DNA from: Microgenomates group bacterium GW2011_GWA2_44_7 | GTDB taxonomy: Bacteria > Patescibacteriota > Microgenomatia > GWA2-44-7 | NCBI GenBank assembly: GCA_000999595.1 | Contig: LCJH01000008.1 | Coordinates: forward strand, 1-55,896 | Length of the DNA stretch: 55,896 nt | Direction: 5' to 3' | In this document: piece after piece, positions 1 to 55,896 of the stretch | How positions within the stretch are numbered: position 1 is the stretch's first letter | Layout of the letters: each line of letters begins with the position of its first letter | Notes under the pieces: generated by a model | What the model saw: only the letters and a program-made list of their open reading frames with translations | Told to the model about the DNA's origin: nothing | Database searches by the model: none | Program-made: the position numbers and the translations under genes

Positions 1-48
1 TAAGTTCCTATTTTGGCCGATGATACCTGATCTTCCCCGATCTTATGA

Positions 49-91
49 GGTGACATTTCTAATTTGGCGAGGGGTGACGTTTCTAAATTGG
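49..91 (+). promoter_or_regulatory. Two 19-nt direct repeats (GGTGACrTTTCTAAwTTGG) with a 24-bp period; candidate operator (MraZ box?) upstream of the dcw promoter
   Basis: 49-67 ggtgacatttctaatttgg versus 73-91 ggtgacgtttctaaattgg, 17/19 identical. Located just 5' of the TTGACA at 113. Confidence 0.4.
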
Positions 92-112
92 ACTAACAGT
101 CTTTTTTTCTTC

Positions 113-141
113 TTGACAGCTCGTGAAAAAAGTATCATTAT
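113..141 (+). promoter_or_regulatory. Sigma70-like promoter for the mraZ/dcw operon
   Basis: TTGACA (113-118), 17-nt spacer, CATTAT (136-141). It lies 35 nt upstream of the mraZ ATG. Confidence 0.5.
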
Positions 142-176
142 GGTTTTAAGTGGATTAAAATGGATCAGATTGTCTT

Positions 177-599
177 ATGTCAAAAAAGAACAAAATCGGC
201 CTATTTCTCGGGACTTATTATCATGAAGTAGCCATGGGTTCGCGGGTTACTCTACCCAGTCGTTTTAAAGTTGAGTTAACCCAAAACCAGGTGGTGATGA
301 TCCAGGCTGACGAGGGTTCAATTCTCTGTTTTGACGCAGAGCAGTTTGTGAAAAATACCCAAAAATATATGCAAGAGTCAACGCTCGAATCAGATGCAAG
401 ATTATTTAGAAGAAATGTTTTTAATAACGCGGTCGCCGTTGATGTCGATGAAGCCGGTCGTTTTGTTATCCCCGAAGCCATGCGTAAAAGTGCAGGAATA
501 AATACTAAGGTGGTTCTTGCGGGAATGGGAGACGCCTTTGAACTATGGAGTCAAGAGAGATATCAACAAGTTTCTGCCCATAAACCTGGGCAGTTATGA
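177..599 (+). CDS. mraZ: Transcriptional regulator MraZ
   Basis: 140 aa. Two SpoVT/AbrB-like halves (VTLPSRFK...; DEAGRFVIPEAMR). First gene before rsmH, as in canonical dcw clusters. Confidence 0.9.
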   Translation: MSKKNKIGLFLGTYYHEVAMGSRVTLPSRFKVELTQNQVVMIQADEGSILCFDAEQFVKNTQKYMQESTLESDARLFRRNVFNNAVAVDVDEAGRFVIPEAMRKSAGINTKVVLAGMGDAFELWSQERYQQVSAHKPGQL

Positions 600-1534
600 G
601 CAAGGAACTCTATCATATCCCCGTTCTTTTACATGAAGTTATTCGTTATTTAAATCCAGCACCTGGAAAGCGTTATATCGATGCAACTCTAGGCGGTGGT
701 GGACACTGTGAAGCTTTGCTACAAGCAGGCGCGGTTGTTCTAGGTATTGATCGTGACCCAGAAGCCCTTGCCCATGCCCGGGAGCATTTAAAAGAGTATC
801 TCGAGGCCCGCCCTGGTCCGAATAATCTTCGGACCGATAATCTAAAGAATGCTCCCGGAAGGGTTCTGACCTTAATTAAAGGTGATTTTGGTCAGCTAAC
901 CGAACTGGCTCTGCCAACGGGCTTTAAGTCCGTTGATGGGATACTTTTTGACTTTGGGGTATCAAGCCATCAACTAGAGGATCCATCGAGAGGGTTTAGT
1001 TTTAAAGCTAAAGCCCTTCTCGATATGAGAATGGACCCTGAAGGACAAAAAGTTACCGCCGCCGATCTCATAAACAAACTACCAGAAAATGATATTGCAG
1101 AAATTATTAAAAATTATGGCCAAGAGCATCGGGCTTTCCAATTGGCTCATGCTATTGTCCGCGCCCGTGGATTAAGTCCGATAACTACTACGGAGCAGCT
1201 TGCTGCGATCGTAGTAAGAAATAGGCCTCGATCAAAAGGCGATAAGATTCATCCTGCCACCCGTACTTTTCAGGCACTTAGAATTGCTGTCAACTGGGAG
1301 CTTGAAAGTATCGCTAAGGCGCTGGAAGCCGTCCCCGGCTTGGTACAAAGTAAGGGAGTATTCGTAGCCATAAGCTTTCACTCTTTAGAGGACCGTCTAG
1401 TAAAAAATTTCCTTAAAAATAATAAAGAAATCATGGAGATTATCACAAAGAAACCCATCACCCCGACCGACTTGGAGATAAAAACCAATCCAAAATCGCG
1501 CTCTGCAAAGTTGAGAGTGGCGATCAAAAAGTAA
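596..1534 (+). CDS. rsmH: 16S rRNA (cytosine1402-N4)-methyltransferase RsmH
   Basis: HIPVLLHEV, DATLGGGGH and DFGVSSHQLE motifs. 4-nt overlap with mraZ. Confidence 0.95.
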   Translation: MSKELYHIPVLLHEVIRYLNPAPGKRYIDATLGGGGHCEALLQAGAVVLGIDRDPEALAHAREHLKEYLEARPGPNNLRTDNLKNAPGRVLTLIKGDFGQLTELALPTGFKSVDGILFDFGVSSHQLEDPSRGFSFKAKALLDMRMDPEGQKVTAADLINKLPENDIAEIIKNYGQEHRAFQLAHAIVRARGLSPITTTEQLAAIVVRNRPRSKGDKIHPATRTFQALRIAVNWELESIAKALEAVPGLVQSKGVFVAISFHSLEDRLVKNFLKNNKEIMEIITKKPITPTDLEIKTNPKSRSAKLRVAIKK

Positions 1535-1538
1535 ATAT

Positions 1539-1883
1539 ATGCATGATTTTCGTTTTAATAAGAAACCAGTAAAAAAACATAACTGTCTTAACAACCCAAA
1601 CAAAAGACTTTGGATGGGATATTGGGTCATAACTTCAACCATAATTATCCTTTCGCTCTCCCAAGTTCTAATTTCCAGTAACATTGCCACAATGGGAGCG
1701 GATTTAGCCAAGATCCAAAAAACAACGGTTGTATTTGAAGAAAGTAATTCTGTCCTGGGTGCCAAACTCGACAGATATCATTCCTTATTAAACGTTTCCG
1801 AAAATGGAAGTATAAATGGTTTCATAGAGACTACCTCTAAAATCGTTTTTGGATCGACAAAGGTACCGGTTGCTTTAAGATAG
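1539..1883 (+). CDS. Small single-pass membrane protein, FtsL-like by position
   Basis: 114 aa with one TM segment (WMGYWVITSTIIILSLSQVLISS). Sits between rsmH and ftsI, where ftsL normally lies. No sequence motif supports the call. Confidence 0.5.
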   Translation: MHDFRFNKKPVKKHNCLNNPNKRLWMGYWVITSTIIILSLSQVLISSNIATMGADLAKIQKTTVVFEESNSVLGAKLDRYHSLLNVSENGSINGFIETTSKIVFGSTKVPVALR

Positions 1884-1888
1884 TTGGT

Positions 1889-3595
1889 ATGAACCATCGG
1901 CTTAGGGCGGTGGCATTCGCTTTTATCATCTGCTTGTTCCTGGTTGTATTTAAGTTATATTATTGGCAAGTCTTAAAAAGCGATGAGCTATCTCGTTCTG
2001 CGAAAAATCAGTATAGCGCTGCATATGCCGTTGGTGTATCACGAGGAACAATTCGCAGCTCAGATAACTTCCCCTTAGTAACGAACAAGCTTGTCTATAC
2101 ATTGGCAGTTGATCCTACAATGCTCGAAGACACACGCAGGATATTCTCAGACGTGTTGCCTATAGTTTTGGCAGATACCCCGACCCTCTCAAGAGAAACT
2201 CTCGCGGAAAAATGGAGAAATCTTCTGAAATTACGCGATTCTCGATGGATCCCACTATCCAATAATTTGTCTTCATCAACCGCAGAAGAAGTCGGTAAAC
2301 TAGCGATTTCTGGGTTAATACTGCGCAGTGGGCTAAATCGTGATTACCCCGAGGCGTCAATCGCCGCCAGTTTGGTTGGAATTGTCGCGGGGGATAAAGA
2401 TGGTAACCCAAAAGGTTATTTTGGCTTGGAGGGTTATTACAATCGCGAGCTTGAAGGTCATCCGGGATTAGTAAATGAAGAAAAAGATGCTAGGGGCCAG
2501 CCAATATTGCTGGGGAAGTTTCAAAAAAGCGATTGGGAGAGGGGTAGAGACCTCGTTCTTCATATTGATCGAGGAGCACAGTTTATCTCTCAGCGCTCTT
2601 TGGCTGATGGCCTAGAGCGATATGGAGCCTCGGAGGGATCTGTGATAGTTATGGACCCAAAAAATGGGGCAATACTGGCGATGGTTTCGTTACCAACATA
2701 TGATCCTAACCTGTACGCTTCTACCGACTCAAAATTATTCTTAAACGGAGCGGTAGCAAAAAGCTTTGAACCAGGGTCGATATTTAAGCCTATAATGATG
2801 GCAATCGCTCTGAGTGAGAACGTAATCACCCCGGAGACTTTATGTGACCGATGTTCAGGACCTTGGAAGGTAGGTGAATACTGGATACGTACCTGGAATG
2901 AAAAATATTTTCCCCAGGAGACGATGACCGATGTGATTATTCATTCAGACAATGTGGGAATGACTTTCGTAGCTGATAAAATCGGGCCAAAGAAAATGCT
3001 TCATTTTTTTGAAAAATTTGGGATTGGTCAAGCAACAGAAATTGACCTTGAGGATGAAGACTTCATACCTATCCGTGAAGAAAATAACTGGTCACCGATA
3101 GATTATGCGGCCGCCTCTTTCGGGCAGGGAATTGCCCTGACACCGATACAGATGATACGTGCGATTGCGGTAATTGCAAACAAGGGTATTATGGTGGAGC
3201 CACATATTGTATCCAAAATAATCGGCGTAGAAAACGAAAAAGTTATTAAACCAAAAATCTTAGGTCGGATAATCTCTGAGGATGCGGCCAGAATGACAAC
3301 AGAAATGATGGTTTTAGCAGTTGATCGTGGAGAGGCTAAATGGACGAGCCTTAAAGGCTTCCGCATTGCTGGAAAAACGGGAACAGCCCAAATACCGGTC
3401 GGCGGAAAATATGATCAGAAAAAAATTAACGCTTCCTTTGTAGGTTTTATACCCGCCGAAAATCCCAAGTTTATTATGCTGGTAACATTGCACAATCCCC
3501 AGAGTTCTTCTTGGGCGGCGGAAACAGCCGCACCTTTATGGTTTTCTCTTGCAAATAAACTGATTACCTATTGGGGTGTAGCAAATTTTCGATAA
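1889..3595 (+). CDS. ftsI: Penicillin-binding protein (class B transpeptidase, FtsI/PBP2-like)
   Basis: N-terminal TM segment. SxxK (SIFKP), SxN (HSDN) and KTG (AGKTGTA) motifs. Confidence 0.9.
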   Translation: MNHRLRAVAFAFIICLFLVVFKLYYWQVLKSDELSRSAKNQYSAAYAVGVSRGTIRSSDNFPLVTNKLVYTLAVDPTMLEDTRRIFSDVLPIVLADTPTLSRETLAEKWRNLLKLRDSRWIPLSNNLSSSTAEEVGKLAISGLILRSGLNRDYPEASIAASLVGIVAGDKDGNPKGYFGLEGYYNRELEGHPGLVNEEKDARGQPILLGKFQKSDWERGRDLVLHIDRGAQFISQRSLADGLERYGASEGSVIVMDPKNGAILAMVSLPTYDPNLYASTDSKLFLNGAVAKSFEPGSIFKPIMMAIALSENVITPETLCDRCSGPWKVGEYWIRTWNEKYFPQETMTDVIIHSDNVGMTFVADKIGPKKMLHFFEKFGIGQATEIDLEDEDFIPIREENNWSPIDYAAASFGQGIALTPIQMIRAIAVIANKGIMVEPHIVSKIIGVENEKVIKPKILGRIISEDAARMTTEMMVLAVDRGEAKWTSLKGFRIAGKTGTAQIPVGGKYDQKKINASFVGFIPAENPKFIMLVTLHNPQSSSWAAETAAPLWFSLANKLITYWGVANFR

Positions 3596-3649
3596 ACTTA
3601 TCCCTACCTTGTACTGGGTGTGTAGACGAGGCTATAATTAGTTGTCCAC

Positions 3650-4039
3650 ATGAATGTCTTTGAAAAAGAGCGAACGAGGCATCATATTTCAGTCAGAGTT
3701 GCCCATGAAGGAATATTAATTGCCCTGCGAACTCAACCAAATTTTGCATATCATGCTTTTTTCTCACTGACTTCTGTCCTCTTTGGGGTATTTTTCCAAA
3801 TTACTCGTTATGAATGGTTAATAATCTGCGTGACAATTATCATGGGTTTTGTCATCGAGATGGCAAATACTTCAATTGAATATGTAGTCGACCTAGCAAC
3901 AAAGAAATGGCATAAAGACGCGAAACAGGCAAAAGATATCGCTGCCGGGATGATGATGATTTTTGCCTACGGCTCAGTACTTATCGCCGTCATCATCTAT
4001 ACACCATATTTTCTGTCCCTCATGAGATGGTTAAAGTAA
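3650..4039 (+). CDS. dgkA: Diacylglycerol/undecaprenol kinase family membrane protein
   Basis: 129 aa with 3 TM segments. EMANTSIEYVVD resembles the DgkA E..N.AIE..VD motif. Confidence 0.75.
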   Translation: MNVFEKERTRHHISVRVAHEGILIALRTQPNFAYHAFFSLTSVLFGVFFQITRYEWLIICVTIIMGFVIEMANTSIEYVVDLATKKWHKDAKQAKDIAAGMMMIFAYGSVLIAVIIYTPYFLSLMRWLK

Positions 4040-4061
4040 ACAGACAGCAAACATCCTAATT

Positions 4062-5102
4062 ATGGTTCTCTATCTTGGTTTATTAATATTCTCATTCGTC
4101 ATATCTAGTATTGCCGTTGTCCCATTTATCAACTTACTTTACTCTCTAAAATTCAGACGAAGAAATCAATTAAAAATAATTCAAAAAACCGAAACTTATA
4201 AGCCTTTCATACGTTGGCATAAACTCCATAACTGGAAATCGGGAACTCCCGTAGGAGGAGGACTATTAGTAATCGGAGTGGTAACCCTTCTCTATTTATT
4301 ATTATTTCCACTCATGTCAAAACTTGGAGTTTATATCTCGACTTCTTATCCTATAGTTCAGGAGCTTCAAATACTGTTTTTCACTTTCTTATCTTTTGGT
4401 GCTTTAGGACTATATGACGATGTCATTAAGTTCTTTGGCATTCCCAAACAAGGGATCTTTGGAATTCGGACGCGCACGAAGTTTATCATTCAATGGCTAT
4501 TAGCAATTATCATTGCAGTCATGCTCTATCAGAACTTACATATCCAGATTGTTAATATCCCACTATTTGGTGTAGTAAATTTGGGCTTGTGGTATATCCC
4601 CTTTGCTGCTTTTGTAATAGTTACGTTCGTTAATGCTTTCAACATAACGGATGGGCTTGACGGGTTATCTTGCGGTTTATTCCTTTTTGCCCTGGGAGCC
4701 TTTTGGGTAATTGCCGGCTCGTCTCTTGATACCGTCCTTTCTACCTTTATTGCCCTGTTCATAGGTTCAATGATGGCCTTTCTTTATTTTAATGTATTCC
4801 CTGCGAGGGTTTGGTTGGGTGATGTCGGGGCGTTATCTTTTGGGGCGACACTTGCTGTTATAGGACTACTTTTGGGGAAGGTTGTAGCGGTGTTTGTTGT
4901 CTCTGGCATATTTTTGGTCGACGGAGGTAGCAGTTTAATACAAATACTTTCATGGAGAATATTTAATAGAAGAGTTTTTGAGATCGCTCCTTTGCATCAC
5001 CTATTGGAGATCAGGGGTTGGGAAGAACCTAAAATTGTAATGCGGGCGTGGTTAGCGGGACTGATGCTGGCAATTTTCGGTCTTTGGTTAGCTCTTCTTT
5101 AA
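4062..5102 (+). CDS. mraY: Phospho-N-acetylmuramoyl-pentapeptide transferase MraY
   Basis: Polytopic membrane protein. NAFNITDGLDGL and VFPARVWLGDVGALSFG motifs. Confidence 0.95.
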   Translation: MVLYLGLLIFSFVISSIAVVPFINLLYSLKFRRRNQLKIIQKTETYKPFIRWHKLHNWKSGTPVGGGLLVIGVVTLLYLLLFPLMSKLGVYISTSYPIVQELQILFFTFLSFGALGLYDDVIKFFGIPKQGIFGIRTRTKFIIQWLLAIIIAVMLYQNLHIQIVNIPLFGVVNLGLWYIPFAAFVIVTFVNAFNITDGLDGLSCGLFLFALGAFWVIAGSSLDTVLSTFIALFIGSMMAFLYFNVFPARVWLGDVGALSFGATLAVIGLLLGKVVAVFVVSGIFLVDGGSSLIQILSWRIFNRRVFEIAPLHHLLEIRGWEEPKIVMRAWLAGLMLAIFGLWLALL

Positions 5103-5115
5103 AATTTCAAGATTA

Positions 5116-6207
5116 ATGAGAAAAAAAATAGCTATTAACCATGGCTATGTCGACAAAGGCCTGTTATTGTTAACGATTGCTCTTGCCATATTTGGTGTCG
5201 TAATGGTTTACGACGCCTCAAGCGCTTCTGCCTACAAAGATTTTGGTGACAAACTTTATTATGCAAGAAACCAATCATTATGGTTTGTAATCGGCATTAT
5301 TGCGATGGGCGTCTTATCTCGGGTTGATTATCACTGGCTCACAAAAATGTCTTTCTTTATTTTAAGTTTATCTACAATCTTTCTAATACTTGTTCTCGTC
5401 CCGGGGATGGGCACCTCTCTCTTGGGCGCTAAAAGATGGATTACCCTTTTTGGATTTAATTTCCAACCGGCGGAGCTCACAAAAATTGCTGCAGTCCTTT
5501 TTTTTGCCAGAATTATGAGAACAAAACCCAAGTTGCCAATTATCGCTGCCGTACTTTTAGCCTTAGGGGTACTTATTATGCTTGAACCGGACTTGGGAAC
5601 CACCGTCGTAATAGTTGGTTCCGGCTTTATTCTATATTTCGTAGCTGGAGCCAGGATTCATGAATTAATATTGGCCGTACCTGTTATTTTATTAATATCC
5701 GCCGGACTGATTATCAATTCCGAATACCGAAGATCTCGCATACTGACCTTTTTAAATCACCAGAGTGATCCACTGGGAACTTCCTATCAAGTCAGGCAAA
5801 TACTTCTAGCTTTAGGTTCAGGAGGGATATCTGGGTTAGGTTTAGGTCAATCACGACAGAAATATCTTTTTTTGCCGGAAGTAGCTACAGATTCAATATT
5901 CGCCGTAGTGGCTGAAGAATTAGGTTTTATAGGGGCAGTTACGTTGATTCTTATGTTACTTGGCCTATTTCTGCGTGGCTTGAAGATTGCTTGGCATGCG
6001 CCGGACCGAGAAGGTATGTTGCTGGCAACCGGCATAGTGTCGTTCTTGGCGGTACAAACGATAATTAATCTAGGAGCGATGGTTTCGCTCTTGCCTCTGA
6101 CCGGGGTTCCCTTGCCTTTTATTTCATATGGAGGTTCGTCCTTAGTCGTCTCGCTCAGCTCAATCGGCATACTTCTCAATATTTCTCGACAGACAAAAGA
6201 ATGCTAA
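5116..6207 (+). CDS. ftsW: SEDS-family peptidoglycan polymerase FtsW
   Basis: SEDS motifs (QPAELTKI, PEVATDSIFAVVAEELGF, TGVPLPFISYGGSS). Lies between mraY and murG. Confidence 0.9.
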   Translation: MRKKIAINHGYVDKGLLLLTIALAIFGVVMVYDASSASAYKDFGDKLYYARNQSLWFVIGIIAMGVLSRVDYHWLTKMSFFILSLSTIFLILVLVPGMGTSLLGAKRWITLFGFNFQPAELTKIAAVLFFARIMRTKPKLPIIAAVLLALGVLIMLEPDLGTTVVIVGSGFILYFVAGARIHELILAVPVILLISAGLIINSEYRRSRILTFLNHQSDPLGTSYQVRQILLALGSGGISGLGLGQSRQKYLFLPEVATDSIFAVVAEELGFIGAVTLILMLLGLFLRGLKIAWHAPDREGMLLATGIVSFLAVQTIINLGAMVSLLPLTGVPLPFISYGGSSLVVSLSSIGILLNISRQTKEC

Positions 6208-7325
6208 ATAAATTAAATAAGCGAATCGTATTTACCGGGGGCCATCATAATAGCGCACTAGCTGTGGCAATGGAACTTAAAAAGAAAGGTTGCGAGGTCT
6301 TCTGGCTGGGCCATAAATATTCGATGTGGGGGGACAATAGTCCGGCGGCGGAGTATCGCGAAGTAACAGCAACCGGTATTCAGTTCTTTGAGTTGAAGGC
6401 AGGTAAATTGTATCGGACCTATAACCCTTTAAAACTTCTCCGAATTTTTTGGGGGTTCATTGAGGCGTTTAAGTGCTTAAGATTGACAAGGCCAGATATT
6501 ATTGTTTCCTTCGGGGGGTATCTTGCGGTGCCTGTAGTAATTGTTGGATGGTTCCTTGGCATCCCGGCGATTACTCACGAGCAGACCTCCGTCTCTGGAT
6601 TGTCGAATCAATTGATTGGGAGATTCGCTAGGGTAGTTCTTCTGACATATGACACTTCAAAGTCATATTTTCCACAAGGGAAGGTAAAGGTTATCGGTCT
6701 TCCTTTACCGGAAAGTTTCTTTCGATATCTTAAGGTGCATGAAGTGAAGAAAAAAAGAAGCAACAAAGCAATATTTATTACAGGTGGGAAACAGGGCTCC
6801 CATGTTATAAACAAAAAAATAATGCCGGTAATTGGTAAGTTAGTGAGGAAATATGAAGTTATCCATCAAACTGGGTCGTCGACCCTTTTCAGGGATTTTG
6901 CTGCGGCCGGAAGTATCCGCGATGAGATGAATGTTAGTCTTAGATCCCGATATAAGGTTGTAGATTATCTCTCTGGGGATGATAACTGGAAAGCTTGGTT
7001 TCACGCTGACTTAATTGTGTCTAGATCGGGTGCGCACACGGTATATCAGTTGGGGGTAACCGGTAAACCGGCTCTTTTAATTCCGATTCCCTGGGTGGTA
7101 AATAATGAACAACATCGAAATGCTCAGATTTTGAAGCAAATCGGCTCGGTGGAGATACTTGCCGAAAGAGACTTAACTCCAGAACGACTTTTAGATAAGA
7201 TACAATTGATGATGGGAAACCTAGAATTCTATGAGAAAAACGCTTTTTCCCATCGATACGACTTCCCACTTAATGCCAAAGAAAAAATGGTCGATGAAAT
7301 TGTACAAATTATCAGCGAGGATTAA
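6201..7325 (+). CDS. murG: UDP-GlcNAc:lipid I N-acetylglucosaminyltransferase MurG
   Basis: N-terminal FTGGHHNSALAV (G-loop) and SRSGAHTVYQLGVTGKPALLIP. Position in the dcw cluster. Confidence 0.85.
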   Translation: MLNKLNKRIVFTGGHHNSALAVAMELKKKGCEVFWLGHKYSMWGDNSPAAEYREVTATGIQFFELKAGKLYRTYNPLKLLRIFWGFIEAFKCLRLTRPDIIVSFGGYLAVPVVIVGWFLGIPAITHEQTSVSGLSNQLIGRFARVVLLTYDTSKSYFPQGKVKVIGLPLPESFFRYLKVHEVKKKRSNKAIFITGGKQGSHVINKKIMPVIGKLVRKYEVIHQTGSSTLFRDFAAAGSIRDEMNVSLRSRYKVVDYLSGDDNWKAWFHADLIVSRSGAHTVYQLGVTGKPALLIPIPWVVNNEQHRNAQILKQIGSVEILAERDLTPERLLDKIQLMMGNLEFYEKNAFSHRYDFPLNAKEKMVDEIVQIISED

Positions 7326-8037
7326 GAGAGTTACTCCAAAACTTTTGTTATTTCTCTTGCCGGTCACGATTTTGTTGATATTGACCTGGCTGCTGGTAAC
7401 CAATAAGTTTCTCCGCTTCGAAGAAATCACATGTGTAAATTCTAACGGGGAAGGTTGTCCTCTTGAAATTATTAACACTCTTGCTTCAATTAAGAAACAA
7501 GCCATCTTTCCCGGCGATGTCTCGGGCGTTCTTGACTCAATTAAGCAGCGTTATCCCTATATAAAGAACATGTCAGTTCAGAGACGAGGCCTAAAAACAA
7601 TAACGATCAAACTAAGTATTAAAAAGCCAGCAGTTGCTATAACAAATGAGGCCTTCACTCTAAAACCTCGGTGGTATTTACTTGATAATCAAGGTTTGCT
7701 TATAAGCGAAAGTAGCGAAATCGGATATTTACCTAAGCTTTATTTAAATGAAGCGGATTGGAAATTTTCTGACCACAAGCTATCCACTGTTTATGCCGAT
7801 CGAGCCCTTCCGGTGCTTATACTTCTAGGCGAAAAGTTTACTGGCATTGACGCGAGAATCTCGTCCTTTGGTGACTTAGAAATTTCAATCTCCGGCTTGA
7901 AGGCTTTAATATCTCTAGAAAAGGACCCATTCATTTCTGCTGCCACTTTACAATTGCTACTAGCCGAGCCTACAATACAGGATAATAAGCCCAAAGTGGT
8001 AGATTTAAGGTTTCAAAATATTACCCTTTCTTACTAA
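7294..8037 (+). CDS. ftsQ: FtsQ-like cell-division protein (TM plus POTRA-like region)
   Basis: TM segment [19 protein letters not shown]. Located immediately upstream of ftsA. The ORF is open from 7231, but starts at 7273 or 7294 give an acceptable overlap with murG. The start is uncertain. Confidence 0.6.
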
Positions 8038-8048
8038 ACATCAGGATA

Positions 8049-10433
8049 ATGCCCAAATCACGTCAGGTTTCAGCAATTGATATTGGTAGTACCAAGATTA
8101 CAACTTTGGTGGCTCAAAGTTCAGAAGATGACGAGAGAATCCACGTTATCGGAGTTTCTTCAATACCGTCAAGAGGTGTACGCAAAGGTCAAATTGTAAA
8201 TATTGAAGAAGCTTCAGCCAGTATTCTTGAGTGCTTAGAGATCGCAGAAAGAATGGCCGGATATAGTATCGGTCGAGTGTTTGTTTCTGTGGGGGGTCCG
8301 CAAGTTCAGTCGCAGAATTCAACAGGTGTTGTTGCGGTATCGCAGTCCAACGGTGAAATCGGCGCAGAAGATGTTCACCGCGTAATGGAAGCAGCGCGGG
8401 CAATTTCCCTCCCCACCGCCCAAGAAATCCTACACGTCCTTCCGAGATCGTTTACGGTTGACGGACAAGAAGGGGTCAGAGATCCTGTCGGCATGACCGG
8501 TGTGAGGCTTGAAGTAGACACCCACATTGTTACCGGCTCTTCCACCGCACTTAAAAATCTGACCAAATGTATCGGCGAAGTCGGCTCTGATATCGCGGGG
8601 CTAGTTTATTCAGGACTAGCCTCATCACTTGCTAGTCTTTCAGAAACAGAAAAAGAGTTAGGGGTAGTACTTATTGATATCGGAGGGGGAACAACCTCTC
8701 TGGCGGTATATACGGAGGGGGCGTTATGTGTGTCAAGTGTATTGCCAATCGGTGCAAGGCATGTTACCAACGATCTGGCGATTGGACTTCGAATTTCGCT
8801 CGAGAGTGCGGAGAAAATTAAGACTTTTGTTTCTGAGGAACCAAAGGATCATGGTTCAGCCACTGGGGAAAAGGGAGGCAAAGAAAAAGAGGATGAATTA
8901 GATTTAGCCAGTTTGAGTTTAACAGAAGGAGTTAAGACGATCTCAAAAAAAACTGTGGTTGAAGGAATCATTAGACCGAGGCTTAACGAGATTGCAAACA
9001 TAGTAGGAGCGGAATTAAAGAAAGCAGGAGTTATAGGTTTAACCCCAGCCGGGGTGGTAATAACAGGAGGAGGGTCTCTGACCACCGGTGCACAAGACAG
9101 TTTTAAAAGAAGTTTGGCTCTTCCCGTACGGATCGGAATACCCATAGGAGTCACTGGTCTGGTTGATGATATAAGCAGTCCGGCTTATTCCACCGCTGTT
9201 GGTTTGCTTATCTATGGTTCAAAATTTTCTGACGCCTTAGAAAATAAATCTCCGTTTGCTAAAAGGATGCAGAGGTCATTTGATGTCTTGCCGATAAAGG
9301 GTCTTGCCACACTTGCCAGGATAAAAGTATTGGGTGTTGGTGGCGGTGGAAGTAACGCAATAAACTCCATGATAAACGAGGGGTTAATTCGTGGTGTTGA
9401 TTTTATTGCTGTTAATACTGATGCCCAGGCTCTCCTTACTAACTTAGCTCCTACGAAGGTTCAAATTGGTGATAATTTGACACGCGGCCTCGGGGCAGGA
9501 GGAGATCCAAAAATTGGTGAACAGGCGGCCGAGGAATCACACGAGAAGTTAAAAGATCTTCTAGTGGATTCAGATATGGTATTTATTACCTATGGCGCTG
9601 GAGGAGGAACAGGGACAGGCGCTGCTCCGGTCTTGGCAAGTATTGCCAAAGAATCGGGCGCTTTAACCGTGGCCATCGTCACCAAACCATTCGCATTTGA
9701 GGGTGCTCGCAGAATGGTCACAGCAGAGGAGGGAATTGAAAAATTAAAAGGGCATGTCGATACCTTAATTGTAATTCCTAACCAAAGGCTCATGGATGTG
9801 GTTGATAGAAAGATGACCTTAATGGAAGCCTTCAAGCTAGCAGATTCTGTTCTAAGTCAGGGAGTTAAGGGGATATCCGACATCATTACCATCCCGGGAC
9901 TTATAAATGTTGATTTTGCAGATGTTAAAGCAATAATGCGATCAGCCGGATCAGCTCTGATGGGGATAGGTAGCGGAGTCGGCGAGAATAGGGCACAGAT
10001 GGCGGCTCGAGCGGCGATATCTTCCCCGCTTCTTGACATATCCATTGAAGGGGCGAAAGGTATTTTGCTTAATATAACTGGCGGACCGGATCTAACAATG
10101 ACAGAAGTGGACGAAGCCGCTTCAATTGTGTCTCAAGCAGCCGATCCTGACGCCAATGTAATTTTTGGAGCGCCCATCGATCCTAAAATGGTGGATCAGA
10201 TTGGGATAACGGTAATTGCTGCCGGTTTCGATCAATCTCGAGCACAACTCGCCAAACTTGCTTCAACTGCACGATCGGTGACCAACAACACCATCACTCC
10301 TCGTCCGGCAGTTACCGGAGTAGTTTCGGAGCCAATTACAAAAGAGCCTGATACCGGACCGCAAGAATCAGAGGAATATGGGGGAAGTGACAAAGAATTT
10401 GATATCCCTGCATTCTTAAGACAAGGACGGTAA
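8049..10433 (+). CDS. ftsA-ftsZ: Fused FtsA-FtsZ cell-division protein (single 794-codon ORF)
   Basis: Residues 1 to ~400 are actin-like FtsA ([22 protein letters not shown]). From residue ~414 a complete FtsZ follows: [17 protein letters not shown], the tubulin signature [10 protein letters not shown] (~9594-9630) and the C-terminal peptide DIPAFLRQ (10401-10424). There is no in-frame stop between the two parts. Confidence 0.85.
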
Positions 10434-10444
10434 TTGTTTTTTCA

Positions 10445-10700
10445 AGGCATCGTTGTAAAATAATACTGTGAAGATAGGGTAATCACCCTGGAGCCTCGGG
10501 AAGAAATTCGCCGGAAGGCAAAAAGTAGAACCCGACGGGTAAGCCCGTGATAGCAGGAGATAAGATAGGATAAGAAGATTAGAAGATAAGAATGGTGAGT
10601 CAAAATAAACTCATTGCTTTTATCACAAGTTATCTTAATATCCTAAATAAGGTGGTACCACGGTAATCCGTCCTTTCAAAAGGGACGGACTTTTGTTTTA
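10445..10700 (+). promoter_or_regulatory. T-box leader (tRNA-sensing riboswitch) controlling ileS
   Basis: T-box core AAATAAGGTGGTACCACGG at 10645-10663. It is followed by a terminator hairpin and a U-tract. Located directly upstream of an aminoacyl-tRNA ligase gene. The 5' boundary is approximate. Confidence 0.8.
10667..10699 (+). terminator. Intrinsic terminator of the T-box leader
   Basis: TCCGTCCTTT-caa-AAGGGACGGA stem followed by CTTTTGTTTT. It overlaps the 3' side of the T-box, the antiterminator-competition geometry. Confidence 0.75.
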
Positions 10701-10712
10701 TAGGAGTCTTTT

Positions 10713-13673
10713 ATGCCAAAACAAAAAAATATAAAAACTTTTGAAAGAGTAGACCTTAAGGTCGATTTTCCGGCAATGGAAAGAAGAATTTTAGAGCATT
10801 GGTACAAAGACGGCATTGTCGAAAAGTACCTTCATAAAAATGATTCTTCGAAGAAACGTTTTTCTTTCTTAGACGGGCCTATAACAGCCAATAATCCGAT
10901 GGGGGTTCATCATGCTTGGGGAAGGACCTATAAAGACCTCTGGCCTCGTTTTTATAATATGCTAGGTTTTAGGCAGCGTTTCCAAAACGGCTTTGACTGC
11001 CAGGGGTTGTGGGTGGAGGTCGAAGTTGAAAAAGAGCTCGGGTTTAAATCAAAAAAGGACATAGAAACCTATGGGGTAGCCAATTTTGTGAACAAATGTA
11101 AAGAGAGGGTATGGAAATACTCAACCATTCAGGCTGAACAAAGTAAGCGCCTGGGATATTTTGCCGATTGGGACAATTCGTATTTCACCATGTCCGACCA
11201 AAACAATTACATGATTTGGCATTTTTTAAAAACCTGTTTTGAGCGTGGATGGATTTACAAAGGTCACGATTCTGTCCCTTGGTGCCCGCGATGTGAGACC
11301 GCCATTTCCCAACACGAAATTCTCACCGAGGACTACAAAGAGTTGATTCATGAATCGGTTATCATTGAATTCCCAATCGTTGGCAGGGAAAACGAATTTT
11401 TACTTGTCTGGACGACAACCCCATGGACAATTCCGGCCAATATCGCCGTGGCCGTTGACTCGAAACAAAACTATGCCCTGGTCCAAGGGCAAGACAAAAA
11501 TCGCTTCTGGGTCGCGGCGGCACTCGTAAAAAGTGTTTTTAAAGATTCTAAACAGAAGATTTTAAAAACCGTAAAAGGAAAAGAGCTTGTCGGCCTCCAT
11601 TATACAGGCGCTTTTGATGATTTGGAGGCTATAAACAAAGTTGCCAGAGATAATCCCGAAACCTTTCATATTGTAGTTGCGACAGACGATCTGCTGATGC
11701 CAATTTCGATGGAAGAAGGAACAGGTATGGTTCACACGGCCGTCAGCGCCGGTGAAGAAGACTATCAACTGGGGAAGAAGCTTGGTCTGCCGATGATCCC
11801 CGTCATCGCTGACAACGCTGACTACTTACCTGGCCTTGGTCAATTCTCAGGAAAAAATGCTAAAAACAACCCACGTATCATTCTTGATTACCTCGAGGAA
11901 AGGGAGAAATCGGGCATGGACACCGTTTTTGACATCTTTAAATACAAACACCGCTATCCTGCTTGTTGGCGCTGCAAAACCGAATTAGTTTGGAAAGTCG
12001 CCGACGAATGGTATATCTCCATGGACAAAAAAGATCCTACGGATAAGAAAAAACGGACCCTTCGACAGGAAATGGTTGATGTCGCTAGTAAAATTACTTG
12101 GTTACCCGGATTCGGTCTTGACCGCGAGCTGGACTGGTTAAAAAACATGCATGACTGGCTTATTTCAAAGAAAAATCGTTATTGGGGGTTGGCTTTGCCG
12201 ATTTATGAGTGCCAAAAGTGTGGTAGCTTCGAAGTTATTGGCAGTCGGGAGGAACTTAAAAAAAGAGCCGTCGTCGGGTGGAAAAAATTTGAGGGAAACA
12301 CACCCCACAAGCCTTGGATCGATGAAGTGAAGATCAAATGTCAAATATGCTCCGCCGTGATTTCCCGAATCGGCGATGTGGGAAACCCCTGGCTTGATGC
12401 CGGCATCGTTTCTTTTTCGACACTGATTGACCCCAAGACAGATAAGCTGAGCTACACGTCTGATAAAAAATACTGGCGGGAATGGTTCCCGGCCGACTTC
12501 ATCACCGAATCCTTCCCGGGCCAATTTAAAAACTGGTTCTATTCACTAATCGCTATGAGTACCGTTTTAGAAAAAACTAATCCCTTCAAAACTGTTTTGG
12601 GTTTTGCCACCATGGTCGATTCTCAGGGTCGTCCATTTCACAAAAGCCTCGGAAATGCGATTGATTTTACCCAAGGCGCAGATCGGTTCGGTGCGGACAT
12701 CATCCGTTGGTATTGTGAACTTAGCAATATTACCCAAAACGCTCCATTTGGCCAAAAAGAAGCTGACGACACCCGTCGTCGATTCTACCTAACCCTCTGG
12801 AACGTCTATAACTTTTTCGTTACTTACTCTTGCTTGGACAATTGGCACCCGCGCTTTGAGCTGGGTAGTAAACCCACCGCTCTTGATCTTTGGATCCTTA
12901 CGCTCTTGGATAAAACAATTATCGAGGTGACCGAAGCTTTGGAAAAATATGACGCTTCTACGGCTGCTAGCCTGCTTGAACACTTTGTCGAGGATCTTTC
13001 GCTCTGGTATGTCCGTCGGTCTCGTGATCGAGTCGGGTTCTCGGCTTTAGATAAAAAGGATAAAGACCTATGTCATGCAACGCTTTATACAGTTTTAGTA
13101 ACTTTGATGAAGATTCTAGCTCCATTTATCCCTTTCTTGACCGAAGAAATTTATACAAATTTGACTGGTGAGGAATCGGTCCATCTGGCTGATTGGCCGG
13201 AAGTTAAAACACGTGAGGTATTGGATAATTCACTAATAGAACAAATGCAGGTGATCAGACAGGTAGCGGAAAAAGGACTAGCCCAACGAAAGATAAATCA
13301 AATAAAAGTTAGACAGCCTCTGGCAGAGGTCAACGTAAGCGCTCCCGGCCGTCAGCCGTCGGGGGAGTTGATGCAGTTACTGGCTGATGAACTCAACATC
13401 AAACGGGTATTTTGGAAAAAGGGGAAAGACAGTGAATTAACGGTAGATTTGAACACTCAACTAACTCCGCTGCTGATCGAGGAGGGCAAAGCCAGAGAGC
13501 TCGTTCGTCAAGTTCAGGACAAGCGCAAAGAACTGGGTCTTTTGCTGGATCAGAAAGTTATTATTAAATCCGCATTTATTCCATCCAGCGAGGAGCTGGT
13601 AAACCGGGTATTGCGTCAAACACTGGCGACTAAGATCGAAGAGGGTGCTGATCTGGAAGTGAAAGAAGTTTAA
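10713..13673 (+). CDS. ileS: Isoleucine--tRNA ligase
   Basis: 986-aa class I aaRS. HIGH-like GVHHAWG, KMSKS-like FHKSLGN and WCPRCETAISQHE editing-domain context. AGGAG SD at 10702-10706. The Ile assignment rests on family resemblance, not on a confirmed specifier codon. Confidence 0.8.
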   Translation: MPKQKNIKTFERVDLKVDFPAMERRILEHWYKDGIVEKYLHKNDSSKKRFSFLDGPITANNPMGVHHAWGRTYKDLWPRFYNMLGFRQRFQNGFDCQGLWVEVEVEKELGFKSKKDIETYGVANFVNKCKERVWKYSTIQAEQSKRLGYFADWDNSYFTMSDQNNYMIWHFLKTCFERGWIYKGHDSVPWCPRCETAISQHEILTEDYKELIHESVIIEFPIVGRENEFLLVWTTTPWTIPANIAVAVDSKQNYALVQGQDKNRFWVAAALVKSVFKDSKQKILKTVKGKELVGLHYTGAFDDLEAINKVARDNPETFHIVVATDDLLMPISMEEGTGMVHTAVSAGEEDYQLGKKLGLPMIPVIADNADYLPGLGQFSGKNAKNNPRIILDYLEEREKSGMDTVFDIFKYKHRYPACWRCKTELVWKVADEWYISMDKKDPTDKKKRTLRQEMVDVASKITWLPGFGLDRELDWLKNMHDWLISKKNRYWGLALPIYECQKCGSFEVIGSREELKKRAVVGWKKFEGNTPHKPWIDEVKIKCQICSAVISRIGDVGNPWLDAGIVSFSTLIDPKTDKLSYTSDKKYWREWFPADFITESFPGQFKNWFYSLIAMSTVLEKTNPFKTVLGFATMVDSQGRPFHKSLGNAIDFTQGADRFGADIIRWYCELSNITQNAPFGQKEADDTRRRFYLTLWNVYNFFVTYSCLDNWHPRFELGSKPTALDLWILTLLDKTIIEVTEALEKYDASTAASLLEHFVEDLSLWYVRRSRDRVGFSALDKKDKDLCHATLYTVLVTLMKILAPFIPFLTEEIYTNLTGEESVHLADWPEVKTREVLDNSLIEQMQVIRQVAEKGLAQRKINQIKVRQPLAEVNVSAPGRQPSGELMQLLADELNIKRVFWKKGKDSELTVDLNTQLTPLLIEEGKARELVRQVQDKRKELGLLLDQKVIIKSAFIPSSEELVNRVLRQTLATKIEEGADLEVKEV

Positions 13674-13694
13674 AGGGAATGATAAAATTCGGTT

Positions 13695-14777
13695 GTGCAC
13701 AAGAGTTTTGATTGGTGGATCATCGGGGCTACGATTCTGCTGATTGGGGTAGGACTGACAATTCAAGCCAGTATCTCCCCCTCAGAAGTGTACCTGCAAA
13801 CAGGCTTTGTATTTGTAGGCATACTTGCTTTTTTCGTTGCATCAATAATTTCATCTACTTTTTTTTCTACGTTTGCAAAGTATATATATGTTTCGTCAGT
13901 TGTATTTTTGGTTTTACCTTTTATTATCGGCGAACTCACTCGAGGAACGTTTAGATGGATATCCATTGGACCCTTGAACATTCAACCCTCCGAAATTGTT
14001 AAACCTCTTATAATCATTGGTCTCGCAAAGTATTTTTCGACAAGAAAGTTGAATCGGCCGAGAGAAATCTTGCTGGGTGGCTTACTGGCTATCGTCCCAG
14101 CGGTAATTATTTTTCTTCAACCAGATTTAGGAAGTGCCTTGGTACTTATGGCAGGATGGCTGGCTGTTATCTTCACCGCCGGAATACCCATGTCTTGGTT
14201 GGGAACTTTAGGTATTTCTGTCGGGATTCTTTTCCCATTGATATGGAATTTCTTAAAAGGGTATCAAAAGAACCGACTACTTTCTTTTTTGGAGCCCGGA
14301 CGGGATCCATTGGGAACCGGCTATAACCTGATTCAGGCGTTGGTCGCTGTTGGTTCAGGAGGATTAGTTGGGAGAGGATTGGGACGTGGTACGCAGTCAC
14401 ATCTTCGATTTTTACCCGAAAATAGTACAGACTTTGTCTTTGCCTCACTAGTCGAAGAGTTGGGCGTAATAGGAGCCATTATTGTCTTGGCTTCTTTTGG
14501 GATTATTTTTTGGAGAATGTACACAGTTGCCTCTAAAACCACAAATCGCTTCGAGCGCCTCTATGTGGTCGGCGTGATGGGTCTTATTTTTTTTCAAGCA
14601 TTTGTGGGGGCAGGGATGAATATGGGGCTACTACCCGTCACGGGTGTACCACTGCCGTTTATTTCTCAGGGTGGTTCCTCCTTGGTCTCAGTTCTTTTTT
14701 CTCTGGGCTTAGTCCATGGTGTCTATCTTAGATTGAAAAATACAGACGCACTTGAAATCGGACGTAATTTTTCCTGA
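13695..14777 (+). CDS. rodA: SEDS-family protein RodA/FtsW paralogue
   Basis: GTG start. IQPSEIVKP, PENSTDFVFASLVEELG and TGVPLPFISQGGSS motifs. Confidence 0.85.
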   Translation: MHKSFDWWIIGATILLIGVGLTIQASISPSEVYLQTGFVFVGILAFFVASIISSTFFSTFAKYIYVSSVVFLVLPFIIGELTRGTFRWISIGPLNIQPSEIVKPLIIIGLAKYFSTRKLNRPREILLGGLLAIVPAVIIFLQPDLGSALVLMAGWLAVIFTAGIPMSWLGTLGISVGILFPLIWNFLKGYQKNRLLSFLEPGRDPLGTGYNLIQALVAVGSGGLVGRGLGRGTQSHLRFLPENSTDFVFASLVEELGVIGAIIVLASFGIIFWRMYTVASKTTNRFERLYVVGVMGLIFFQAFVGAGMNMGLLPVTGVPLPFISQGGSSLVSVLFSLGLVHGVYLRLKNTDALEIGRNFS

Positions 14778-14785
14778 TAACGATA

Positions 14786-14814
14786 TTGTTTAGCTCCGAA
14801 TAATAAGCTATAAT
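14786..14814 (+). promoter_or_regulatory. Candidate promoter placing the TSS at or next to the rplU start codon
   Basis: TTGTTT (14786-14791), 17 nt, TATAAT (14809-14814). The ATG at 14821 is only 6 nt downstream and there is no SD. Confidence 0.45.
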
Positions 14815-14820
14815 CCGGGC

Positions 14821-15198
14821 ATGATCTACGCAGTTGTTGAGATAGAAAAAGCTCAATATAAAGTTAGTCCTCAGGTTGATTTCGTTACCTCATTTATCAA
14901 AGGGGATCCCGGCGCAGAGGTTATAATTAGCAATATATTGATGTTGGTTGAAGACGGCAAGGTAACAATTGGTGCTCCAGTAATTCCAGGAAAAAAACTG
15001 ATCGCCAAGGTCATCGCCCAAGAGAAAGGCCCAAAGATTAAAATTTCTAAATACAAAGCCAAGTCACGTTACCAAAAGACAACGGGTTTTAGGGGTCAGC
15101 TAACCCGACTCAGGATTGATGATTTCGGAGAAGAGGTTGAAGCCAAGCCGAAGAAAGCTCCACCTGCAAAAGTAGCCTCGCGAAAGCCGAAGAAGTAG
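14821..15198 (+). CDS. rplU: 50S ribosomal protein L21 (with a Lys-rich C-terminal extension)
   Basis: MIYAVVEIEKAQYKV... is a typical L21 N-terminus. Followed by rpmA. Confidence 0.9.
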   Translation: MIYAVVEIEKAQYKVSPQVDFVTSFIKGDPGAEVIISNILMLVEDGKVTIGAPVIPGKKLIAKVIAQEKGPKIKISKYKAKSRYQKTTGFRGQLTRLRIDDFGEEVEAKPKKAPPAKVASRKPKK

Positions 15199-15227
15199 AT
15201 TAAATTTTCACATTATCGATTTTCCTC

Positions 15228-15256
15228 TTGACAATCGTGAAAATTTAAATTAATCT
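15228..15256 (+). promoter_or_regulatory. Candidate promoter placing the TSS at or next to the rpmA start codon
   Basis: TTGACA (15228-15233), 17 nt, TAATCT (15251-15256). The ATG at 15265 is 8 nt downstream and there is no SD. Confidence 0.45.
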
Positions 15257-15264
15257 GTTTTGCG

Positions 15265-15516
15265 ATGGCTCATACAAAAGCTTCATCAAAGACCAGGCAG
15301 CAAGGAAATCGTCCCGGAAAGAGACTCGGTCTCAAGGTTGGTGACGGTCAGGCAGTAAAAAATGGGATGGTTTTAGTTAGGCAACACGGATCTACTTTCA
15401 AGCCAGGTCAAGGGGTCAAAGAAGGTCGGGATCACACAATATACACAATACGTGAAGGTAAAATCGCCATCAAGAGGCTACTCGGAAAGCTGTTTATTTC
15501 AGTTACCCCTTCATAA
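15265..15516 (+). CDS. rpmA: 50S ribosomal protein L27
   Basis: MAHTKASSKTRQQGNRPGKRLGLKV...GMVLVRQHGSTFKPG is canonical L27. Confidence 0.95.
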   Translation: MAHTKASSKTRQQGNRPGKRLGLKVGDGQAVKNGMVLVRQHGSTFKPGQGVKEGRDHTIYTIREGKIAIKRLLGKLFISVTPS

Positions 15517-16338
15517 ATGGACGACCAGATAATTCAGATAAGCGTTGAGGAATTGCAACCTAATCCTCTTCAGCCACGTGGAGTTATCACCCCGGAATCT
15601 CTCGTCGATTTAGTAGATTCAATCAAAGAACACGGTATCTTGGAGCCACTCGTTATCGCCAAGACGCCAGCAGGCTTTCAGATAATTGCCGGTGAGAGAC
15701 GTTGGCGGGCTTCAAAACTGGCTGGGATAAAAACAATTCCAGCGATCATTAGGGAGACATCGCCTCGGGGCATGCTCGAAATGGCGATCGTGGAAAATGT
15801 TCAAAGGGCTGACCTTAATCCGGTCGACCGCGCCAAGGCATTTGAAAGATTGATAAGTGAATTTGGTTTATCAAACAGTGATATTTCTCAAAGAATTTCC
15901 AAAAGTCCGGCATATGTATCTAACACTTTAAGGTTATTAAGCCTGCCGGATGCCCTCAAAGACGGCCTATTATCAGGCTTAATATCAGAAGGTCATGCCA
16001 GGGCCTTGGCTGCCATTGATGATGATCGGTTGATGGTAGAGGCCTATAAAATAATCCTCAAAGAAGCCGGTTCAGTACGCAGGGCGGAGGATCTTGCCCG
16101 GAGAATGAGGGCTCAGGTGGGGCAAAAACCGAAACCCAGCAGCAAAGCCCCACATATCATTTCTGAGGACATTGACAAAATAAGAGATGCAATTGAGCAA
16201 GCATTGGGCGGAGGAGATATCTCAAAAGTTAAACTGACACGTTCTCGCGCTGAGACAAGGTTAGTTTTGGTACTTAAAGGAGGGCTGGAAGACACAGAAG
16301 ACCGTTTGCAGAAAATCTTCAAGGGCGTTGTTGTTTAA
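15517..16338 (+). CDS. parB: ParB/Spo0J-family chromosome partitioning protein
   Basis: LQPNPLQPRG and IIAGERRWRASKLAG (ParB box) plus an HTH region. Abuts the rpmA stop codon. No parA in the window. Confidence 0.85.
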   Translation: MDDQIIQISVEELQPNPLQPRGVITPESLVDLVDSIKEHGILEPLVIAKTPAGFQIIAGERRWRASKLAGIKTIPAIIRETSPRGMLEMAIVENVQRADLNPVDRAKAFERLISEFGLSNSDISQRISKSPAYVSNTLRLLSLPDALKDGLLSGLISEGHARALAAIDDDRLMVEAYKIILKEAGSVRRAEDLARRMRAQVGQKPKPSSKAPHIISEDIDKIRDAIEQALGGGDISKVKLTRSRAETRLVLVLKGGLEDTEDRLQKIFKGVVV

Positions 16339-16345
16339 AAGATAT

Positions 16346-16894
16346 CTAAAAACTGAAGTTAGGAATAAACCCCAGATTTTGAATCGGCCATACTCGAAGC
16401 CAAGCTTTACCGACAATATTCTTCTTCGGTACAAATCCCCAAACTCGACTGTCACTCGACTCTGAACGGTTATCACCTAGAACGAAATACTGTTCTTGAG
16501 GAACCTGTATTTCTTTTCCCTCAGGGAGGAAATTTCCGTCAGCGGTGATAAAATTAGAAGGTAAGAAGGAATCCGGCTCAAGCGCTCCGTTAAGAAAGAC
16601 TTTGTTTTGTGAAATTGCCAGGGTATCACCGGGAATGCCGATAACTCGTTTAATAAATTCATGTTTGGGGGACGGAGGGGCAATAAAGACGATAACATCA
16701 CCTCGTTTTGGTTGCGAGAATTTATACGAAATAAGATCAACTAGGATATAATCTCCGTTCTGGAAATTGGGCTGCATAGACAATCCCTCTATGTAATGGA
16801 GCCGGGCAAGAAAAAGGTAAATAATTAGAAAGATGGCTAAGGAGGTTACCACCGTTTCGACTGTATCCAGTAAGAATGCCCAGATTTTATTCAT
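16346..16894 (-). CDS. lepB: Signal peptidase I
   Basis: N-terminal TM segment. GLSMQPNF (Ser), KRVIGIPGD (Lys) and GDNRSESSDSR boxes. Confidence 0.9.
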   Translation of the reverse strand: MNKIWAFLLDTVETVVTSLAIFLIIYLFLARLHYIEGLSMQPNFQNGDYILVDLISYKFSQPKRGDVIVFIAPPSPKHEFIKRVIGIPGDTLAISQNKVFLNGALEPDSFLPSNFITADGNFLPEGKEIQVPQEQYFVLGDNRSESSDSRVWGFVPKKNIVGKAWLRVWPIQNLGFIPNFSF

Positions 16895-16985
16895 AAGGAC
16901 AAAGCTATTATGGGGGTCTTATAATATATCTGCAATAGGCGTGACCGGGAAAAATGACAATATCTCTGGTAAGATAGGTTCTCAT

Positions 16986-17057
16986 GCACGTGTAGCTCAG
17001 CGGTAGAGCGCTTCGTTCACATCGAAGAGGTCCATGGTTCAAGCCCATGCACGTGCA
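16986..17057 (+). tRNA. tRNA-Val (anticodon CAC)
   Basis: Hand-folded cloverleaf: acceptor GCACGTG/CACGTGC, D arm GCTC..GAGC, anticodon arm CTTCG-TTCACAT-CGAAG, T arm CATGG-TTCAAGC-CCATG. No encoded CCA. Confidence 0.85.
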
Positions 17058-17205
17058 CTGAAAAACTGCGGTTTTTCAGTACTTCCTCGTCCGACGGGAG
17101 ACGTCGGACTTCAGTCGCACGATTAAGGAAATACTTCTTTGTAATCTACTGCGGATTTTTCAGTACTTCTTCCAAATCAGGGAGACTGATTTGTCAGTCG
17201 CACGA
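17058..17205. repeat. Tandem pair of ~83-bp units with conserved flanks, the same GGAGA loop and unrelated hairpin stems
   Basis: Unit A spans 17065-17122 and unit B 17148-17205. Shared ACTGCGG(A)TTTTTCAGTACTTC and TCAGTCGCACGA. Stems are GTCCGACG/CGTCGGAC versus AAATCAG/CTGATTT. Confidence 0.7.
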
Positions 17206-17235
17206 ATTGTGAACCATCTGGCACTGTGCCGACTG

Positions 17236-19107
17236 TCAGAAGCCGAGTTGAGTCAGATCAGCGAGAAACAGTTTACTCGACCGGTTATTAATTCGGTTTT
17301 GTTTGTTTAACTGGGAGATATAGTCTCTAAGGTGGTCGCCGATCACCTGAGATGGTTTGTCACTATTACTAGTATCTTTTTTTTCCAGAAGCGAGACCCT
17401 GTGAATAAGCTGATCTCTTGTTGTCTGGGAGTTTATCCAGCCCAGACTATAAGCCAACCGAATATCATTTCGAAAGGTCTCATAGGTCACAACTTTAACC
17501 GCGTTCTTTACTCCGACGGGATCAGTTTGTGAATAGTCAAAGTTGATAAGGGTAGGGGAACCATCATCGACGATTCCTTCAAATGTCCTCATAAAAGGAT
17601 CTCCATTCCTATCATAACCAATGAGGGTCAGTTTATAAGGTGAAAGCGAATCCGACCAGATAACAAGGCTGTAGCTTGCGTTGATTGGCAATGGCATTGC
17701 CAGCTCTTGAAAACCAGGACCACTTGGCTGATTACTTTCGTCCAGAATTGGAGGAACAAATCCATAATTGCTTTCTCCGGGGACAAAGATTTCCATGGTG
17801 CTGGGATCCTTTCCTAGTTTTAATCCCATCTGATTTGTTAGAAATAGTTCAACCTTCGGGTCTACCGTCAGGTATAAAGCGGCCAGGTTCGTATTGGTGG
17901 GAAAGTAATTCATTATTGAATTTGGACTGTTATATGAGGAGAGTTCCGTAAATGGATAGCGTGGATCATTTATAAAGTGTGACGCTGCTGAGCGGCCTGT
18001 GGCGACCACGAAATGACCACCCTGCTTTACGCCAATTATGTCGGGTTGATTTTTTTCGAGATGAGCGTTGAGCAACTTAGTATTAAATGAGCTATTTTTT
18101 CTAAAATCCAAAATAGGCGAACCATAAAGGTTATGCGCCAGCCGGGTAAATCTTCTTAACGCCCACCAATTAACATGTCCGCCATTAACATAACCATCCT
18201 CTTCCAACTGCAACCAAGAATTTATTGAATTCGGATTAACTTCAGATCCATCAGGTGTCTTGTCTACACCCTGAAAAAGAAAATTCATCGCAACAGACGT
18301 AATTGCGCATCCCCATCGATGTATCGTTGGTGGAGCCGGAGAGGACCACTCGGTAGCACTATCGTATATCTCATCTGACCATCGTAAATCTGTCTGTTTT
18401 AACAAAGGAACGGGAAGTGGGGTAGGAGAAGGGAAAGTTGAAAGATCATTTATCAATACATTGTCAAAATGAGAGGTTGTTATACTACCTACTCCAGAGT
18501 AATTGCCAGACCAGACATACAAGGCTATTTTACCCTGGTTCAAAATACTACCAGTGTCATCAAAGTCGATATACTTGGTACCATCGATATACACCTCAAT
18601 CTTGTTACCTACGACTCTTACTTTTAAAGAATACCATGAATTAATTGTATTCAGAAAAGGAACGACCTTTAGTTGCTTAAAAACTCCATTTTCTGATTTA
18701 TTAAGCCGAACATAATTTTGTGAAAATGGGTAACCAACCATGTGAACAGCATAATTATTATTCCAGTCCTTGTATCTAAACAATATTACCTTATCTGCCC
18801 CAGCAGTATTTTTGACATCAGTATGGAATTCGTAATCAGTCCATACCGATAGTCCTGTCTTACTAAGGCTCCAGTGGTCAGAACCGTCATACATAACCGT
18901 CGACGAGTAATCACCATCTAATACCTTCCAATCCCCTGCTTCTACTATCCAAGAGCTTCTCGTATATTCTTCATTTTCGAAATCATCCTCGAATAAGATA
19001 ATTGAAGCGCTGGTCACGGGCGAAAGCAAAAATAAACCTAATGAAGTTAGAAGAAGAACTACACCTATTCTGAAAGTGAGAAATTTACTAAGTATAATGT
19101 GGTACAA
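17236..19107 (-). CDS. Secreted multidomain protein: LamG/DUF1080-like lectin fold plus peptidase C39-like cysteine protease domain
   Basis: Signal/TM segment at the N-terminus. The FEDDFENEE...WIVEAGDWKVLDG block resembles a concanavalin-like domain. HRWGCAITSVAMNF (Cys) and GGHFVVATG (His) resemble C39-like peptidases. Confidence 0.55.
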   Translation of the reverse strand: MYHIILSKFLTFRIGVVLLLTSLGLFLLSPVTSASIILFEDDFENEEYTRSSWIVEAGDWKVLDGDYSSTVMYDGSDHWSLSKTGLSVWTDYEFHTDVKNTAGADKVILFRYKDWNNNYAVHMVGYPFSQNYVRLNKSENGVFKQLKVVPFLNTINSWYSLKVRVVGNKIEVYIDGTKYIDFDDTGSILNQGKIALYVWSGNYSGVGSITTSHFDNVLINDLSTFPSPTPLPVPLLKQTDLRWSDEIYDSATEWSSPAPPTIHRWGCAITSVAMNFLFQGVDKTPDGSEVNPNSINSWLQLEEDGYVNGGHVNWWALRRFTRLAHNLYGSPILDFRKNSSFNTKLLNAHLEKNQPDIIGVKQGGHFVVATGRSAASHFINDPRYPFTELSSYNSPNSIMNYFPTNTNLAALYLTVDPKVELFLTNQMGLKLGKDPSTMEIFVPGESNYGFVPPILDESNQPSGPGFQELAMPLPINASYSLVIWSDSLSPYKLTLIGYDRNGDPFMRTFEGIVDDGSPTLINFDYSQTDPVGVKNAVKVVTYETFRNDIRLAYSLGWINSQTTRDQLIHRVSLLEKKDTSNSDKPSQVIGDHLRDYISQLNKQNRINNRSSKLFLADLTQLGF

Positions 19108-19138
19108 GTCAGTTTAGTTTATAATCTTTTATATTTCG

Positions 19139-20119
19139 ATGTCAAACAAGAACCACCATCACACGAACCATGTTAGCGTCGTAATTACTGTAAAAAACGA
19201 AGCCCAAAGCATTAGGGGTACCTTAAAATCTCTTTTGAGTCAAACATATAAACCCGGAGAAATTTTGGTTGTAGATGGAGGTTCCACGGATAAAACTTCT
19301 CAAATAATCTCAGAGTTCAAAGGAAAGGGAGTTAAATACTATTCCAAGACAGGTAATCGATCCGTTGGAAGGAATGAAGGAATCAAAAGAGCTCGAAATA
19401 ATATTATCGCAATTACGGACTCAGGATGTATTGCAAACAAGGACTGGGTTAAGAAAATTAGTGAACCCATTCGTGGAGGAGACTGCGATGTTGTTGCTGG
19501 TTATTATCGAGTGAATCATAAGGCTACGGTATTTCAGCGATGTCTTGCCACATACACGTTAGTGATGAACAATAATTTGTTAAATGATAATTTCTTACCT
19601 GCATCACGTTCAATGGCATTGACTAGGAAAATCTTAAATGACTGTGGTGGATTTCCAGAAGAGTTTTCGTACAATGAGGACTATGTGCTAGCTAGGCGGT
19701 TAAAATCCATGCGTGCGAGAAGAATACGTTTCGCAAAAGAAGCCGTGGTTGAGTGGGAACCAAGAAAGGAAGTGCTTGAGGCATTTTGGATGTTTTTAAA
19801 ATTTGCTTTCGGAGACGCCCAGGCAGGGACAACAAGGAATACACTTCCATTACTTTTCATAAGAGCAATTTTATTTATTATTTTGTTTTTACTAGCGCTC
19901 TTTGTATCAAATCGTTTATGGGTAATCATTGCTCTATTATCATGTTTATATCTAGTATGGGCAGTTAATAAAAACTATAAGTATGTTGGTGTTATTAGCG
20001 CGACCATGTGGCTACCATTGCTCCAGTTAATATCTGATATTGCTGTATTAATTGGTTCTTTTACGGGTTATTTATTTCGACTACAGATATCATCTGTTCA
20101 TCATAAACCGGATAGATAA
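19139..20119 (+). CDS. Family 2 glycosyltransferase with C-terminal TM segments
   Basis: VSVVITVKNEAQSI...EILVVDGGSTDKT...ITDSG is a GT-A/GT2 signature. Confidence 0.8.
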   Translation: MSNKNHHHTNHVSVVITVKNEAQSIRGTLKSLLSQTYKPGEILVVDGGSTDKTSQIISEFKGKGVKYYSKTGNRSVGRNEGIKRARNNIIAITDSGCIANKDWVKKISEPIRGGDCDVVAGYYRVNHKATVFQRCLATYTLVMNNNLLNDNFLPASRSMALTRKILNDCGGFPEEFSYNEDYVLARRLKSMRARRIRFAKEAVVEWEPRKEVLEAFWMFLKFAFGDAQAGTTRNTLPLLFIRAILFIILFLLALFVSNRLWVIIALLSCLYLVWAVNKNYKYVGVISATMWLPLLQLISDIAVLIGSFTGYLFRLQISSVHHKPDR

Positions 20120-20138
20120 AATGAGGATTTAGTATTTC

Positions 20139-20909
20139 ATGATTACAGCAATAGTTTTGGCTAGAAACGAAGAAAAAAATATTGAAAGATGCATCAAATC
20201 ACTGCAATGGTGTAACGAGATAATAGTAATTGACGATGAGTCTTCAGATAGAACGGTAGAACTTGCATCTAAATTGGGAGCAAAGGTATTCAAGCGAGCA
20301 CTTAAAGATGATTTCGCTGCTCAAAGGAACTTCGCCCTGGAAAAAGCTGCAAATTCTTGGGTACTGTTCGTGGATGCCGATGAGGTAGTCACAACAGAAT
20401 TATCAAATGAAATTATGGAAAAGGTAAAAAAAGTTGAGTACAAGGGTTTTAAGGTAAAACGCATCGACTACTTATGGGGCAAGAAAATTCGCCACGGGGA
20501 TATAGCCAGATTTAATTATGTTCGTCTGGGAAGAAGGGGAGTTGGAAAGTGGAGACGAAGGGTTGATGAAGTTTGGGAGATAGAAGGCAAGATAGACCAA
20601 CTTAACAATCCCCTTTTGCATTATCCACATCAGTCGGTCGCAGAATTTTTACAGGAAATAAACTTTAAATCGTCCCTTAACGCAAGACAATTCTACGAAG
20701 AAGGTAAAAGTACAAATCTGGTTGATTGGTTTAAGCCCCTAGCAACCTTTTTTCGAAGTTGGATTTTTAAGTTAGGGTTTTTAGACGGGATGGCAGGTTT
20801 TAATATTGCGCTTCTGATGAGCTTTCATTCATTTTTAGTTCGATCAAAACTTTTCTTGTTTACAAAGTCAGGTGGGCAAACGTTAAATGTTAAAAGTACA
20901 GGTCTATGA
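20139..20909 (+). CDS. Family 2 glycosyltransferase
   Basis: ITAIVLARNEEKNIERCI...IIVIDDESSDRT...FVDADE (DxD). Confidence 0.8.
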   Translation: MITAIVLARNEEKNIERCIKSLQWCNEIIVIDDESSDRTVELASKLGAKVFKRALKDDFAAQRNFALEKAANSWVLFVDADEVVTTELSNEIMEKVKKVEYKGFKVKRIDYLWGKKIRHGDIARFNYVRLGRRGVGKWRRRVDEVWEIEGKIDQLNNPLLHYPHQSVAEFLQEINFKSSLNARQFYEEGKSTNLVDWFKPLATFFRSWIFKLGFLDGMAGFNIALLMSFHSFLVRSKLFLFTKSGGQTLNVKSTGL

Positions 20910-20982
20910 TAAAAACACGATGGGAAGCGCTCTACCTCTTCTGGCTTAGTATCATATTAGCATCCTATTTATTAATGTTGGG

Positions 20983-22572
20983 TTGTCGAGGAAAGCTTCC
21001 ATGCTTACTGTTGTTTTAGCGTGGGCAATCGTTGGGTATGCACTTTATTTAATCGGCGTACTCTGGGATTTACCGAGTATAAGCATACTGGCCTTTATCT
21101 TCATTTTATTGTCTGTATTCTCAGTCACCCTTATTTTAAGGGCAAAATTAATTGTGGCCCTAATCGATGAAGTAAAACGACTCTGGAATGACGGAATTTT
21201 AGAGCGATTACTTATTACAGTAGCGATATTTCAGCTGGTATTAAATCTGATAGGGGCAGCTTCTCCGGAACTGTCTTTCGATGCGCTATGGTATCACCTG
21301 CCGCTTCCGCAATTGTATTTAGAAAGGGGAGAAATTTGGTTTCCCCGGGGTAATTTGCTGCCAAGCGGGCTTCCGCGCTTGGCAGAGATGTGGTACACGC
21401 TTCTGCTCTCGATTGATCGTACTGCAACCATGGCGAAATTCATGCATCTTATATTTGGTTTACTGTCCTTCGCCTTAATTTATTCCCTCAGTCGAAAACA
21501 TATCACCCGACAAATAGCCTTATTGGTCGCAGTTGACTGGTACACCATGCTTTCTGTCGGTTGGCTTTCGACTACCGCCTATACAGATCTGTATGTGGTT
21601 GTGTTTCTCCTTTTAGCTGTTCGTGGATTAGTTGAGAAGGAAGATTACAGGCTAGGCGGATTATTATTCGGACTAGCTTCATCAGTAAAGATGATCTTTA
21701 TTGTCCCGTCTGTCTTGATTGCTTTTTGGATATTTATTCAAAAAAAACCACTACAAACCGGCGTAAAAAATACATTAAATTATACTGCAGCCGTAATAAT
21801 GGTCATCATCCCTTGGCTAAGTATTTCTTGGATCAAAACTGGTGATCCAATTTACCCATTGCTTACATATCAACCCGAAAGTGTAATATCCGCCCCGCTA
21901 AGCTCTTTTCTGGGGCGACTGGGTAGTTTTGTATTTGCTCCTTGGCAATGGACCTTCAAGCCGGACACGCCAATCTCTCCTGTATATGTTGCCCTAATCC
22001 CTGTCTTTCTTATTTGCTGGTCAAGGTGGAATAAAACGATAAAAGCTTACTTTATTTTAGCAATGATACTTCTTTCTGGAGTCTGGTTCTTCCCTCAGTT
22101 CTCCAATCGGTATCTATTACCAGGGTTGGCGGTCTTATCAGTCCCTGTGGCGGTATCGATTTACCAGTTACAAAATAGATTTAGAAAAATAACTATTTGT
22201 TTTTTGGTTATCTCTATCGGAATTAATGTTTTTGCAAGGACTCTGGCTTCTCAAAAATTTATTCCCTTCATATCAGGTGAACAGTCGAAAGAGGAATTTT
22301 TAGCAAGTAATCTGGACTTAGATTTTGGAAATTACATTGATCGGGGAGGTAAAATTGCAAAGTTAGTTGGTTCGAATAAAGTGCTAATTACGGACATTCA
22401 TAACCTATTCTATGTGGATTTTCCCTTTGATCATATTTCTTGGGCAGATAATCCCGAAAATTATCGATATCTCCTTGTTCGCAAGGGAGCAAAACTACCC
22501 TCAGGGTACGAACAAACGAAATTGGTCTATACAGACGTTCAAAGCGAAATGGAGTTATATCTAAATGAATAG
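20983..22572 (+). CDS. Polytopic membrane protein, GT-C (ArnT/PMT-like) glycosyltransferase candidate
   Basis: More than 10 predicted TM segments and an ELSFDALWYH loop motif. The ORF opens with TTG at 20983; the first ATG is at 21001. See the finding on the upstream 37-codon ORF. Confidence 0.55.
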   Translation: MSRKASMLTVVLAWAIVGYALYLIGVLWDLPSISILAFIFILLSVFSVTLILRAKLIVALIDEVKRLWNDGILERLLITVAIFQLVLNLIGAASPELSFDALWYHLPLPQLYLERGEIWFPRGNLLPSGLPRLAEMWYTLLLSIDRTATMAKFMHLIFGLLSFALIYSLSRKHITRQIALLVAVDWYTMLSVGWLSTTAYTDLYVVVFLLLAVRGLVEKEDYRLGGLLFGLASSVKMIFIVPSVLIAFWIFIQKKPLQTGVKNTLNYTAAVIMVIIPWLSISWIKTGDPIYPLLTYQPESVISAPLSSFLGRLGSFVFAPWQWTFKPDTPISPVYVALIPVFLICWSRWNKTIKAYFILAMILLSGVWFFPQFSNRYLLPGLAVLSVPVAVSIYQLQNRFRKITICFLVISIGINVFARTLASQKFIPFISGEQSKEEFLASNLDLDFGNYIDRGGKIAKLVGSNKVLITDIHNLFYVDFPFDHISWADNPENYRYLLVRKGAKLPSGYEQTKLVYTDVQSEMELYLNE

Positions 22573-23679
22573 ACAAATAAGCTTTATCAAGCACTTAGTA
22601 CAAGGTGACTTACTTTGGATAGGTTACGCAGCTCTCTGGATCATCTTCCCGTTAGGACAATTTATCAGATACCAACTCTCTGAAGAAACGCCCATTTACT
22701 TCGTCGAGATTATTTCTGCAGTAATTATCCTGCTAATGATCCTTAAAATATTTCCGATAATTAAAAAACTATACAATCCACCCTTCGTTGCCTGGATTGG
22801 ATTTATTATTGTCCTGATTTTGTCCCTGATATTAACCCCCCTTTCTGTGGATGAAAATAACTTTGCGTTGGCCTTCTTGTATCTTGCGAGATATTTTGTT
22901 GCTAGTAGTTTGTTTCTTGTTGGATTGGTTATCGATGGTCGAATGAAAAAGAGAATACTTAAGTTGATGTTAATGGCAGGAACCGGCTTAGCCATCTCAG
23001 GCTTAGTACAGTATCTCGTTTTTCCTTATTTCGGTCCCCTCGCAAACGAAGGATGGGATCCTCACCTATTTAGAATAGCCGCCAGTTTTTTTGACCCGGG
23101 GTTCGCTGGCTATATCTATGCCAGCTCTCTCCTTATGTTGATCGGGCTAAAGTCGGAATTTAAATTGTCAAAAATCGCTTGGTCAATAATGATGGGGATA
23201 TTATTTTTTCGACGCTATTATTGCCTCGGCCAGTGGGTGAAGGAATCCGGCTTGAGCGGGAAAATAGTATCCTGGCCAGGATAGAAAATTGGTCACATGC
23301 CATAAGTATCTTTAAAAAGTACCCGGTTTTTGGAGTGGGCTTCAATGCTTATAAGTTTGCCCAAGAAAGAGAAGGTTATATAACCAGCACAGACAGGAAT
23401 CACTCGGCATCCGGTAGTGATTCAAGTTTTTTATTGGTTTTAGCCACTTCAGGATTAGTAGGTGGTTTAGCGTTCTGCAATTTGGTTTTTCAAATTGTTA
23501 AAAAATTAACCCGACAGACCCAAAAGGTTGGAGTAGTTGCCTTGGCTTCTCTGTTTGCACTTTTGGGGCACTCTTGGTTTTTAAATAGTTATTTTTATCT
23601 TTGGATACTAGTTTGGATATCTACTTTAATAGGACTGTCGATCAATCAAAGCCAAGAAGAAAACGCAAGTTCTAGTTAA
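22565..23679 (+). pseudogene. O-antigen ligase/polymerase-like (Wzy_C) gene split by a frameshift
   Basis: ORF 22565-23284 (TM-rich) and ORF 23179-23679 (RLERENSILARIENWSHAISIFKKYPVFGVGFNAYKF, typical of the ligase loop) overlap in different frames. The switch maps to the T6 run at 23204-23209. Confidence 0.65.
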
Positions 23680-24398
23680 GGTTCAAAAGTAACCTTTATT
23701 TGTCTCGTATCATAATTTCCTGCAGAATCGGTTGCAATCGCAATAATCAGATTCTCCCCGTTGCTAAGCGAGAGGGAAGTTGTAAATGAACCATCCGGCG
23801 AAACATAAACAAATCTTTGATTAATTGCAAGCGAAGCCCTTTTATTTATTTTTCCGGATATCGTAGTGTTTTGTTGCCGTACTCCTACGAATTTTTGGCC
23901 ATCCTGAGGTTGATCAATATTAATTTGAGGCTTAGTGTTATCAAAAATTATCTTCAGCTCTTGGCTCGGTAGACTACGATTACCCGCTTTGTCGGTAGCG
24001 ATTACTTTTATGTTGTTAGATCCATCAGATAAAACAATTCTCGATGACTTAAACAAGCCACTTTTATCCGAGGTTGTGGATGTCTGAAGTCGTCCATTTA
24101 CATTTATTTCGACTTTAGCGTCCGATTCTGAAGTTCCGGAAACAAATAACTCTGCGCTGTTGGTCGCCTGCGGCAATGCGAAAATAAATGGCTGTGCCGG
24201 GGCCAAAGTATCAGAACCACTGCTTAATCGATCACCTGAATTGCGTACCGAAGAAATGAGATTAAAAAGATTCGGGATGCCCCAGACTACAAATGCTACT
24301 AAAAGCAATACAGAGATCGTGCCCAAGAACCAAACTTTACGCCTCAACCTACGCTCTTCTGCCCAATTCAGTCGTGAATAACTAGGATATCTGGCCAT
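23676..24398 (-). CDS. Membrane-anchored protein with two bacterial Ig-like repeats
   Basis: N-terminal TM segment (VWFLGTISVLLLVAFVVWGI). Repeated ...IKVIATDKAGN... and ...IIAIATDSAGN... modules. Confidence 0.6.
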   Translation of the reverse strand: MARYPSYSRLNWAEERRLRRKVWFLGTISVLLLVAFVVWGIPNLFNLISSVRNSGDRLSSGSDTLAPAQPFIFALPQATNSAELFVSGTSESDAKVEINVNGRLQTSTTSDKSGLFKSSRIVLSDGSNNIKVIATDKAGNRSLPSQELKIIFDNTKPQINIDQPQDGQKFVGVRQQNTTISGKINKRASLAINQRFVYVSPDGSFTTSLSLSNGENLIIAIATDSAGNYDTRQIKVTFEP

Positions 24399-24407
24399 AA
24401 GCTAATG

Positions 24408-24480
24408 AGCCGAGACCGGGGCTCGAACCCGGGACCTACGCTTTACGAAAGCGCCGCTCTACCAACTGAGCTATCTCGGC
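24408..24480 (-). tRNA. tRNA-Thr (anticodon CGT)
   Basis: Minus-strand fold: GCCGAGA-TA-GCTCAGTTGGTAGAGC-G-GCGCT-TTCGTAA-AGCGT-AGGTC-CCGGGTTCGAGCCCCGG-TCTCGGC-T. Confidence 0.85.
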
Positions 24481-24501
24481 GTATCGCGTTAGACCTGAAA
24501 A

Positions 24502-24798
24502 TTAACCCCTTTCTCTTAAATATATTCTAGCACTAATTATTTCTTCAAGTAATTTTTGTGCGCCACTAGGATTATTTCTCACCACTTGCATGAAAACTGT
24601 GGAAAGCTGATTAAGGCGGTTAGTAACCGCTTGGTAACTTGCCAGTATCCGGCCCTGACGTGATCGCTTCCGATAGGTAATAAATGTTTTAAGCCGTTGC
24701 CACTCTCCAGCGGCTATTTCTCGCTCCAAACTGGAGTCGGTATCGTCTTTTTGTGTCTCGGATGTTTCCGTAGATTCTCGAGTCTTATCTTTTTCCAT
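24502..24798 (-). CDS. Hypothetical protein (acidic N-terminus, helical C-terminus)
   Basis: 98-aa ORF with no recognisable motif. Co-oriented with its neighbours. Confidence 0.4.
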   Translation of the reverse strand: MEKDKTRESTETSETQKDDTDSSLEREIAAGEWQRLKTFITYRKRSRQGRILASYQAVTNRLNQLSTVFMQVVRNNPSGAQKLLEEIISARIYLRERG

Positions 24799-24853
24799 AA
24801 GTCAGCTAGTCGATGGTACGAATTGTGATCTACCTTAACCGTAGAAACTGTAT

Positions 24854-25198
24854 TTAATCAGCCACAATTTCATTTTGTTCAGAGTAATATGCCGGAGAGG
24901 TGACAACCACGTATGATATGTTTCCTTCAATAAAATACTTTTGACCTGGTTGGATTGTAAGTACATCACCCTCTTGAAGCTCATAAGGCATATTTTCAAT
25001 CGTAATAGTTCCACTTCCTTTAGTTATATAAAAAAGTACGTGAAGGTCATGTTCTATAAACTGTTCTTTTTCTCCAGACGGATGCCTCCCTTTTACTTCA
25101 ATGTAAGCCGCACTAATTGCTTTTGAAGAAGCAGGATAGCTGTAAATAGTTGTAAATTCTCTCGTAATTAACTTTGCGTCGTTCTTGGCCACTTTCAT
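24854..25198 (-). CDS. Cupin-domain protein
   Basis: 114 aa. GRHPSGEKEQFIEHDLHVLFYITKGSG...GDVLTIQPGQKYFIEG fits the two-motif cupin barrel. Confidence 0.65.
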   Translation of the reverse strand: MKVAKNDAKLITREFTTIYSYPASSKAISAAYIEVKGRHPSGEKEQFIEHDLHVLFYITKGSGTITIENMPYELQEGDVLTIQPGQKYFIEGNISYVVVTSPAYYSEQNEIVAD

Positions 25199-25341
25199 AG
25201 CTGTTTATTATTGTAACTTTCGGAGCTGGGAGAGCGTACTGGGCTCGAACTCGCCTCGCTTCGCGGTCGAAGCGGGCCAATCAAAGTATATCACTTCTGA
25301 TTTGACGCCTCAGCTTAACATTCCAAAGACCAAAGAAACAC
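25199..25341 (-). repeat. Intergenic element copy R1 (5' of the cupin gene)
   Basis: Blocks ACTTTCGGAGCTGGG (25216-25230), hairpin 25253-25277, GGGCCAATCAAAGTATATCAC (25274-25294). The distal block is degenerate. Confidence 0.75.
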
Positions 25342-25815
25342 CTAGGAATTCAGAGCTTCTCTAATTTGATTAAGTAAATTTTCGTAATCCTTGTACAGAA
25401 ACGTATTTAATCCAGCTGTTTTTGCTGCCTGAATATTTTCAGGTGCATCGTCCACATATAGTATTTCATTAGGACCTAATTTGAGGTGAGAGGCAACTAA
25501 CCCATACGCCTCAGAGGTTTTTTTATCTGTATTCATTTTTTTAGCTGACAAAACCTCTTTAAACACCGGCTGGAGATACGGCTGAAATTCGGGAGAATCT
25601 TGAATGACATCACTGGTAAAAATATAAACAGGGATTCTGTCTTTTAGAGATTTATAAAAATCCAAGAGCCCAACATTCAACTCAAAAAAGTCAAGCGCAT
25701 TATAGCTTGGTTTTTCAGACAGTTCTTTGTGCAGAGCATTCAGACTACCTTGATAGCTCTTATCTTTAGGGAATAACAAAACTCTGGAAAAATCACTGAC
25801 TATTGCTTTGATCAT
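25342..25815 (-). CDS. HAD-superfamily hydrolase
   Basis: N-terminal IKAIVSDFSRVL (DxS variant of motif I) and C-terminal ILYVDDAPENIQAAKTAGLNTFLY (motif IV). Confidence 0.7.
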   Translation of the reverse strand: MIKAIVSDFSRVLLFPKDKSYQGSLNALHKELSEKPSYNALDFFELNVGLLDFYKSLKDRIPVYIFTSDVIQDSPEFQPYLQPVFKEVLSAKKMNTDKKTSEAYGLVASHLKLGPNEILYVDDAPENIQAAKTAGLNTFLYKDYENLLNQIREALNS

Positions 25816-26009
25816 CTCTTAACTTTTACTTTCTCTTTATTTCTGTCACTTTCGGAGCTGGGGAGCGTACTTCGCTCGAACTCGCTTCGCGGTCGGAGCT
25901 GACTCGCCTCGATTCGACGATCGAGTCGAAGCGGGCTTATCAAAATATATCACAACAAAATTAGGTTCAGAACTTTCAGCCTTAAAAGAACACCTTCACC
26001 TAAGATCAT
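25816..26009 (-). repeat. Intergenic element copy R2 (5' of the HAD gene), internally chimeric
   Basis: CACTTTCGGAGCTGGGG 25847-25863. A second CGGAGCTGA at 25894-25902. Hairpin 25906-25936, GGGCTTATCAAAATATATCAC 25933-25953 and TTCAGCCTTAAAAGAACACC 25975-25994. Confidence 0.75.
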
Positions 26010-26750
26010 TTAAAGAAATCTAAAACTCGAAAAGACCTGGTTAAATGCTTTGGCGAAATCTACACCATATTCAGGAGAATCTGGTTGCAAATTGCCAGGG
26101 TTTTCGGATCCATACGTGAGCACGTAATATTTTCCGTTTTTATTAAGGATTGTCATTCTATCTTCTCCCTCAGAGTCTCCACTTTGTGAATAATTATGGA
26201 CAGTAATACCACCAATCACGCTGTCTGCAATACGAGTGTATTTCGGCGCAAAGTTAGGGTTACTCCAGATTTCTCCTACCTTGAGTGAATAAATATCATC
26301 CAAAAACGTGTCAAGTCCTGAAGTTTTGCGGGTGACTACGCTAAGTTGATTGGTGGGTCGGTATGACTCGGTTCCAGCAACTTGTAGGGTAATTAGTAAT
26401 TCTTTATTGTAATACTGTCCTTGATAAATCCCGCCCTGAACCACGAAATTGTCTGGGTAATTAAATGTAAATGCACTAAAGGGATCTGTATACAATTTTC
26501 CACTCATAGCTGTCTGGGAGGCGGGCAAAGAAGAAGGACTGGATTGTATCTGACTAGTTTGCTGCTCTTGAAGCTGGTTGAGCTTTTGTTGTAGTTGATA
26601 ATTTTGGTAACCAAAATACACTAGCCCCCCGGTCATAAGAAGAAATACAAGACCGACAACGATTATTAAAGGTTTAATACTTTGTTTTACGGGGGCCGGA
26701 GAAGAAGCCGGTTGAGTAATTGTTGGTTGAGGTGCAGATTGTTCTTCCAT
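26010..26750 (-). CDS. Hypothetical membrane-anchored extracytoplasmic protein
   Basis: Pro/Ser/Gln-rich N-terminus, one TM segment (LIIVVGLVFLLMTGGLVYFGY), then a ~170-aa domain of unknown type. Confidence 0.5.
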   Translation of the reverse strand: MEEQSAPQPTITQPASSPAPVKQSIKPLIIVVGLVFLLMTGGLVYFGYQNYQLQQKLNQLQEQQTSQIQSSPSSLPASQTAMSGKLYTDPFSAFTFNYPDNFVVQGGIYQGQYYNKELLITLQVAGTESYRPTNQLSVVTRKTSGLDTFLDDIYSLKVGEIWSNPNFAPKYTRIADSVIGGITVHNYSQSGDSEGEDRMTILNKNGKYYVLTYGSENPGNLQPDSPEYGVDFAKAFNQVFSSFRFL

Positions 26751-26963
26751 AATTTCAGTTTACTCTGTTTCTCGTTTCTGTTGCAAACTGTCCATTTCTT
26801 TCGCTTTGGAGCTGGTAACCGTACTTCGCTCGAACTCGCCTCGATTCGACGATCGAGTCGAAGCGGGCCTATCAAAGTGTATCACGCGAGAGTCGGGTTT
26901 AGAACCTTTAACATTAAAAGAACACTTTTGCATACCCAATTTCGCAGTACTTCAAAAACCTTG
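26751..26963 (-). repeat. Intergenic element copy R3 (5' of the hypothetical gene)
   Basis: CGCTTTGGAGCTGG 26802-26815, hairpin 26838-26868, GGGCCTATCAAAGTGTATCAC 26865-26885 and TTTAACATTAAAAGAACACT 26907-26926. Confidence 0.75.
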
Positions 26964-27815
26964 TTAAGACTTAACCGATTTGGTAAGGTAATCACGGTCT
27001 GCCTGTGTTATCCCTTCCATGTCGTTGGTCGATACTATTTCATCAAATAGTTTTATGTAAGCATCAATAGTGTTTGATAATGCCGTTGTATATGATTCTT
27101 TATTGTGCCCTTCTGGTACTGTTTTTTCTAACATATTTAGAATCTCTGGAGTGAATTTTGCTTCGAGACGCCTGTTCCCTTCATTCACTAATCCCAATTG
27201 ATAGCAGGCTAACCTATTCAAAACATTACTCCGCATGTATTCGATAGCGTCCCTTGCTTCCCACAGTTCACCTCTCTTAATTTTTCCATGTGTATAAACA
27301 ATCCAACCCCAAAACCTATCTTCAAAGTATTGGAGATTGTCTGCTGCAGGTGAAACGTCTTCGGTAACCCCTAAACAAGCTTGTTTCCAACTATTTAATT
27401 CGCCTGTTTTATCAAGAACTATAAATGCACCTTTCCCTTTAGCCACAGGTTTTAAATCTTCAGAAATTTTGTACTCATAATCAACGTGAATAGGATAACT
27501 GCCTATATAAAAAACAATTATTTGATTTGGGTTTTTAAGATGAGTAGCTGGAAACTGGGTTGCAACTTCAGCAATGCCTTCTCTTAGTTGTTGATGGTCT
27601 TTTATAACCGTTTCTCTTTCTTTAGTCGGAACAATTAAGTTGATGTCCAAATCTGAATATAGATCGGGAGATCCGTTAGCAAATGAGCCTGTTAAATAAA
27701 TCCCTTGTACCCGATGATCTGCGGCCAGTAAAGCTACAGCTTTCTGTAGGATTTGATAATGTTCCGGAAATTTCTCAAGTTTTTCTATCGGTAAAGAGAC
27801 TGATTGTAAATCCAT
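26964..27815 (-). CDS. Nucleotidyltransferase-domain protein, aminoglycoside 6-adenylyltransferase (ANT(6)/AadK)-like architecture
   Basis: GSFANGSPDLYSDLDINLIV (NTase G-S...D.D). The C-terminal helical region FWGWIVYTHGKIKRGELWEARDAIEYMRSNVLNRL resembles the AadK family. The substrate is not inferable. Confidence 0.55.
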   Translation of the reverse strand: MDLQSVSLPIEKLEKFPEHYQILQKAVALLAADHRVQGIYLTGSFANGSPDLYSDLDINLIVPTKERETVIKDHQQLREGIAEVATQFPATHLKNPNQIIVFYIGSYPIHVDYEYKISEDLKPVAKGKGAFIVLDKTGELNSWKQACLGVTEDVSPAADNLQYFEDRFWGWIVYTHGKIKRGELWEARDAIEYMRSNVLNRLACYQLGLVNEGNRRLEAKFTPEILNMLEKTVPEGHNKESYTTALSNTIDAYIKLFDEIVSTNDMEGITQADRDYLTKSVKS

Positions 27816-28060
27816 GTAACTTATTGATGGTTAATATAAATAACTTCTCACTTCTGTTAGTAGTCGTCACTTTCGGAGCTGGGACCGTAATTAACTCGGA
27901 CCTGCCTGCCGGCAGGGCCTATTTGGCCAGGACGAGTATATCAAACAATCTCTACTCGACCCAGATTTCTCACTTATCACTAAGATAAAAATCGGTCCTC
28001 GCTATTACATAACAGCTGATTAAATTCTACAACTTCAGGCTTTAAAAGAACATTTGAAGA
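27816..28060 (-). repeat. Intergenic element copy R4 (5' of the nucleotidyltransferase gene), most divergent
   Basis: CACTTTCGGAGCTGGG 27868-27883, palindrome CCTGCCGGCAGG 27905-27916, GGGCCTAT...GAGTATATCAAAC 27915-27946 and TTCAGGCTTTAAAAGAACAT 28034-28053. Confidence 0.7.
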
Positions 28061-28099
28061 TAAGGTCTGTCAACAAATGGGGTAAAATTAGTTTGCTAT

Positions 28100-28453
28100 A
28101 TGAGCAAATATTTCCATATGATCTGGTATTTCTCCCTTCCGATTATTTTTCTGATTGTTATTGTTCACTTTTTGAAAGATATTACTCAAGACATCCTTAA
28201 GATTCATACTTTCTTAGACTTGCTCGGAAATGTAAATGAAGATTTATCAGTATTTCCACCATTCATCAGACAAATAATTGTCGCTTTAGGATTTATTTCA
28301 ATTGGAATTGAAGCGTTTCTAATCGCGGCAATACCTAAAGTCATAAAAAATAAGGAAAGTTCAAAACTCGAAAAGTATGTAATAGCCTCTCTTTTATTTT
28401 TGGTAATTTATTTCTTATCTGTAATTCTAATGGATCCACGCTATCGTCTGTGA
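28100..28453 (+). CDS. Hypothetical small membrane protein (3 TM)
   Basis: 117-aa ORF with hydrophobic segments. No motif recognised. Confidence 0.45.
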   Translation: MSKYFHMIWYFSLPIIFLIVIVHFLKDITQDILKIHTFLDLLGNVNEDLSVFPPFIRQIIVALGFISIGIEAFLIAAIPKVIKNKESSKLEKYVIASLLFLVIYFLSVILMDPRYRL

Positions 28454-28608
28454 AATTGTTACAATCCTCCGCCGAGAATAAAATTAAACTACCGAATGAT
28501 CTCGGAGTTTATTCGCCTGTGGCGGAGTGAACGAACCCTTTTTAGGGAGCTGGCAGCACAAAATACTAGTTAGTGATCTGTCTTAGTCGCATGGACTAAA
28601 ATAAAAAA

Positions 28609-29421
28609 ATGTCAATAGAAATATTGTCTTGGAATATTTTGAGTGGTGGTTTTAAAGATTACGGTAGTCCAGAAAAAAGACCTGAGCGAATTGATGGATT
28701 AGCTAGTGTTATCAAAGAGCTGAAGCCAGATATTGTCAGTTTAGTTGATACCCATAGATGGACAGACATATTTACCGTCACCCAGCTTAAACAAATTTTT
28801 GGATATCCTTTCGTTCAACCAATAAAACTGGATGATGAAAGATTAATTGGGATAGGGCACGACAACGGCGTTACCGTTTTCTCTCAAATCGCCGGAACGG
28901 AAATGCAAACAATTTGGCTAGCTACCCGAAATGCTATTAAAACTAAAGTTGGCGGAATAGATATTTTTACTATTTATCTTGATGACGTAAATGAAGATAC
29001 CAGGATAAAGCAAATAAAAGCAGTTTTAGAATTGGTAGACATCTATACCCCTACAATAATTACAGGTGATTTAAACACCTTTGACCGTGGCGATCTGGCA
29101 CAAACCAACAAACAGTTAGAGGTATTAGGTTATAAGTTCCCTGGACCTATGAAAAGTATGAAAAGATCATTAAATGAGATGAAACGGGGAGAGGTAACAA
29201 AAATACTTGTTAACGCTGGTTTTATTGATATGGGTAAAGGAAAAGGTAACACTGTTCCGGCAAAGTTATTTCCGCTTCCCGTAAATGATCCAGTACTCAG
29301 ATTAGATTATGCTTTCGGAAACAACCTAATAAAGCTAGAAGAATTCAAGGTTCTAACTGACGAAAAATACGGAAATCTATCTGACCACTATCCGATTTGG
29401 ATGCGAGTTTCCAGTTTGTAA
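28609..29421 (+). CDS. Endonuclease/exonuclease/phosphatase (EEP) family protein
   Basis: SWNILSGG at the N-terminus, GDLNTF, and LSDHYPIW at the C-terminus. Confidence 0.75.
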   Translation: MSIEILSWNILSGGFKDYGSPEKRPERIDGLASVIKELKPDIVSLVDTHRWTDIFTVTQLKQIFGYPFVQPIKLDDERLIGIGHDNGVTVFSQIAGTEMQTIWLATRNAIKTKVGGIDIFTIYLDDVNEDTRIKQIKAVLELVDIYTPTIITGDLNTFDRGDLAQTNKQLEVLGYKFPGPMKSMKRSLNEMKRGEVTKILVNAGFIDMGKGKGNTVPAKLFPLPVNDPVLRLDYAFGNNLIKLEEFKVLTDEKYGNLSDHYPIWMRVSSL

Positions 29422-29567
29422 CCGACAGGTATTTTTTCTTAAGGTCGATTCCAGTATCTGGTCAATAATTTTCTAGGCTAACAATTTGAGATGCAAAACA
29501 AAGCCTCGGACTCGAAAAAGTCGAATTTATTAAGGAAAATAGTAATGTTTTGAATTCGATTGCCGTA

Positions 29568-29641
29568 TGGAGCGGGATACGGGAGTCGAACCCGTCTTTA
29601 TACCTTGGGAAGGTATCGTTGAGCCGCTCAACTAATCCCGC
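29568..29641 (-). tRNA. tRNA-Gly (anticodon CCC), CCA encoded
   Basis: Minus-strand fold: GCGGGAT-TA-GTTG-AGCGGCT-CAAC-G-ATACC-TTCCCAA-GGTAT-AAAG-ACGGG-TTCGACT-CCCGT-ATCCCGC-T-CCA. Confidence 0.85.
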
Positions 29642-29904
29642 ATGTTTTTGAGGTACACTTCGAGCCTTCTTTTGATAAAACCTCTGCCGAAACCTGTTTT
29701 TAGCTGACCTTCTCGGCGGATTGAATCTGCTTTACAAAGGCATGCTTCATAGTATACCAATTTTAACTTGTCATATCTTTTTGTAGATGGAACTTCTTTT
29801 AAACGGTGTGAGGCAATCCTCCCTCTTAGATCAGCAGTAGAGCCTACATAAAACATCGACAATTTACCCTTGGCAAAACACTCTAAAACGTACGTATAAA
29901 ACAT
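29632..29904 (-). CDS. GIY-YIG nuclease-superfamily protein (COG2827-like small ORF)
   Basis: FYTYVLEC...LSMFYVGSTADLRGRIASHR...LVYYEAC...REGQLK. The ORF is open from TTG at 29952, but the ATG at 29904 matches family N-termini. The stop codon TAG (29632-29634) lies inside the tRNA-Gly gene. Confidence 0.75.
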   Translation of the reverse strand: MFYTYVLECFAKGKLSMFYVGSTADLRGRIASHRLKEVPSTKRYDKLKLVYYEACLCKADSIRREGQLKTGFGRGFIKRRLEVYLKNMRD

Positions 29905-29974
29905 GCTTTTACCTTGCCCGCCGAAAGTTTCACATTCAGGCGGGTCCGCCAATATACAACTTATTTTTGGCGGA

Positions 29975-30008
29975 GGAAGGTATCGTTGAGCCGCTCAACT
30001 AATCCCGC
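29975..30008 (-). repeat. 34-nt exact duplicate of the tRNA-Gly 5' half (positions 1-34, ending inside the anticodon)
   Basis: 29975-30008 is identical to 29608-29641 (ggaaggtatcgttgagccgctcaactaatcccgc). Confidence 0.9.
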
Positions 30009-30143
30009 TTTTCTCCTTTTCTCCATTGTATACTTCGATAACTCAAGGGATAAAGCCACGCAAAACCATCTCTTTCAGCACAGAAACAATTATCTCATAT
30101 TGCTAGAGAGGTGTGACGAGGCTAACTTGACTTTAGATCTTAT

Positions 30144-30728
30144 CTAGCGGGGAACTGTTAAGGCTAATCCTTGGAACAGGCGGTTTGGATTTGTTCCGAT
30201 CTTGTCTTTATTGGCATTATAAAGAGCGGTCCATTTATAACCATCACCATAAGCAGCCACCGCGATCTTCCAAAGGGAATCACCCTTTACAGTGGTATAA
30301 GAATTTCCTGTAATTGTTGTCTCAATTTTAGGTTTTTGGGCAACAACTTTAGGAGTTCTAACCGGAACATCCGGGATAGTCAGTTTTTGTCCTGCGACTA
30401 TACGGTTAGGCTGGTTTAAATTATTCGCCTTGGCAATGTCAACCCAGTTGTATCCGGAATTATTAAAATGTTGCTGAGATATTTTCCAAAGGCTGTCACC
30501 GCTTTTAACGGTGTATTCCGAAGGCAGCTTGCCGGGTGTATTTGTTGCCTGCGGTGAAGTTACGCTCTCAGTTGCAGATTTTGGAAGAATTGAGCCAAGA
30601 TTATTTCGATTATTGACCCATCGAAAAGCCAGGATGCCGATAATCAAAACGACAACTGCTCCTAGTAAAATGCTTAAATTTGATTCATTTAATTTAAGCG
30701 ACTTTAAAGCGGTTTTTAGTTCAACCAT
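30144..30728 (-). CDS. LysM-repeat peptidoglycan-binding protein
   Basis: N-terminal TM segment. Two LysM modules (YTVKSGDSLWKISQQHF...GQKLTIP; YTTVKGDSLWKIAVAAY...GLALTVP). Confidence 0.8.
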   Translation of the reverse strand: MVELKTALKSLKLNESNLSILLGAVVVLIIGILAFRWVNNRNNLGSILPKSATESVTSPQATNTPGKLPSEYTVKSGDSLWKISQQHFNNSGYNWVDIAKANNLNQPNRIVAGQKLTIPDVPVRTPKVVAQKPKIETTITGNSYTTVKGDSLWKIAVAAYGDGYKWTALYNANKDKIGTNPNRLFQGLALTVPR

Positions 30729-30773
30729 TTCAAGAAGTCTCCTTTCTAGGGCAGAAGTAAATTGTGATAGCTG

Positions 30774-30849
30774 CGGACCCGACCGGATTCGGACCGGCGA
30801 TCTCGTCCTTGACAGGGACGCGTGTTAGGCCAGGCTACACCACGGGTCC
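30774..30849 (-). tRNA. tRNA-Asp (anticodon GTC)
   Basis: Minus-strand fold: GGACCCG-TG-GTGT-AGCCTGGCCTA-ACAC-G-CGTCC-CTGTCAA-GGACG-AGATC-GCCGG-TCCGAAT-CCGGT-CGGGTCC-G. Confidence 0.85.
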
Positions 30850-30975
30850 TCACGATTTCTCTTAGGTGTGTTAGACGAGATAGATATTCAAGGTCCAACA
30901 TAAACCAATATAACAAACCATAACGGTCTCGTCAATTACATATGATATAGTTGATGTCATAACAGACTTCAGTTT

Positions 30976-32820
30976 ATGGCTTATAATAACCGACTTTCCA
31001 ACAATCAGATCTCCCACCTACTCCGATCAGTTGCTGCCGTATACGCCTTGAAAGGGGAGAAGTTTACGTTTCAGTCGATTGCTTATCAAAGAGCGGCTGA
31101 CGCGGTAGACCATGTTACATCTGAAATGGCAAGCCTTTGGGAAGAGGGAAAATTACAAGCAATTCCAGGGGTTGGTCCATCGATTGCAAAGCACCTAGAT
31201 GAGTTATTCAAAAATGGTCGGTCAAAACACTTTGATGAGCTTTTAAGTAGTTATCCCCAAGCAACATTTGAACTTATGCACGTTCCCGGGGTGGGGGCCA
31301 GAACAGCGATAAAGCTATCAAAAGTATTAGGCATCTCACGGGCAAAAGGGGCGATAGATAGACTCGAAAAGGCAGCTAAAAAGGGAAGAATTAGAACAAT
31401 TGAGGGCTTCGGAGAAGATTCTGAGCTAAAAATTCTTAAAGCCATTTCAGAGATTAAATCGCGAGAAAGAAGAATGCTTTTACCCTACGCCGCTGAAGTG
31501 GCCGATGATCTAATTAATTGGTTGAGGGCCAATGCTAAAGTCGTTCGTGCAGAGCCTTTGGGAAGCCTAAGGCGAGGAGTAGCCACCGTTGGCGATATCG
31601 ATATCGCGGTATCTACCAATGACCCCAAGAGTGTTATCAAACATTTTACCCAATACCCAAAGAAACAACGGGTGGTAGAAGTCGGTCCGGTGACGGCAAG
31701 TATTTTACTGGGTTCAGAAATTCAGGTTGATCTTTATACACAACCACCAGCTTCATTTGGATCATTATTACAGCATCTCACAGGATCAAAACATCATAAT
31801 ATCGCGCTACGCACCTATGCCTCAAAAATTGGGTATAGTCTTTCTGAATATGGAATCGCCAAGCTCCTGCGCGGCCAGAAAATAGATGCCCAAGGAAAAA
31901 CTCAGGGATTACAAAAGCACCAAGAAGGGAAGCTCAGCAGATTTGAAACTGAAGAAGAATTTTATCAATTTTTGAAAATGGATTGGATCCCTCCCGAAAT
32001 GAGAGAAGACAAAGGTGAAATAAAGGCTGCACTTGAACATAAATTACCTTCGCTCGTAAGTATTGGCGATATCCGAGGCGATCTACAGATTCATTCAGAT
32101 TTTCCGATCGAACCCAGCCATGATCTTGGGATTGACTCAATGGAATCAATTTTAACCGAGGCGGATGCTCTCGGCTACGAATATCTCGCTTTCACGGAAC
32201 ACAACCCAAGCGTCAGTGGACATACTCCCGCGCAAATCGTAGATTTAGTCAAAAGAAAAGAAGAAAAAGTAGAACAAATAAATTACTCACGTGTAAAAGG
32301 CTATGAAAAAAGAGTAAAAAGAGTATTCAACTCGTTAGAAATTGATATAAAGCCAGACGGTACGCTTGGCCTTCCGGAAAAGGCGTACGAACACATAGAC
32401 TTTGCCCTAGTCTCAATTCACTCAAGTTTTAATATGGGCAGAGACACAATGACCAAAAGAGTGCTGGAGGGACTAAGTCATCCGAAGGTTAAAATACTTG
32501 CCCATCCGTCAGCAAGAAAACTTAACGAACGTGAAGGAATAGATGTCGACTGGGAAGCGATATTCGAATATTGCGTGAAAAATAACAAATGGCTCGAAAT
32601 AGATGCTGAACCGGCAAGGCTCGATTTATCTGATTCGTTAGTTTTCGAAGCGGGTAAACGTGGAGTGAAGTTTTCCATGGGGACAGATAGCCATAACAAA
32701 GAGATGTTAAAAGGTATGAAGTACGGAGTCACCGTCGCACGCCGAGGATGGATTACTGCTGACCAAGTTATTAATACACTGACGCTGGATCAAATTTTAC
32801 CCTTGCTACCCTTAAGTTAA
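30976..32820 (+). CDS. polX: Family X DNA polymerase with C-terminal PHP domain (PolX)
   Basis: HhH motifs (IPGVGPSIAKHL, VPGVGARTAIKL), pol-beta NTase GSLRRGVATVGDIDIAV and a PHP region (HSDFP..., FTEHNP, SIHSSF, HPSAR). Confidence 0.85.
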   Translation: MAYNNRLSNNQISHLLRSVAAVYALKGEKFTFQSIAYQRAADAVDHVTSEMASLWEEGKLQAIPGVGPSIAKHLDELFKNGRSKHFDELLSSYPQATFELMHVPGVGARTAIKLSKVLGISRAKGAIDRLEKAAKKGRIRTIEGFGEDSELKILKAISEIKSRERRMLLPYAAEVADDLINWLRANAKVVRAEPLGSLRRGVATVGDIDIAVSTNDPKSVIKHFTQYPKKQRVVEVGPVTASILLGSEIQVDLYTQPPASFGSLLQHLTGSKHHNIALRTYASKIGYSLSEYGIAKLLRGQKIDAQGKTQGLQKHQEGKLSRFETEEEFYQFLKMDWIPPEMREDKGEIKAALEHKLPSLVSIGDIRGDLQIHSDFPIEPSHDLGIDSMESILTEADALGYEYLAFTEHNPSVSGHTPAQIVDLVKRKEEKVEQINYSRVKGYEKRVKRVFNSLEIDIKPDGTLGLPEKAYEHIDFALVSIHSSFNMGRDTMTKRVLEGLSHPKVKILAHPSARKLNEREGIDVDWEAIFEYCVKNNKWLEIDAEPARLDLSDSLVFEAGKRGVKFSMGTDSHNKEMLKGMKYGVTVARRGWITADQVINTLTLDQILPLLPLS

Positions 32821-32855
32821 GTGATAGAATGTATAGTGTAAGGAGGTGATAATTG

Positions 32856-33443
32856 ATGCTACTAACTGTTTTATTGGTTATTGTCATCGGGCTTGGGCTT
32901 TATGTGTTGACGGTTTATAACGGACTTGTCACCAACCGCGTTCGAATCAAAGCCGCCATCCAAGAGATTGGAAATCAACTAAAAAGACAAGCAGATCTTA
33001 TCCCAAACCTCGAGCAGTCTGCGCACGCCTATCTTAAGCACGAGAAGGCCATTTTTGATAAATTAACTTCAGCCAGAAAAGCGGTTGAGGCAGCGGTCAA
33101 ATCAGGCGATTTAAAACAAATGTCTCAAGCCGACGATAAAGTGCAAGCACTTGTTGGCGGTCTAAGAGTTATATTGGAGAGCAACCCGGAAATGAAAGGT
33201 GCTGATGTCATAGGCCAACTCATGGAAGAGCTGCGAGATACCGCTGATAAAGTGATGTATTCGAGGCGCACTCTGATTGACCTCACGGCTGATTACAATA
33301 CTCAACTATCTACCTTCCCAAGCAATCTTATTGCCACAGCTTTTCAGTTTACACCCGAAGCAGGGCTAGAAACTCCAACAGGGGGAGATTTTCTTAAAGT
33401 TGCAAGTGAGGAAACAAAAACCCCCAGAGTCAAACTGGAATAA
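32856..33443 (+). CDS. lemA: LemA family protein
   Basis: N-terminal TM segment then YNGLV..R..V. AGGAGG SD at 32841-32846. The ORF also opens at TTG 32853. Confidence 0.8.
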   Translation: MLLTVLLVIVIGLGLYVLTVYNGLVTNRVRIKAAIQEIGNQLKRQADLIPNLEQSAHAYLKHEKAIFDKLTSARKAVEAAVKSGDLKQMSQADDKVQALVGGLRVILESNPEMKGADVIGQLMEELRDTADKVMYSRRTLIDLTADYNTQLSTFPSNLIATAFQFTPEAGLETPTGGDFLKVASEETKTPRVKLE

Positions 33444-33468
33444 TCAATTGTAGGAGGGCAGAGCAGAA

Positions 33469-34371
33469 ATGATTAATGTTTACGAGTCTGTTGACAACAA
33501 CAAACGGAAAAGTATCCTCGTGGTCAGCATCTTTGTCGTCTTTGTTTTAAGTGCTTCTTATGTCATAGGCAAAGCGATGGGTTTCGGATCAGGCTTTGTC
33601 GGCTTTGCTTTAATTCTTTCTGGTTTGATGACTCTCGCAAGCTATTATTGGAGTGACAAAATAATATTAGGCATATCCAATGCCAAACCGGTAAATCTGA
33701 AAACCGAACCGGTTCTTCAAAGCGTAACAGAGAATTTGTCTATGGCGGCTAGATTGCCGATGCCAAGATTATATGTAATAGAAGATACCGCCCCGAATGC
33801 TTTCGCCACGGGAAGAGATCCTGAACATGGAGTGTTGTGTGTAACCCGAGGTTTACTTGATAAATTAAATCGAACGGAGTTGGAGGGTGTTATCGGGCAC
33901 GAGCTTTCTCACATTGGAAATTATGATACTCGCTTACTGGCAGTCGTGACTATTTTAGTCGGGATGATTGCTTTACTGGGCGACTGGTTTCTGAGGTCCT
34001 TATGGTTTGGAGGCTCCAGAGACCGAGATGAAGGAAACCGCGGCAGCGCACTCTTTTTTATACTCGCCTTAGTTTTGGCAATCATTTCGCCAATTCTGGC
34101 ACAGCTCATTCAGTTAGCCGTTTCACGCCGGCGGGAACTCCTGGCAGACGCCTCTTCAGTGAAATTAACTCGACAGCCCGACGCACTGATCAAAGCGCTA
34201 ACGAAAATATCCTCCGATGGGGAGCCACTTGAAGCCGCAAATCGAGCCACGGCAAGCCTATATATTATCAATCCTCTTAAGGGGAGTGAGGCCGTTGGTT
34301 GGTTTGCCGGTCTTTGGAATACGCACCCGCCAATCGGGGAGCGAATTAAGGCACTTCAGGCAATGCAGTAA
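33469..34371 (+). CDS. htpX: Zinc metalloprotease HtpX (M48)
   Basis: HELSHIGN (HExxH), 4 TM segments and the APNAFATG motif. The LemA-HtpX pairing is common. Confidence 0.9.
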   Translation: MINVYESVDNNKRKSILVVSIFVVFVLSASYVIGKAMGFGSGFVGFALILSGLMTLASYYWSDKIILGISNAKPVNLKTEPVLQSVTENLSMAARLPMPRLYVIEDTAPNAFATGRDPEHGVLCVTRGLLDKLNRTELEGVIGHELSHIGNYDTRLLAVVTILVGMIALLGDWFLRSLWFGGSRDRDEGNRGSALFFILALVLAIISPILAQLIQLAVSRRRELLADASSVKLTRQPDALIKALTKISSDGEPLEAANRATASLYIINPLKGSEAVGWFAGLWNTHPPIGERIKALQAMQ

Positions 34372-34410
34372 ACTCTTTTTAATAGGTGGTCAGTATGTTA
34401 TCGTTAGGCC

Positions 34411-34752
34411 ATGAAGGGGCGGAACCATAGAAGTGATATCGTGGCTAAAAAGGTGAAGTTAACCAGGGAAGAAGTCCTCCACATCGCTAAGTTAGCTCAA
34501 TTAGAATTGTCTGAAGAGGAAGTCATAAAATTCCAAGACCAGCTCTCTTCAGTTTTAGAGTATGTCAGTCAACTTCAGGCTGTGAAAACAGAAGGCGTGC
34601 CAGAGACAAGTCAAGTTACAGGATTAGAAAGTATCTATCGTGAAGATAAAGTAAATTTAGGTCGCTGTCTTTCGGTAACAGAGGTTTTATCAAACGCCCC
34701 AGCGTCTCAAGAGAACTTTGTCAAAGTAAAAGCGGTAAAGAAAGCAAAATGA
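34411..34752 (+). CDS. gatC: Asp/Glu-tRNA amidotransferase subunit C
   Basis: LTREEVLHIAKLAQLELSEEEV... is typical GatC. The true start may be GTG at 34441 or 34453. Confidence 0.75.
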   Translation: MKGRNHRSDIVAKKVKLTREEVLHIAKLAQLELSEEEVIKFQDQLSSVLEYVSQLQAVKTEGVPETSQVTGLESIYREDKVNLGRCLSVTEVLSNAPASQENFVKVKAVKKAK

Positions 34753-36191
34753 AAAAAGTTACCCAAAACTCGATTAACGAAATCCATGAAGGCTACAAGC
34801 TCAAGAAATGGTCTGTGGAAGAGATTACAAAAGAATACATCGGACGTGTTCAAAAACTTGATCCTAAATTAAAAGCTTTTTTAACAACAGCTTTTGATGA
34901 AGCGATTCTCAAAGCTAGAGAGCTTGATTCAAATTTACGGAAAGACGAAGAAGTTATTGAGCGAAAACCATTATTTGGGATCCCTTACGGGGCAAAGGAT
35001 TTGTTCTCCACGAAGGGCGTGCGAACAACCGGCGGAGCGAAAATTATCGATAATTATGTTCCACCTTATGATGCGACATCAATTGTCCGCATCAATGAGG
35101 CAGGAGGAATACTTATTGGTAAACTTAACCAAGACGCATGGGGGCATGGTGCCTCTGGCGAACACAGCGATTATTTCCCAACGCACAATCCCTGGAACTT
35201 AGACTATGTTCCTGGTGGTTCATCAAGCGGATCAGGGGCGGCCGTGGCGGCCCGCATCTTACCTTTTGCCACCGCTACTGACACCGCCGGGTCAGCCCGT
35301 TGTCCGGCTTCGTTTTGTGGGGTTTGCGGTTTAAAACCAACCTACGGGAGGGTATCTCGCTATGGCATCCTCTCAATGGCCTCATCTCTTGATAGCATCG
35401 GGCATATTACGACAAAGGTTGAGGACTCCGCCCGGATTTTAAGCGTAACTGCCGGTAGCGATGAGTTTGATGCAACAACGACCCCTGCAGCCGTTCCTAA
35501 ATACGAGGAGCAATTAACAGGATCAATCAGGGAAACGAAAATCGGTATCCCAAAAGAGTATATCGACGGTGTTACCCCTGAGGTAAGAGAAGCCATAAAA
35601 GCTGCCGCCAGGCAGTTAGAGGGGATAGGTTGCAAATTTGTAGAAGTTTCATTACCACATACTCAGTTGGCAGTACCGGTTTACTATATAGTTCAACCAG
35701 CCGAAGTTAGCTCTAACCTCGCGAGATTCGACGGAAATCGTTTTGGCCATGATAGACAGACCTTCGGTGACGAAGCCAAGCGCAGAATAATGCTTGGAAC
35801 GTATACGCTTTCGGCAGGTTATTATGACGCCTATTATAGAAAAGCAATGCAGGTGAGAACTCTAATTCGTGAGGATTTTTCAAAAGTTTTCAGTCAAGTT
35901 GACGCACTTTTGGGACCGGTAATGCCCCATACTGCTTTTAAACTTGGGGAAAAGGTCAGCGATCCGTTACTTCTTTATCTGGAAGATGTATTCACTGCGC
36001 CGATTAACTTAGCTGGTCTACCGGCCCTGGCTGTACCATGCGGTTTTGGTTCCGGGAATCTTCCCATCGGAATGCAAATTATCGGACCTCAATTTTCTGA
36101 AGGTCTGTTATTTAAAATTGGTTACTCATACGAAAGGGTAACTGACTGGCATTTACAAATACCCCCAATAGCCCAAAACGTTTATTCATAA
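34749..36191 (+). CDS. gatA: Asp/Glu-tRNA amidotransferase subunit A
   Basis: Amidase signature GGSSSGSGAAVAA and KDLFSTKGVRTTGG. Confidence 0.9.
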   Translation: MKKVTQNSINEIHEGYKLKKWSVEEITKEYIGRVQKLDPKLKAFLTTAFDEAILKARELDSNLRKDEEVIERKPLFGIPYGAKDLFSTKGVRTTGGAKIIDNYVPPYDATSIVRINEAGGILIGKLNQDAWGHGASGEHSDYFPTHNPWNLDYVPGGSSSGSGAAVAARILPFATATDTAGSARCPASFCGVCGLKPTYGRVSRYGILSMASSLDSIGHITTKVEDSARILSVTAGSDEFDATTTPAAVPKYEEQLTGSIRETKIGIPKEYIDGVTPEVREAIKAAARQLEGIGCKFVEVSLPHTQLAVPVYYIVQPAEVSSNLARFDGNRFGHDRQTFGDEAKRRIMLGTYTLSAGYYDAYYRKAMQVRTLIREDFSKVFSQVDALLGPVMPHTAFKLGEKVSDPLLLYLEDVFTAPINLAGLPALAVPCGFGSGNLPIGMQIIGPQFSEGLLFKIGYSYERVTDWHLQIPPIAQNVYS

Positions 36192-37448
36192 ATGAGTCCT
36201 GAATTTAACCAACTATTTAAAAACGCTAATTTCCTTCGATTGTGGTTTTCACAAATTGCCTCGCAGGTCACTATCAATATGGTAAATTTTGCCTTAATTG
36301 CTAGGATCTTCGAGAACACTGGATCTTCGGTGGCAGTTTCCTTTCTATGGATCACCTATGGACTGCCGGCTTTACTTATAGGCCCGATTGTCGGCCCTTT
36401 AATAGATTTAGCTTCCAAGCGAAAGATTTTAATAGTCACGAATTTGCTTCAGGCGGTGGCGATATTTAGTTATCACCTTTTTAAGCAAAAATTATTCCCA
36501 CTTTACACCATTGTCTTTGTCTATTCGCTTCTCGACCAATTTTACATGCCTGCTGAAGGAGCAAGCATCCCATATCATGTGCCCAAAAAATTATTACCAG
36601 TGGCCAATAGCCTGTATTCATTAACTTTTCAGGCGGCGTTACTCTTTGGTTTTGCCCTTTCTGGTCCCTTAATTGTTGCTTTTGGAGCAGATATGCCGTT
36701 TGTTCTCGGATCTATTTTACTGATTCTCGCTGCGTTGTCAGTTTATAAACTCCCCAAAAAGGAAAATGGTCAACGTCATCGATCTTTCGGAGCGTATTGG
36801 CAAGACTTAACTTACGGCTACAGTTATGTTCGACATCAACCATTTATTCTTTTTCCAATAATACTGATTATGGGCTTCCAAACTGGATTTTCGATCATTG
36901 CCGTCATATTCCCATCTTATATAAATGATGTTTTGCATTTGGCTATTCGCGATGCCAGTTGGGTACTTGTAATTCCGGGAGGTATCGGTGCCTTGCTTGC
37001 CGCATTTTATATACTTCCAAAAGTATTAGGCTCCGTAAGAAAGATTAAAGTAATTGAGCTGGGACTTCTGGCGGCCTGTGCTTGTTTACTGTCGCTCGGA
37101 ATTGTTGTTCCGACTCTGGGAGGCATAGTCCGATCCGGCGTTGCCAGCTTGTCAGCAGTGTTGGGTGGAATAGCAGGGATATTGCTTCTTGTGCCTGCCA
37201 ATACGGTGATTCAGGAGCAAACCCCGCCCTCTATGCGAGGTAGGATTTATGGATCCTTAACTTTTCTTTTGACAATTGCGGTTGTGGCACCGACCTTGTT
37301 GGCGGCAACGATCTCCGACGTTGTAGGGGCTCAGATGTTAGTCCTTATACTTGCGACCGGAGCATTGATTTCATTCTTTTTAATAAAGACCAAGGGCGAA
37401 GGATTTGTTAATTACCACCTAAATACCTTAAAGAAAGGAGAAAACTAA
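36192..37448 (+). CDS. MFS-type transporter
   Basis: 418 aa with ~12 TM segments. Abuts the gatA stop; its own stop overlaps the gatB ATG (TAATG). Confidence 0.7.
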   Translation: MSPEFNQLFKNANFLRLWFSQIASQVTINMVNFALIARIFENTGSSVAVSFLWITYGLPALLIGPIVGPLIDLASKRKILIVTNLLQAVAIFSYHLFKQKLFPLYTIVFVYSLLDQFYMPAEGASIPYHVPKKLLPVANSLYSLTFQAALLFGFALSGPLIVAFGADMPFVLGSILLILAALSVYKLPKKENGQRHRSFGAYWQDLTYGYSYVRHQPFILFPIILIMGFQTGFSIIAVIFPSYINDVLHLAIRDASWVLVIPGGIGALLAAFYILPKVLGSVRKIKVIELGLLAACACLLSLGIVVPTLGGIVRSGVASLSAVLGGIAGILLLVPANTVIQEQTPPSMRGRIYGSLTFLLTIAVVAPTLLAATISDVVGAQMLVLILATGALISFFLIKTKGEGFVNYHLNTLKKGEN

Positions 37449-38776
37449 TGGTCAGCGCTAAATACGAAAGTGTTATTGGCATGGAGGTTCACATCGAGCT
37501 CGACACAAAAAGTAAAATGTTCTGCTCATGCCCCAGTGAGCACTTTGGCAAGCCTCCAAATAGCCAAGTTTGTCCGGTATGTCTGGGCTTGCCCGGCGCA
37601 CTCCCTGTGCCGAATATTGAAGCAATCAAAAAAACACAGTTAATTGGATTAGCCTTGGGTTGTAAACTTAGAGATTTTTCAAAATTTGACCGGAAAAATT
37701 ATTTTTATCCCGATATACCAAAAGGTTATCAGATAAGTCAGTATGATATGCCATTTTGTTACGAGGGAAAGCTAGACTACCTTACAGAATTCCAAGTAAA
37801 AAAAATGGTAAGAGTAAGAAGAGTTCACATGGAAGAAGACACCGCAAAAATGATCCACATAGACGGTGCGTCTCTGATTGATTTTAATCGTTCAGGCGTC
37901 CCGCTAGTAGAAATTGTTTCAGAACCGGATATTCATGATAGCCAAGACCTAAGAGACTATCTCAAAGCACTTATCCGTGTCATTAGACACTTAGACCTTT
38001 CTAGCTGTGATATGGAAAAAGGCACTCTCAGACTGGAAGCCAACGTTTCTGTAAGAAAAGTCGGAAGTAATGACTTACCCAAATACAAGGTTGAAATAAA
38101 AAATGTAAACTCCTTTCGCTACATAGCCCACGCAATCGATTACGAATTTTCAAGACAGATCGAAATTCTTGAAAGAGGAGAAACTCCTTTACAAGAAACC
38201 AGAGGTTTTGATGAAAATCGGGGTGTCACCGTGAGCCAAAGGGTAAAGGAAGAAGCAAATGATTATCGATATTTTCCCGAACCAGACATACCGCCTAGCA
38301 GATTTCCTGAAGGATATGTCGAAACGCTTCGTAAACAAATCAGTCAATTACCCCAACAGGCAGCCGAACGTTTAAAACTACAATATAACTTTAGCGATCA
38401 TTACGTTAATGTGCTTACAAATTCGCCCGAGGTTTTAATGAAGTTTGACAGACTTGTTGCGTCCGGAAGTACGCATGATGTAAGCCCCGATGAAATCGCA
38501 AACGCCATTGTTAACAGAAGAGTTGATATTTCACTCCCGGTCGAGCAGATCATCCAGAAATTTGTTAGCGCTAAGGTAACAACAGTAACTACCCTAGATA
38601 TTTCTACTCACATCAAAGAAGTCATTAATGAAAACCCGAAAGCAATCGAGGATTACAAAAAAGGCAAAAAAGGAGCAATTGAATTTTTGGTCGGCAGATT
38701 GATGGCCAAGCTAAAGGGGAGAATGGATCCTGTCTCCGCACGAAAGATCCTCGAACAAACACTGCAAGACAAATAA
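37448..38776 (+). CDS. gatB: Asp/Glu-tRNA amidotransferase subunit B
   Basis: IGMEVHIELDTKSKMFCSC, NRSGVPLVEIVSEPD and RLEANVSV. Confidence 0.9.
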   Translation: MVSAKYESVIGMEVHIELDTKSKMFCSCPSEHFGKPPNSQVCPVCLGLPGALPVPNIEAIKKTQLIGLALGCKLRDFSKFDRKNYFYPDIPKGYQISQYDMPFCYEGKLDYLTEFQVKKMVRVRRVHMEEDTAKMIHIDGASLIDFNRSGVPLVEIVSEPDIHDSQDLRDYLKALIRVIRHLDLSSCDMEKGTLRLEANVSVRKVGSNDLPKYKVEIKNVNSFRYIAHAIDYEFSRQIEILERGETPLQETRGFDENRGVTVSQRVKEEANDYRYFPEPDIPPSRFPEGYVETLRKQISQLPQQAAERLKLQYNFSDHYVNVLTNSPEVLMKFDRLVASGSTHDVSPDEIANAIVNRRVDISLPVEQIIQKFVSAKVTTVTTLDISTHIKEVINENPKAIEDYKKGKKGAIEFLVGRLMAKLKGRMDPVSARKILEQTLQDK

Positions 38777-38781
38777 AAATA

Positions 38782-41700
38782 ATGGGCAAATTTATTCATT
38801 TACACGTTCATTCGGAATACTCTCTCTTAGATGGCCTTTCAAAAACCAGGGAAATTGTGAGACGGGTAAAGGAACTTGGAATGTCATCTGTTGCTCTTAC
38901 GGACCACGGGTCCATGTCGGGCGCGGTGGAGTTTTATAAAAACGCCGTTAAGGAAGAAATTAAACCAATATTGGGGGTTGAGGCGTATATAACAAACCGG
39001 GACCATCGAATTAAAGAATCAAGAAGCGAAAGCGGCAGTCATCACCTAGTGCTACTGGCTAAAAACAATGAAGGCTATCGCAATTTAATGGAGCTAACGA
39101 CTATCGCACATCTTGAGGGTTATTATTACAAACCAAGATTCGATAAAGATACTTTTACAAAGCATACAAAAGGAATTGTGGCCTCTTCGGCCTGTATGAA
39201 GGGCGAGATCGCCTCTTTATTAATCGAAGGTGAATACGATAAAGCAAAAGAAACCGCCAGATGGTTTAGCCAACTTTTAGGTGAAGACAATTATTATTTA
39301 GAGGTGCAGCGTCATCAATATGAGGAATATGCCTCAAAAACGGAAGATCACACCATAAAAGGCTTGCTAAAACGAGTGGCAGAAAATGAAAAGAAAGTTG
39401 TCGAAGGAGTTGTTAAATTAAGCCGTGAACTGGGCTTACCAATGATTACCACAAGTGATGCGCATTATGTCAGTCCTGAGGCTGCAGTTGCACAGGATGT
39501 CTTGGTCTGCGTGGCAACTGGGAAAAATGTCTCCGACATCAATCGGATGCGCTACGTCGATGCGCCGACATTTTATCTCCATTCAACACAAGAGATGACC
39601 GATCTCTTTCCGGAAATTCCTGAAGCAATTGAAAATACAAGTAAAATCGCCGAAAGGTGCGAGGTGACGCTATCTTTGGATAAATGGTATTTTCCTGAAT
39701 TTCCCATCGACCAAGGAAAAACTTATCCGGAAGTGTTAACTGAAAAAGCCAATGAAGGTGCAAGAGCAATTTTTCAAACCGTGCCTGTTGAAGTTCAAGA
39801 GCGCCTGGATTATGAATTAAAAACGATTAACCAGAAGGGTTATGCTCCATATTTCCTAATCGTCTCAGATATCTCTAGGTGGTGCTTTGAACATGGGATT
39901 ATTACCAATACCAGAGGAAGTGCGGCTGGCTCACTAGTGTCGTATGTTTTAGGCATTACCACGATTAATCCACTTAATTATGAATTACCCTTTGAAAGAT
40001 TTTTAACGCCGTGGCGCCCCTCTCCCCCTGATATAGATTTTGATATTGCCGACGATCGGAGGGAAGAAGTAATTACCTACATCATAGGCAAATATGGTCC
40101 CCTGGGGTCTCAAGGTTTTCCTATGACAATTGATCGAGCTCTGGAAACGACACCCGATCTCAAAGCGCTTTACGACAAAGACATCGATGCCAAAAAAGTA
40201 ATTGATCTTGCTAAACAAATCGAAGGGAACGCAAGACATGTTTCCGTCCATGCGGCGGGAGTTGTAATTGCCCCAACCAAACTAACTGAATTTACTCCAC
40301 TTCAACTCGATCCAGATGGGGCGAAAGTCATCACACAATACGATATGGATGCTCTTGATCCGAACGTATCTCCGAAGGAAGCAATTGGTTTATTAAAATT
40401 TGATCTATTGGGGATACGAAATCTTGCGATTCTAGGAAGAGCTGTAGAAATAGCCAAGCAAACAACCGGCAAAGATATTGATTTAGGAAAATTACCGCTC
40501 GACGATAAAAAAACATTTACGATGTTAGCCAAAGGAGAAACAATGGGTACTTTCCAGCTTGGTGGAAGCGGGATGACTCGATATCTAAAGGAGCTTAAGC
40601 CGACAAGGATTGAAGATCTAATGGCGATGGTGGCCCTTTTCCGACCTGGTCCCATGTCTATTATCCCTGACTACATTGCGAGAAAACACAATCCATCCCA
40701 AGTGAAATATCTGGATATTAGGATGAAGGAATACTTAGGTAAATCGTTGGGTCTGCTTGTCTATCAGGATGATGTATTTATGACCGCGATAAAAATTGCG
40801 GGCTATTCTTGGGAAGAGGCCGATAAATTTAGAAAGGCCATTGGAAAGAAAATTCCGGCCGAGATGGCTAAACAAAAAGACAAGTTTGTAAAAGGGTGTA
40901 TCGAAAACGGAATGAACGAGGCAAAAGCCAACGAACTTTTTGGCCTAATTGAACCATTCGCCGCTTATGGCTTCGGTAAAGCGCATGCCGCCTCTTATGG
41001 GATCATTGCTTATCAAACATCGTATATGAAAGCTAACTTTCCTGTTGAATTCATGACGGCCCTAATGACCGCAGAAAGCGGAGACACCGAAAAAATTGCT
41101 GAGGCCATAGGTGAGTCACGACGAATGGGCATTATCGTCATGCCTCCTGACATTAATACCTCAAAGATAGGTTTTACAATTGAAAATAACGAAAAATCTC
41201 TATCTTCAAAAGCAATCAGATTCGGTTTGTCGGCCATTAAAAATGTAGGAGAGGCAGCCATAAGTGCCATTCTTTTTGCTCGGGATAAAAGTGGTGCATT
41301 CTTGAGCCTGACTGATTTCTGTCGTCGTGTGGATGGGCAAAAGGTTAACAGGAAGGTGTTGGAGAGTTTGATCAAAACAGGAGCGCTCGACAAGTTTGGC
41401 AAAAGGGCAGCGATGCTTGCTTCTATTGACAAGATCCGAGACCGAGCCGGAAAGAACAGCCAAAACGATAATCAAGGTTCACTTTTCGGAGTTGATGAAA
41501 AGAGTAATTTACCAGGTCAGGTTGATGATCTGGAAATGGTAAGTGAATTTGATAAACCGGAACTATTGGCACTGGAAAAAGAACTCTTAGGATTCTACCT
41601 AACGGAACATCCACTATCTGGTGTTCTGAATGTGATTTCTGACTTAACCACCCACAAATTAGCACAGATACTACCGGAGGAAAATGTAGGGAAGAATGTA

Positions 41701-42222
41701 AAAGTAGGTGGCATTATCTCTGAGATTCGAGTTGTCGTTACTAAAAATAGCGGCCAAGAAATGATATTTGCAAAACTTGAAGACGATACAGGGTCTATTG
41801 GTATTATCGTCTTTCCTAAGCTGTACTCCGGTTCCCGCGAACACTGGGTAAAAGACAAAATAATTATAATTGAGGGCAAGATAGACCAGCGTGAAGAGGA
41901 ACTATCTGTCATCGTGGATAGAGTAATTCCTTTTGATAAGTCCAATCCTACTTTGGCAAAAAATGAATCCGAAGAAAGTTTTGATGATAATAAATCAGAC
42001 ACCGTCATCGACAAGATTATAGAAGTTAAGATTCCTAAGGGAACTTCACCCTTATCACTGGTAAAACTTAATTCACTGCTCCAAGTAAATCGTGGTGGCC
42101 AGAACGTAACCCTAAGCTTTGAAAATGGAAAGGGTGAAAAAAGAATGGTCCTTCCGTTCGGTGTCAATTGGAGTAGTAGTCTTCAGAAAGAAGTAGATAG
42201 AATCTTAAATGATAAAAAATAG
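38782..42222 (+). CDS. dnaE: DNA polymerase III alpha subunit (DnaE) with an apparent internal gap
   Basis: PHP domain FIHLHVHSEYSLLDG, catalytic PDIDFDI, HAAGVVI, FRPGP, GYGFGKAHAASY and an OB fold. The conserved ..QIITFGT..AIRDVGR.. block is absent near 40095-40125. Confidence 0.85.
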   Translation: MGKFIHLHVHSEYSLLDGLSKTREIVRRVKELGMSSVALTDHGSMSGAVEFYKNAVKEEIKPILGVEAYITNRDHRIKESRSESGSHHLVLLAKNNEGYRNLMELTTIAHLEGYYYKPRFDKDTFTKHTKGIVASSACMKGEIASLLIEGEYDKAKETARWFSQLLGEDNYYLEVQRHQYEEYASKTEDHTIKGLLKRVAENEKKVVEGVVKLSRELGLPMITTSDAHYVSPEAAVAQDVLVCVATGKNVSDINRMRYVDAPTFYLHSTQEMTDLFPEIPEAIENTSKIAERCEVTLSLDKWYFPEFPIDQGKTYPEVLTEKANEGARAIFQTVPVEVQERLDYELKTINQKGYAPYFLIVSDISRWCFEHGIITNTRGSAAGSLVSYVLGITTINPLNYELPFERFLTPWRPSPPDIDFDIADDRREEVITYIIGKYGPLGSQGFPMTIDRALETTPDLKALYDKDIDAKKVIDLAKQIEGNARHVSVHAAGVVIAPTKLTEFTPLQLDPDGAKVITQYDMDALDPNVSPKEAIGLLKFDLLGIRNLAILGRAVEIAKQTTGKDIDLGKLPLDDKKTFTMLAKGETMGTFQLGGSGMTRYLKELKPTRIEDLMAMVALFRPGPMSIIPDYIARKHNPSQVKYLDIRMKEYLGKSLGLLVYQDDVFMTAIKIAGYSWEEADKFRKAIGKKIPAEMAKQKDKFVKGCIENGMNEAKANELFGLIEPFAAYGFGKAHAASYGIIAYQTSYMKANFPVEFMTALMTAESGDTEKIAEAIGESRRMGIIVMPPDINTSKIGFTIENNEKSLSSKAIRFGLSAIKNVGEAAISAILFARDKSGAFLSLTDFCRRVDGQKVNRKVLESLIKTGALDKFGKRAAMLASIDKIRDRAGKNSQNDNQGSLFGVDEKSNLPGQVDDLEMVSEFDKPELLALEKELLGFYLTEHPLSGVLNVISDLTTHKLAQILPEENVGKNVKVGGIISEIRVVVTKNSGQEMIFAKLEDDTGSIGIIVFPKLYSGSREHWVKDKIIIIEGKIDQREEELSVIVDRVIPFDKSNPTLAKNESEESFDDNKSDTVIDKIIEVKIPKGTSPLSLVKLNSLLQVNRGGQNVTLSFENGKGEKRMVLPFGVNWSSSLQKEVDRILNDKK

Positions 42223-42231
42223 TTCATTACT

Positions 42232-42259
42232 TTGAAATGATATTGCGGTGTAGTAAAAT
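42232..42259 (+). promoter_or_regulatory. Candidate promoter placing the TSS at or next to the rplS start codon
   Basis: TTGAAA (42232-42237), 16 nt, TAAAAT (42254-42259). The GTG start at 42268 is 8 nt downstream. Confidence 0.4.
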
Positions 42260-42267
42260 ATTGCCCA

Positions 42268-42558
42268 GTGGCAAACAATGTAACTTATCAAGGAAAACCG
42301 ATCAAAGTAGGGGATTTAGTTAGGTTGTCTCTCAAACTAATTGAAGCAGGTAAAGAAAGGATACAAGTGTTTGAGGGACTGGTACTGGGAATTAGTGGTC
42401 GTGGCGACCAAAAAATGATAAAGGTAAGAAAAAATGCCGTGGGGGGAATTGGGGTAGTCAGGTCAATACCGGTCTTTAGTCCTTGGCTATCAAAAATCGA
42501 AGTCAAACGGACTCGGCTAAAAACCTCCCGTGCAAAACTCTACAATTTATCAAAGTAA
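42268..42558 (+). CDS. rplS: 50S ribosomal protein L19
   Basis: IKVGDLVRLSLKLIEAGKERIQVFEGLVLGISGRG...KVRKNAVGGIGVVRSIPVFSPWLSKIEV. Confidence 0.9.
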   Translation: MANNVTYQGKPIKVGDLVRLSLKLIEAGKERIQVFEGLVLGISGRGDQKMIKVRKNAVGGIGVVRSIPVFSPWLSKIEVKRTRLKTSRAKLYNLSK

Positions 42559-42569
42559 ATCGGAAAGAT

Positions 42570-42923
42570 GTGTCGCACTTCTGTAAGCATTTGGGATCCA
42601 GCGGTGAATTAGCCGCGCAAGTATATCTCCGAGGTTTAGGTTACAAGATAATTGAGAAGAACTTTAAATGTAAAATCGGAGAAATTGACATAATCGCGAG
42701 AGATGGAAATACGTTAGTTTTCATTGAGGTCAAAACTCGGTCTTCGTTCACTTTTGGTCTACCAGAAGAAGCGGTCACCGCCAGAAAGATACATAAAATT
42801 CATCTTATTGGTGATTATTACCGAAGCCTACATAAAGAACTGCCGGAACTAACGAGAATTGATGTGATCGCTGTCGAACCCCCTAAGGGGCAAATCAGGT
42901 TATTAAGGAATGTGACCGGATAG
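42570..42923 (+). CDS. yraN: YraN-family (UPF0102) endonuclease-like protein
   Basis: GELAAQVYLRGLGYKIIEKNFKCKIGEIDIIARDGNTLVFIEVKTR. The ORF is open from 42483, overlapping rplS. The GTG at 42570 is a more plausible start. Confidence 0.75.
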   Translation: MSHFCKHLGSSGELAAQVYLRGLGYKIIEKNFKCKIGEIDIIARDGNTLVFIEVKTRSSFTFGLPEEAVTARKIHKIHLIGDYYRSLHKELPELTRIDVIAVEPPKGQIRLLRNVTG

Positions 42924-42936
42924 AATTCCTATAAAC

Positions 42937-43683
42937 ATGTTTCATCTGTATGGACTAATAGTGGGGATGGGTGTTGTTACAGGCTATTCTCTATCGAGAA
43001 AAATCGTCCTTAAGAGTAAGTTGAGTGAAAAAGTGTTTGATCGGGTATGTCTTGTAATTTTATTAATGGCCCTACTTGGAGCGAGAACCTACCATGTTCT
43101 CGATTTACGGGAGTACTATGCCAACTATCCTTTAAATATTTTCGCCATATGGAATGGGGGACTGGCCATCTATGGGGCACTGATAGGAGGATTTTTGGGG
43201 TTATTCCTCTATCTTGTCAAAACGAAACACTTAAACCAAATTTTAAAGTGGTGTGATGTTTTGGCTCCTGGAATTCTTGTCGCTCAAGTCATTGGTCGAT
43301 GGGGAAATTATGTAAACAGTGAAGCCATCGGCCCACCAACTAGCTTACCGTGGTCTGTTTATATTGATAAAGACCTAAGGCCCTCAAGGTATATTAGTTC
43401 GAGTAATTTCCACCCCTTGTTTCTATATGAATCAATTTGGAATCTAATTGGCCTTTTTATTATCATGAGATGTTCAAGGTGGTTTAAATTTACAGGCCGA
43501 ACCTTTAGTTTCTATCTAATATGGTACGGCTTGGGACGTTTTGTCTATGAATTTGGCAGATCAGATACAGCTTTATTTCTAAATATAAAAGTTGCCCAAA
43601 TAATTTCTGTCGTGATGGTCATAATGGGAATTCTCTTATTGTGGAAGATAAAAAAGAATGTCGGTAAACTTACTCAAGTATGA
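42937..43683 (+). CDS. lgt: Prolipoprotein diacylglyceryl transferase
   Basis: WNGGLAIYGALIGG, GRWGNYVNSEAIG and ESIWNL motifs. Polytopic. Confidence 0.85.
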   Translation: MFHLYGLIVGMGVVTGYSLSRKIVLKSKLSEKVFDRVCLVILLMALLGARTYHVLDLREYYANYPLNIFAIWNGGLAIYGALIGGFLGLFLYLVKTKHLNQILKWCDVLAPGILVAQVIGRWGNYVNSEAIGPPTSLPWSVYIDKDLRPSRYISSSNFHPLFLYESIWNLIGLFIIMRCSRWFKFTGRTFSFYLIWYGLGRFVYEFGRSDTALFLNIKVAQIISVVMVIMGILLLWKIKKNVGKLTQV

Positions 43684-43693
43684 GGTCTCTTTA

Positions 43694-44842
43694 ATGTCTT
43701 CTAACAAAATGGTTAAGAAAATTTTTGTGTTCCTCGTAACTTTTTATCTGCTTTTACTTCTAACAGGCAATCATTCTATGGCGATATACGACCCACTTGC
43801 AGTTGCAAACAACCGTGTGGGTATTCATATCTTCGATCCGGGTGAGATTACAGGAGCAGCTGAGATGATCAATGCCTCCGGAGGCGAGTGGGGTTACGTT
43901 ACTGTCCCAATCAGAATCGATGACCGCCGTTGGGATAAGTGGCAAAAATTTATGGATAGCGCAAAAGAAAAAAAAGTAATACCCATTTTACGCCTAGCCA
44001 CCGTGTTTGAAGGAGATAGCTGGATCAAACCTGTCGAAGATGACATCTTGGACTTTGCTAATTTTCTTTCCTCGCTCACTTGGCCTACATTAAATCGCTA
44101 TATCATTGTTTTTAATGAACCAAATCATGCAAAAGAATGGGGTGGGGAAGTAAGTCCGGAGGAATATACCGAAATATTAAGACTTACAATCGATCTTTTT
44201 AAAAGCCGATCGGATAAGTTCTTTATTTTACCCGCAGGTCTGGATGCTGCTGCGCCAGATTCAGCCACAACTTTGTCAATTAAAAAATTCATAACCCGGA
44301 TGGCAAAAAAGGATTCACGTATCTTTTTCACCTTGGACGGATGGACAAGCCACGCTTACCCGAATCCGGCTTTTTCAGGACTACCGACAGATAAAGGACC
44401 CGCTACCATTATCGGGTATCGATATGAAATAAATTACATCAAGCGTTGGTTAGGAGAAAGGAAACTCCCCATCTTTATTACTGAAACAGGCTGGCAACAC
44501 GAGAATATTTCGGTCGATGTGGCGGCAAAATATCTAAGCAGTGCCTTTGGAGAAATATGGACCGGCAAAGAGATTGTAGCCATCACGCCCTTTGTATTTA
44601 GCGCTTACGATGGGCCATTTACCAAATTTTCATTTTTGGAGAAAGGAAATGAAACAGCAAAATCGCAAATGATGCGAAACCTGAAGAAAGTCGCCGGTCA
44701 GCCCCTGATAGACCAAAGTGAAACGCCAAAAATTACTTCACTTCAGCCTGAAGCCACGCCACCTACAGACCAAAGTGAAATTAAATCATTGCTTGATCTT
44801 TTAAATTCAGCCTTAAGGTTGTTTAGACTTGACTTGAACTAG
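43694..44842 (+). CDS. Secreted clan GH-A-like glycoside hydrolase candidate
   Basis: Signal-like MSSNKMVKKIFVFLVTFYLLLLL. VFNEPNH (acid/base Glu) and IFITETGW (nucleophile Glu), spaced as in a (beta/alpha)8 barrel. The ORF is open from 43658. Confidence 0.5.
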   Translation: MSSNKMVKKIFVFLVTFYLLLLLTGNHSMAIYDPLAVANNRVGIHIFDPGEITGAAEMINASGGEWGYVTVPIRIDDRRWDKWQKFMDSAKEKKVIPILRLATVFEGDSWIKPVEDDILDFANFLSSLTWPTLNRYIIVFNEPNHAKEWGGEVSPEEYTEILRLTIDLFKSRSDKFFILPAGLDAAAPDSATTLSIKKFITRMAKKDSRIFFTLDGWTSHAYPNPAFSGLPTDKGPATIIGYRYEINYIKRWLGERKLPIFITETGWQHENISVDVAAKYLSSAFGEIWTGKEIVAITPFVFSAYDGPFTKFSFLEKGNETAKSQMMRNLKKVAGQPLIDQSETPKITSLQPEATPPTDQSEIKSLLDLLNSALRLFRLDLN

Positions 44843-44881
44843 GAAGCAAGTAATGGGAAAATTAAATGAGAAACAAAGGGG

Positions 44882-45136
44882 GTGAGAGAATTGCCTAAAT
44901 TAAAAGTAGGAATCGTGACACATTTTTTTGATAAGGTCGGCGTGGCCGTGGTTGATTTAAATGCGAATTTGAATGTTGGAGATACTATCGAATTTGAGAA
45001 AGGGGGTTTTTCTCAGACTGTTTCGTCCATGCAAATTGAACACGAACAAATTGATACCGCGAAGAAAGGACAAACCATTGGTCTGAAAGTCGAAAAAAAC
45101 GTAAAAAGTGGAGACACGATTCTTAAAAAAACATAA
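44882..45136 (+). CDS. Small beta-barrel protein resembling EF-Tu domain 2
   Basis: 84 aa. GDTIEF...IDTAKKGQTIGLKV...GDTILK pattern. The start codon is uncertain (GTG 44882 or TTG 44891). Confidence 0.4.
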   Translation: MRELPKLKVGIVTHFFDKVGVAVVDLNANLNVGDTIEFEKGGFSQTVSSMQIEHEQIDTAKKGQTIGLKVEKNVKSGDTILKKT

Positions 45137-45149
45137 AAGTAAAAACCGA

Positions 45150-45539
45150 ATGGAGCTTGCAAAAGCTCCGGATGTGCAAAAACTCATAAAGCGGTTAATA
45201 ACAGAACTGAAGTTAAGTCATATTTCTGCCAATCAGGTCATCTGTTTCAGAAGTAAGTTGGCCACAGCAAAAGCCTACGCCAGGATCTGGAGTTTTCCAA
45301 GAATATGGCAAATGGCTCTGGAGTTAAAACCTCACTATGTTATTGAAGTTTTGTCAGAACACTATGACAGATTACCGTACGAGGAACGACTGAAAGTTCT
45401 GATTCATGAGCTTTTACATATTCCCAAGACGTTTTCTGGAAGCTTGGTTCCGCATCGTAACCGAGGACGAAAAATAGACAGACGGAACGTCGAACAGCTC
45501 TTTAATCAGTTAAAAGAAATAAAGAAAGCTAAATTATGA
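45150..45539 (+). CDS. Predicted HExxH metallopeptidase (COG4900-like)
   Basis: VLIHELLHIPKTFSGSLVPH. The ORF is open from 45108, but the ATG at 45150 avoids overlap with the preceding gene. Confidence 0.5.
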   Translation: MELAKAPDVQKLIKRLITELKLSHISANQVICFRSKLATAKAYARIWSFPRIWQMALELKPHYVIEVLSEHYDRLPYEERLKVLIHELLHIPKTFSGSLVPHRNRGRKIDRRNVEQLFNQLKEIKKAKL

Positions 45540-46097
45540 TTATTATCATTCATGGCCAAGATGAAGTAGCTAGCCGAAAGTACTTATTTGAGCTGATAAA
45601 AAATACAAAAGGGGAGACTGTCAGGGCGGGCAAAAGTGACTTAGAAGGTGATAATTTAAGCAAGGCACTATCGGATATCTCGCTTTTTGCCCAAGAGAGG
45701 ACCATTATTATCGAGAATTTTCTTAAAATTAAGTCCTTGGTTTTAAAAGAAAACGCAAAGAATTTATTTAATAATTTCTCCGGCACAATTATCTTTTGGG
45801 AGGATGGCCAAAGGCCTGCAACGCTTCTGTCAAGCTTCGGTAAGGCAAAGATACTCGAATTTAAAATTCAGTCATCCGTCTTCCGATTCTTAGACGCAAT
45901 AAAACCAAATCAAGGACAAGGCAATGTTTCTCTCTTTAAACAAGCCCTTATTAGAAGTTCTCCAGAGATTATCTTTTACGGCTCAATCATTAAAGAAAGC
46001 TATAAAAGATCTTGTCTCCATTGATCTATCTCAGAAAACTTCTAAATCTCCACTATCGTTAAATCATCAGTTAGAGATTTTCCTGTTGCAGCTTTAG
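45536..46097 (+). pseudogene. holA: DNA polymerase III delta (holA)-like gene, internally shortened and frameshifted
   Basis: The N-terminal 162 codons (MIIIIHGQDEV...) stop at 46024. A different frame then encodes LKKAIKDLVSIDLSQKTSKSPLSLNHQLEIFLLQL* ending at 46097, which resembles the HolA C-terminus. Confidence 0.5.
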
Positions 46098-46148
46098 CTA
46101 ATATTACACAATCTTTCATTGGGTTCGGATTAAAGTTACAATAGCCTT

Positions 46149-47570
46149 GTGGCTGCCCAGGATTTTGTTGATAAAGCAATTTTTAGACGTAGTGATATTC
46201 GTGGGCTTTATCCACAGCAACTCAATATCCAAGTTGCCAAGAAAATCGGACAAGCCTTCTATCTCTGGCTACTTCAAAATCAACAAAAAGATCCAAATAT
46301 GCATTCGAAGATTACGATTGCCATAGGAAGAGACGTTCGTTACAGCAGCGGAGAAATATTCACCGGGTTAGCCGAAGGAATAATGGAAGAAGGCGGGAAC
46401 GTTGTTGATTTAGACCTCATCGGGACCGAAATTATTAGCTTTGCCGCTTCAACGCTTGGGGTCGACGGGGGAATCGTCGTTTCCGCCTCTCATAACCCGC
46501 AACAATACAACGGGGTAAAGCTTGTAAGAGCCGGAGCGGTACCGATCGCTTATGACTCCGGGCTTGACCAGATAAGACAAATAGTTGACCTATTACCCCA
46601 GATCAAAAATAAAACCTCCAAAGGAAGTGTTAACAGACAAAATATTTATGGTCATTGGACAAAGTATGTCGGGAAACTTATCCATAAATCCCGGATCAAA
46701 CCGCTCGGTGTGGTTATTGATGCCGGCAACGGTATGGGAGGTATGTTAATCGAACCGCTTCTGCCTTTTCTTCCGATTAGACTCACAAAAATGTATTTTG
46801 AACCGGACGGAAACTTCCCCAATCATGTACCAAATCCTCTTATCCCTGAAAACCTGAGAGACGTAATTACCGAGGTGATACGCCAAAAAGCTGACCTCGG
46901 GATAGCTTTCGATGGTGATGCAGACAGGGTGATTTTTATCGATGAAAGCGGTACGCCAATCAACTGCTCTGTAATTGGGGCGTTGATTGCAAAGGAGGAA
47001 CTTACCCAACAACCAGACAGCGCGGTTTTATATAACGCGGTGTGCGGAAGAATTGTTAAAGAAACGATCTTCTCAATGGGCGGTAAGCCCACCAGAACAA
47101 TGGTTGGTCACAGCGTGATAAAGGAAAAAATGCGGTCACTAAGTGCGATATTTGCAGTCGAGCATTCAGGACATTTTTATTACAAAGACTATTTCGAGTC
47201 CGACAGCAGCATCCTTACCATTATCAAAATTCTTGAAATAATCTCAAAAAACAACTGTAAACTGTCGGAAATAGTAAAACCTCTCAACGTTTATTTCCAA
47301 AGTGGTGAGATTAATTTTGAAACACCCGAAAAACAACATATTATTGAAGAGGTAAGAAAAAGATATATAAACGACACCTTAGCCTTTGACCAGCTCGATG
47401 GAGATTCGTTATGGTTTAACGATTGGTGGTTTAATATTCGTCCATCGCAAAATGAAGATTTATTAAGGCTAAATATCGAGACGGACAAAATGGAAAGACT
47501 CTCCAGTCAAAAGCGAGAATTAACAGAATTTATCAACAGTTTGGGAGCTAAAGTTTATCAACCTTTCTAA
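46149..47570 (+). CDS. Phosphomannomutase/phosphoglucomutase
   Basis: Active-site VSASHNPQQYNGVK, metal loop FDGDADR, sugar loop and GEQSGH-like EHSGH. GTG start. Confidence 0.85.
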   Translation: MAAQDFVDKAIFRRSDIRGLYPQQLNIQVAKKIGQAFYLWLLQNQQKDPNMHSKITIAIGRDVRYSSGEIFTGLAEGIMEEGGNVVDLDLIGTEIISFAASTLGVDGGIVVSASHNPQQYNGVKLVRAGAVPIAYDSGLDQIRQIVDLLPQIKNKTSKGSVNRQNIYGHWTKYVGKLIHKSRIKPLGVVIDAGNGMGGMLIEPLLPFLPIRLTKMYFEPDGNFPNHVPNPLIPENLRDVITEVIRQKADLGIAFDGDADRVIFIDESGTPINCSVIGALIAKEELTQQPDSAVLYNAVCGRIVKETIFSMGGKPTRTMVGHSVIKEKMRSLSAIFAVEHSGHFYYKDYFESDSSILTIIKILEIISKNNCKLSEIVKPLNVYFQSGEINFETPEKQHIIEEVRKRYINDTLAFDQLDGDSLWFNDWWFNIRPSQNEDLLRLNIETDKMERLSSQKRELTEFINSLGAKVYQPF

Positions 47571-47571
47571 T

Positions 47572-48642
47572 ATGTCGATGCTTGACAAGGAGAGTTTATA
47601 TCAAGGAGCAGAAATTGAATCTGTTATCGCGTCGCTGGATTTCCTTCCCGCTCAGATAGAGCAATCCTGGGCTGAGGTTGATAAAATATCGCTTCGTTTT
47701 TCAGTAAAGGGCATTGAGAACATTGTGGTTGCGGGGATGGGGGGGTCGGCGCTGGGGGGAGAAATTTTAAAAGGACTTGAAGCCCATCTTCTTCGAAAAC
47801 CGATAGAGATTGTGAGGGATTACTCCCTTCCGGGCTATGTTGACCAAAACTCGCTCATAATATTGTCAAGTTATTCCGGAGCGACTGAAGAGATAACGAC
47901 GATCGCCAAAGAAACTCTGAAAAAGACAAATAAAATCTTCATCTTTACTACCGGAGGGAACCTGGCGGATTTTGCCGCCAAGCATAACTTATCTGTTTAT
48001 GATCCAACCCCAATTTTTAACCCTTCCGATCTTCCCAGGCTTTCGCTGGGCTACTCGTTAACTACTCTCCTGTCCTTATTTAATAAACTATCTCTTCTTA
48101 AAATGAACAGCCGACGATTGCGTTCATTGATAAGTTTACTGGTCAGCTATAGAGATAGGTATCGACCTTCTGTGCCTACAAATGGCAACCCCGCCAAGAA
48201 ACTCGCGCTGACATTAATTGACCGACTGCCGGTGCTAGTAGGGGGTACTCACCTTTTTGGTTCCATTTCTGCAGCAAGAAATATGTTTCATGAAACAGGC
48301 AAAACATTTGCAGTTTCATATCCACTTCCCGAACTAAATCATCATCTCTTAGAGTCCTTGAGCTTTCCCAAAGACGTAACCAGAAGATTGACTTTTCTTT
48401 TATTGCTATCCAGATTTGACTACAAAGCGGTAAAGCAAAGAGCCAGAATAACAGCCACCGTTCTTGAAAAGCGAAACATTGCTTTTGAACCGATAAACAT
48501 AATCGGCAGAACGCCGCTAGAAGAAGTTTATTGGCTAATTCAGTTCTTTGGCTATGTAACTTTCTACTTGGCTATACTTTACGGGGTTGACCCAGGGCGG
48601 ACTCCTTGGGTAGACTATCTGAAGGAGTCACTTAAAGCGTAG
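47572..48642 (+). CDS. SIS-domain bifunctional phosphoglucose/phosphomannose isomerase
   Basis: VVAGMGGSALGGEIL and SSYSGATEE. Size and context next to PMM/PGM. Confidence 0.6.
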   Translation: MSMLDKESLYQGAEIESVIASLDFLPAQIEQSWAEVDKISLRFSVKGIENIVVAGMGGSALGGEILKGLEAHLLRKPIEIVRDYSLPGYVDQNSLIILSSYSGATEEITTIAKETLKKTNKIFIFTTGGNLADFAAKHNLSVYDPTPIFNPSDLPRLSLGYSLTTLLSLFNKLSLLKMNSRRLRSLISLLVSYRDRYRPSVPTNGNPAKKLALTLIDRLPVLVGGTHLFGSISAARNMFHETGKTFAVSYPLPELNHHLLESLSFPKDVTRRLTFLLLLSRFDYKAVKQRARITATVLEKRNIAFEPINIIGRTPLEEVYWLIQFFGYVTFYLAILYGVDPGRTPWVDYLKESLKA

Positions 48643-48661
48643 CGGTACAAATTAAAGAACG

Positions 48662-50977
48662 ATGGCATTTAAAATATTAAACAAACACCCTAAAGCTCAA
48701 TATATTCTCTGGTTTGACCAGGTCGGCAAAGAAGATACAGGGATAGTGGGAGGCAAGGGAGCGAACTTGGGTGAGATGACCAGATCCGGTTTCCCTGTTC
48801 CTCCGGGGTTTATTGTCTCGGCGCAAGCCTACAAGACATTTATTCACGAAAACCAGCTTGCAGATCGAATAAAGACAATTCTCGACCGAACTGATGTTAA
48901 TAAATCAGCCGATTTAAACGAAGCTTCGGACCAAATTAAAAAATTGATACTAAAAGGAACTATTTCAAGACCATTGGCACTGGAAGTACTTAAAGCTTAC
49001 AACGACCTGTCGGGCTTAAATGAAGAGCCTGCATTAGTAGCGGTAAGGTCATCCGCAACCGCAGAAGATTTGCCCGGAGCTTCGTTTGCCGGGCAACAAG
49101 CGACTTTCTTGAATGTTTTTGGTGATCATGAGGTGTTGAAAAAGGTTCAAGCTTGCTGGGCTTCGCTTTTTGAACCTAGAGCAATTTTTTATCGTGAGCA
49201 GAAACATTTTGACCATTTTAAGGTATTAATCGCCGTCCCCGTCCAAAAAATGGTACAGTCGGAAGTATCGGGTGTCATGTTCACAATAAATCCCACCACC
49301 AACGACAAAAAGGTTGTTGTAATTGAATCTGTCTGGGGCTTAGGAGAAATGATTGTCCAAGGAACAGTGACCCCGGACCATTATGAGGTAGACAAACAAT
49401 CTCTCGAGATTGTAGACAAGGAATTAGCAAAACAAAATATTCAACTTGTTTTATCTGGGACCGGAAATAAAGAGCTTCCCGTGCCTAAAATTAAACAAGA
49501 GAAGCAAAAAATCTCTAACGAAAAAATAAAAGAACTTGCAGAAATTGGGAAAAAATTGCAGCAACATTATCTGTTTCCCCAAGACGTGGAATGGGCCATA
49601 GAGAAAGGGAGGATATATATAGTTCAGACTAGACCAATTACAACCATCGCAGATGTCAAGGAAAAGGGTACTGATAATATAGTTAAAGAATCTCTACCAA
49701 AAATACTAACCGGTTCTTCCGCCAGTCCCGGGATGGCGACAGGCAACGTTAAGATAGTCCATTCACCCAAGGAAATAAGTAAAGTGTTACCAGGGGATAT
49801 CCTGGTGGCCCAGATGACTAGTCCTGATTATGTTCCTGCTATGCGTAAAGCTGCGGCCATTGTTACCGATAGAGGAGGGGCAACTAGCCATGCCGCAATT
49901 GTATCCAGGGAACTGGGAATCCCGTGTGTAGTCGGGACAGAAAAGGCAACAAAAGTCTTAAAAGACACAATGACAATCACCGTTAATGGTTCGACCGGTG
50001 AAGTCTTTAAGGGAGGTCATATTTCTGCTAACAAAAAACTGGAAGTTCCCAACCAACTTGGTAGAACCATGCCTGTAGTAACAGCAAAAACCGCCACAAA
50101 GGTTTATGTAAATCTGGCTGAACCCGATCGAGTCAGCGAAGTGGCCAAGATGGCGGTTGATGGTGTGGGCCTTCTAAGAGCGGAATTTATGATCGCCGAT
50201 ATCGGGGTACACCCCAAAAAAGCCATAAAAGATGGGAAAAAGAATGAATTTATTCAAAAGCTGACCGAGGGCATAAAGATATTTTGTGAAGCCTTTAGTC
50301 CCCGACCGGTAATTTATCGGGCAACCGATTTTAAAACAAATGAATATCGTAATCTTGTCGGAGGTCACGCCTATGAGCCAATTGAACCAAATCCCATGTT
50401 GGGTTTCAGAGGAGCCGCCAGGTATGTCGCCGATTCAGAAGTCTTTGAGTTGGAGCTCGAAGCCATTAAACGAGTGCGAGAAAAAGAAAATCTAAAGAAT
50501 ATCTGGTTGATGATACCCTTTGTCAGAACCCCAAAAGAACTACAGGCAGTAAAGAAAATTGTCGTTGGTTCCGGTCTGACCCGATCCGAAACGTTCAAGC
50601 TTTTAATGATGGCGGAGATTCCGACCAATGTCATTAGGCTTGAAGATTTTCTCGATGTAGGCGTAGATGGTATCTCCATCGGATCGAACGATCTGACAAT
50701 GATGATATTGGGAACCGATCGCGACAATGAAGAGGTAGCCTTCGATTTTGACGAACTTGATCCATCTGTCCTTTGGGGCCTGGAACGATTAATTAAGACC
50801 TGTAAAAAGTACCGGGTCACCAGTTCGATTTGTGGTCAGGCTCCCTCAAGATATCCCCAACTCGTGGAAAAGCTTGTTGAATGGGGAATAACCAGCGTTT
50901 CCGTAAATCCTGACGCGGTCGATGTAACCCGAAAAATGGTCGCAGAAGCCGAAAAAAAACTAGTAACTAAACGCTAA
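48662..50977 (+). CDS. ppsA: Phosphoenolpyruvate synthase (pyruvate, water dikinase)
   Basis: ATP-grasp N-terminus (GGKGANLGEM, VAVRSSATAEDLP), phospho-His domain GGATSHAAIVSRELGIPCVVG and a PEP-utilising C-terminus (GLLRAEF, IGSNDLT). Confidence 0.85.
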   Translation: MAFKILNKHPKAQYILWFDQVGKEDTGIVGGKGANLGEMTRSGFPVPPGFIVSAQAYKTFIHENQLADRIKTILDRTDVNKSADLNEASDQIKKLILKGTISRPLALEVLKAYNDLSGLNEEPALVAVRSSATAEDLPGASFAGQQATFLNVFGDHEVLKKVQACWASLFEPRAIFYREQKHFDHFKVLIAVPVQKMVQSEVSGVMFTINPTTNDKKVVVIESVWGLGEMIVQGTVTPDHYEVDKQSLEIVDKELAKQNIQLVLSGTGNKELPVPKIKQEKQKISNEKIKELAEIGKKLQQHYLFPQDVEWAIEKGRIYIVQTRPITTIADVKEKGTDNIVKESLPKILTGSSASPGMATGNVKIVHSPKEISKVLPGDILVAQMTSPDYVPAMRKAAAIVTDRGGATSHAAIVSRELGIPCVVGTEKATKVLKDTMTITVNGSTGEVFKGGHISANKKLEVPNQLGRTMPVVTAKTATKVYVNLAEPDRVSEVAKMAVDGVGLLRAEFMIADIGVHPKKAIKDGKKNEFIQKLTEGIKIFCEAFSPRPVIYRATDFKTNEYRNLVGGHAYEPIEPNPMLGFRGAARYVADSEVFELELEAIKRVREKENLKNIWLMIPFVRTPKELQAVKKIVVGSGLTRSETFKLLMMAEIPTNVIRLEDFLDVGVDGISIGSNDLTMMILGTDRDNEEVAFDFDELDPSVLWGLERLIKTCKKYRVTSSICGQAPSRYPQLVEKLVEWGITSVSVNPDAVDVTRKMVAEAEKKLVTKR

Positions 50978-50978
50978 G

Positions 50979-52238
50979 ATGACTGCTCAAATAAAAACAG
51001 TATTTTCAAGGCAAATATTAGATTCCAGAGGCCTTCCTACAGTTGAGACAATGGTAATTCTTGACACTGGGGGGTACGTCGTCGCCTCGGTTCCGTCTGG
51101 AACATCAACCGGGACCCACGAAGCGCTCGAACTACGAGATGGAAACAAAGAATATATGGGGCTTGGCGTAGAGCGCGCAGTTAAAAATGTCAATGAGACA
51201 ATCGGCCCCCATGTTAGAGGAATGGATGTCGCCAAACAGACAGACATTGATCACGCGATGATCGAGCTGGACGGAACAAGGAATAAATCAAATCTTGGAG
51301 CAAACGCCATTCTTTCCGTATCAATTGCGGTTTGTAAAGCAGGCGCACTTGCCAGTAATGTGCCGCTTTATCGGTATATCAGTACGATGGGAGGATTCAT
51401 TCAGGCAAAAAGAGTCCCGACCCCGTTCTTTAATTTAATAAACGGAGGTTTGCATGGAACAGGAAACTTGGATTTCCAAGAATTCCACTTAATTCCGGCT
51501 ACAAATAAATCATTTAAGGAATCACTAAAAATTGGAGTAGAGATTTACCAGAATCTTAAAAATTCATTGACCCGCCGTGGGGCGACCCGTAGTGTCGGTG
51601 ACGAAGGAGGTTTTACCCCAAATCTTTTTTCTAATTTAGATGCTTTCGAAGTTATGCTCGAAGCGGTAAGAGCCGCGGGTTATTCTCCTGGGAGTGATGT
51701 TTTTTTTGGCTTAGATTCAGCCGCGAACACTTTTTACAAAGACGGTAAGTACGTTATCAAGGACCGGAGCAGCCCCCTATCAACCAATGAAATGATTGAG
51801 TTTTATCGTAGTCTGTTGGAGCAGTATCGGTTAATTTCTATCGAAGATGGTTTATACGAAGATGACTGGGAAGGTTGGGTAAAATTAACTTCCGAGTTAG
51901 GCGAGAAGACCGTAATTATTGGCGATGATCTTTTGGTTACCAATAAAGAGCGACTGGAAAAGGGAATTAGCCTGAAAGCGGCAAATGGTATCCTTATTAA
52001 ACCGAACCAAATAGGGACAGTTTCAGAAACTATTGAAGCCATTAACATCGCCAGAAATAATGGTTGGCAAGCAGTTATTTCTCATCGATCGGGGGAAACT
52101 AATGACACTTTTATCGCTGATTTCTCTGTCGGAACAAACGCTCTTTACTGTAAATATGGAGGATTGTCCAGAGGCGAGAGAATTGCCAAATACAATCGGC
52201 TGATAGCCATTGAGGAAGAGATAATCGCAGCAAGCTAA
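50979..52238 (+). CDS. eno: Enolase
   Basis: ILDSRGLPTVE, IKPNQIGTVSET and SHRSGETNDTFIADFSVG. Confidence 0.95.
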   Translation: MTAQIKTVFSRQILDSRGLPTVETMVILDTGGYVVASVPSGTSTGTHEALELRDGNKEYMGLGVERAVKNVNETIGPHVRGMDVAKQTDIDHAMIELDGTRNKSNLGANAILSVSIAVCKAGALASNVPLYRYISTMGGFIQAKRVPTPFFNLINGGLHGTGNLDFQEFHLIPATNKSFKESLKIGVEIYQNLKNSLTRRGATRSVGDEGGFTPNLFSNLDAFEVMLEAVRAAGYSPGSDVFFGLDSAANTFYKDGKYVIKDRSSPLSTNEMIEFYRSLLEQYRLISIEDGLYEDDWEGWVKLTSELGEKTVIIGDDLLVTNKERLEKGISLKAANGILIKPNQIGTVSETIEAINIARNNGWQAVISHRSGETNDTFIADFSVGTNALYCKYGGLSRGERIAKYNRLIAIEEEIIAAS

Positions 52239-53900
52239 ATGTTGAATCAAAATCAGGCGAAATTAATAGTCCTTATTATTCTTGATGGCTGGGGTATTGC
52301 GCCTGCAGGACCCGGAAACGCGATTAGTCTGGCTAAAACCCCGAACATCTCCAGCTATTTAGCTGCTTACCCTCACGCACAATTAACGGCCTCCGGCGAA
52401 TCGGTAGGTCTGCCCAAGGGGGAAGTCGGCAACACAGAAACGGGCCATCTGAACCTAGGTGCAGGCCATATTGTTTATCAAGATCTACCTCGAATTAACA
52501 TGGCAATCGCTGATGGTAATTTCTTTAAAAATAGAGAATTTCATCAAGCAATTGATCATGTATTTAATTCCAAAGGCACGATTCATCTCATTGGGCTAAT
52601 CGGAGGCGGCGGAGTACATTCAAATAATGAACATCTTTTTGCCTTGATGCGCTTGGCAGCCCAACAAGGGTTTCCGAACGTGTTTTTACATCTCATTACT
52701 GATGGACGCGACTCACCACCCACCTCAGCCCTTGCCTATCTCGGTCAGATCCGAGCGGAAATCGCCAAAACCGGCGTCGGTCAGATTGCCACCGTTACGG
52801 GTCGATATTGGGCCATGGATAGGGACTTTCATTGGGATAGGACAGAAAGAGCATACAAAGCAATGACCGTCGGGACCGGGAATCACTTCCGAACACCTGA
52901 AGATGCAATTCAATTTGCATACTCCAAAAGAGTAACTGATGAATTTGTTGAACCTTCAGTCATAGTCGATAATTACGACCAGCCAATTTCATTAATAAAA
53001 TCTGGTGATAGCGCCATATTTTTTAATTATCGTATTGACAGGCCTCGACAGTTAACTCAAGTGTTCACAATGGATAACTTTGAAACAGAAGCCAATAACG
53101 TACTTTCGTTTGATCCATACAACGTAAAAGAGTTTAAAACTCATTTAGCCATACCAGTAAATGTGCGAGATAGAATGGCTCCTTTTAAAAGAGGGCCGAA
53201 GATCAGTGATCTTTACTTTGTAACCATGACAAAATACGACGACTCTATCCCTGCACACGTCGCCTTTCCCCCCGAGGTAGTAAACAACCCAATGGGAAGA
53301 ATAATTTCTGATGTAGGAATGCGACAATTACGCGCGGCAGAATCGGAAAAAGAACGCTTTGTCACTTTCTACTTTAACGGCCAAAGGGAGAACCCATTTC
53401 CCGGCGAAAACAGATTAATAATTCCCTCGCCAAAAGTACCGACTTACGATCAAAAACCGGAAATGTCAGCCGTAAAACTAACTGATGAAGTAATTTCACA
53501 GATTAAACATAATAATTATCAGTTTGTAGTCTTAAATTACGCCAACGCTGATATGGTGGGGCATACCGGCATCATTCCGGCCGCGATCAAAGCGTGTGAG
53601 GTAATTGACACTTGTGTCGCAAGGATTGTAAACGAGGTTAAAGCGATGGGAGGAGTCACCATCATTACCGCTGACCACGGGAACGTCGAAGAGATGGTTG
53701 ATTCCCATACAGGTGGCTCGGATACAGAACACTCCATCAGTGCTGTCCCCTTTATCGCAATCGGCGCCAGTCCTGACCCAAGAACCCTTCCGGCAGGCAT
53801 CCTTGCCGATGTCGCTCCGACCGCACTCTACCTGCTAGGAATAAAACCGCCACCCGACATGACCGGAAGGAACCTAATGGCTTTTTGGGTCGATATTTAG
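52239..53900 (+). CDS. gpmI: 2,3-bisphosphoglycerate-independent phosphoglycerate mutase
   Basis: ILDGWGI, GNTETGHLNLGAG, TDGRDSPP, NYANADMVGHTG and TADHGN. Confidence 0.95.
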   Translation: MLNQNQAKLIVLIILDGWGIAPAGPGNAISLAKTPNISSYLAAYPHAQLTASGESVGLPKGEVGNTETGHLNLGAGHIVYQDLPRINMAIADGNFFKNREFHQAIDHVFNSKGTIHLIGLIGGGGVHSNNEHLFALMRLAAQQGFPNVFLHLITDGRDSPPTSALAYLGQIRAEIAKTGVGQIATVTGRYWAMDRDFHWDRTERAYKAMTVGTGNHFRTPEDAIQFAYSKRVTDEFVEPSVIVDNYDQPISLIKSGDSAIFFNYRIDRPRQLTQVFTMDNFETEANNVLSFDPYNVKEFKTHLAIPVNVRDRMAPFKRGPKISDLYFVTMTKYDDSIPAHVAFPPEVVNNPMGRIISDVGMRQLRAAESEKERFVTFYFNGQRENPFPGENRLIIPSPKVPTYDQKPEMSAVKLTDEVISQIKHNNYQFVVLNYANADMVGHTGIIPAAIKACEVIDTCVARIVNEVKAMGGVTIITADHGNVEEMVDSHTGGSDTEHSISAVPFIAIGASPDPRTLPAGILADVAPTALYLLGIKPPPDMTGRNLMAFWVDI

Positions 53901-54572
53901 TCTAAGCACAGCCGTTATCTCACCTTTAGGGTTAGAAGATAATTGATAGAGTATCTCTTTCGGGTAGCCTCGCAGGATTTCTTGGTGTAATTTAGTCAAC
54001 TCTCGTAGAATTACAAGAGTGCAATTTGGAAACTGATCATCAAGGAGCGTAATTGACTCTCTGATTCTAAATGGAGATTCATAAAAGACGATAGTTATGG
54101 GAGTAACCTCGGTGAGTAATCGATACTGTTTAAATACCTCACGCTTGTTACCTGGCTTCTTTGGAAGAAATCCCCAAAAAAGTATCCTGTCAGATGGGAG
54201 TCCGGATAAAACGACCGCCGAGACGACGGCTGATGGTCCGGGAATTATGTCAAGCGGGATGTTGTTTAAAATAGCTTGTTTAATCAGGTAGTATCCGGGG
54301 TCTGAAATAAGAGGTGTTCCGCCATCTGAAAGAAGCGCTATATTTTTTCCAGAGTTCAACATTTCGATAACAAAAGGGGTTTTAGCCTTTTCGTTATAGT
54401 CGGTAAATGAAAGAAAGTCTTTTTTAGGAATTTGAAGTTCATGGAGCAGTTTACCGGTTCGACGCGTGTCTTCACACAACACCAAATCAACCTCGGTAAG
54501 AGTTTCAATCATTCGTTTACTAATATCCCCTAAGTTGCCGATGGGTGTTGACACAATATAAAGTTTGCCCAT
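53874..54572 (-). CDS. rsmI: 16S rRNA (cytidine1402-2'-O)-methyltransferase RsmI
   Basis: LYIVSTPIGNLGDIS, VDLVLCEDTRRTGKLL and SDGGTPLISDPG. Its 3' end overlaps the 3' end of gpmI by 27 nt (convergent genes). Confidence 0.85.
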   Translation of the reverse strand: MGKLYIVSTPIGNLGDISKRMIETLTEVDLVLCEDTRRTGKLLHELQIPKKDFLSFTDYNEKAKTPFVIEMLNSGKNIALLSDGGTPLISDPGYYLIKQAILNNIPLDIIPGPSAVVSAVVLSGLPSDRILFWGFLPKKPGNKREVFKQYRLLTEVTPITIVFYESPFRIRESITLLDDQFPNCTLVILRELTKLHQEILRGYPKEILYQLSSNPKGEITAVLRLNIDPKSH

Positions 54573-54654
54573 ATGATGAACCAGCGTAAGAGTAAGTCCA
54601 GGTAGACACTTTGATTATACCTTTTGTCATAAGAACCCAAACTTTAGAGTACAA

Positions 54655-55389
54655 ATGGAGATATTTGATTTAAAAACAACATTGCCTTTAATCGGGTATT
54701 TCGGCATATTCTTTATCGTGTTTGCAGAATCCGGGTTGTTCTTTGGTTTTTTTCTCCCCGGAGACAGTTTACTTTTCACCGCCGGTTTCCTAGCTTCCCA
54801 AGGGATATTCGATATCGGGACTTTAGCCGTGATCTGCTTTTTGGCAGCGGTACTGGGAGACAGCGTTGGCTACACCTTCGGAAGAAAAGTGGGAAAGAAG
54901 CTATTTACAAAAGAAGATTCTTTTCTGTTTCACAAAGACCACCTAGTCAAAGCAAGACTCTTTTATGAGAAGTATGGCAAGAAAACGATTTTTCTTGCCC
55001 GCTTTTTACCTTTTGTAAGAACATTCGCCCCAATTGTCGCCGGAGTGGGGCAAATGCATTATCCAACTTTCTTAACTTATAATTTGGCAGGAGGTTTAAG
55101 CTGGGGAGTGGGTATCACCCTTGCGGGATTTTTCTTGGGAAGAATAATTCCAGGAGTTGATAAATACTTGCTCCCGGTAATCGTGGTTATTATTATCCTA
55201 TCTGTGTCACCAACCATTTATCACCTATTGAAAGAGAGAAACGCAAACAGCAAAACGAATCCTTGTCGCTTCCTTAAAAAACCTTTTAAGAGTCGCAAAA
55301 CCATTATCCAGAAGTGCAACGACTATTTCACCGTTATGTGCAGTCTCTGTTTGTTCAACAACGACATAGTCATCGGGAAGAATACCTGA
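54655..55389 (+). CDS. dedA: DedA-family membrane protein (3' end uncertain)
   Basis: VFAESGLFFGFFLPGDSLLFTAG, ARFLPFVRTFAPIVAG. After ~55256 the frame reads through sequence antisense to lexA, so the last ~45 codons are probably not genuine. Confidence 0.7.
   Translation: MEIFDLKTTLPLIGYFGIFFIVFAESGLFFGFFLPGDSLLFTAGFLASQGIFDIGTLAVICFLAAVLGDSVGYTFGRKVGKKLFTKEDSFLFHKDHLVKARLFYEKYGKKTIFLARFLPFVRTFAPIVAGVGQMHYPTFLTYNLAGGLSWGVGITLAGFFLGRIIPGVDKYLLPVIVVIIILSVSPTIYHLLKERNANSKTNPCRFLKKPFKSRKTIIQKCNDYFTVMCSLCLFNNDIVIGKNT
55157..55255 (+). repeat. 99-bp exact direct repeat, copy 1 (dedA 3' end)
   Basis: Identical to 55798-55896, offset 641 bp. Confidence 0.9.
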
Positions 55390-55779
55390 GTCAATCATCG
55401 AAGTACCCTTAACCTGGAGAACAAAAGCTCTTTTTTTACCGGAAATCATACTTGACGGGATATTGGTAGTAGCGTTTGGATCAGTATAAGCTTCGATGGG
55501 CTGACCGGCGGCGATGTATCCTAGAATCGGTAGCTCAATACCTGTAATAGAATCTTTGATGTTTTTACCGACAACCTGGATGCCACGAACCGCTCCTTCA
55601 TATCTTTTAAGCACCCCCTTCTTTACCATCGTGGCCAGATGTTCATGAACAGTAGCGAGCGATTTTACACCCAAGGAAGCAGCAATTTCTTGGAGGGTGG
55701 GTGAAAAACCATTTTTTTGGATGTACAAAGAAATAAAATCAAGAATCTGGCGCTGACGACGATATAAGGTGACTGGCAT
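55225..55779 (-). CDS. lexA: LexA-like repressor, C-terminus apparently truncated at a repeat junction
   Basis: N-terminal wHTH (RQRQILDFISLYIQKNGFSPTLQEIAASLGVKSLATVHEHL), S24 Ser (VKGTSM) and Lys (TLKR). The last 10 codons (RFAVCVSLFQ) lie in the antisense of the dedA 3' repeat. Confidence 0.7.
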   Translation of the reverse strand: MPVTLYRRQRQILDFISLYIQKNGFSPTLQEIAASLGVKSLATVHEHLATMVKKGVLKRYEGAVRGIQVVGKNIKDSITGIELPILGYIAAGQPIEAYTDPNATTNIPSSMISGKKRAFVLQVKGTSMIDSGILPDDYVVVEQTETAHNGEIVVALLDNGFATLKRFFKEATRIRFAVCVSLFQ

Positions 55780-55797
55780 ACGTGAAATTAAAGGATA

Positions 55798-55896
55798 TTG
55801 ATAAATACTTGCTCCCGGTAATCGTGGTTATTATTATCCTATCTGTGTCACCAACCATTTATCACCTATTGAAAGAGAGAAACGCAAACAGCAAAA
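55798..55896 (+). repeat. 99-bp exact direct repeat, copy 2, terminating exactly at the window end
   Basis: Identical to 55157-55255. Ends at the last base of the window. Confidence 0.9.

Follow-up and report, generated by a model that had tools for sequence, protein, structure and literature searches.

The four GC-rich repeats that separate consecutive accessory genes in the window (the whole 55.9-kb stretch of DNA analysed here) are probably not RNA leaders and have the appearance of conserved modules at the ends of cassettes with one gene each. We give an even chance to the reading that they are the terminal modules of mobile cassettes for which a tRNA-like core is the site of insertion by site-specific recombination. 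The cassettes are stacked between two tRNA genes, and this arrangement points to an undescribed, integron-like form of gene capture in bacteria of the candidate phyla radiation (CPR).

The initial annotation placed one copy of the element (R1 to R4) 5' of each of four minus-strand genes. The same element was found at all four sites, and each of the gaps 25199-25341, 25816-26009, 26751-26963 and 27816-28099 is filled by one copy. R4 is longer than first described; its start at 27816 is correct, and its true end is not 28060 and lies at about 28099, making it a long form. The gene calls (cupin, HAD, membrane-anchored protein and ANT(6)-like nucleotidyltransferase) also hold, as does the statement that no copy follows the last gene, the gap between the cupin gene and tRNA-Thr being free of the element. 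Module pattern matches revealed no further copy elsewhere in the 55.9-kb window. The features are listed below; for the cassettes in the window, the boundary logic was carried over from relatives.

24407..24480, minus strand: tRNA-Thr(CGT), distal limit of the variable island
24481..25221, minus strand: terminal segment past the R1 core, with the cupin gene (24854-25198) and a 98-aa ORF (24502-24798)
25199..25341, minus strand: R1, short-form end-module 3' of the HAD gene; core CCAGCTCC at 25222-25229
25222..25853, minus strand: putative cassette 3, 5'UTR (with GTGACAGAAAT-type repeats), HAD hydrolase gene (25342-25815) and R1
25816..26009, minus strand: R2, short-form end-module 3' of the anchored-protein gene; core at 25854-25861
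25854..26807, minus strand: putative cassette 2, 5'UTR, membrane-anchored protein gene (26010-26750) and R2
26751..26963, minus strand: R3, short-form end-module 3' of the nucleotidyltransferase gene; core at 26808-26815
26806..26967, plus strand: antisense small ORF in R3, 53 aa, TTG start, the only intact copy in the window
26808..27874, minus strand: putative cassette 1, 5'UTR, ANT(6)-like nucleotidyltransferase gene (26964-27815) and R3, between the R4 and R3 cores
27816..28099, minus strand: R4, long-form end-module; core at 27875-27882
29568..29641, minus strand: tRNA-Gly(CCC), proximal limit of the island; its 3' end, ...GTATCCCGCTCCA followed by TACGG, resembles the element core

The units in the window are 0.6-1.1 kb long and contain one gene each. 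The cassette 5'UTR is A-rich, and 10-11-nt GTNACAGAAAT repeats are frequent in it. On the minus strand, no cassette gene stands before the R4 end-module. The terminal segment, with the cupin gene and the 98-aa ORF, has no 3' end-module and adjoins tRNA-Thr, and the same is seen in the related locus L183.

The shared modules described initially were largely recovered. Module 1 (CCCAGCTCCGAAAGTG, minus strand) is present in R1, R2 and R4, with exact matches at 25847-25862 and 27868-27883 and a single mismatch at 25215-25230 (chance expectation 0.28), and R3 has only a variant, CCAGCTCCAAAGCG. Module 3 and the GGCGAGTTCGAGCGAAGTACG block each gave three matches, with 0.00 expected. R2 and R3 contain the distal GTGTTCTTTTAA block, which can also be seen in R4 and has degenerated in R1, as had been reported. 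GC-rich hairpins do exist, and their folding advantage over shuffled sequences is modest (z = -1.4 to -1.8). The inserts differ between copies, and are an in-frame GC-rich hairpin of 27 nt in R1 (25251-25277), a 55-nt double hairpin in R2 (25882-25936), an in-frame 33-nt hairpin in R3 (26836-26868) and a 16-nt insert in R4 (27903-27918), which also has an in-frame stop. R2 and R3 share a 95-nt block that is 83 % identical and opens with 33 identical nt of hairpin insert.

Across the family, conservation stops abruptly at the core, CCAGCTCC(A). The 8 bp core consensus is CC(A/C)GCTCC(A) and it is accompanied by an invariant arm of ~22 bp, TAGGTTCGAGCnAnnTACGGTnn; positions -22 to +9 relative to the core have a high information content, which drops to approximately zero outside. 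In every genome pair examined, at least eight in all, homology detected with blastn breaks no more than 3 nt from the core. Only this end of the module is sharp. The other boundary is gradual: the module merges with the 3' end of the gene before it, and homology between genomes runs on from the module into that gene. This is illustrated by the YbaK cassettes of the related loci L097 and L143, which align over 688 nt (79.7 %); the alignment ends exactly at the downstream core and starts ~23 nt inside the upstream invariant arm, and protein-level identity is ~77 % for the 3' modules versus ~53 % for the 5' modules. The initial pairing of each copy with the gene downstream must consequently be reversed, as this linkage shows that the module travels with the gene it lies 3' of. 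The same element subtype also adjoins unrelated genes in different genomes.

The element is not confined to this locus, and the family was found across many lineages of Patescibacteria. A scan of species-representative genomes with a DNA pattern returned 48 matches, of which 45 are true copies, in Woese-, Ames-, Davies-, Collier-, Gottesman-, Roizman-, Shapiro- and Blackburnbacteria, Paceibacterota, Saccharibacteria and others. Several copies within 8 kb, in one orientation, were frequently seen in these genomes. An earlier scan of a genome collection with a pattern specific to the window gave no matches. Metagenome contigs hold additional copies, though most of the matches in that pattern scan were chance matches and only about 10 loci were true, and a scan of viral contigs (IMG/VR) gave one locus, which was not informative. 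The cargo is diverse and of accessory type, including NUDIX, HAD, YbaK, Bro-N, ANT, APH, GNAT, glyoxalase and VanZ genes, among others.

Upstream of the core, the opposite strand reads as a small ORF of 38-80 aa (up to 124 aa within the family), and its first codons are the invariant arm. Family-wide, the antisense frame has a synonymous fraction of 0.41 (other frames, 0.06-0.23), entropies of 0.80, 0.49 and 1.11 at the three codon positions, and one stop versus 21-114 in the other frames. This codon signature indicates that the modules carry a small protein-coding gene, the translation of which is predicted. The first 28 nt are invariant, third codon positions included, pointing to an additional constraint at the DNA level. 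The R3 ORF reads LELVTVLRSN[SPRFDDRVEAG]LSKCITRESGLEPLTLKEHF... and the R1 frame is open from 25206. The insert in R2 breaks the frame and leaves a legible C-terminal part, LSKYITTKLGSELSALKEHLHLRSF, and the R4 ORF is a pseudogene. The disruption of the small ORF in R2 and R4 and its C-terminal degeneration in R1 count against the site-specific cassette reading.

There are 125 homologues of the small ORF in the databases. Relatives of R4 with the long form encode a protein of ~80 aa, and the annotations of many genomes list this form as a hypothetical protein in its own right. No sequence matches to Pfam, PHROG, NCBIfam or PDB were found. An AlphaFold model of the small protein has five helices (pLDDT 75), and a Foldseek comparison of the model with PDB gave no match. 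A larger parent protein, such as an integrase N-terminus, was considered and rejected; a profile search that covered 1.84 billion representatives yielded only 60 clusters, of 47-164 aa. The small protein may have a role in the cassette system.

The core resembles the 3' end of tRNA-Gly(CCC), ATCCCGCTCCA. When CC(A/C)GCTCCA is compared with the ...CCCGCTCCA end of this tRNA, 8-9 of 9 positions match, and past ~16 nt the arm is only tRNA-like; the similarity is short (8-16 nt). Some family cores are CCCGCTCC, identical to the tRNA version, and a manual count across the junction in the related locus L145 found 22 of 25 positions alike with the tRNA-Gly end in the window. In L146, a single cassette lies exactly between tRNA-Gly(CCC) and tRNA-Thr(CGT). 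Here, tRNA-Gly(CCC)...CCCGCTCCA is followed directly by the AAAGTGACAG-UTR and then by a glyoxalase gene; the module after this gene ends in ...CCAGCTCCA and adjoins tRNA-Thr(CGT). The cassette is thus joined exactly at the CCA end of tRNA-Gly, and the two junctions, which include the sole clean attL-type tRNA-Gly junction found, are compatible with attL and attR. Both tRNA genes, in the same flanking synteny, are found in the window and in L183, with four versus three cores and wholly different cargo, identifying the interval as a hotspot. The flank after terminal modules is homologous to the native downstream flank of tRNA-Gly. In the window, tRNA-Gly keeps its native flank and the array begins 1.5 kb away, beyond two genes on the opposite strand.

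Other tRNA-related interpretations were discarded. The elements are not tRNA or tmRNA genes, as ARAGORN finds none there, and a resemblance to the tmRNA 3' end (CCAGCUCCA) has the wrong T-arm geometry and no match to tmRNA models. A palindromic arm at the tRNA-Gly core in the window (CCGTAT-CCCGCTCC-ATACGG) is not kept in L086 and was therefore not relied on.

In the model that we favour, a cassette would consist of CCAGCTCC, an A-rich 5'UTR, the cargo gene and the end-module up to the next CCAGCTCC, where the end-module would comprise the core, the arm and the opposite-strand small ORF. Insertion would occur by conservative site-specific recombination at the core, and the target would be the tRNA-Gly(CCC) 3' end or a core belonging to a cassette already in place. 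Repeated insertion could then generate head-to-tail arrays between tRNA-Gly(CCC) and tRNA-Thr(CGT) and, as a by-product, the end-module of the previous cassette would come to precede each cargo gene. The preceding module may supply transcription, the copies in the window carrying TGnTATACT. A circular intermediate would join ...ACGGTTACCAGCTCC to its own AAAGTGACAG... 5' end. Because no recombinase was found, we infer the mechanism of cassette insertion. No tyrosine-recombinase motif or XerD homologue was detected in the 55.9-kb window or in ~58 related loci using regular expressions and phmmer, where the phmmer comparison with XerD and resolvase queries serves as a screen and does not prove absence. 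The most frequent Pfam families in 144 neighbouring ORFs likewise included no tyrosine or serine recombinase, neither a recombinase nor a replication gene was found within 10 kb of the units, and no intI was found with the arrays. Neither a circular form nor a precise internal empty site was observed. These negative results weigh against the model, as do the finding of a single clean attL-type junction, the native flank kept by tRNA-Gly in the window, the last genes lacking a 3' module, the core flanks that are not inverted repeats and the shortness of the tRNA similarity. The fuller proposal, a previously undescribed gene capture system in Patescibacteria that works like an integron and is built differently, with its site in the first codons of a small ORF, a core like tRNA-Gly(CCC), a recombinase that is distant or acts in trans, exchange across divergent CPR lineages and stacking between the Gly and Thr tRNA genes, is tentative, and we rate it at somewhat below an even chance.

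Three other explanations were weighed. According to one, which we consider unlikely, the small ORF belongs to a multi-copy native gene family and the modules are simply portable homology for ordinary homologous recombination or gene conversion, by which cargo is swapped and accumulated in a flexible island flanked by tRNA genes, with no dedicated site-specific system. The lack of a recombinase nearby fits this, the modules offer 120-240 nt of good homology, the block shared by R2 and R3 suggests recent gene conversion, and the small ORF shows the purifying selection expected of a genuine gene. However, breakpoints would then be expected throughout the module, and those found are no more than 3 nt from the 8-bp core, with zero conservation beyond. 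The likeness of the core to tRNA-Gly and the cassette joined exactly to the CCA end of this tRNA also argue against it. Very unlikely, in our view, is the possibility that the module itself is the selfish unit, a tiny element (small ORF and tRNA-like end) resembling a MITE or miniature integrative element that inserts 3' of genes and leaves the cargo as bystanders. Its presence in multiple copies per genome, its wide spread in CPR, the near-identical 30-nt ends, the stand-alone annotation of the long form and the one copy in an IMG/VR contig would suit such an element. Yet there is only one sharp end, the core, with homology continuing into the preceding gene, and units running from core to core and including the cargo are shared by different genomes. 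The suggestion of a MITE-like repeat marking gene-cassette boundaries therefore survives in part: a portable element at boundaries is supported and a MITE-like one is not, as terminal inverted repeats are absent (inverted end-to-end alignments of all four copies scored no higher than shuffles) and no target-site duplications were noticed on reading the junction sequences.

We give least credence to a portable promoter with a 5' leader, or cis-regulatory RNA, that acts on the gene immediately downstream, one of the options originally proposed, which the analysis does not support as the defining function. The extended -10 TGnTATACT is present in all four window copies, as TGATATACT-like motifs that lie upstream of the core by 36-45 nt, and in 24 of 76 family copies versus 2.7 expected. 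In addition, a module precedes every cargo gene in the arrays, the modules of L146 and L132 are directly upstream of a tRNA gene, and GTGACAGAAAT-type repeats are common to the cassette 5'UTRs. However, two thirds of the copies lack the -10 motif and, in those that have it, the motif falls on specific codons (KYIT, EYIK). A sigma-70 consensus scan picked up nothing at the elements, the codon-like periodicity lies on the opposite strand, and the module co-varies with the upstream gene and not the downstream one. A structured RNA leader was rejected, as single-sequence folds barely beat shuffles and RNAalifold, applied to 16 copies, found four invariant pairs (-3.6 kcal/mol) and no compensatory changes. 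The element had not been recognised initially as any described RNA family, and Rfam searches of the window, at gathering thresholds and at E≤10, and of 14 related loci, at gathering thresholds, retrieved only tRNAs.

CPR/Patescibacteria genomes are tiny, and to our knowledge the mobile-element systems described from these bacteria are few. If the preferred reading is true, one-gene cassettes with precise boundaries at a tRNA hotspot would be a searchable vehicle for the exchange of accessory genes in CPR. With the core-plus-arm motif, cassettes could be collected from metagenomes in the way that attC sites allow for integrons, and the harvest would catalogue the flexible gene pool of CPR (Nudix, HAD, antibiotic-modifying ANT/APH/GNAT and others). 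Two questions would also arise: what enzyme works on a tRNA-like core that has no integrase linked to it, and why this site doubles as protein-coding sequence.

Among known systems, integron cassettes and CALINs, which are clusters of attC sites without an integrase, share several properties with the arrays. In both, single accessory genes that are unrelated to one another and mostly promoterless (ANT, APH, GNAT, glyoxalase, Nudix, cupin) are arrayed in the same direction, a conserved site follows each gene, the outer end of the site is the exact cassette boundary, and the centre of the site accommodates variable hairpin inserts. Co-oriented arrays of single-ORF cassettes with boundaries at a putative recombination site, as used to recognize integrons, were thus found here. 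The arrays also resemble CALINs in having no linked integrase and, because CALINs too are without IntI, its absence alone is not decisive. However, in none of the four elements does either strand contain a RYYYAAC-N30-140-GTTRRRY pair, and the cassette junction is CCAGCTCC|A and not G|TTRRRY. Sequence is conserved over >100 nt, whereas in attC only structure is conserved. Unlike integrons, the site encodes a small ORF, its core is like a tRNA 3' end and the arrays lie between two tRNA genes.

Tycheposons of Prochlorococcus target tRNA genes, are several kb long, and encode their own tyrosine recombinase and often replication genes (bioRxiv 10.1101/2020.12.28.424599). They too form a flexible island at conserved tRNA genes in a streamlined genome (bioRxiv 10.1101/2020.12.28.424599). 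Further likenesses are the repeats resembling tRNA 3' ends scattered in the island, the successive insertions that seem to push older ones inward, and cargo that acts as 'plug-in' cassettes. The units described here differ in their length of 0.6-1.1 kb, their single gene and the lack of any recombinase or replication gene within 10 kb. Their repeat is also not a plain partial tRNA, as it fuses a tRNA-like arm of 30 nt to a small ORF.

Like the units here, Xer-dependent modules (IMEX elements and, on plasmids of Acinetobacter, pdif modules) have small cargo, no recombinase of their own and short conserved boundary sites, presumably served by a host recombinase encoded elsewhere in the genome. 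The pdif sites are 28-bp XerC/XerD sites that alternate in orientation. The element sites do not appear to resemble dif sites. In contrast to pdif modules, the sites here are direct repeats with no obvious dyad symmetry at cassette-cassette junctions, and direct reading of the sequences flanking the core at these junctions showed that they are not inverted repeats of one another. MITEs and REP/BIME repeats are similarly short, multi-copy and intergenic, with GC-rich hairpins, and the elements differ from them in having no terminal inverted repeats, a single sharp end, constraint at the codon level and linkage to cargo.

The gaps 5′, on the minus strand, of the cupin, HAD, anchored-protein and nucleotidyltransferase genes hold four copies (modules R1 to R4) of one element, as stated in the initial annotation, and the gene identities proposed there agree with ours. 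The shared blocks each occur three or four times, versus 0.00–0.28 expected by chance, and are absent from the rest of the 55.9 kb window. This four-copy element is a real feature, beyond chance. The metagenome from which the window derives was sampled from Rifle aquifer groundwater; many samples contain the same locus.

A degenerate pattern scan of metagenome contigs returned largely noise, with about 10 true relatives. A stricter pattern, run on a single genome from each species, returned 48 hits; an HMM of the element recognises 45 of them. Nearly all are in Patescibacteria (the candidate phyla radiation, CPR), namely Woese-, Ames-, Davies-, Collier-, Gottesman-, Roizman-, Shapiro-, Blackburn- and Woykebacteria, Paceibacterota, Nomurabacteria and Saccharibacteria. 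The element is also found in a set of MAGs labelled Gammaproteobacteria or Pseudomonadales (L141, L143, L144, L148, L150, L154–L157, L163, L165, L170, L176 and L178; L numbers denote related loci in other genomes or metagenome contigs). These 'uncultured Gammaproteobacteria/Pseudomonadales' MAGs are binchicken + SRP co-assemblies; their element copies are typical, and some are almost identical to Pacebacteria or Nomurabacteria copies. The records may be mistitled; if they are not, the element crosses phyla. Two to four copies per locus are common, in the same orientation, spaced 0.6–1.1 kb apart and each with a different small gene beside it. About 50 Pfam families were detected among the 39 downstream proteins scanned, including NUDIX, HAD, a YbaK-type editing domain, Bro-N, ANT, APH, GNAT and glyoxalase, as well as VanZ, alpha/beta hydrolases, DNA alkylation repair and others.

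Each module ends in an 8 bp core, CC(A/C)GCTCC(A), preceded by an invariant arm of approximately 22 bp. We read the conserved module DNA as coding on the opposite strand, where the short form encodes 38–47 aa, (M/L)ELVTVLRSNLRDLVTPDLILQLNALKSHISVESF..., and the long form, to which R4 belongs, approximately 80 aa with a 40 aa insertion. In 29 ungapped short-form copies, the synonymous fraction in the antisense frame is 0.41 versus 0.06–0.23 in the remaining five; its codon-position entropy is 0.80/0.49/1.11, and it has 1 stop versus 21–114 in the other frames. The first 28 nt (arm and core) are invariant, third positions included, implying that the DNA itself is constrained in addition to the encoded protein. 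What looks like an NTG 'start' is the CA of ...CTCCA read in reverse complement. The long form has 125 homologues (56–124 aa), annotated as hypothetical proteins in many CPR genomes, and searching 1.84 billion representative proteins with a profile recovered 60 clusters only, the longest protein being no more than 164 aa. The small ORF has no match in Pfam, PHROG, NCBIfam or the PDB, and no structural counterpart turned up for an AlphaFold model (five helices, pLDDT 75). The GC-rich hairpins described in the initial annotation exist, and are secondary palindromic inserts at one point of the arm, between GG and TTCGAGC. Their positions and the state of the small ORF in each module are as follows.

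25251-25277, 27 nt insert in R1, frame open
25882-25936, 55 nt insert in R2, small ORF disrupted
26836-26868, 33 nt in-frame GC hairpin insert in R3, small ORF intact
27903-27918, 16 nt insert in R4, small ORF disrupted by the insert and a stop

The 27 and 33 nt inserts preserve the antisense reading frame. A distant homologue, P0120, carries an unrelated GC hairpin, 'PARNAFSIADAGG', at the identical point. This point may be a favoured target for small palindromic insertions, or the hairpin may be functional.

In one subtype of the small ORF, '...SFAAAYQ' (L152, L153, L155, L134 and L140; stretches L152 856-5523 and L179 2236-6873), a conserved AbrB/SpoVT-like gene follows. LPD38 (polyvalent-protein) domains in 2 of 144 surveyed neighbouring ORFs, a protein of about 1555 aa near this small ORF in L152, and one copy on an IMG/VR contig indicate that some copies may be on phage-like or conjugative CPR elements.

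The proposal that the element is an RNA or promoter is unsupported. Rfam found only tRNAs in the window, and likewise in the region of interest even at E≤10; single-sequence folds on the coding strand are only 1.4–1.8 sd better than shuffles; and RNAalifold on 16 family members yielded one 4 bp helix of invariant bases with no compensatory changes. These results argue against a known RNA or structured leader. The −10-like TGnTATACT overlaps codons for KYIT or EYIK in the window copies. It is enriched versus shuffles, present in 24 of 76 family copies, and sits at two fixed positions that match subfamilies. A sigma-70 scan placed no sites inside the elements and showed no excess in the region. 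A promoter role in the window's genome is possible, and is not a defining property of the family.

Anchoring 78 copies on CCAGCTCC shows high information content between −22 and +9 (TAGGTTCGAGCnAnnTACGGTnnCCAGCTCCA) and a drop to background directly beyond. When the loci were compared all-against-all using blastn, homology between genomes ended no more than 3 nt from the core in at least eight pairs (L038/L138, L086/L163, L135/L178, L137/L145, L137/L178, L152/L153, L153/L155 and L097/L143); in L097/L143 the downstream end is at the core and the upstream end approximately 23 nt into the invariant arm. The core is thus a recombination breakpoint, and the DNA on either side of it has independent histories. 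The YbaK-type cassettes of L097 and L143 are 79.7 % identical over 688 nt; the alignment starts just inside one core, crosses the UTR, the gene and the module after it, and stops exactly at the next core, with unrelated sequence beyond. At the protein level, their 3′ modules are ~77 % identical and their 5′ modules ~53 %. In other pairs, blastn homology extends from the core back across the module to the 3′ end of the preceding gene. Together, these alignments point to a mobile unit consisting of core/UTR–gene–module/core, in which the module belongs with the gene on its 5′ side, not with the gene it precedes. Applying this boundary logic from relatives to the window gives three cassettes.

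26808-27874, nucleotidyltransferase gene and R3
25854-26807, anchored-protein gene and R2
25222-25853, HAD gene and R1

With these boundaries, R4, a long-form module, is left an orphan, and the terminal segment, made up of the cupin gene and a 98 aa ORF, lacks a module.

The array is bracketed by two tRNA genes.

29568-29641, minus strand, tRNA-Gly(CCC)
24407-24480, minus strand, tRNA-Thr(CGT)

In the Daviesbacteria locus L146 these tRNAs are 0.58 kb apart: tRNA-Gly ...ATCCCGCTCCA gives way directly to AAAGTGACAGAAAT..., next comes a glyoxalase-family gene, then a module that ends in ...GGTCACCAGCTCCA and directly adjoins the first base of tRNA-Thr. The flanks of L183 are syntenic with the window (Wzy_C, Big-domain protein, tRNA-Thr ... 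tRNA-Gly, LysM, tRNA-Asp, PolX, LemA, M48, GatC), and its tRNA-Thr to tRNA-Gly interval holds three cores with cargo entirely unlike that of the window. The core CC(A/C)GCTCCA has no more than one mismatch to the end of tRNA-Gly, whose version, CCCGCTCC, is carried by some modules. A flank of ~135 nt after 'terminal' modules is homologous to the native downstream flank of tRNA-Gly(CCC).

Window 29418-29567 (minus strand), L139 5195-5344 and L086 6787-6936, flank after tRNA-Gly(CCC)
L136, L145, L150, L156, L165, L167 and L168, flank after terminal modules

These arrangements at the tRNAs have the anatomy to be expected if a cassette site recombined with a tRNA 3′ end, although only one clean left junction was found. 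The ~135 nt flank includes a decayed arm-like AGTTCGAGCCA and terminates in the reverse complement of a tRNA 3′-end-like GGTTCGATTCCCGTCACCGGTAT, most similar to tRNA-Thr; the L139 and L156 flanks additionally contain a terminator-like hairpin.

Recombinase searches of the window, of 8 kb stretches around ~58 copies and of 20 kb stretches around two long-form genes found none, and the mechanism is therefore drawn from anatomy: conservative site-specific recombination would occur at the 8 bp core. The chief alternative, homologous recombination between modules, leaves the single-position breakpoints unexplained. The element lacks at least one defining feature of each of the integron, integrase-bearing island, MITE and riboswitch classes. 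The likeliest explanation is an integron-like CPR cassette system, with the tRNA-Gly-like core as target and a site that is at once a small ORF, and the earlier suggestion of a cassette-boundary repeat was right in spirit. No description of the system was found in the literature searched, where the closest analogue is a tycheposon-built island.

Cassette 5′UTRs contain three to four tandem units of 10–11 nt, of the type GTNACAGAAAT (GTGACAGAAAT GTACAGAAAAT TACATTAAAT ...), at L146 5241-5285, just past the core in L138, L154, L141 and L105, and at window 25815-25853. Because this spacing is in helical phase, the repeats suggest a protein-binding array or translation signal.

Beside tRNA-Gly, the long-form small ORF has two more genes downstream on its own strand (window 27859-29465, plus strand; L183 13396-14988). 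The window pair encodes a 117 aa membrane protein and an EEP-family phosphatase, the L183 pair tRNA_bind and EamA; a tRNA-3′-like fragment ends both rows. This may be a second kind of unit, in opposite orientation. A small GIY-YIG nuclease gene (29632-29952) is flanked by an exact 34 nt direct repeat (29608-29641 and 29975-30008) made up of the 5′ part of tRNA-Gly(CCC); this looks like a separate insertion in the 5′ half of the same tRNA gene. Related GIY-YIG genes are near the element in L038, L161, L155 and L178. Finally, the two copies of an exact 99 nt direct repeat (55157-55255 and 55798-55896) are 641 nt apart, the second running to the window's final base; the repeat could be either an artefact of assembly or a genuine tandem duplication.

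Follow-up and report, generated by a model that had tools for sequence, protein, structure and literature searches.

Results

A GIY-YIG gene between a tRNA-Gly gene and a copy of its 5' part

We analysed a 55,896-nt stretch of DNA from Microgenomates group bacterium GW2011_GWA2_44_7 (contig LCJH01000008.1), henceforth the window, in which all parts of the element described here lie on the minus strand. A functional tRNA-Gly(CCC) gene with an encoded CCA occupies 29568-29641 (ARAGORN call; 57.6 bits with the Rfam tRNA model). Its first 34 nt (GCGGGATTAGTTGAGCGGCTCAACGATACCTTCC, 29608-29641) recur at 29975-30008 with 100% identity (34/34), and no chance match is expected in shuffled sequence (0 found), even with 3 mismatches allowed. 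Both the gene and the exact repeat had been pointed out in an initial annotation of this DNA, which is confirmed on these points. The upstream copy, henceforth the orphan half, comprises the acceptor 5' strand, the D arm, the 5' strand of the anticodon stem and the loop as far as the second anticodon base, past which it stops (tRNA nt 34, the boundary between 35 and 36 in standard numbering).

The 333 bp between the two copies had been described as holding essentially nothing but an ORF. This does not stand, since the 70 nt from the orphan half to the ATG of the ORF consist of a double hairpin and a short tRNA remnant, and the end of the ORF overlaps the tRNA. Hairpin 1 (TCCGCCAA...TTGGCGGA) lies at 29945-29974 and hairpin 2 (CCCGCCTGAATG...CTTTCGGCGGG) at 29917-29944, both supported by the covariance model and the 34-locus alignment described below. 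The remnant at 29906-29916, read by eye (CAAGGTAAAAG versus CAAGGTATAAAG in the tRNA), is an 11-nt copy of tRNA nt 35-46 minus one base; it represents the rest of the anticodon loop and the 3' strand of its stem, and completes the orphan's anticodon stem, which thereby encloses the hairpins. The ORF (29632-29904, 90 aa) likely starts at the ATG, and its last 10 nt, TAG stop included, lie inside the tRNA gene that follows directly downstream, such that its stop codon is T8-A9-G10 of tRNA-Gly(CCC). The whole element measures ~0.37 kb (about 370 bp).

The window copy has neither a right-hand hairpin nor a displaced 3' half of the tRNA. A T-loop-like motif at 29508-29525 was considered for the latter and rejected, as it gave no significant tRNA match. 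A duplication of the tRNA 3' part is also absent from the window; at some related loci displaced 3' halves sit behind hairpin modules. A permissive Rfam scan of 29400-30200 returned the tRNA only, so that the hairpins match no known RNA family, and no intron or ribozyme family matched at the locus. Nor did a Pfam scan reveal a recombinase at the element, the neighbouring genes encoding LysM, EEP-family, PolX, HAD and nucleotidyltransferase proteins, or a transposase among the neighbouring ORFs.

Twenty-three contigs on record carry the neighbouring LysM protein, and we fetched 10 representative LysM-bearing places, drawn from 10 samples and several assemblers. Eight of these 10 contigs span the whole structure with 100% identical sequence, which rules out that the duplication arose in assembly; the other two are short and end in or just past the upstream repeat copy. 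No conspecific empty allele was present among the 10, all eight contigs that span the site carrying the identical element. We conclude that the element is fixed in this population. The organism occurs in, among others, JGI samples 3300025012, 3300025015 and 3300025308. Separately, the region just downstream of the window tRNA-Gly differs between strains.

The encoded protein

The ORF had been assigned to the GIY-YIG nucleases. Indeed, it matches PF01541 with 43.7 bits against a curated cut-off of 22.6 (E=3.4e-11), the domain covering residues 17-88 of the 106-aa ORF call and thus nearly the whole 90-aa protein. Five residues, Y5, Y19, R29, H33 and E65, are invariant in all 42 aligned homologues; we take them to be the Tyr of GIY, the Tyr of YIG, the Arg, the His/Tyr and the metal-binding Glu of the active site. 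A profile search of the PDB gave UPF0213 proteins as the best sequence matches (1zg2, E=6.2e-6; 1ywl, E=6.8e-4), followed weakly by Slx1. This agrees with the COG2827-type label proposed earlier, although no NCBIfam model matched the 90-aa protein and the placement in the UPF0213/COG2827 subfamily is therefore loose. The AlphaFold model (pLDDT 91.6) is a single compact domain plus a C-terminal helix, with the strand/helix order E-E-H-E-H-H of the URI-domain alpha/beta fold, and its top Foldseek matches were 1zg2, 7wme/At-HIGLE and Slx1 chains, at probabilities of 0.8-1.0 and E-values of only 0.008-0.2. Neither Pfam nor the AlphaFold model revealed a separate DNA-binding domain of the I-TevI/Seg type in the 90-aa protein. 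That the nuclease is active is inferred from the invariant catalytic residues and the nearest solved structures; cleavage has not been observed. Slx1 is a nuclease that cuts branched DNA (PMC7017083).

The double-hairpin module

The covariance model R1 finds the hairpin module at 29912-29979 with 77.2 bits (E=1.7e-18), its sole copy in the window. In an alignment of the module from 34 loci, 95.5% of the cells are paired and 19 of 23 pairs change on both sides, values reached by none of 500 shuffles; the pair between alignment columns 53 and 76, for example, occurs as A-T, G-C, C-G, T-A and T-G. The stem cells comprise 737 Watson-Crick, 7 G-U and 7 A-C combinations, and this lack of a G-U excess points to pairing at the DNA level. 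The module scores on both strands. It is ~60 nt long and lies within 120 nt upstream of the ORF in 68 of 85 cases, and the short stretch that follows the hairpins conforms to each locus's own tRNA (CAAGCAT in L029, CAAACT in L033). Outside GIY-YIG loci we found no module in the 55.9-kb window or in 540 kb of related contigs; the hairpins, seen only at GIY-YIG loci, are thus ruled out as independent MITEs. We rejected the idea that the flanking repeats stem from resolution of a cruciform at the tRNA stem base, because their boundaries do not fit it consistently.

Recurrence at other tRNA genes

The GTDB species genomes contain 442 relatives of the ORF. For comparison we assembled 85 homologous ORFs in 80 fetched loci of other genomes, mostly Patescibacteria. 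Directly downstream of 74 of these 85 ORFs lies a tRNA gene on the same strand: 47 are Gly-CCC, 12 Gly-TCC, 3 Gly-GCC and 12 others. The stop codon of the homologues falls at tRNA nt 8-10 in 40 of the 74 loci and inside the tRNA in 57. Upstream, a match to the local tRNA (score >=12) is present in 42 of the 74 pairs, nearly always to its 5' part, so that GIY-YIG ORFs accompanied by tRNA-part duplications, which the initial annotation proposed to look for within the genome, do exist in other genomes. About 15 orphans are exact over nt 1-34 although the tRNA sequences differ among loci; at many other loci the orphan has decayed while ORF and tRNA are intact. The copies break off in the anticodon loop or the D-loop. 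Outside the Patescibacteria, a mirrored form of the arrangement is seen in Verrucomicrobia.

At 13 loci the module also lies downstream of the tRNA, followed, in the loci inspected, by the displaced rest of a tRNA. Joined in silico, the outer halves form valid tRNA-Gly genes, as expected for insertion into a tRNA gene. In L010, L021, L032 and L035 the rejoined outer tRNA is only 47/74 to 64/73 identical to the inner one. D-loop and T-loop insertions exist, some orphans bear two modules, and L016, L018 and L048 have hairpin-only insertions in further orphan loops; the insertion sites thus are loops of all three arms, without a common sequence. We assigned these loops by reading the sequences, script-based automatic classification being noisy. 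Hairpin 1 of L032 is identical in the left and right copies and hairpin 2 differs, L088 is a decayed copy, and a tRNA-Gly of L158 is interrupted by an insert with inverted-repeat ends that carries another tRNA.

Thus the core of the original reading, a mobile GIY-YIG gene in an anticodon loop with a duplicated 5' half and no integrase, is supported as far as sequence comparison can take it, the architecture recurring at dozens of tRNA genes of unrelated sequence. Two parts of it apply to the window and need widening for the family: complete copies elsewhere carry a whole replacement tRNA gene rather than a 5' half, and D-loops and T-loops serve as insertion sites besides the anticodon loop. 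We found little sign of phage-borne spread, with only 1 relative in the 2.9 million viral contigs of IMG/VR. The literature searched on GIY-YIG, tRNA genes, Patescibacteria/CPR and COG2827/UPF0213 held no account of the arrangement, the nearest lead being a meeting report limited to archaeal tRNA introns and CPR rRNA introns.

Occurrence among relatives

An empty site, the prediction made for related genomes, was found in L084, where the order PolX, tRNA-Asp, LysM, tRNA-Gly(CCC) is kept and the tRNA-Gly(CCC) is uninterrupted and lacks both ORF and orphan. Compared with L084, the window's tRNA-Asp is identical at 75/77 positions and its tRNA-Thr at 72/74, but its tRNA-Gly at only 49/74. This sole empty site lies in a fairly distant relative (PolX 63% identical) with a different tRNA-Gly sequence; the contigs of closer PolX relatives stop just upstream of PolX, so that only L084 is informative. 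The presence/absence difference is accordingly between the filled window and the syntenic empty L084, with none among conspecific contigs. Intact tRNA-Gly genes make up 76 of 80 metagenomic matches to the window's tRNA type, and no GIY-YIG homologue lies upstream of those 76. A tRNA type specific to the element is therefore ruled out, the same D-arm type being common as native tRNA-Gly without the ORF.

Two pairs of loci bear on movement. L002 and L003 share one 455-bp block of 87.5% identity whose ends coincide exactly with orphan +1 and the 3' end of the tRNA, while their flanking genes are 64-68% identical and inverted in order relative to the block. L063 has an extra tandem ORF copy, 99.6% identical, compared with L058, the flanks being 92-96% identical; the duplicated unit, as we read it, is the ORF plus a tRNA remnant. 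The element also occupies the same LysM-linked locus in L012 and lies near PolX in another Woesebacteria genome, which implies long vertical residence too.

Promoter

A -10-like hexamer, TACAAT, is readable at 30025-30030, 16 nt 5' of the orphan half, and the empty site of L084 has TATAAT ~13 nt upstream of its tRNA-Gly. In a simple count with controls (at least 5 of 6 bases matching), such a box lies within 30 nt upstream of the orphan at 14 of 32 loci, compared with 3/32 for the functional tRNA and 5/32 at random positions. A generic sigma-70 scan gave no call at the TACAAT of the window. We infer that this hexamer probably marks the native promoter of the tRNA, from which orphan, hairpins, ORF and tRNA would now all be expressed; the earlier suggestion that the ORF is transcribed from the tRNA promoter is upheld to this extent, the function of the boxes being inferred.

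Discussion

We consider it fairly likely that the locus is one copy of a widespread family of selfish cassettes, found mainly in Patescibacteria (CPR), that invades tRNA-gene loops and spreads in a homing-like manner. Most likely, a cassette consists of the 90-aa GIY-YIG gene, the ~60-nt double hairpin and a replacement tRNA or at least its 5' part, with the conserved hairpin module probably the key cis element. Our data demonstrate how the element is built, that it recurs, that it has inserted into tRNA genes already present, that its occurrence is patchy and that the hairpins show covariation of DNA type; a homing-like copying mechanism is an inference drawn solely from footprints, and neither cleavage nor excision nor transfer has been observed.

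In the window, the insertion would have entered the anticodon loop, separating the second anticodon base from the third. Left beside its own promoter, the 5' part of the native gene would be an orphan capped by the hairpins; the nuclease gene comes next, and a complete tRNA is re-formed downstream, so that this tRNA is not lost to the host. Transcription from the tRNA promoter probably yields one RNA spanning orphan, hairpins, ORF and tRNA, and the ORF ends on a stop codon provided by the tRNA's conserved T8-A9-G10. The nuclease may initiate a break, either in a tRNA-gene loop or at the hairpins, whereupon recombinational repair off a cassette-bearing copy would spread the element, and repeated rounds of break and repair could prevent the orphan from diverging from the functional tRNA. 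The window form may derive from a complete copy via deletion between two 3' halves; given that the window lacks the right-hand hairpin and the displaced 3' half, this route is conjecture. Moreover, the functional tRNA keeps an intact loop, and simple homing by cutting the empty target therefore leaves the avoidance of self-cutting unexplained.

We give only slight credence to the further idea that a bare 90-aa structure-specific nuclease, its target set by nucleic-acid structure and not by a DNA-binding domain, represents a new mode of mobility. The target would then be the double hairpin folded in a tRNA-like arm and/or cloverleaf-like single-stranded tRNA-gene DNA, and the tRNA-matching segments beside the hairpins could serve as a guide. 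The cassette would disable the host tRNA gene and supply its own copy, which would make it hard to lose, an addiction-like gene replacement.

Other readings have to be weighed against homing-like spread. Unlikely, though a real possibility, is transposition driven by the hairpins: the double hairpin would be a true mobile end, comparable to IS200/IS605 ends or integron attC, and the nuclease would act on folded DNA (hairpin or cruciform plus tRNA stem) and place cassettes bounded by hairpins into tRNA-gene loops that are single-stranded or extruded, without classical homing from an allele. The module at both ends of complete copies, the hairpin-only insertions in further orphan loops, the use of loops of all three arms without common sequence, the absence of a G-U excess and the scoring on both strands all suit this reading, as do the cutting of branched DNA by the nearest solved relatives of the protein and the L032 hairpins, one the same and one different as expected for a crossover between them. 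However, GIY-YIG enzymes are not known for DNA strand joining, so host repair would still be needed, and the tRNA-derived stretches beside the hairpins match the local target, which homology-directed repair fits as well. Furthermore, the direct-repeat boundaries are not consistently at the tRNA stem base, and no free or dispersed hairpin copies occur in the window or the 540 kb of related contigs. We regard as very doubtful a vertically inherited operon without mobility, where a host GIY-YIG gene and tRNA-Gly are transcribed together behind a regulatory leader (orphan half plus hairpins) made by local tandem duplication. Such an operon would account for the intact ORF with catalytic residues invariant across very divergent lineages, the LysM- or PolX-linked locus shared with L012 and another Woesebacteria genome, fixation in this population and a structured leader. 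It would not account for the several loci where the outer halves come from another tRNA than the one between them. Insertion events are indicated by the displaced 3' halves, by tandem remnants and by the use of several loops, and the 12 tRNAs other than Gly likewise tell against an operon. So do the patchy occurrence (an empty syntenic site; 76/80 same-type tRNAs without the ORF), the L002/L003 cassettes, more alike than their flanks and inverted relative to them, and the recent extra copy in L063.

An explanation at the RNA level, with the hairpins as an intron or joining scaffold of a split tRNA and the orphan half used in a tRNA, we find scarcely credible. The hairpins do sit in tRNA loops, like archaeal non-canonical introns, and the tRNA-Gly of L158 is split by an insert carrying another tRNA. 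Against this, a complete uninterrupted tRNA lies beside the orphan in the window and in 74 of 85 cases, orphans decay at many loci where ORF and tRNA stay intact, the stems show no G-U excess, Rfam gave no intron or ribozyme match, and the window orphan has no 3' partner save the functional tRNA itself. Two last readings, a classical integrase-mediated island that left this footprint and an error of assembly, are effectively refuted. It is true that integration at tRNA genes is classic, that the sequence directly downstream of tRNA-Gly varies between strains and that misassembly can create repeats, but no integrase occurs among the Pfam-scanned neighbouring ORFs, the duplicated part is the 5' and not the 3' one, a departure from classical integrative elements that had already been noted, the 8 spanning contigs (10 fetched, from 10 samples) are 100% identical, and the architecture recurs in dozens of independent genomes.

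If the cassette interpretation is true, these would be the smallest self-contained nuclease-based mobile elements in bacteria known to us (~370 bp), with one 90-aa protein and one structured DNA module sufficing as an element. They would also be the first found to settle on the 5' side and in the loops of tRNA genes and to restore the tRNA as they do so. A biological role would follow for one or more branches of UPF0213/COG2827, a large and uncharacterised family of bacterial relatives of Slx1. Cassettes of this kind would account for tRNA gene fragments, and possibly for contig breaks at tRNA-Gly loci, in CPR metagenome assemblies, and would offer streamlined-genome bacteria a route for horizontal tRNA gene replacement. 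A minimal structure-specific nuclease tightly paired with a defined DNA hairpin could also become a small, programmable DNA-structure-dependent nuclease system.

Among known systems, free-standing GIY-YIG homing genes (T4 Seg, I-TevI type) resemble the cassette in that a nuclease gene lies in or beside a conserved gene, is patchy among relatives and likely spreads by break-induced copying; T4 SegB reportedly acts within the tRNA gene cluster of the phage. In contrast, the known enzymes have ~200-270 aa with a sequence-specific DNA-binding domain where the cassette has a bare 90-aa catalytic domain, and they lack the conserved double hairpin, duplicated target half and target-supplied stop, all of which the cassette has. 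They are also phage or organelle elements, whereas the cassette's protein has 1 relative in IMG/VR. Organellar mobile GIY-YIG/LAGLIDADG ORFs carry a replacement gene piece and leave the displaced piece as a pseudogene, as in the Allomyces mitochondrial atp6 gene, and 'fractured genes' with inserted homing endonuclease genes are said to be on record. As in the cassette, the nuclease ORF of the organellar elements travels with a partial target copy, which displaces the native fragment without loss of host gene function; their targets, however, are protein-coding and usually have the 3' end replaced, whereas the cassette cuts a tRNA gene in a loop, supplies the 5' part or a whole tRNA, and has a conserved hairpin module at the junctions. 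No group I ribozyme core between exons of one tRNA was found by Rfam in 29400-30200, where an uninterrupted tRNA follows the ORF.

Tyrosine-integrase islands and prophages that target tRNA genes share with the cassette integration into the tRNA gene, direct repeats and regeneration of a functional tRNA, and often use the anticodon or T loop, as the cassette family does. Unlike the ~0.37-kb cassette, which has no integrase and duplicates the 5' part, they extend over kilobases, bring an integrase gene and duplicate the tRNA 3' part; because the 5' part is duplicated, the cassette sits between promoter and tRNA. The single URI/GIY-YIG domain is shared with Slx1 and the UPF0213/COG2827 proteins (B. 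halodurans BH0048, E. faecalis EF2693, E. coli YhbQ, B. subtilis YazA), which match the cassette nuclease best in both sequence and structure. Slx1 differs in needing Slx4 and having a zinc finger, while the cassette protein is a single domain; for the bacterial members, the literature searched gives no biological role or tRNA linkage. The hairpin module, finally, resembles integron attC sites, IS200/IS605 ends and REP/MITE palindromes as an imperfect palindrome with conserved bulges at element boundaries, conserved in structure and not in sequence. Unlike these, it has no IntI, HUH or DDE enzyme and is not dispersed in the genome, but always lies in a tRNA-gene loop beside a GIY-YIG ORF.

Anatomy of the tRNA-Gly locus

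ARAGORN placed a complete tRNA-Gly(CCC) at 29568-29641 on the minus strand, where it scored 57.6 bits with the Rfam tRNA model. As the initial annotation had claimed, its nt 1-34 (GCGGGATTAGTTGAGCGGCTCAACGATACCTTCC), ending at the second anticodon base, recur without mismatch at 29975-30008 (minus strand, read from the sequence), and shuffled sequence contained no match to this repeat even with up to three mismatches. The neighbouring LysM protein is recorded on 23 contigs, and we fetched 10 representative places (10 samples, several assemblers): eight contigs cover the structure completely, with 100% identity to the window across it, while two are short and end in or just past the upstream repeat copy. 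The duplication is therefore real rather than an assembly artefact.

The 333 bp between the copies had been described as essentially only an ORF, but a 70-nt structured leader had been overlooked. Read from the sequence along the minus strand, a -10-like TACAAT (30025-30030) is followed by the duplicated 5' part (henceforth the orphan), hairpin 1 (29945-29974) and hairpin 2 (29917-29944), and then by CAAGGTAAAAG (29906-29916). Since the latter corresponds to the remaining anticodon loop and the 3' strand of its stem, one base short, the orphan is an anticodon arm with ~58 nt of hairpins in its loop. The 90-aa GIY-YIG ORF follows on the same strand (29632-29904, ATG at 29904), and its TAG stop (29632-29634) is T8-A9-G10 of the complete tRNA. 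Beyond the tRNA, TTCGACTTTTTCGAGTCC (29508-29525, minus strand) bears two T-loop-like motifs 43 nt downstream of tRNA-Gly and lies exactly at the breakpoint of the conspecific contig L212 (L-numbers denote fetched comparison loci or contigs). It has no significant tRNA match and might derive from a displaced tRNA 3' part that has since decayed, or from an old att site.

The ORF product is a GIY-YIG superfamily member: it matches Pfam GIY-YIG (E=3.4e-11), and Y5, Y19, R29, H33 and E65 are invariant in 42 aligned homologues. Among solved sequences, the UPF0213 proteins BH0048 and EF2693 are nearest, with Slx1 next, weakly. Its AlphaFold model is confident (pLDDT 91.6), and Foldseek returned BH0048/EF2693, At-HIGLE and Slx1-Slx4 complexes with high probabilities and modest E-values. 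The protein belongs loosely to the UPF0213/COG2827 group; no NCBIfam model matches it and it contains no second domain.

The ORF recurs at tRNA genes

More than 150 homologues were found at 47-64% identity, in Patescibacteria wherever named, and some records carry doubtful taxonomy labels (e.g. 'uncultured Gammaproteobacteria' titles). A scan of GTDB species genomes gave 442 relatives, and we examined the loci of the best 80, holding 85 ORFs. Among these best 80 loci, 74 of the 85 ORFs have a same-strand tRNA gene directly 3': 47 Gly-CCC, 12 Gly-TCC, 3 Gly-GCC and 12 others (Thr 3, Val 2, Gln 2, and Leu, Ile, Lys, His and Ser 1 each). The ORF stop falls at tRNA nt 8-10 in 40/74 and within the tRNA in 57/74. 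In 42/74 the ORF is preceded by sequence matching the local tRNA (score of 12 or more), almost always its 5' part, and in ~15 loci the orphan is exact across nt 1-34; the tRNA sequences themselves vary widely from locus to locus. The proposed insertion at the anticodon loop holds for ~22 loci of this set, but D-loops (~14 loci) and T-loops (L011) are also used; these assignments were made partly by eye.

A distant homologue (~33% identical) lies downstream of tRNA-Gly(TCC) in L139 (2982-3360) and L144 (5270-5650), with a GC palindrome upstream and then CCCGCTCC, apparently the remnant of an acceptor 3' strand. Several contigs (L017, L028, L037, L040, L215-L217 and others) end at or just past the ORF, orphan or hairpins, which suggests, without showing it, that these short repeats cause short-read metagenome assemblies to break off at tRNA-Gly loci.

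A conserved double hairpin accompanies the nuclease gene

Across loci, hairpin 1 has the consensus YCCGCC-N-AAA-G...CA-TTT-N'-x-GGCGGR, followed by hairpin 2, YCCGCC-x-N-AAA-TG...C-TTT-N'-GGCGGR. In an alignment of 34 loci, 95.5% of cells were paired and both sides had changed in 19 of 23 pairs, values matched by none of 500 shuffles; pairing fell to 34-52% when the 3' partners were slid, and two positions showed all four Watson-Crick combinations. The stem cells comprise 737 Watson-Crick, 7 G-U and 7 A-C pairs. Because G-U is no commoner than A-C and the module scores on both strands with a covariance model, the pairing looks as if it were selected at the level of DNA and not as in a typical RNA. 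This model found a single copy in the window and gave hits at almost every GIY-YIG locus. Apart from the window's own strain and L088, a decayed GIY-YIG locus, 540 kb of related metagenomic contigs gave none; hairpins and nuclease gene thus belong together. Two modules occupy one orphan in L016, L018 and L048. Some loci (L005, L014) have three hairpins rather than two, and the 121-nt left (2859-2979) and right (3359-3479) copies of L005 are identical, suggesting a very recent event.

Complete copies and variant architectures

In 13 of the best 80 of 442 loci, a second module comes immediately after the functional tRNA; wherever such a locus was inspected, the displaced rest of a tRNA lies beyond this module. 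The hairpins, with a few nt of loop or stem before them and a few nt after, make up the flanking direct repeat; L018 has tandem downstream remnants. Rejoining the outer pieces in silico gave a valid tRNA-Gly with unchanged anticodon in L005, L010, L021, L032, L035 and L158. In L010, L021, L032 and L035 outer and inner tRNAs are only 47/74 to 64/73 identical; judged by sequence, the cassette (ORF, hairpins and replacement tRNA) therefore arrived with a tRNA gene of its own and entered a resident one of the same specificity.

In L158 (906-1092) and L096 (988-1087), tRNA-Gly(CCC) is split in the anticodon loop by a ~116-nt insert without an ORF, which has inverted-repeat ends (CCCGTTAAATTTT...AAAATTTTTACGGG) and carries a complete, different tRNA-Gly(CCC); the outer halves rejoin to a valid tRNA. 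A second ORF subfamily has a different, single palindrome and many tRNA species as targets. This unrelated palindrome, ~CCCGCCTGCAACGCTATGCGTAGCATTGCGGGCAGG, takes the place of the double hairpin at Leu, Lys, Gln, Thr and His tRNAs (L022 2359-2435, L060, L066, L068, L075, L076, L078, L031 3757) and is nested within main-family modules or orphans in L010, L013 and L025. Verrucomicrobia have a mirrored form, in which the ORF lies downstream of tRNA-Val and precedes a 3' remnant bearing a palindrome. In L058 (2902-3300), L063 (2569-3300) and L079, the ORF lies 21 nt downstream of tRNA-Val(GAC), and the duplicated tRNA 3' part after it has a GC-rich palindrome and the same 21-nt flank; in L063 the unit is present twice in tandem.

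Evidence on gain, loss and movement

The sole empty site comes from a distant relative, L084 (PolX 63% identical), which keeps the order PolX, tRNA-Asp, LysM, tRNA-Gly(CCC) without ORF or orphan. Its tRNA-Asp and tRNA-Thr match those of the window at 75/77 and 72/74 positions, while tRNA-Gly matches at only 49/74 (29568-29641 versus L084 3647-3719). On this comparison one lineage has exchanged its tRNA-Gly gene; exchange of a longer stretch, the variable downstream region included, is an alternative reading. The D-arm type of the window tRNA-Gly, GTTGAGCGGCTCAAC, is nonetheless common as a native type in other Microgenomates-like contigs. Intact tRNA-Gly genes account for 76 of 80 metagenomic matches to its 5' end, and none of these 76 has a GIY-YIG homologue upstream.

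L002 and L003 share a block, 87.5% identical, with its limits exactly at orphan +1 and the tRNA 3' end, between flanking genes that are 64-68% identical and inverted relative to it. Each orphan matches its own tRNA at 34/34 positions while the two tRNAs differ at two, and the hairpins differ at 19%, with compensating changes. The second tandem unit of L063 (ORF plus tRNA remnant, ORF copies 99.6% identical) is missing in L058, whose flanks are 92-96% identical, and L088 retains a decayed ORF among tRNA fragments. The element is fixed in the window population (8/8 spanning contigs) and also present at the same LysM-linked locus of L012 and near PolX in another Woesebacteria genome, which counts against recent movement in this lineage.

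Expression

A -10-like box lies at most 30 nt upstream of the orphan in 14/32 loci, compared with 3/32 for the functional tRNA and 5/32 for random positions, and the locus contains no terminator-like site. This favours the earlier proposal that the ORF is transcribed from the tRNA promoter, and a single transcript is the simplest inference. An RNase P cut at tRNA +1 would take off the ORF stop codon; that this limits nuclease synthesis is speculation.

Possible mechanisms

The comparisons establish that the cassette sits in loops of tRNA genes that existed before it, that it carries a replacement tRNA or tRNA 5' part, that its hairpins are conserved as structure and that its occurrence is patchy. 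Its mechanism can only be inferred from these footprints, and we lean towards a nuclease break followed by repair from a filled copy. The nuclease would break a tRNA-gene loop or the hairpin structure, which leaves unexplained how a filled genome spares its own intact tRNA, and repair would then copy in the cassette, with the role of the hairpins unexplained. Homology may be supplied between species by short conserved loop and stem sequences and within a population by the whole tRNA. Repeated rounds of copying would hold the orphan equal to the tRNA, and a deletion between its two 3' halves would turn a complete copy into the window form. In travelling with a replacement piece of its own target, the element resembles a free-standing homing endonuclease gene, but it lacks a DNA-binding domain. 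We found no description of this GIY-YIG/tRNA arrangement in the literature searched.

The main rival, unlikely but worth keeping in view, sees in the hairpins genuine transposon-like ends, which the Slx1-like enzyme would process in the form of folded DNA. That the element represents a new structure-guided mode of mobility we regard as doubtful. The remaining explanations are much less likely than transposon-like ends. A non-mobile operon or leader seems improbable; the L002/L003 block, inverted relative to its flanks, tells against it. An RNA intron or split tRNA has little to recommend it: in the stems G-U is no commoner than A-C. Least credible is an integrase footprint or assembly artefact; the cassette recalls tRNA-targeting integrative elements in its manner of working, but has no integrase and duplicates the 5' and not the 3' part, as the initial annotation had pointed out, and the spanning contigs agree.

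A variable region beside tRNA-Gly

Between tRNA-Thr(CGT) and tRNA-Gly the window holds ~5 kb of variable sequence (24481-29567) encoding a HAD hydrolase, an unknown 246-aa ORF, an ANT-like nucleotidyltransferase, a small ORF and an EEP-family protein; the corresponding interval of L084 (2982-3646) has a single RNase_H_2 gene. L212 and the window diverge at precisely 29525, and L214 falls to 83% identity in the EEP gene.
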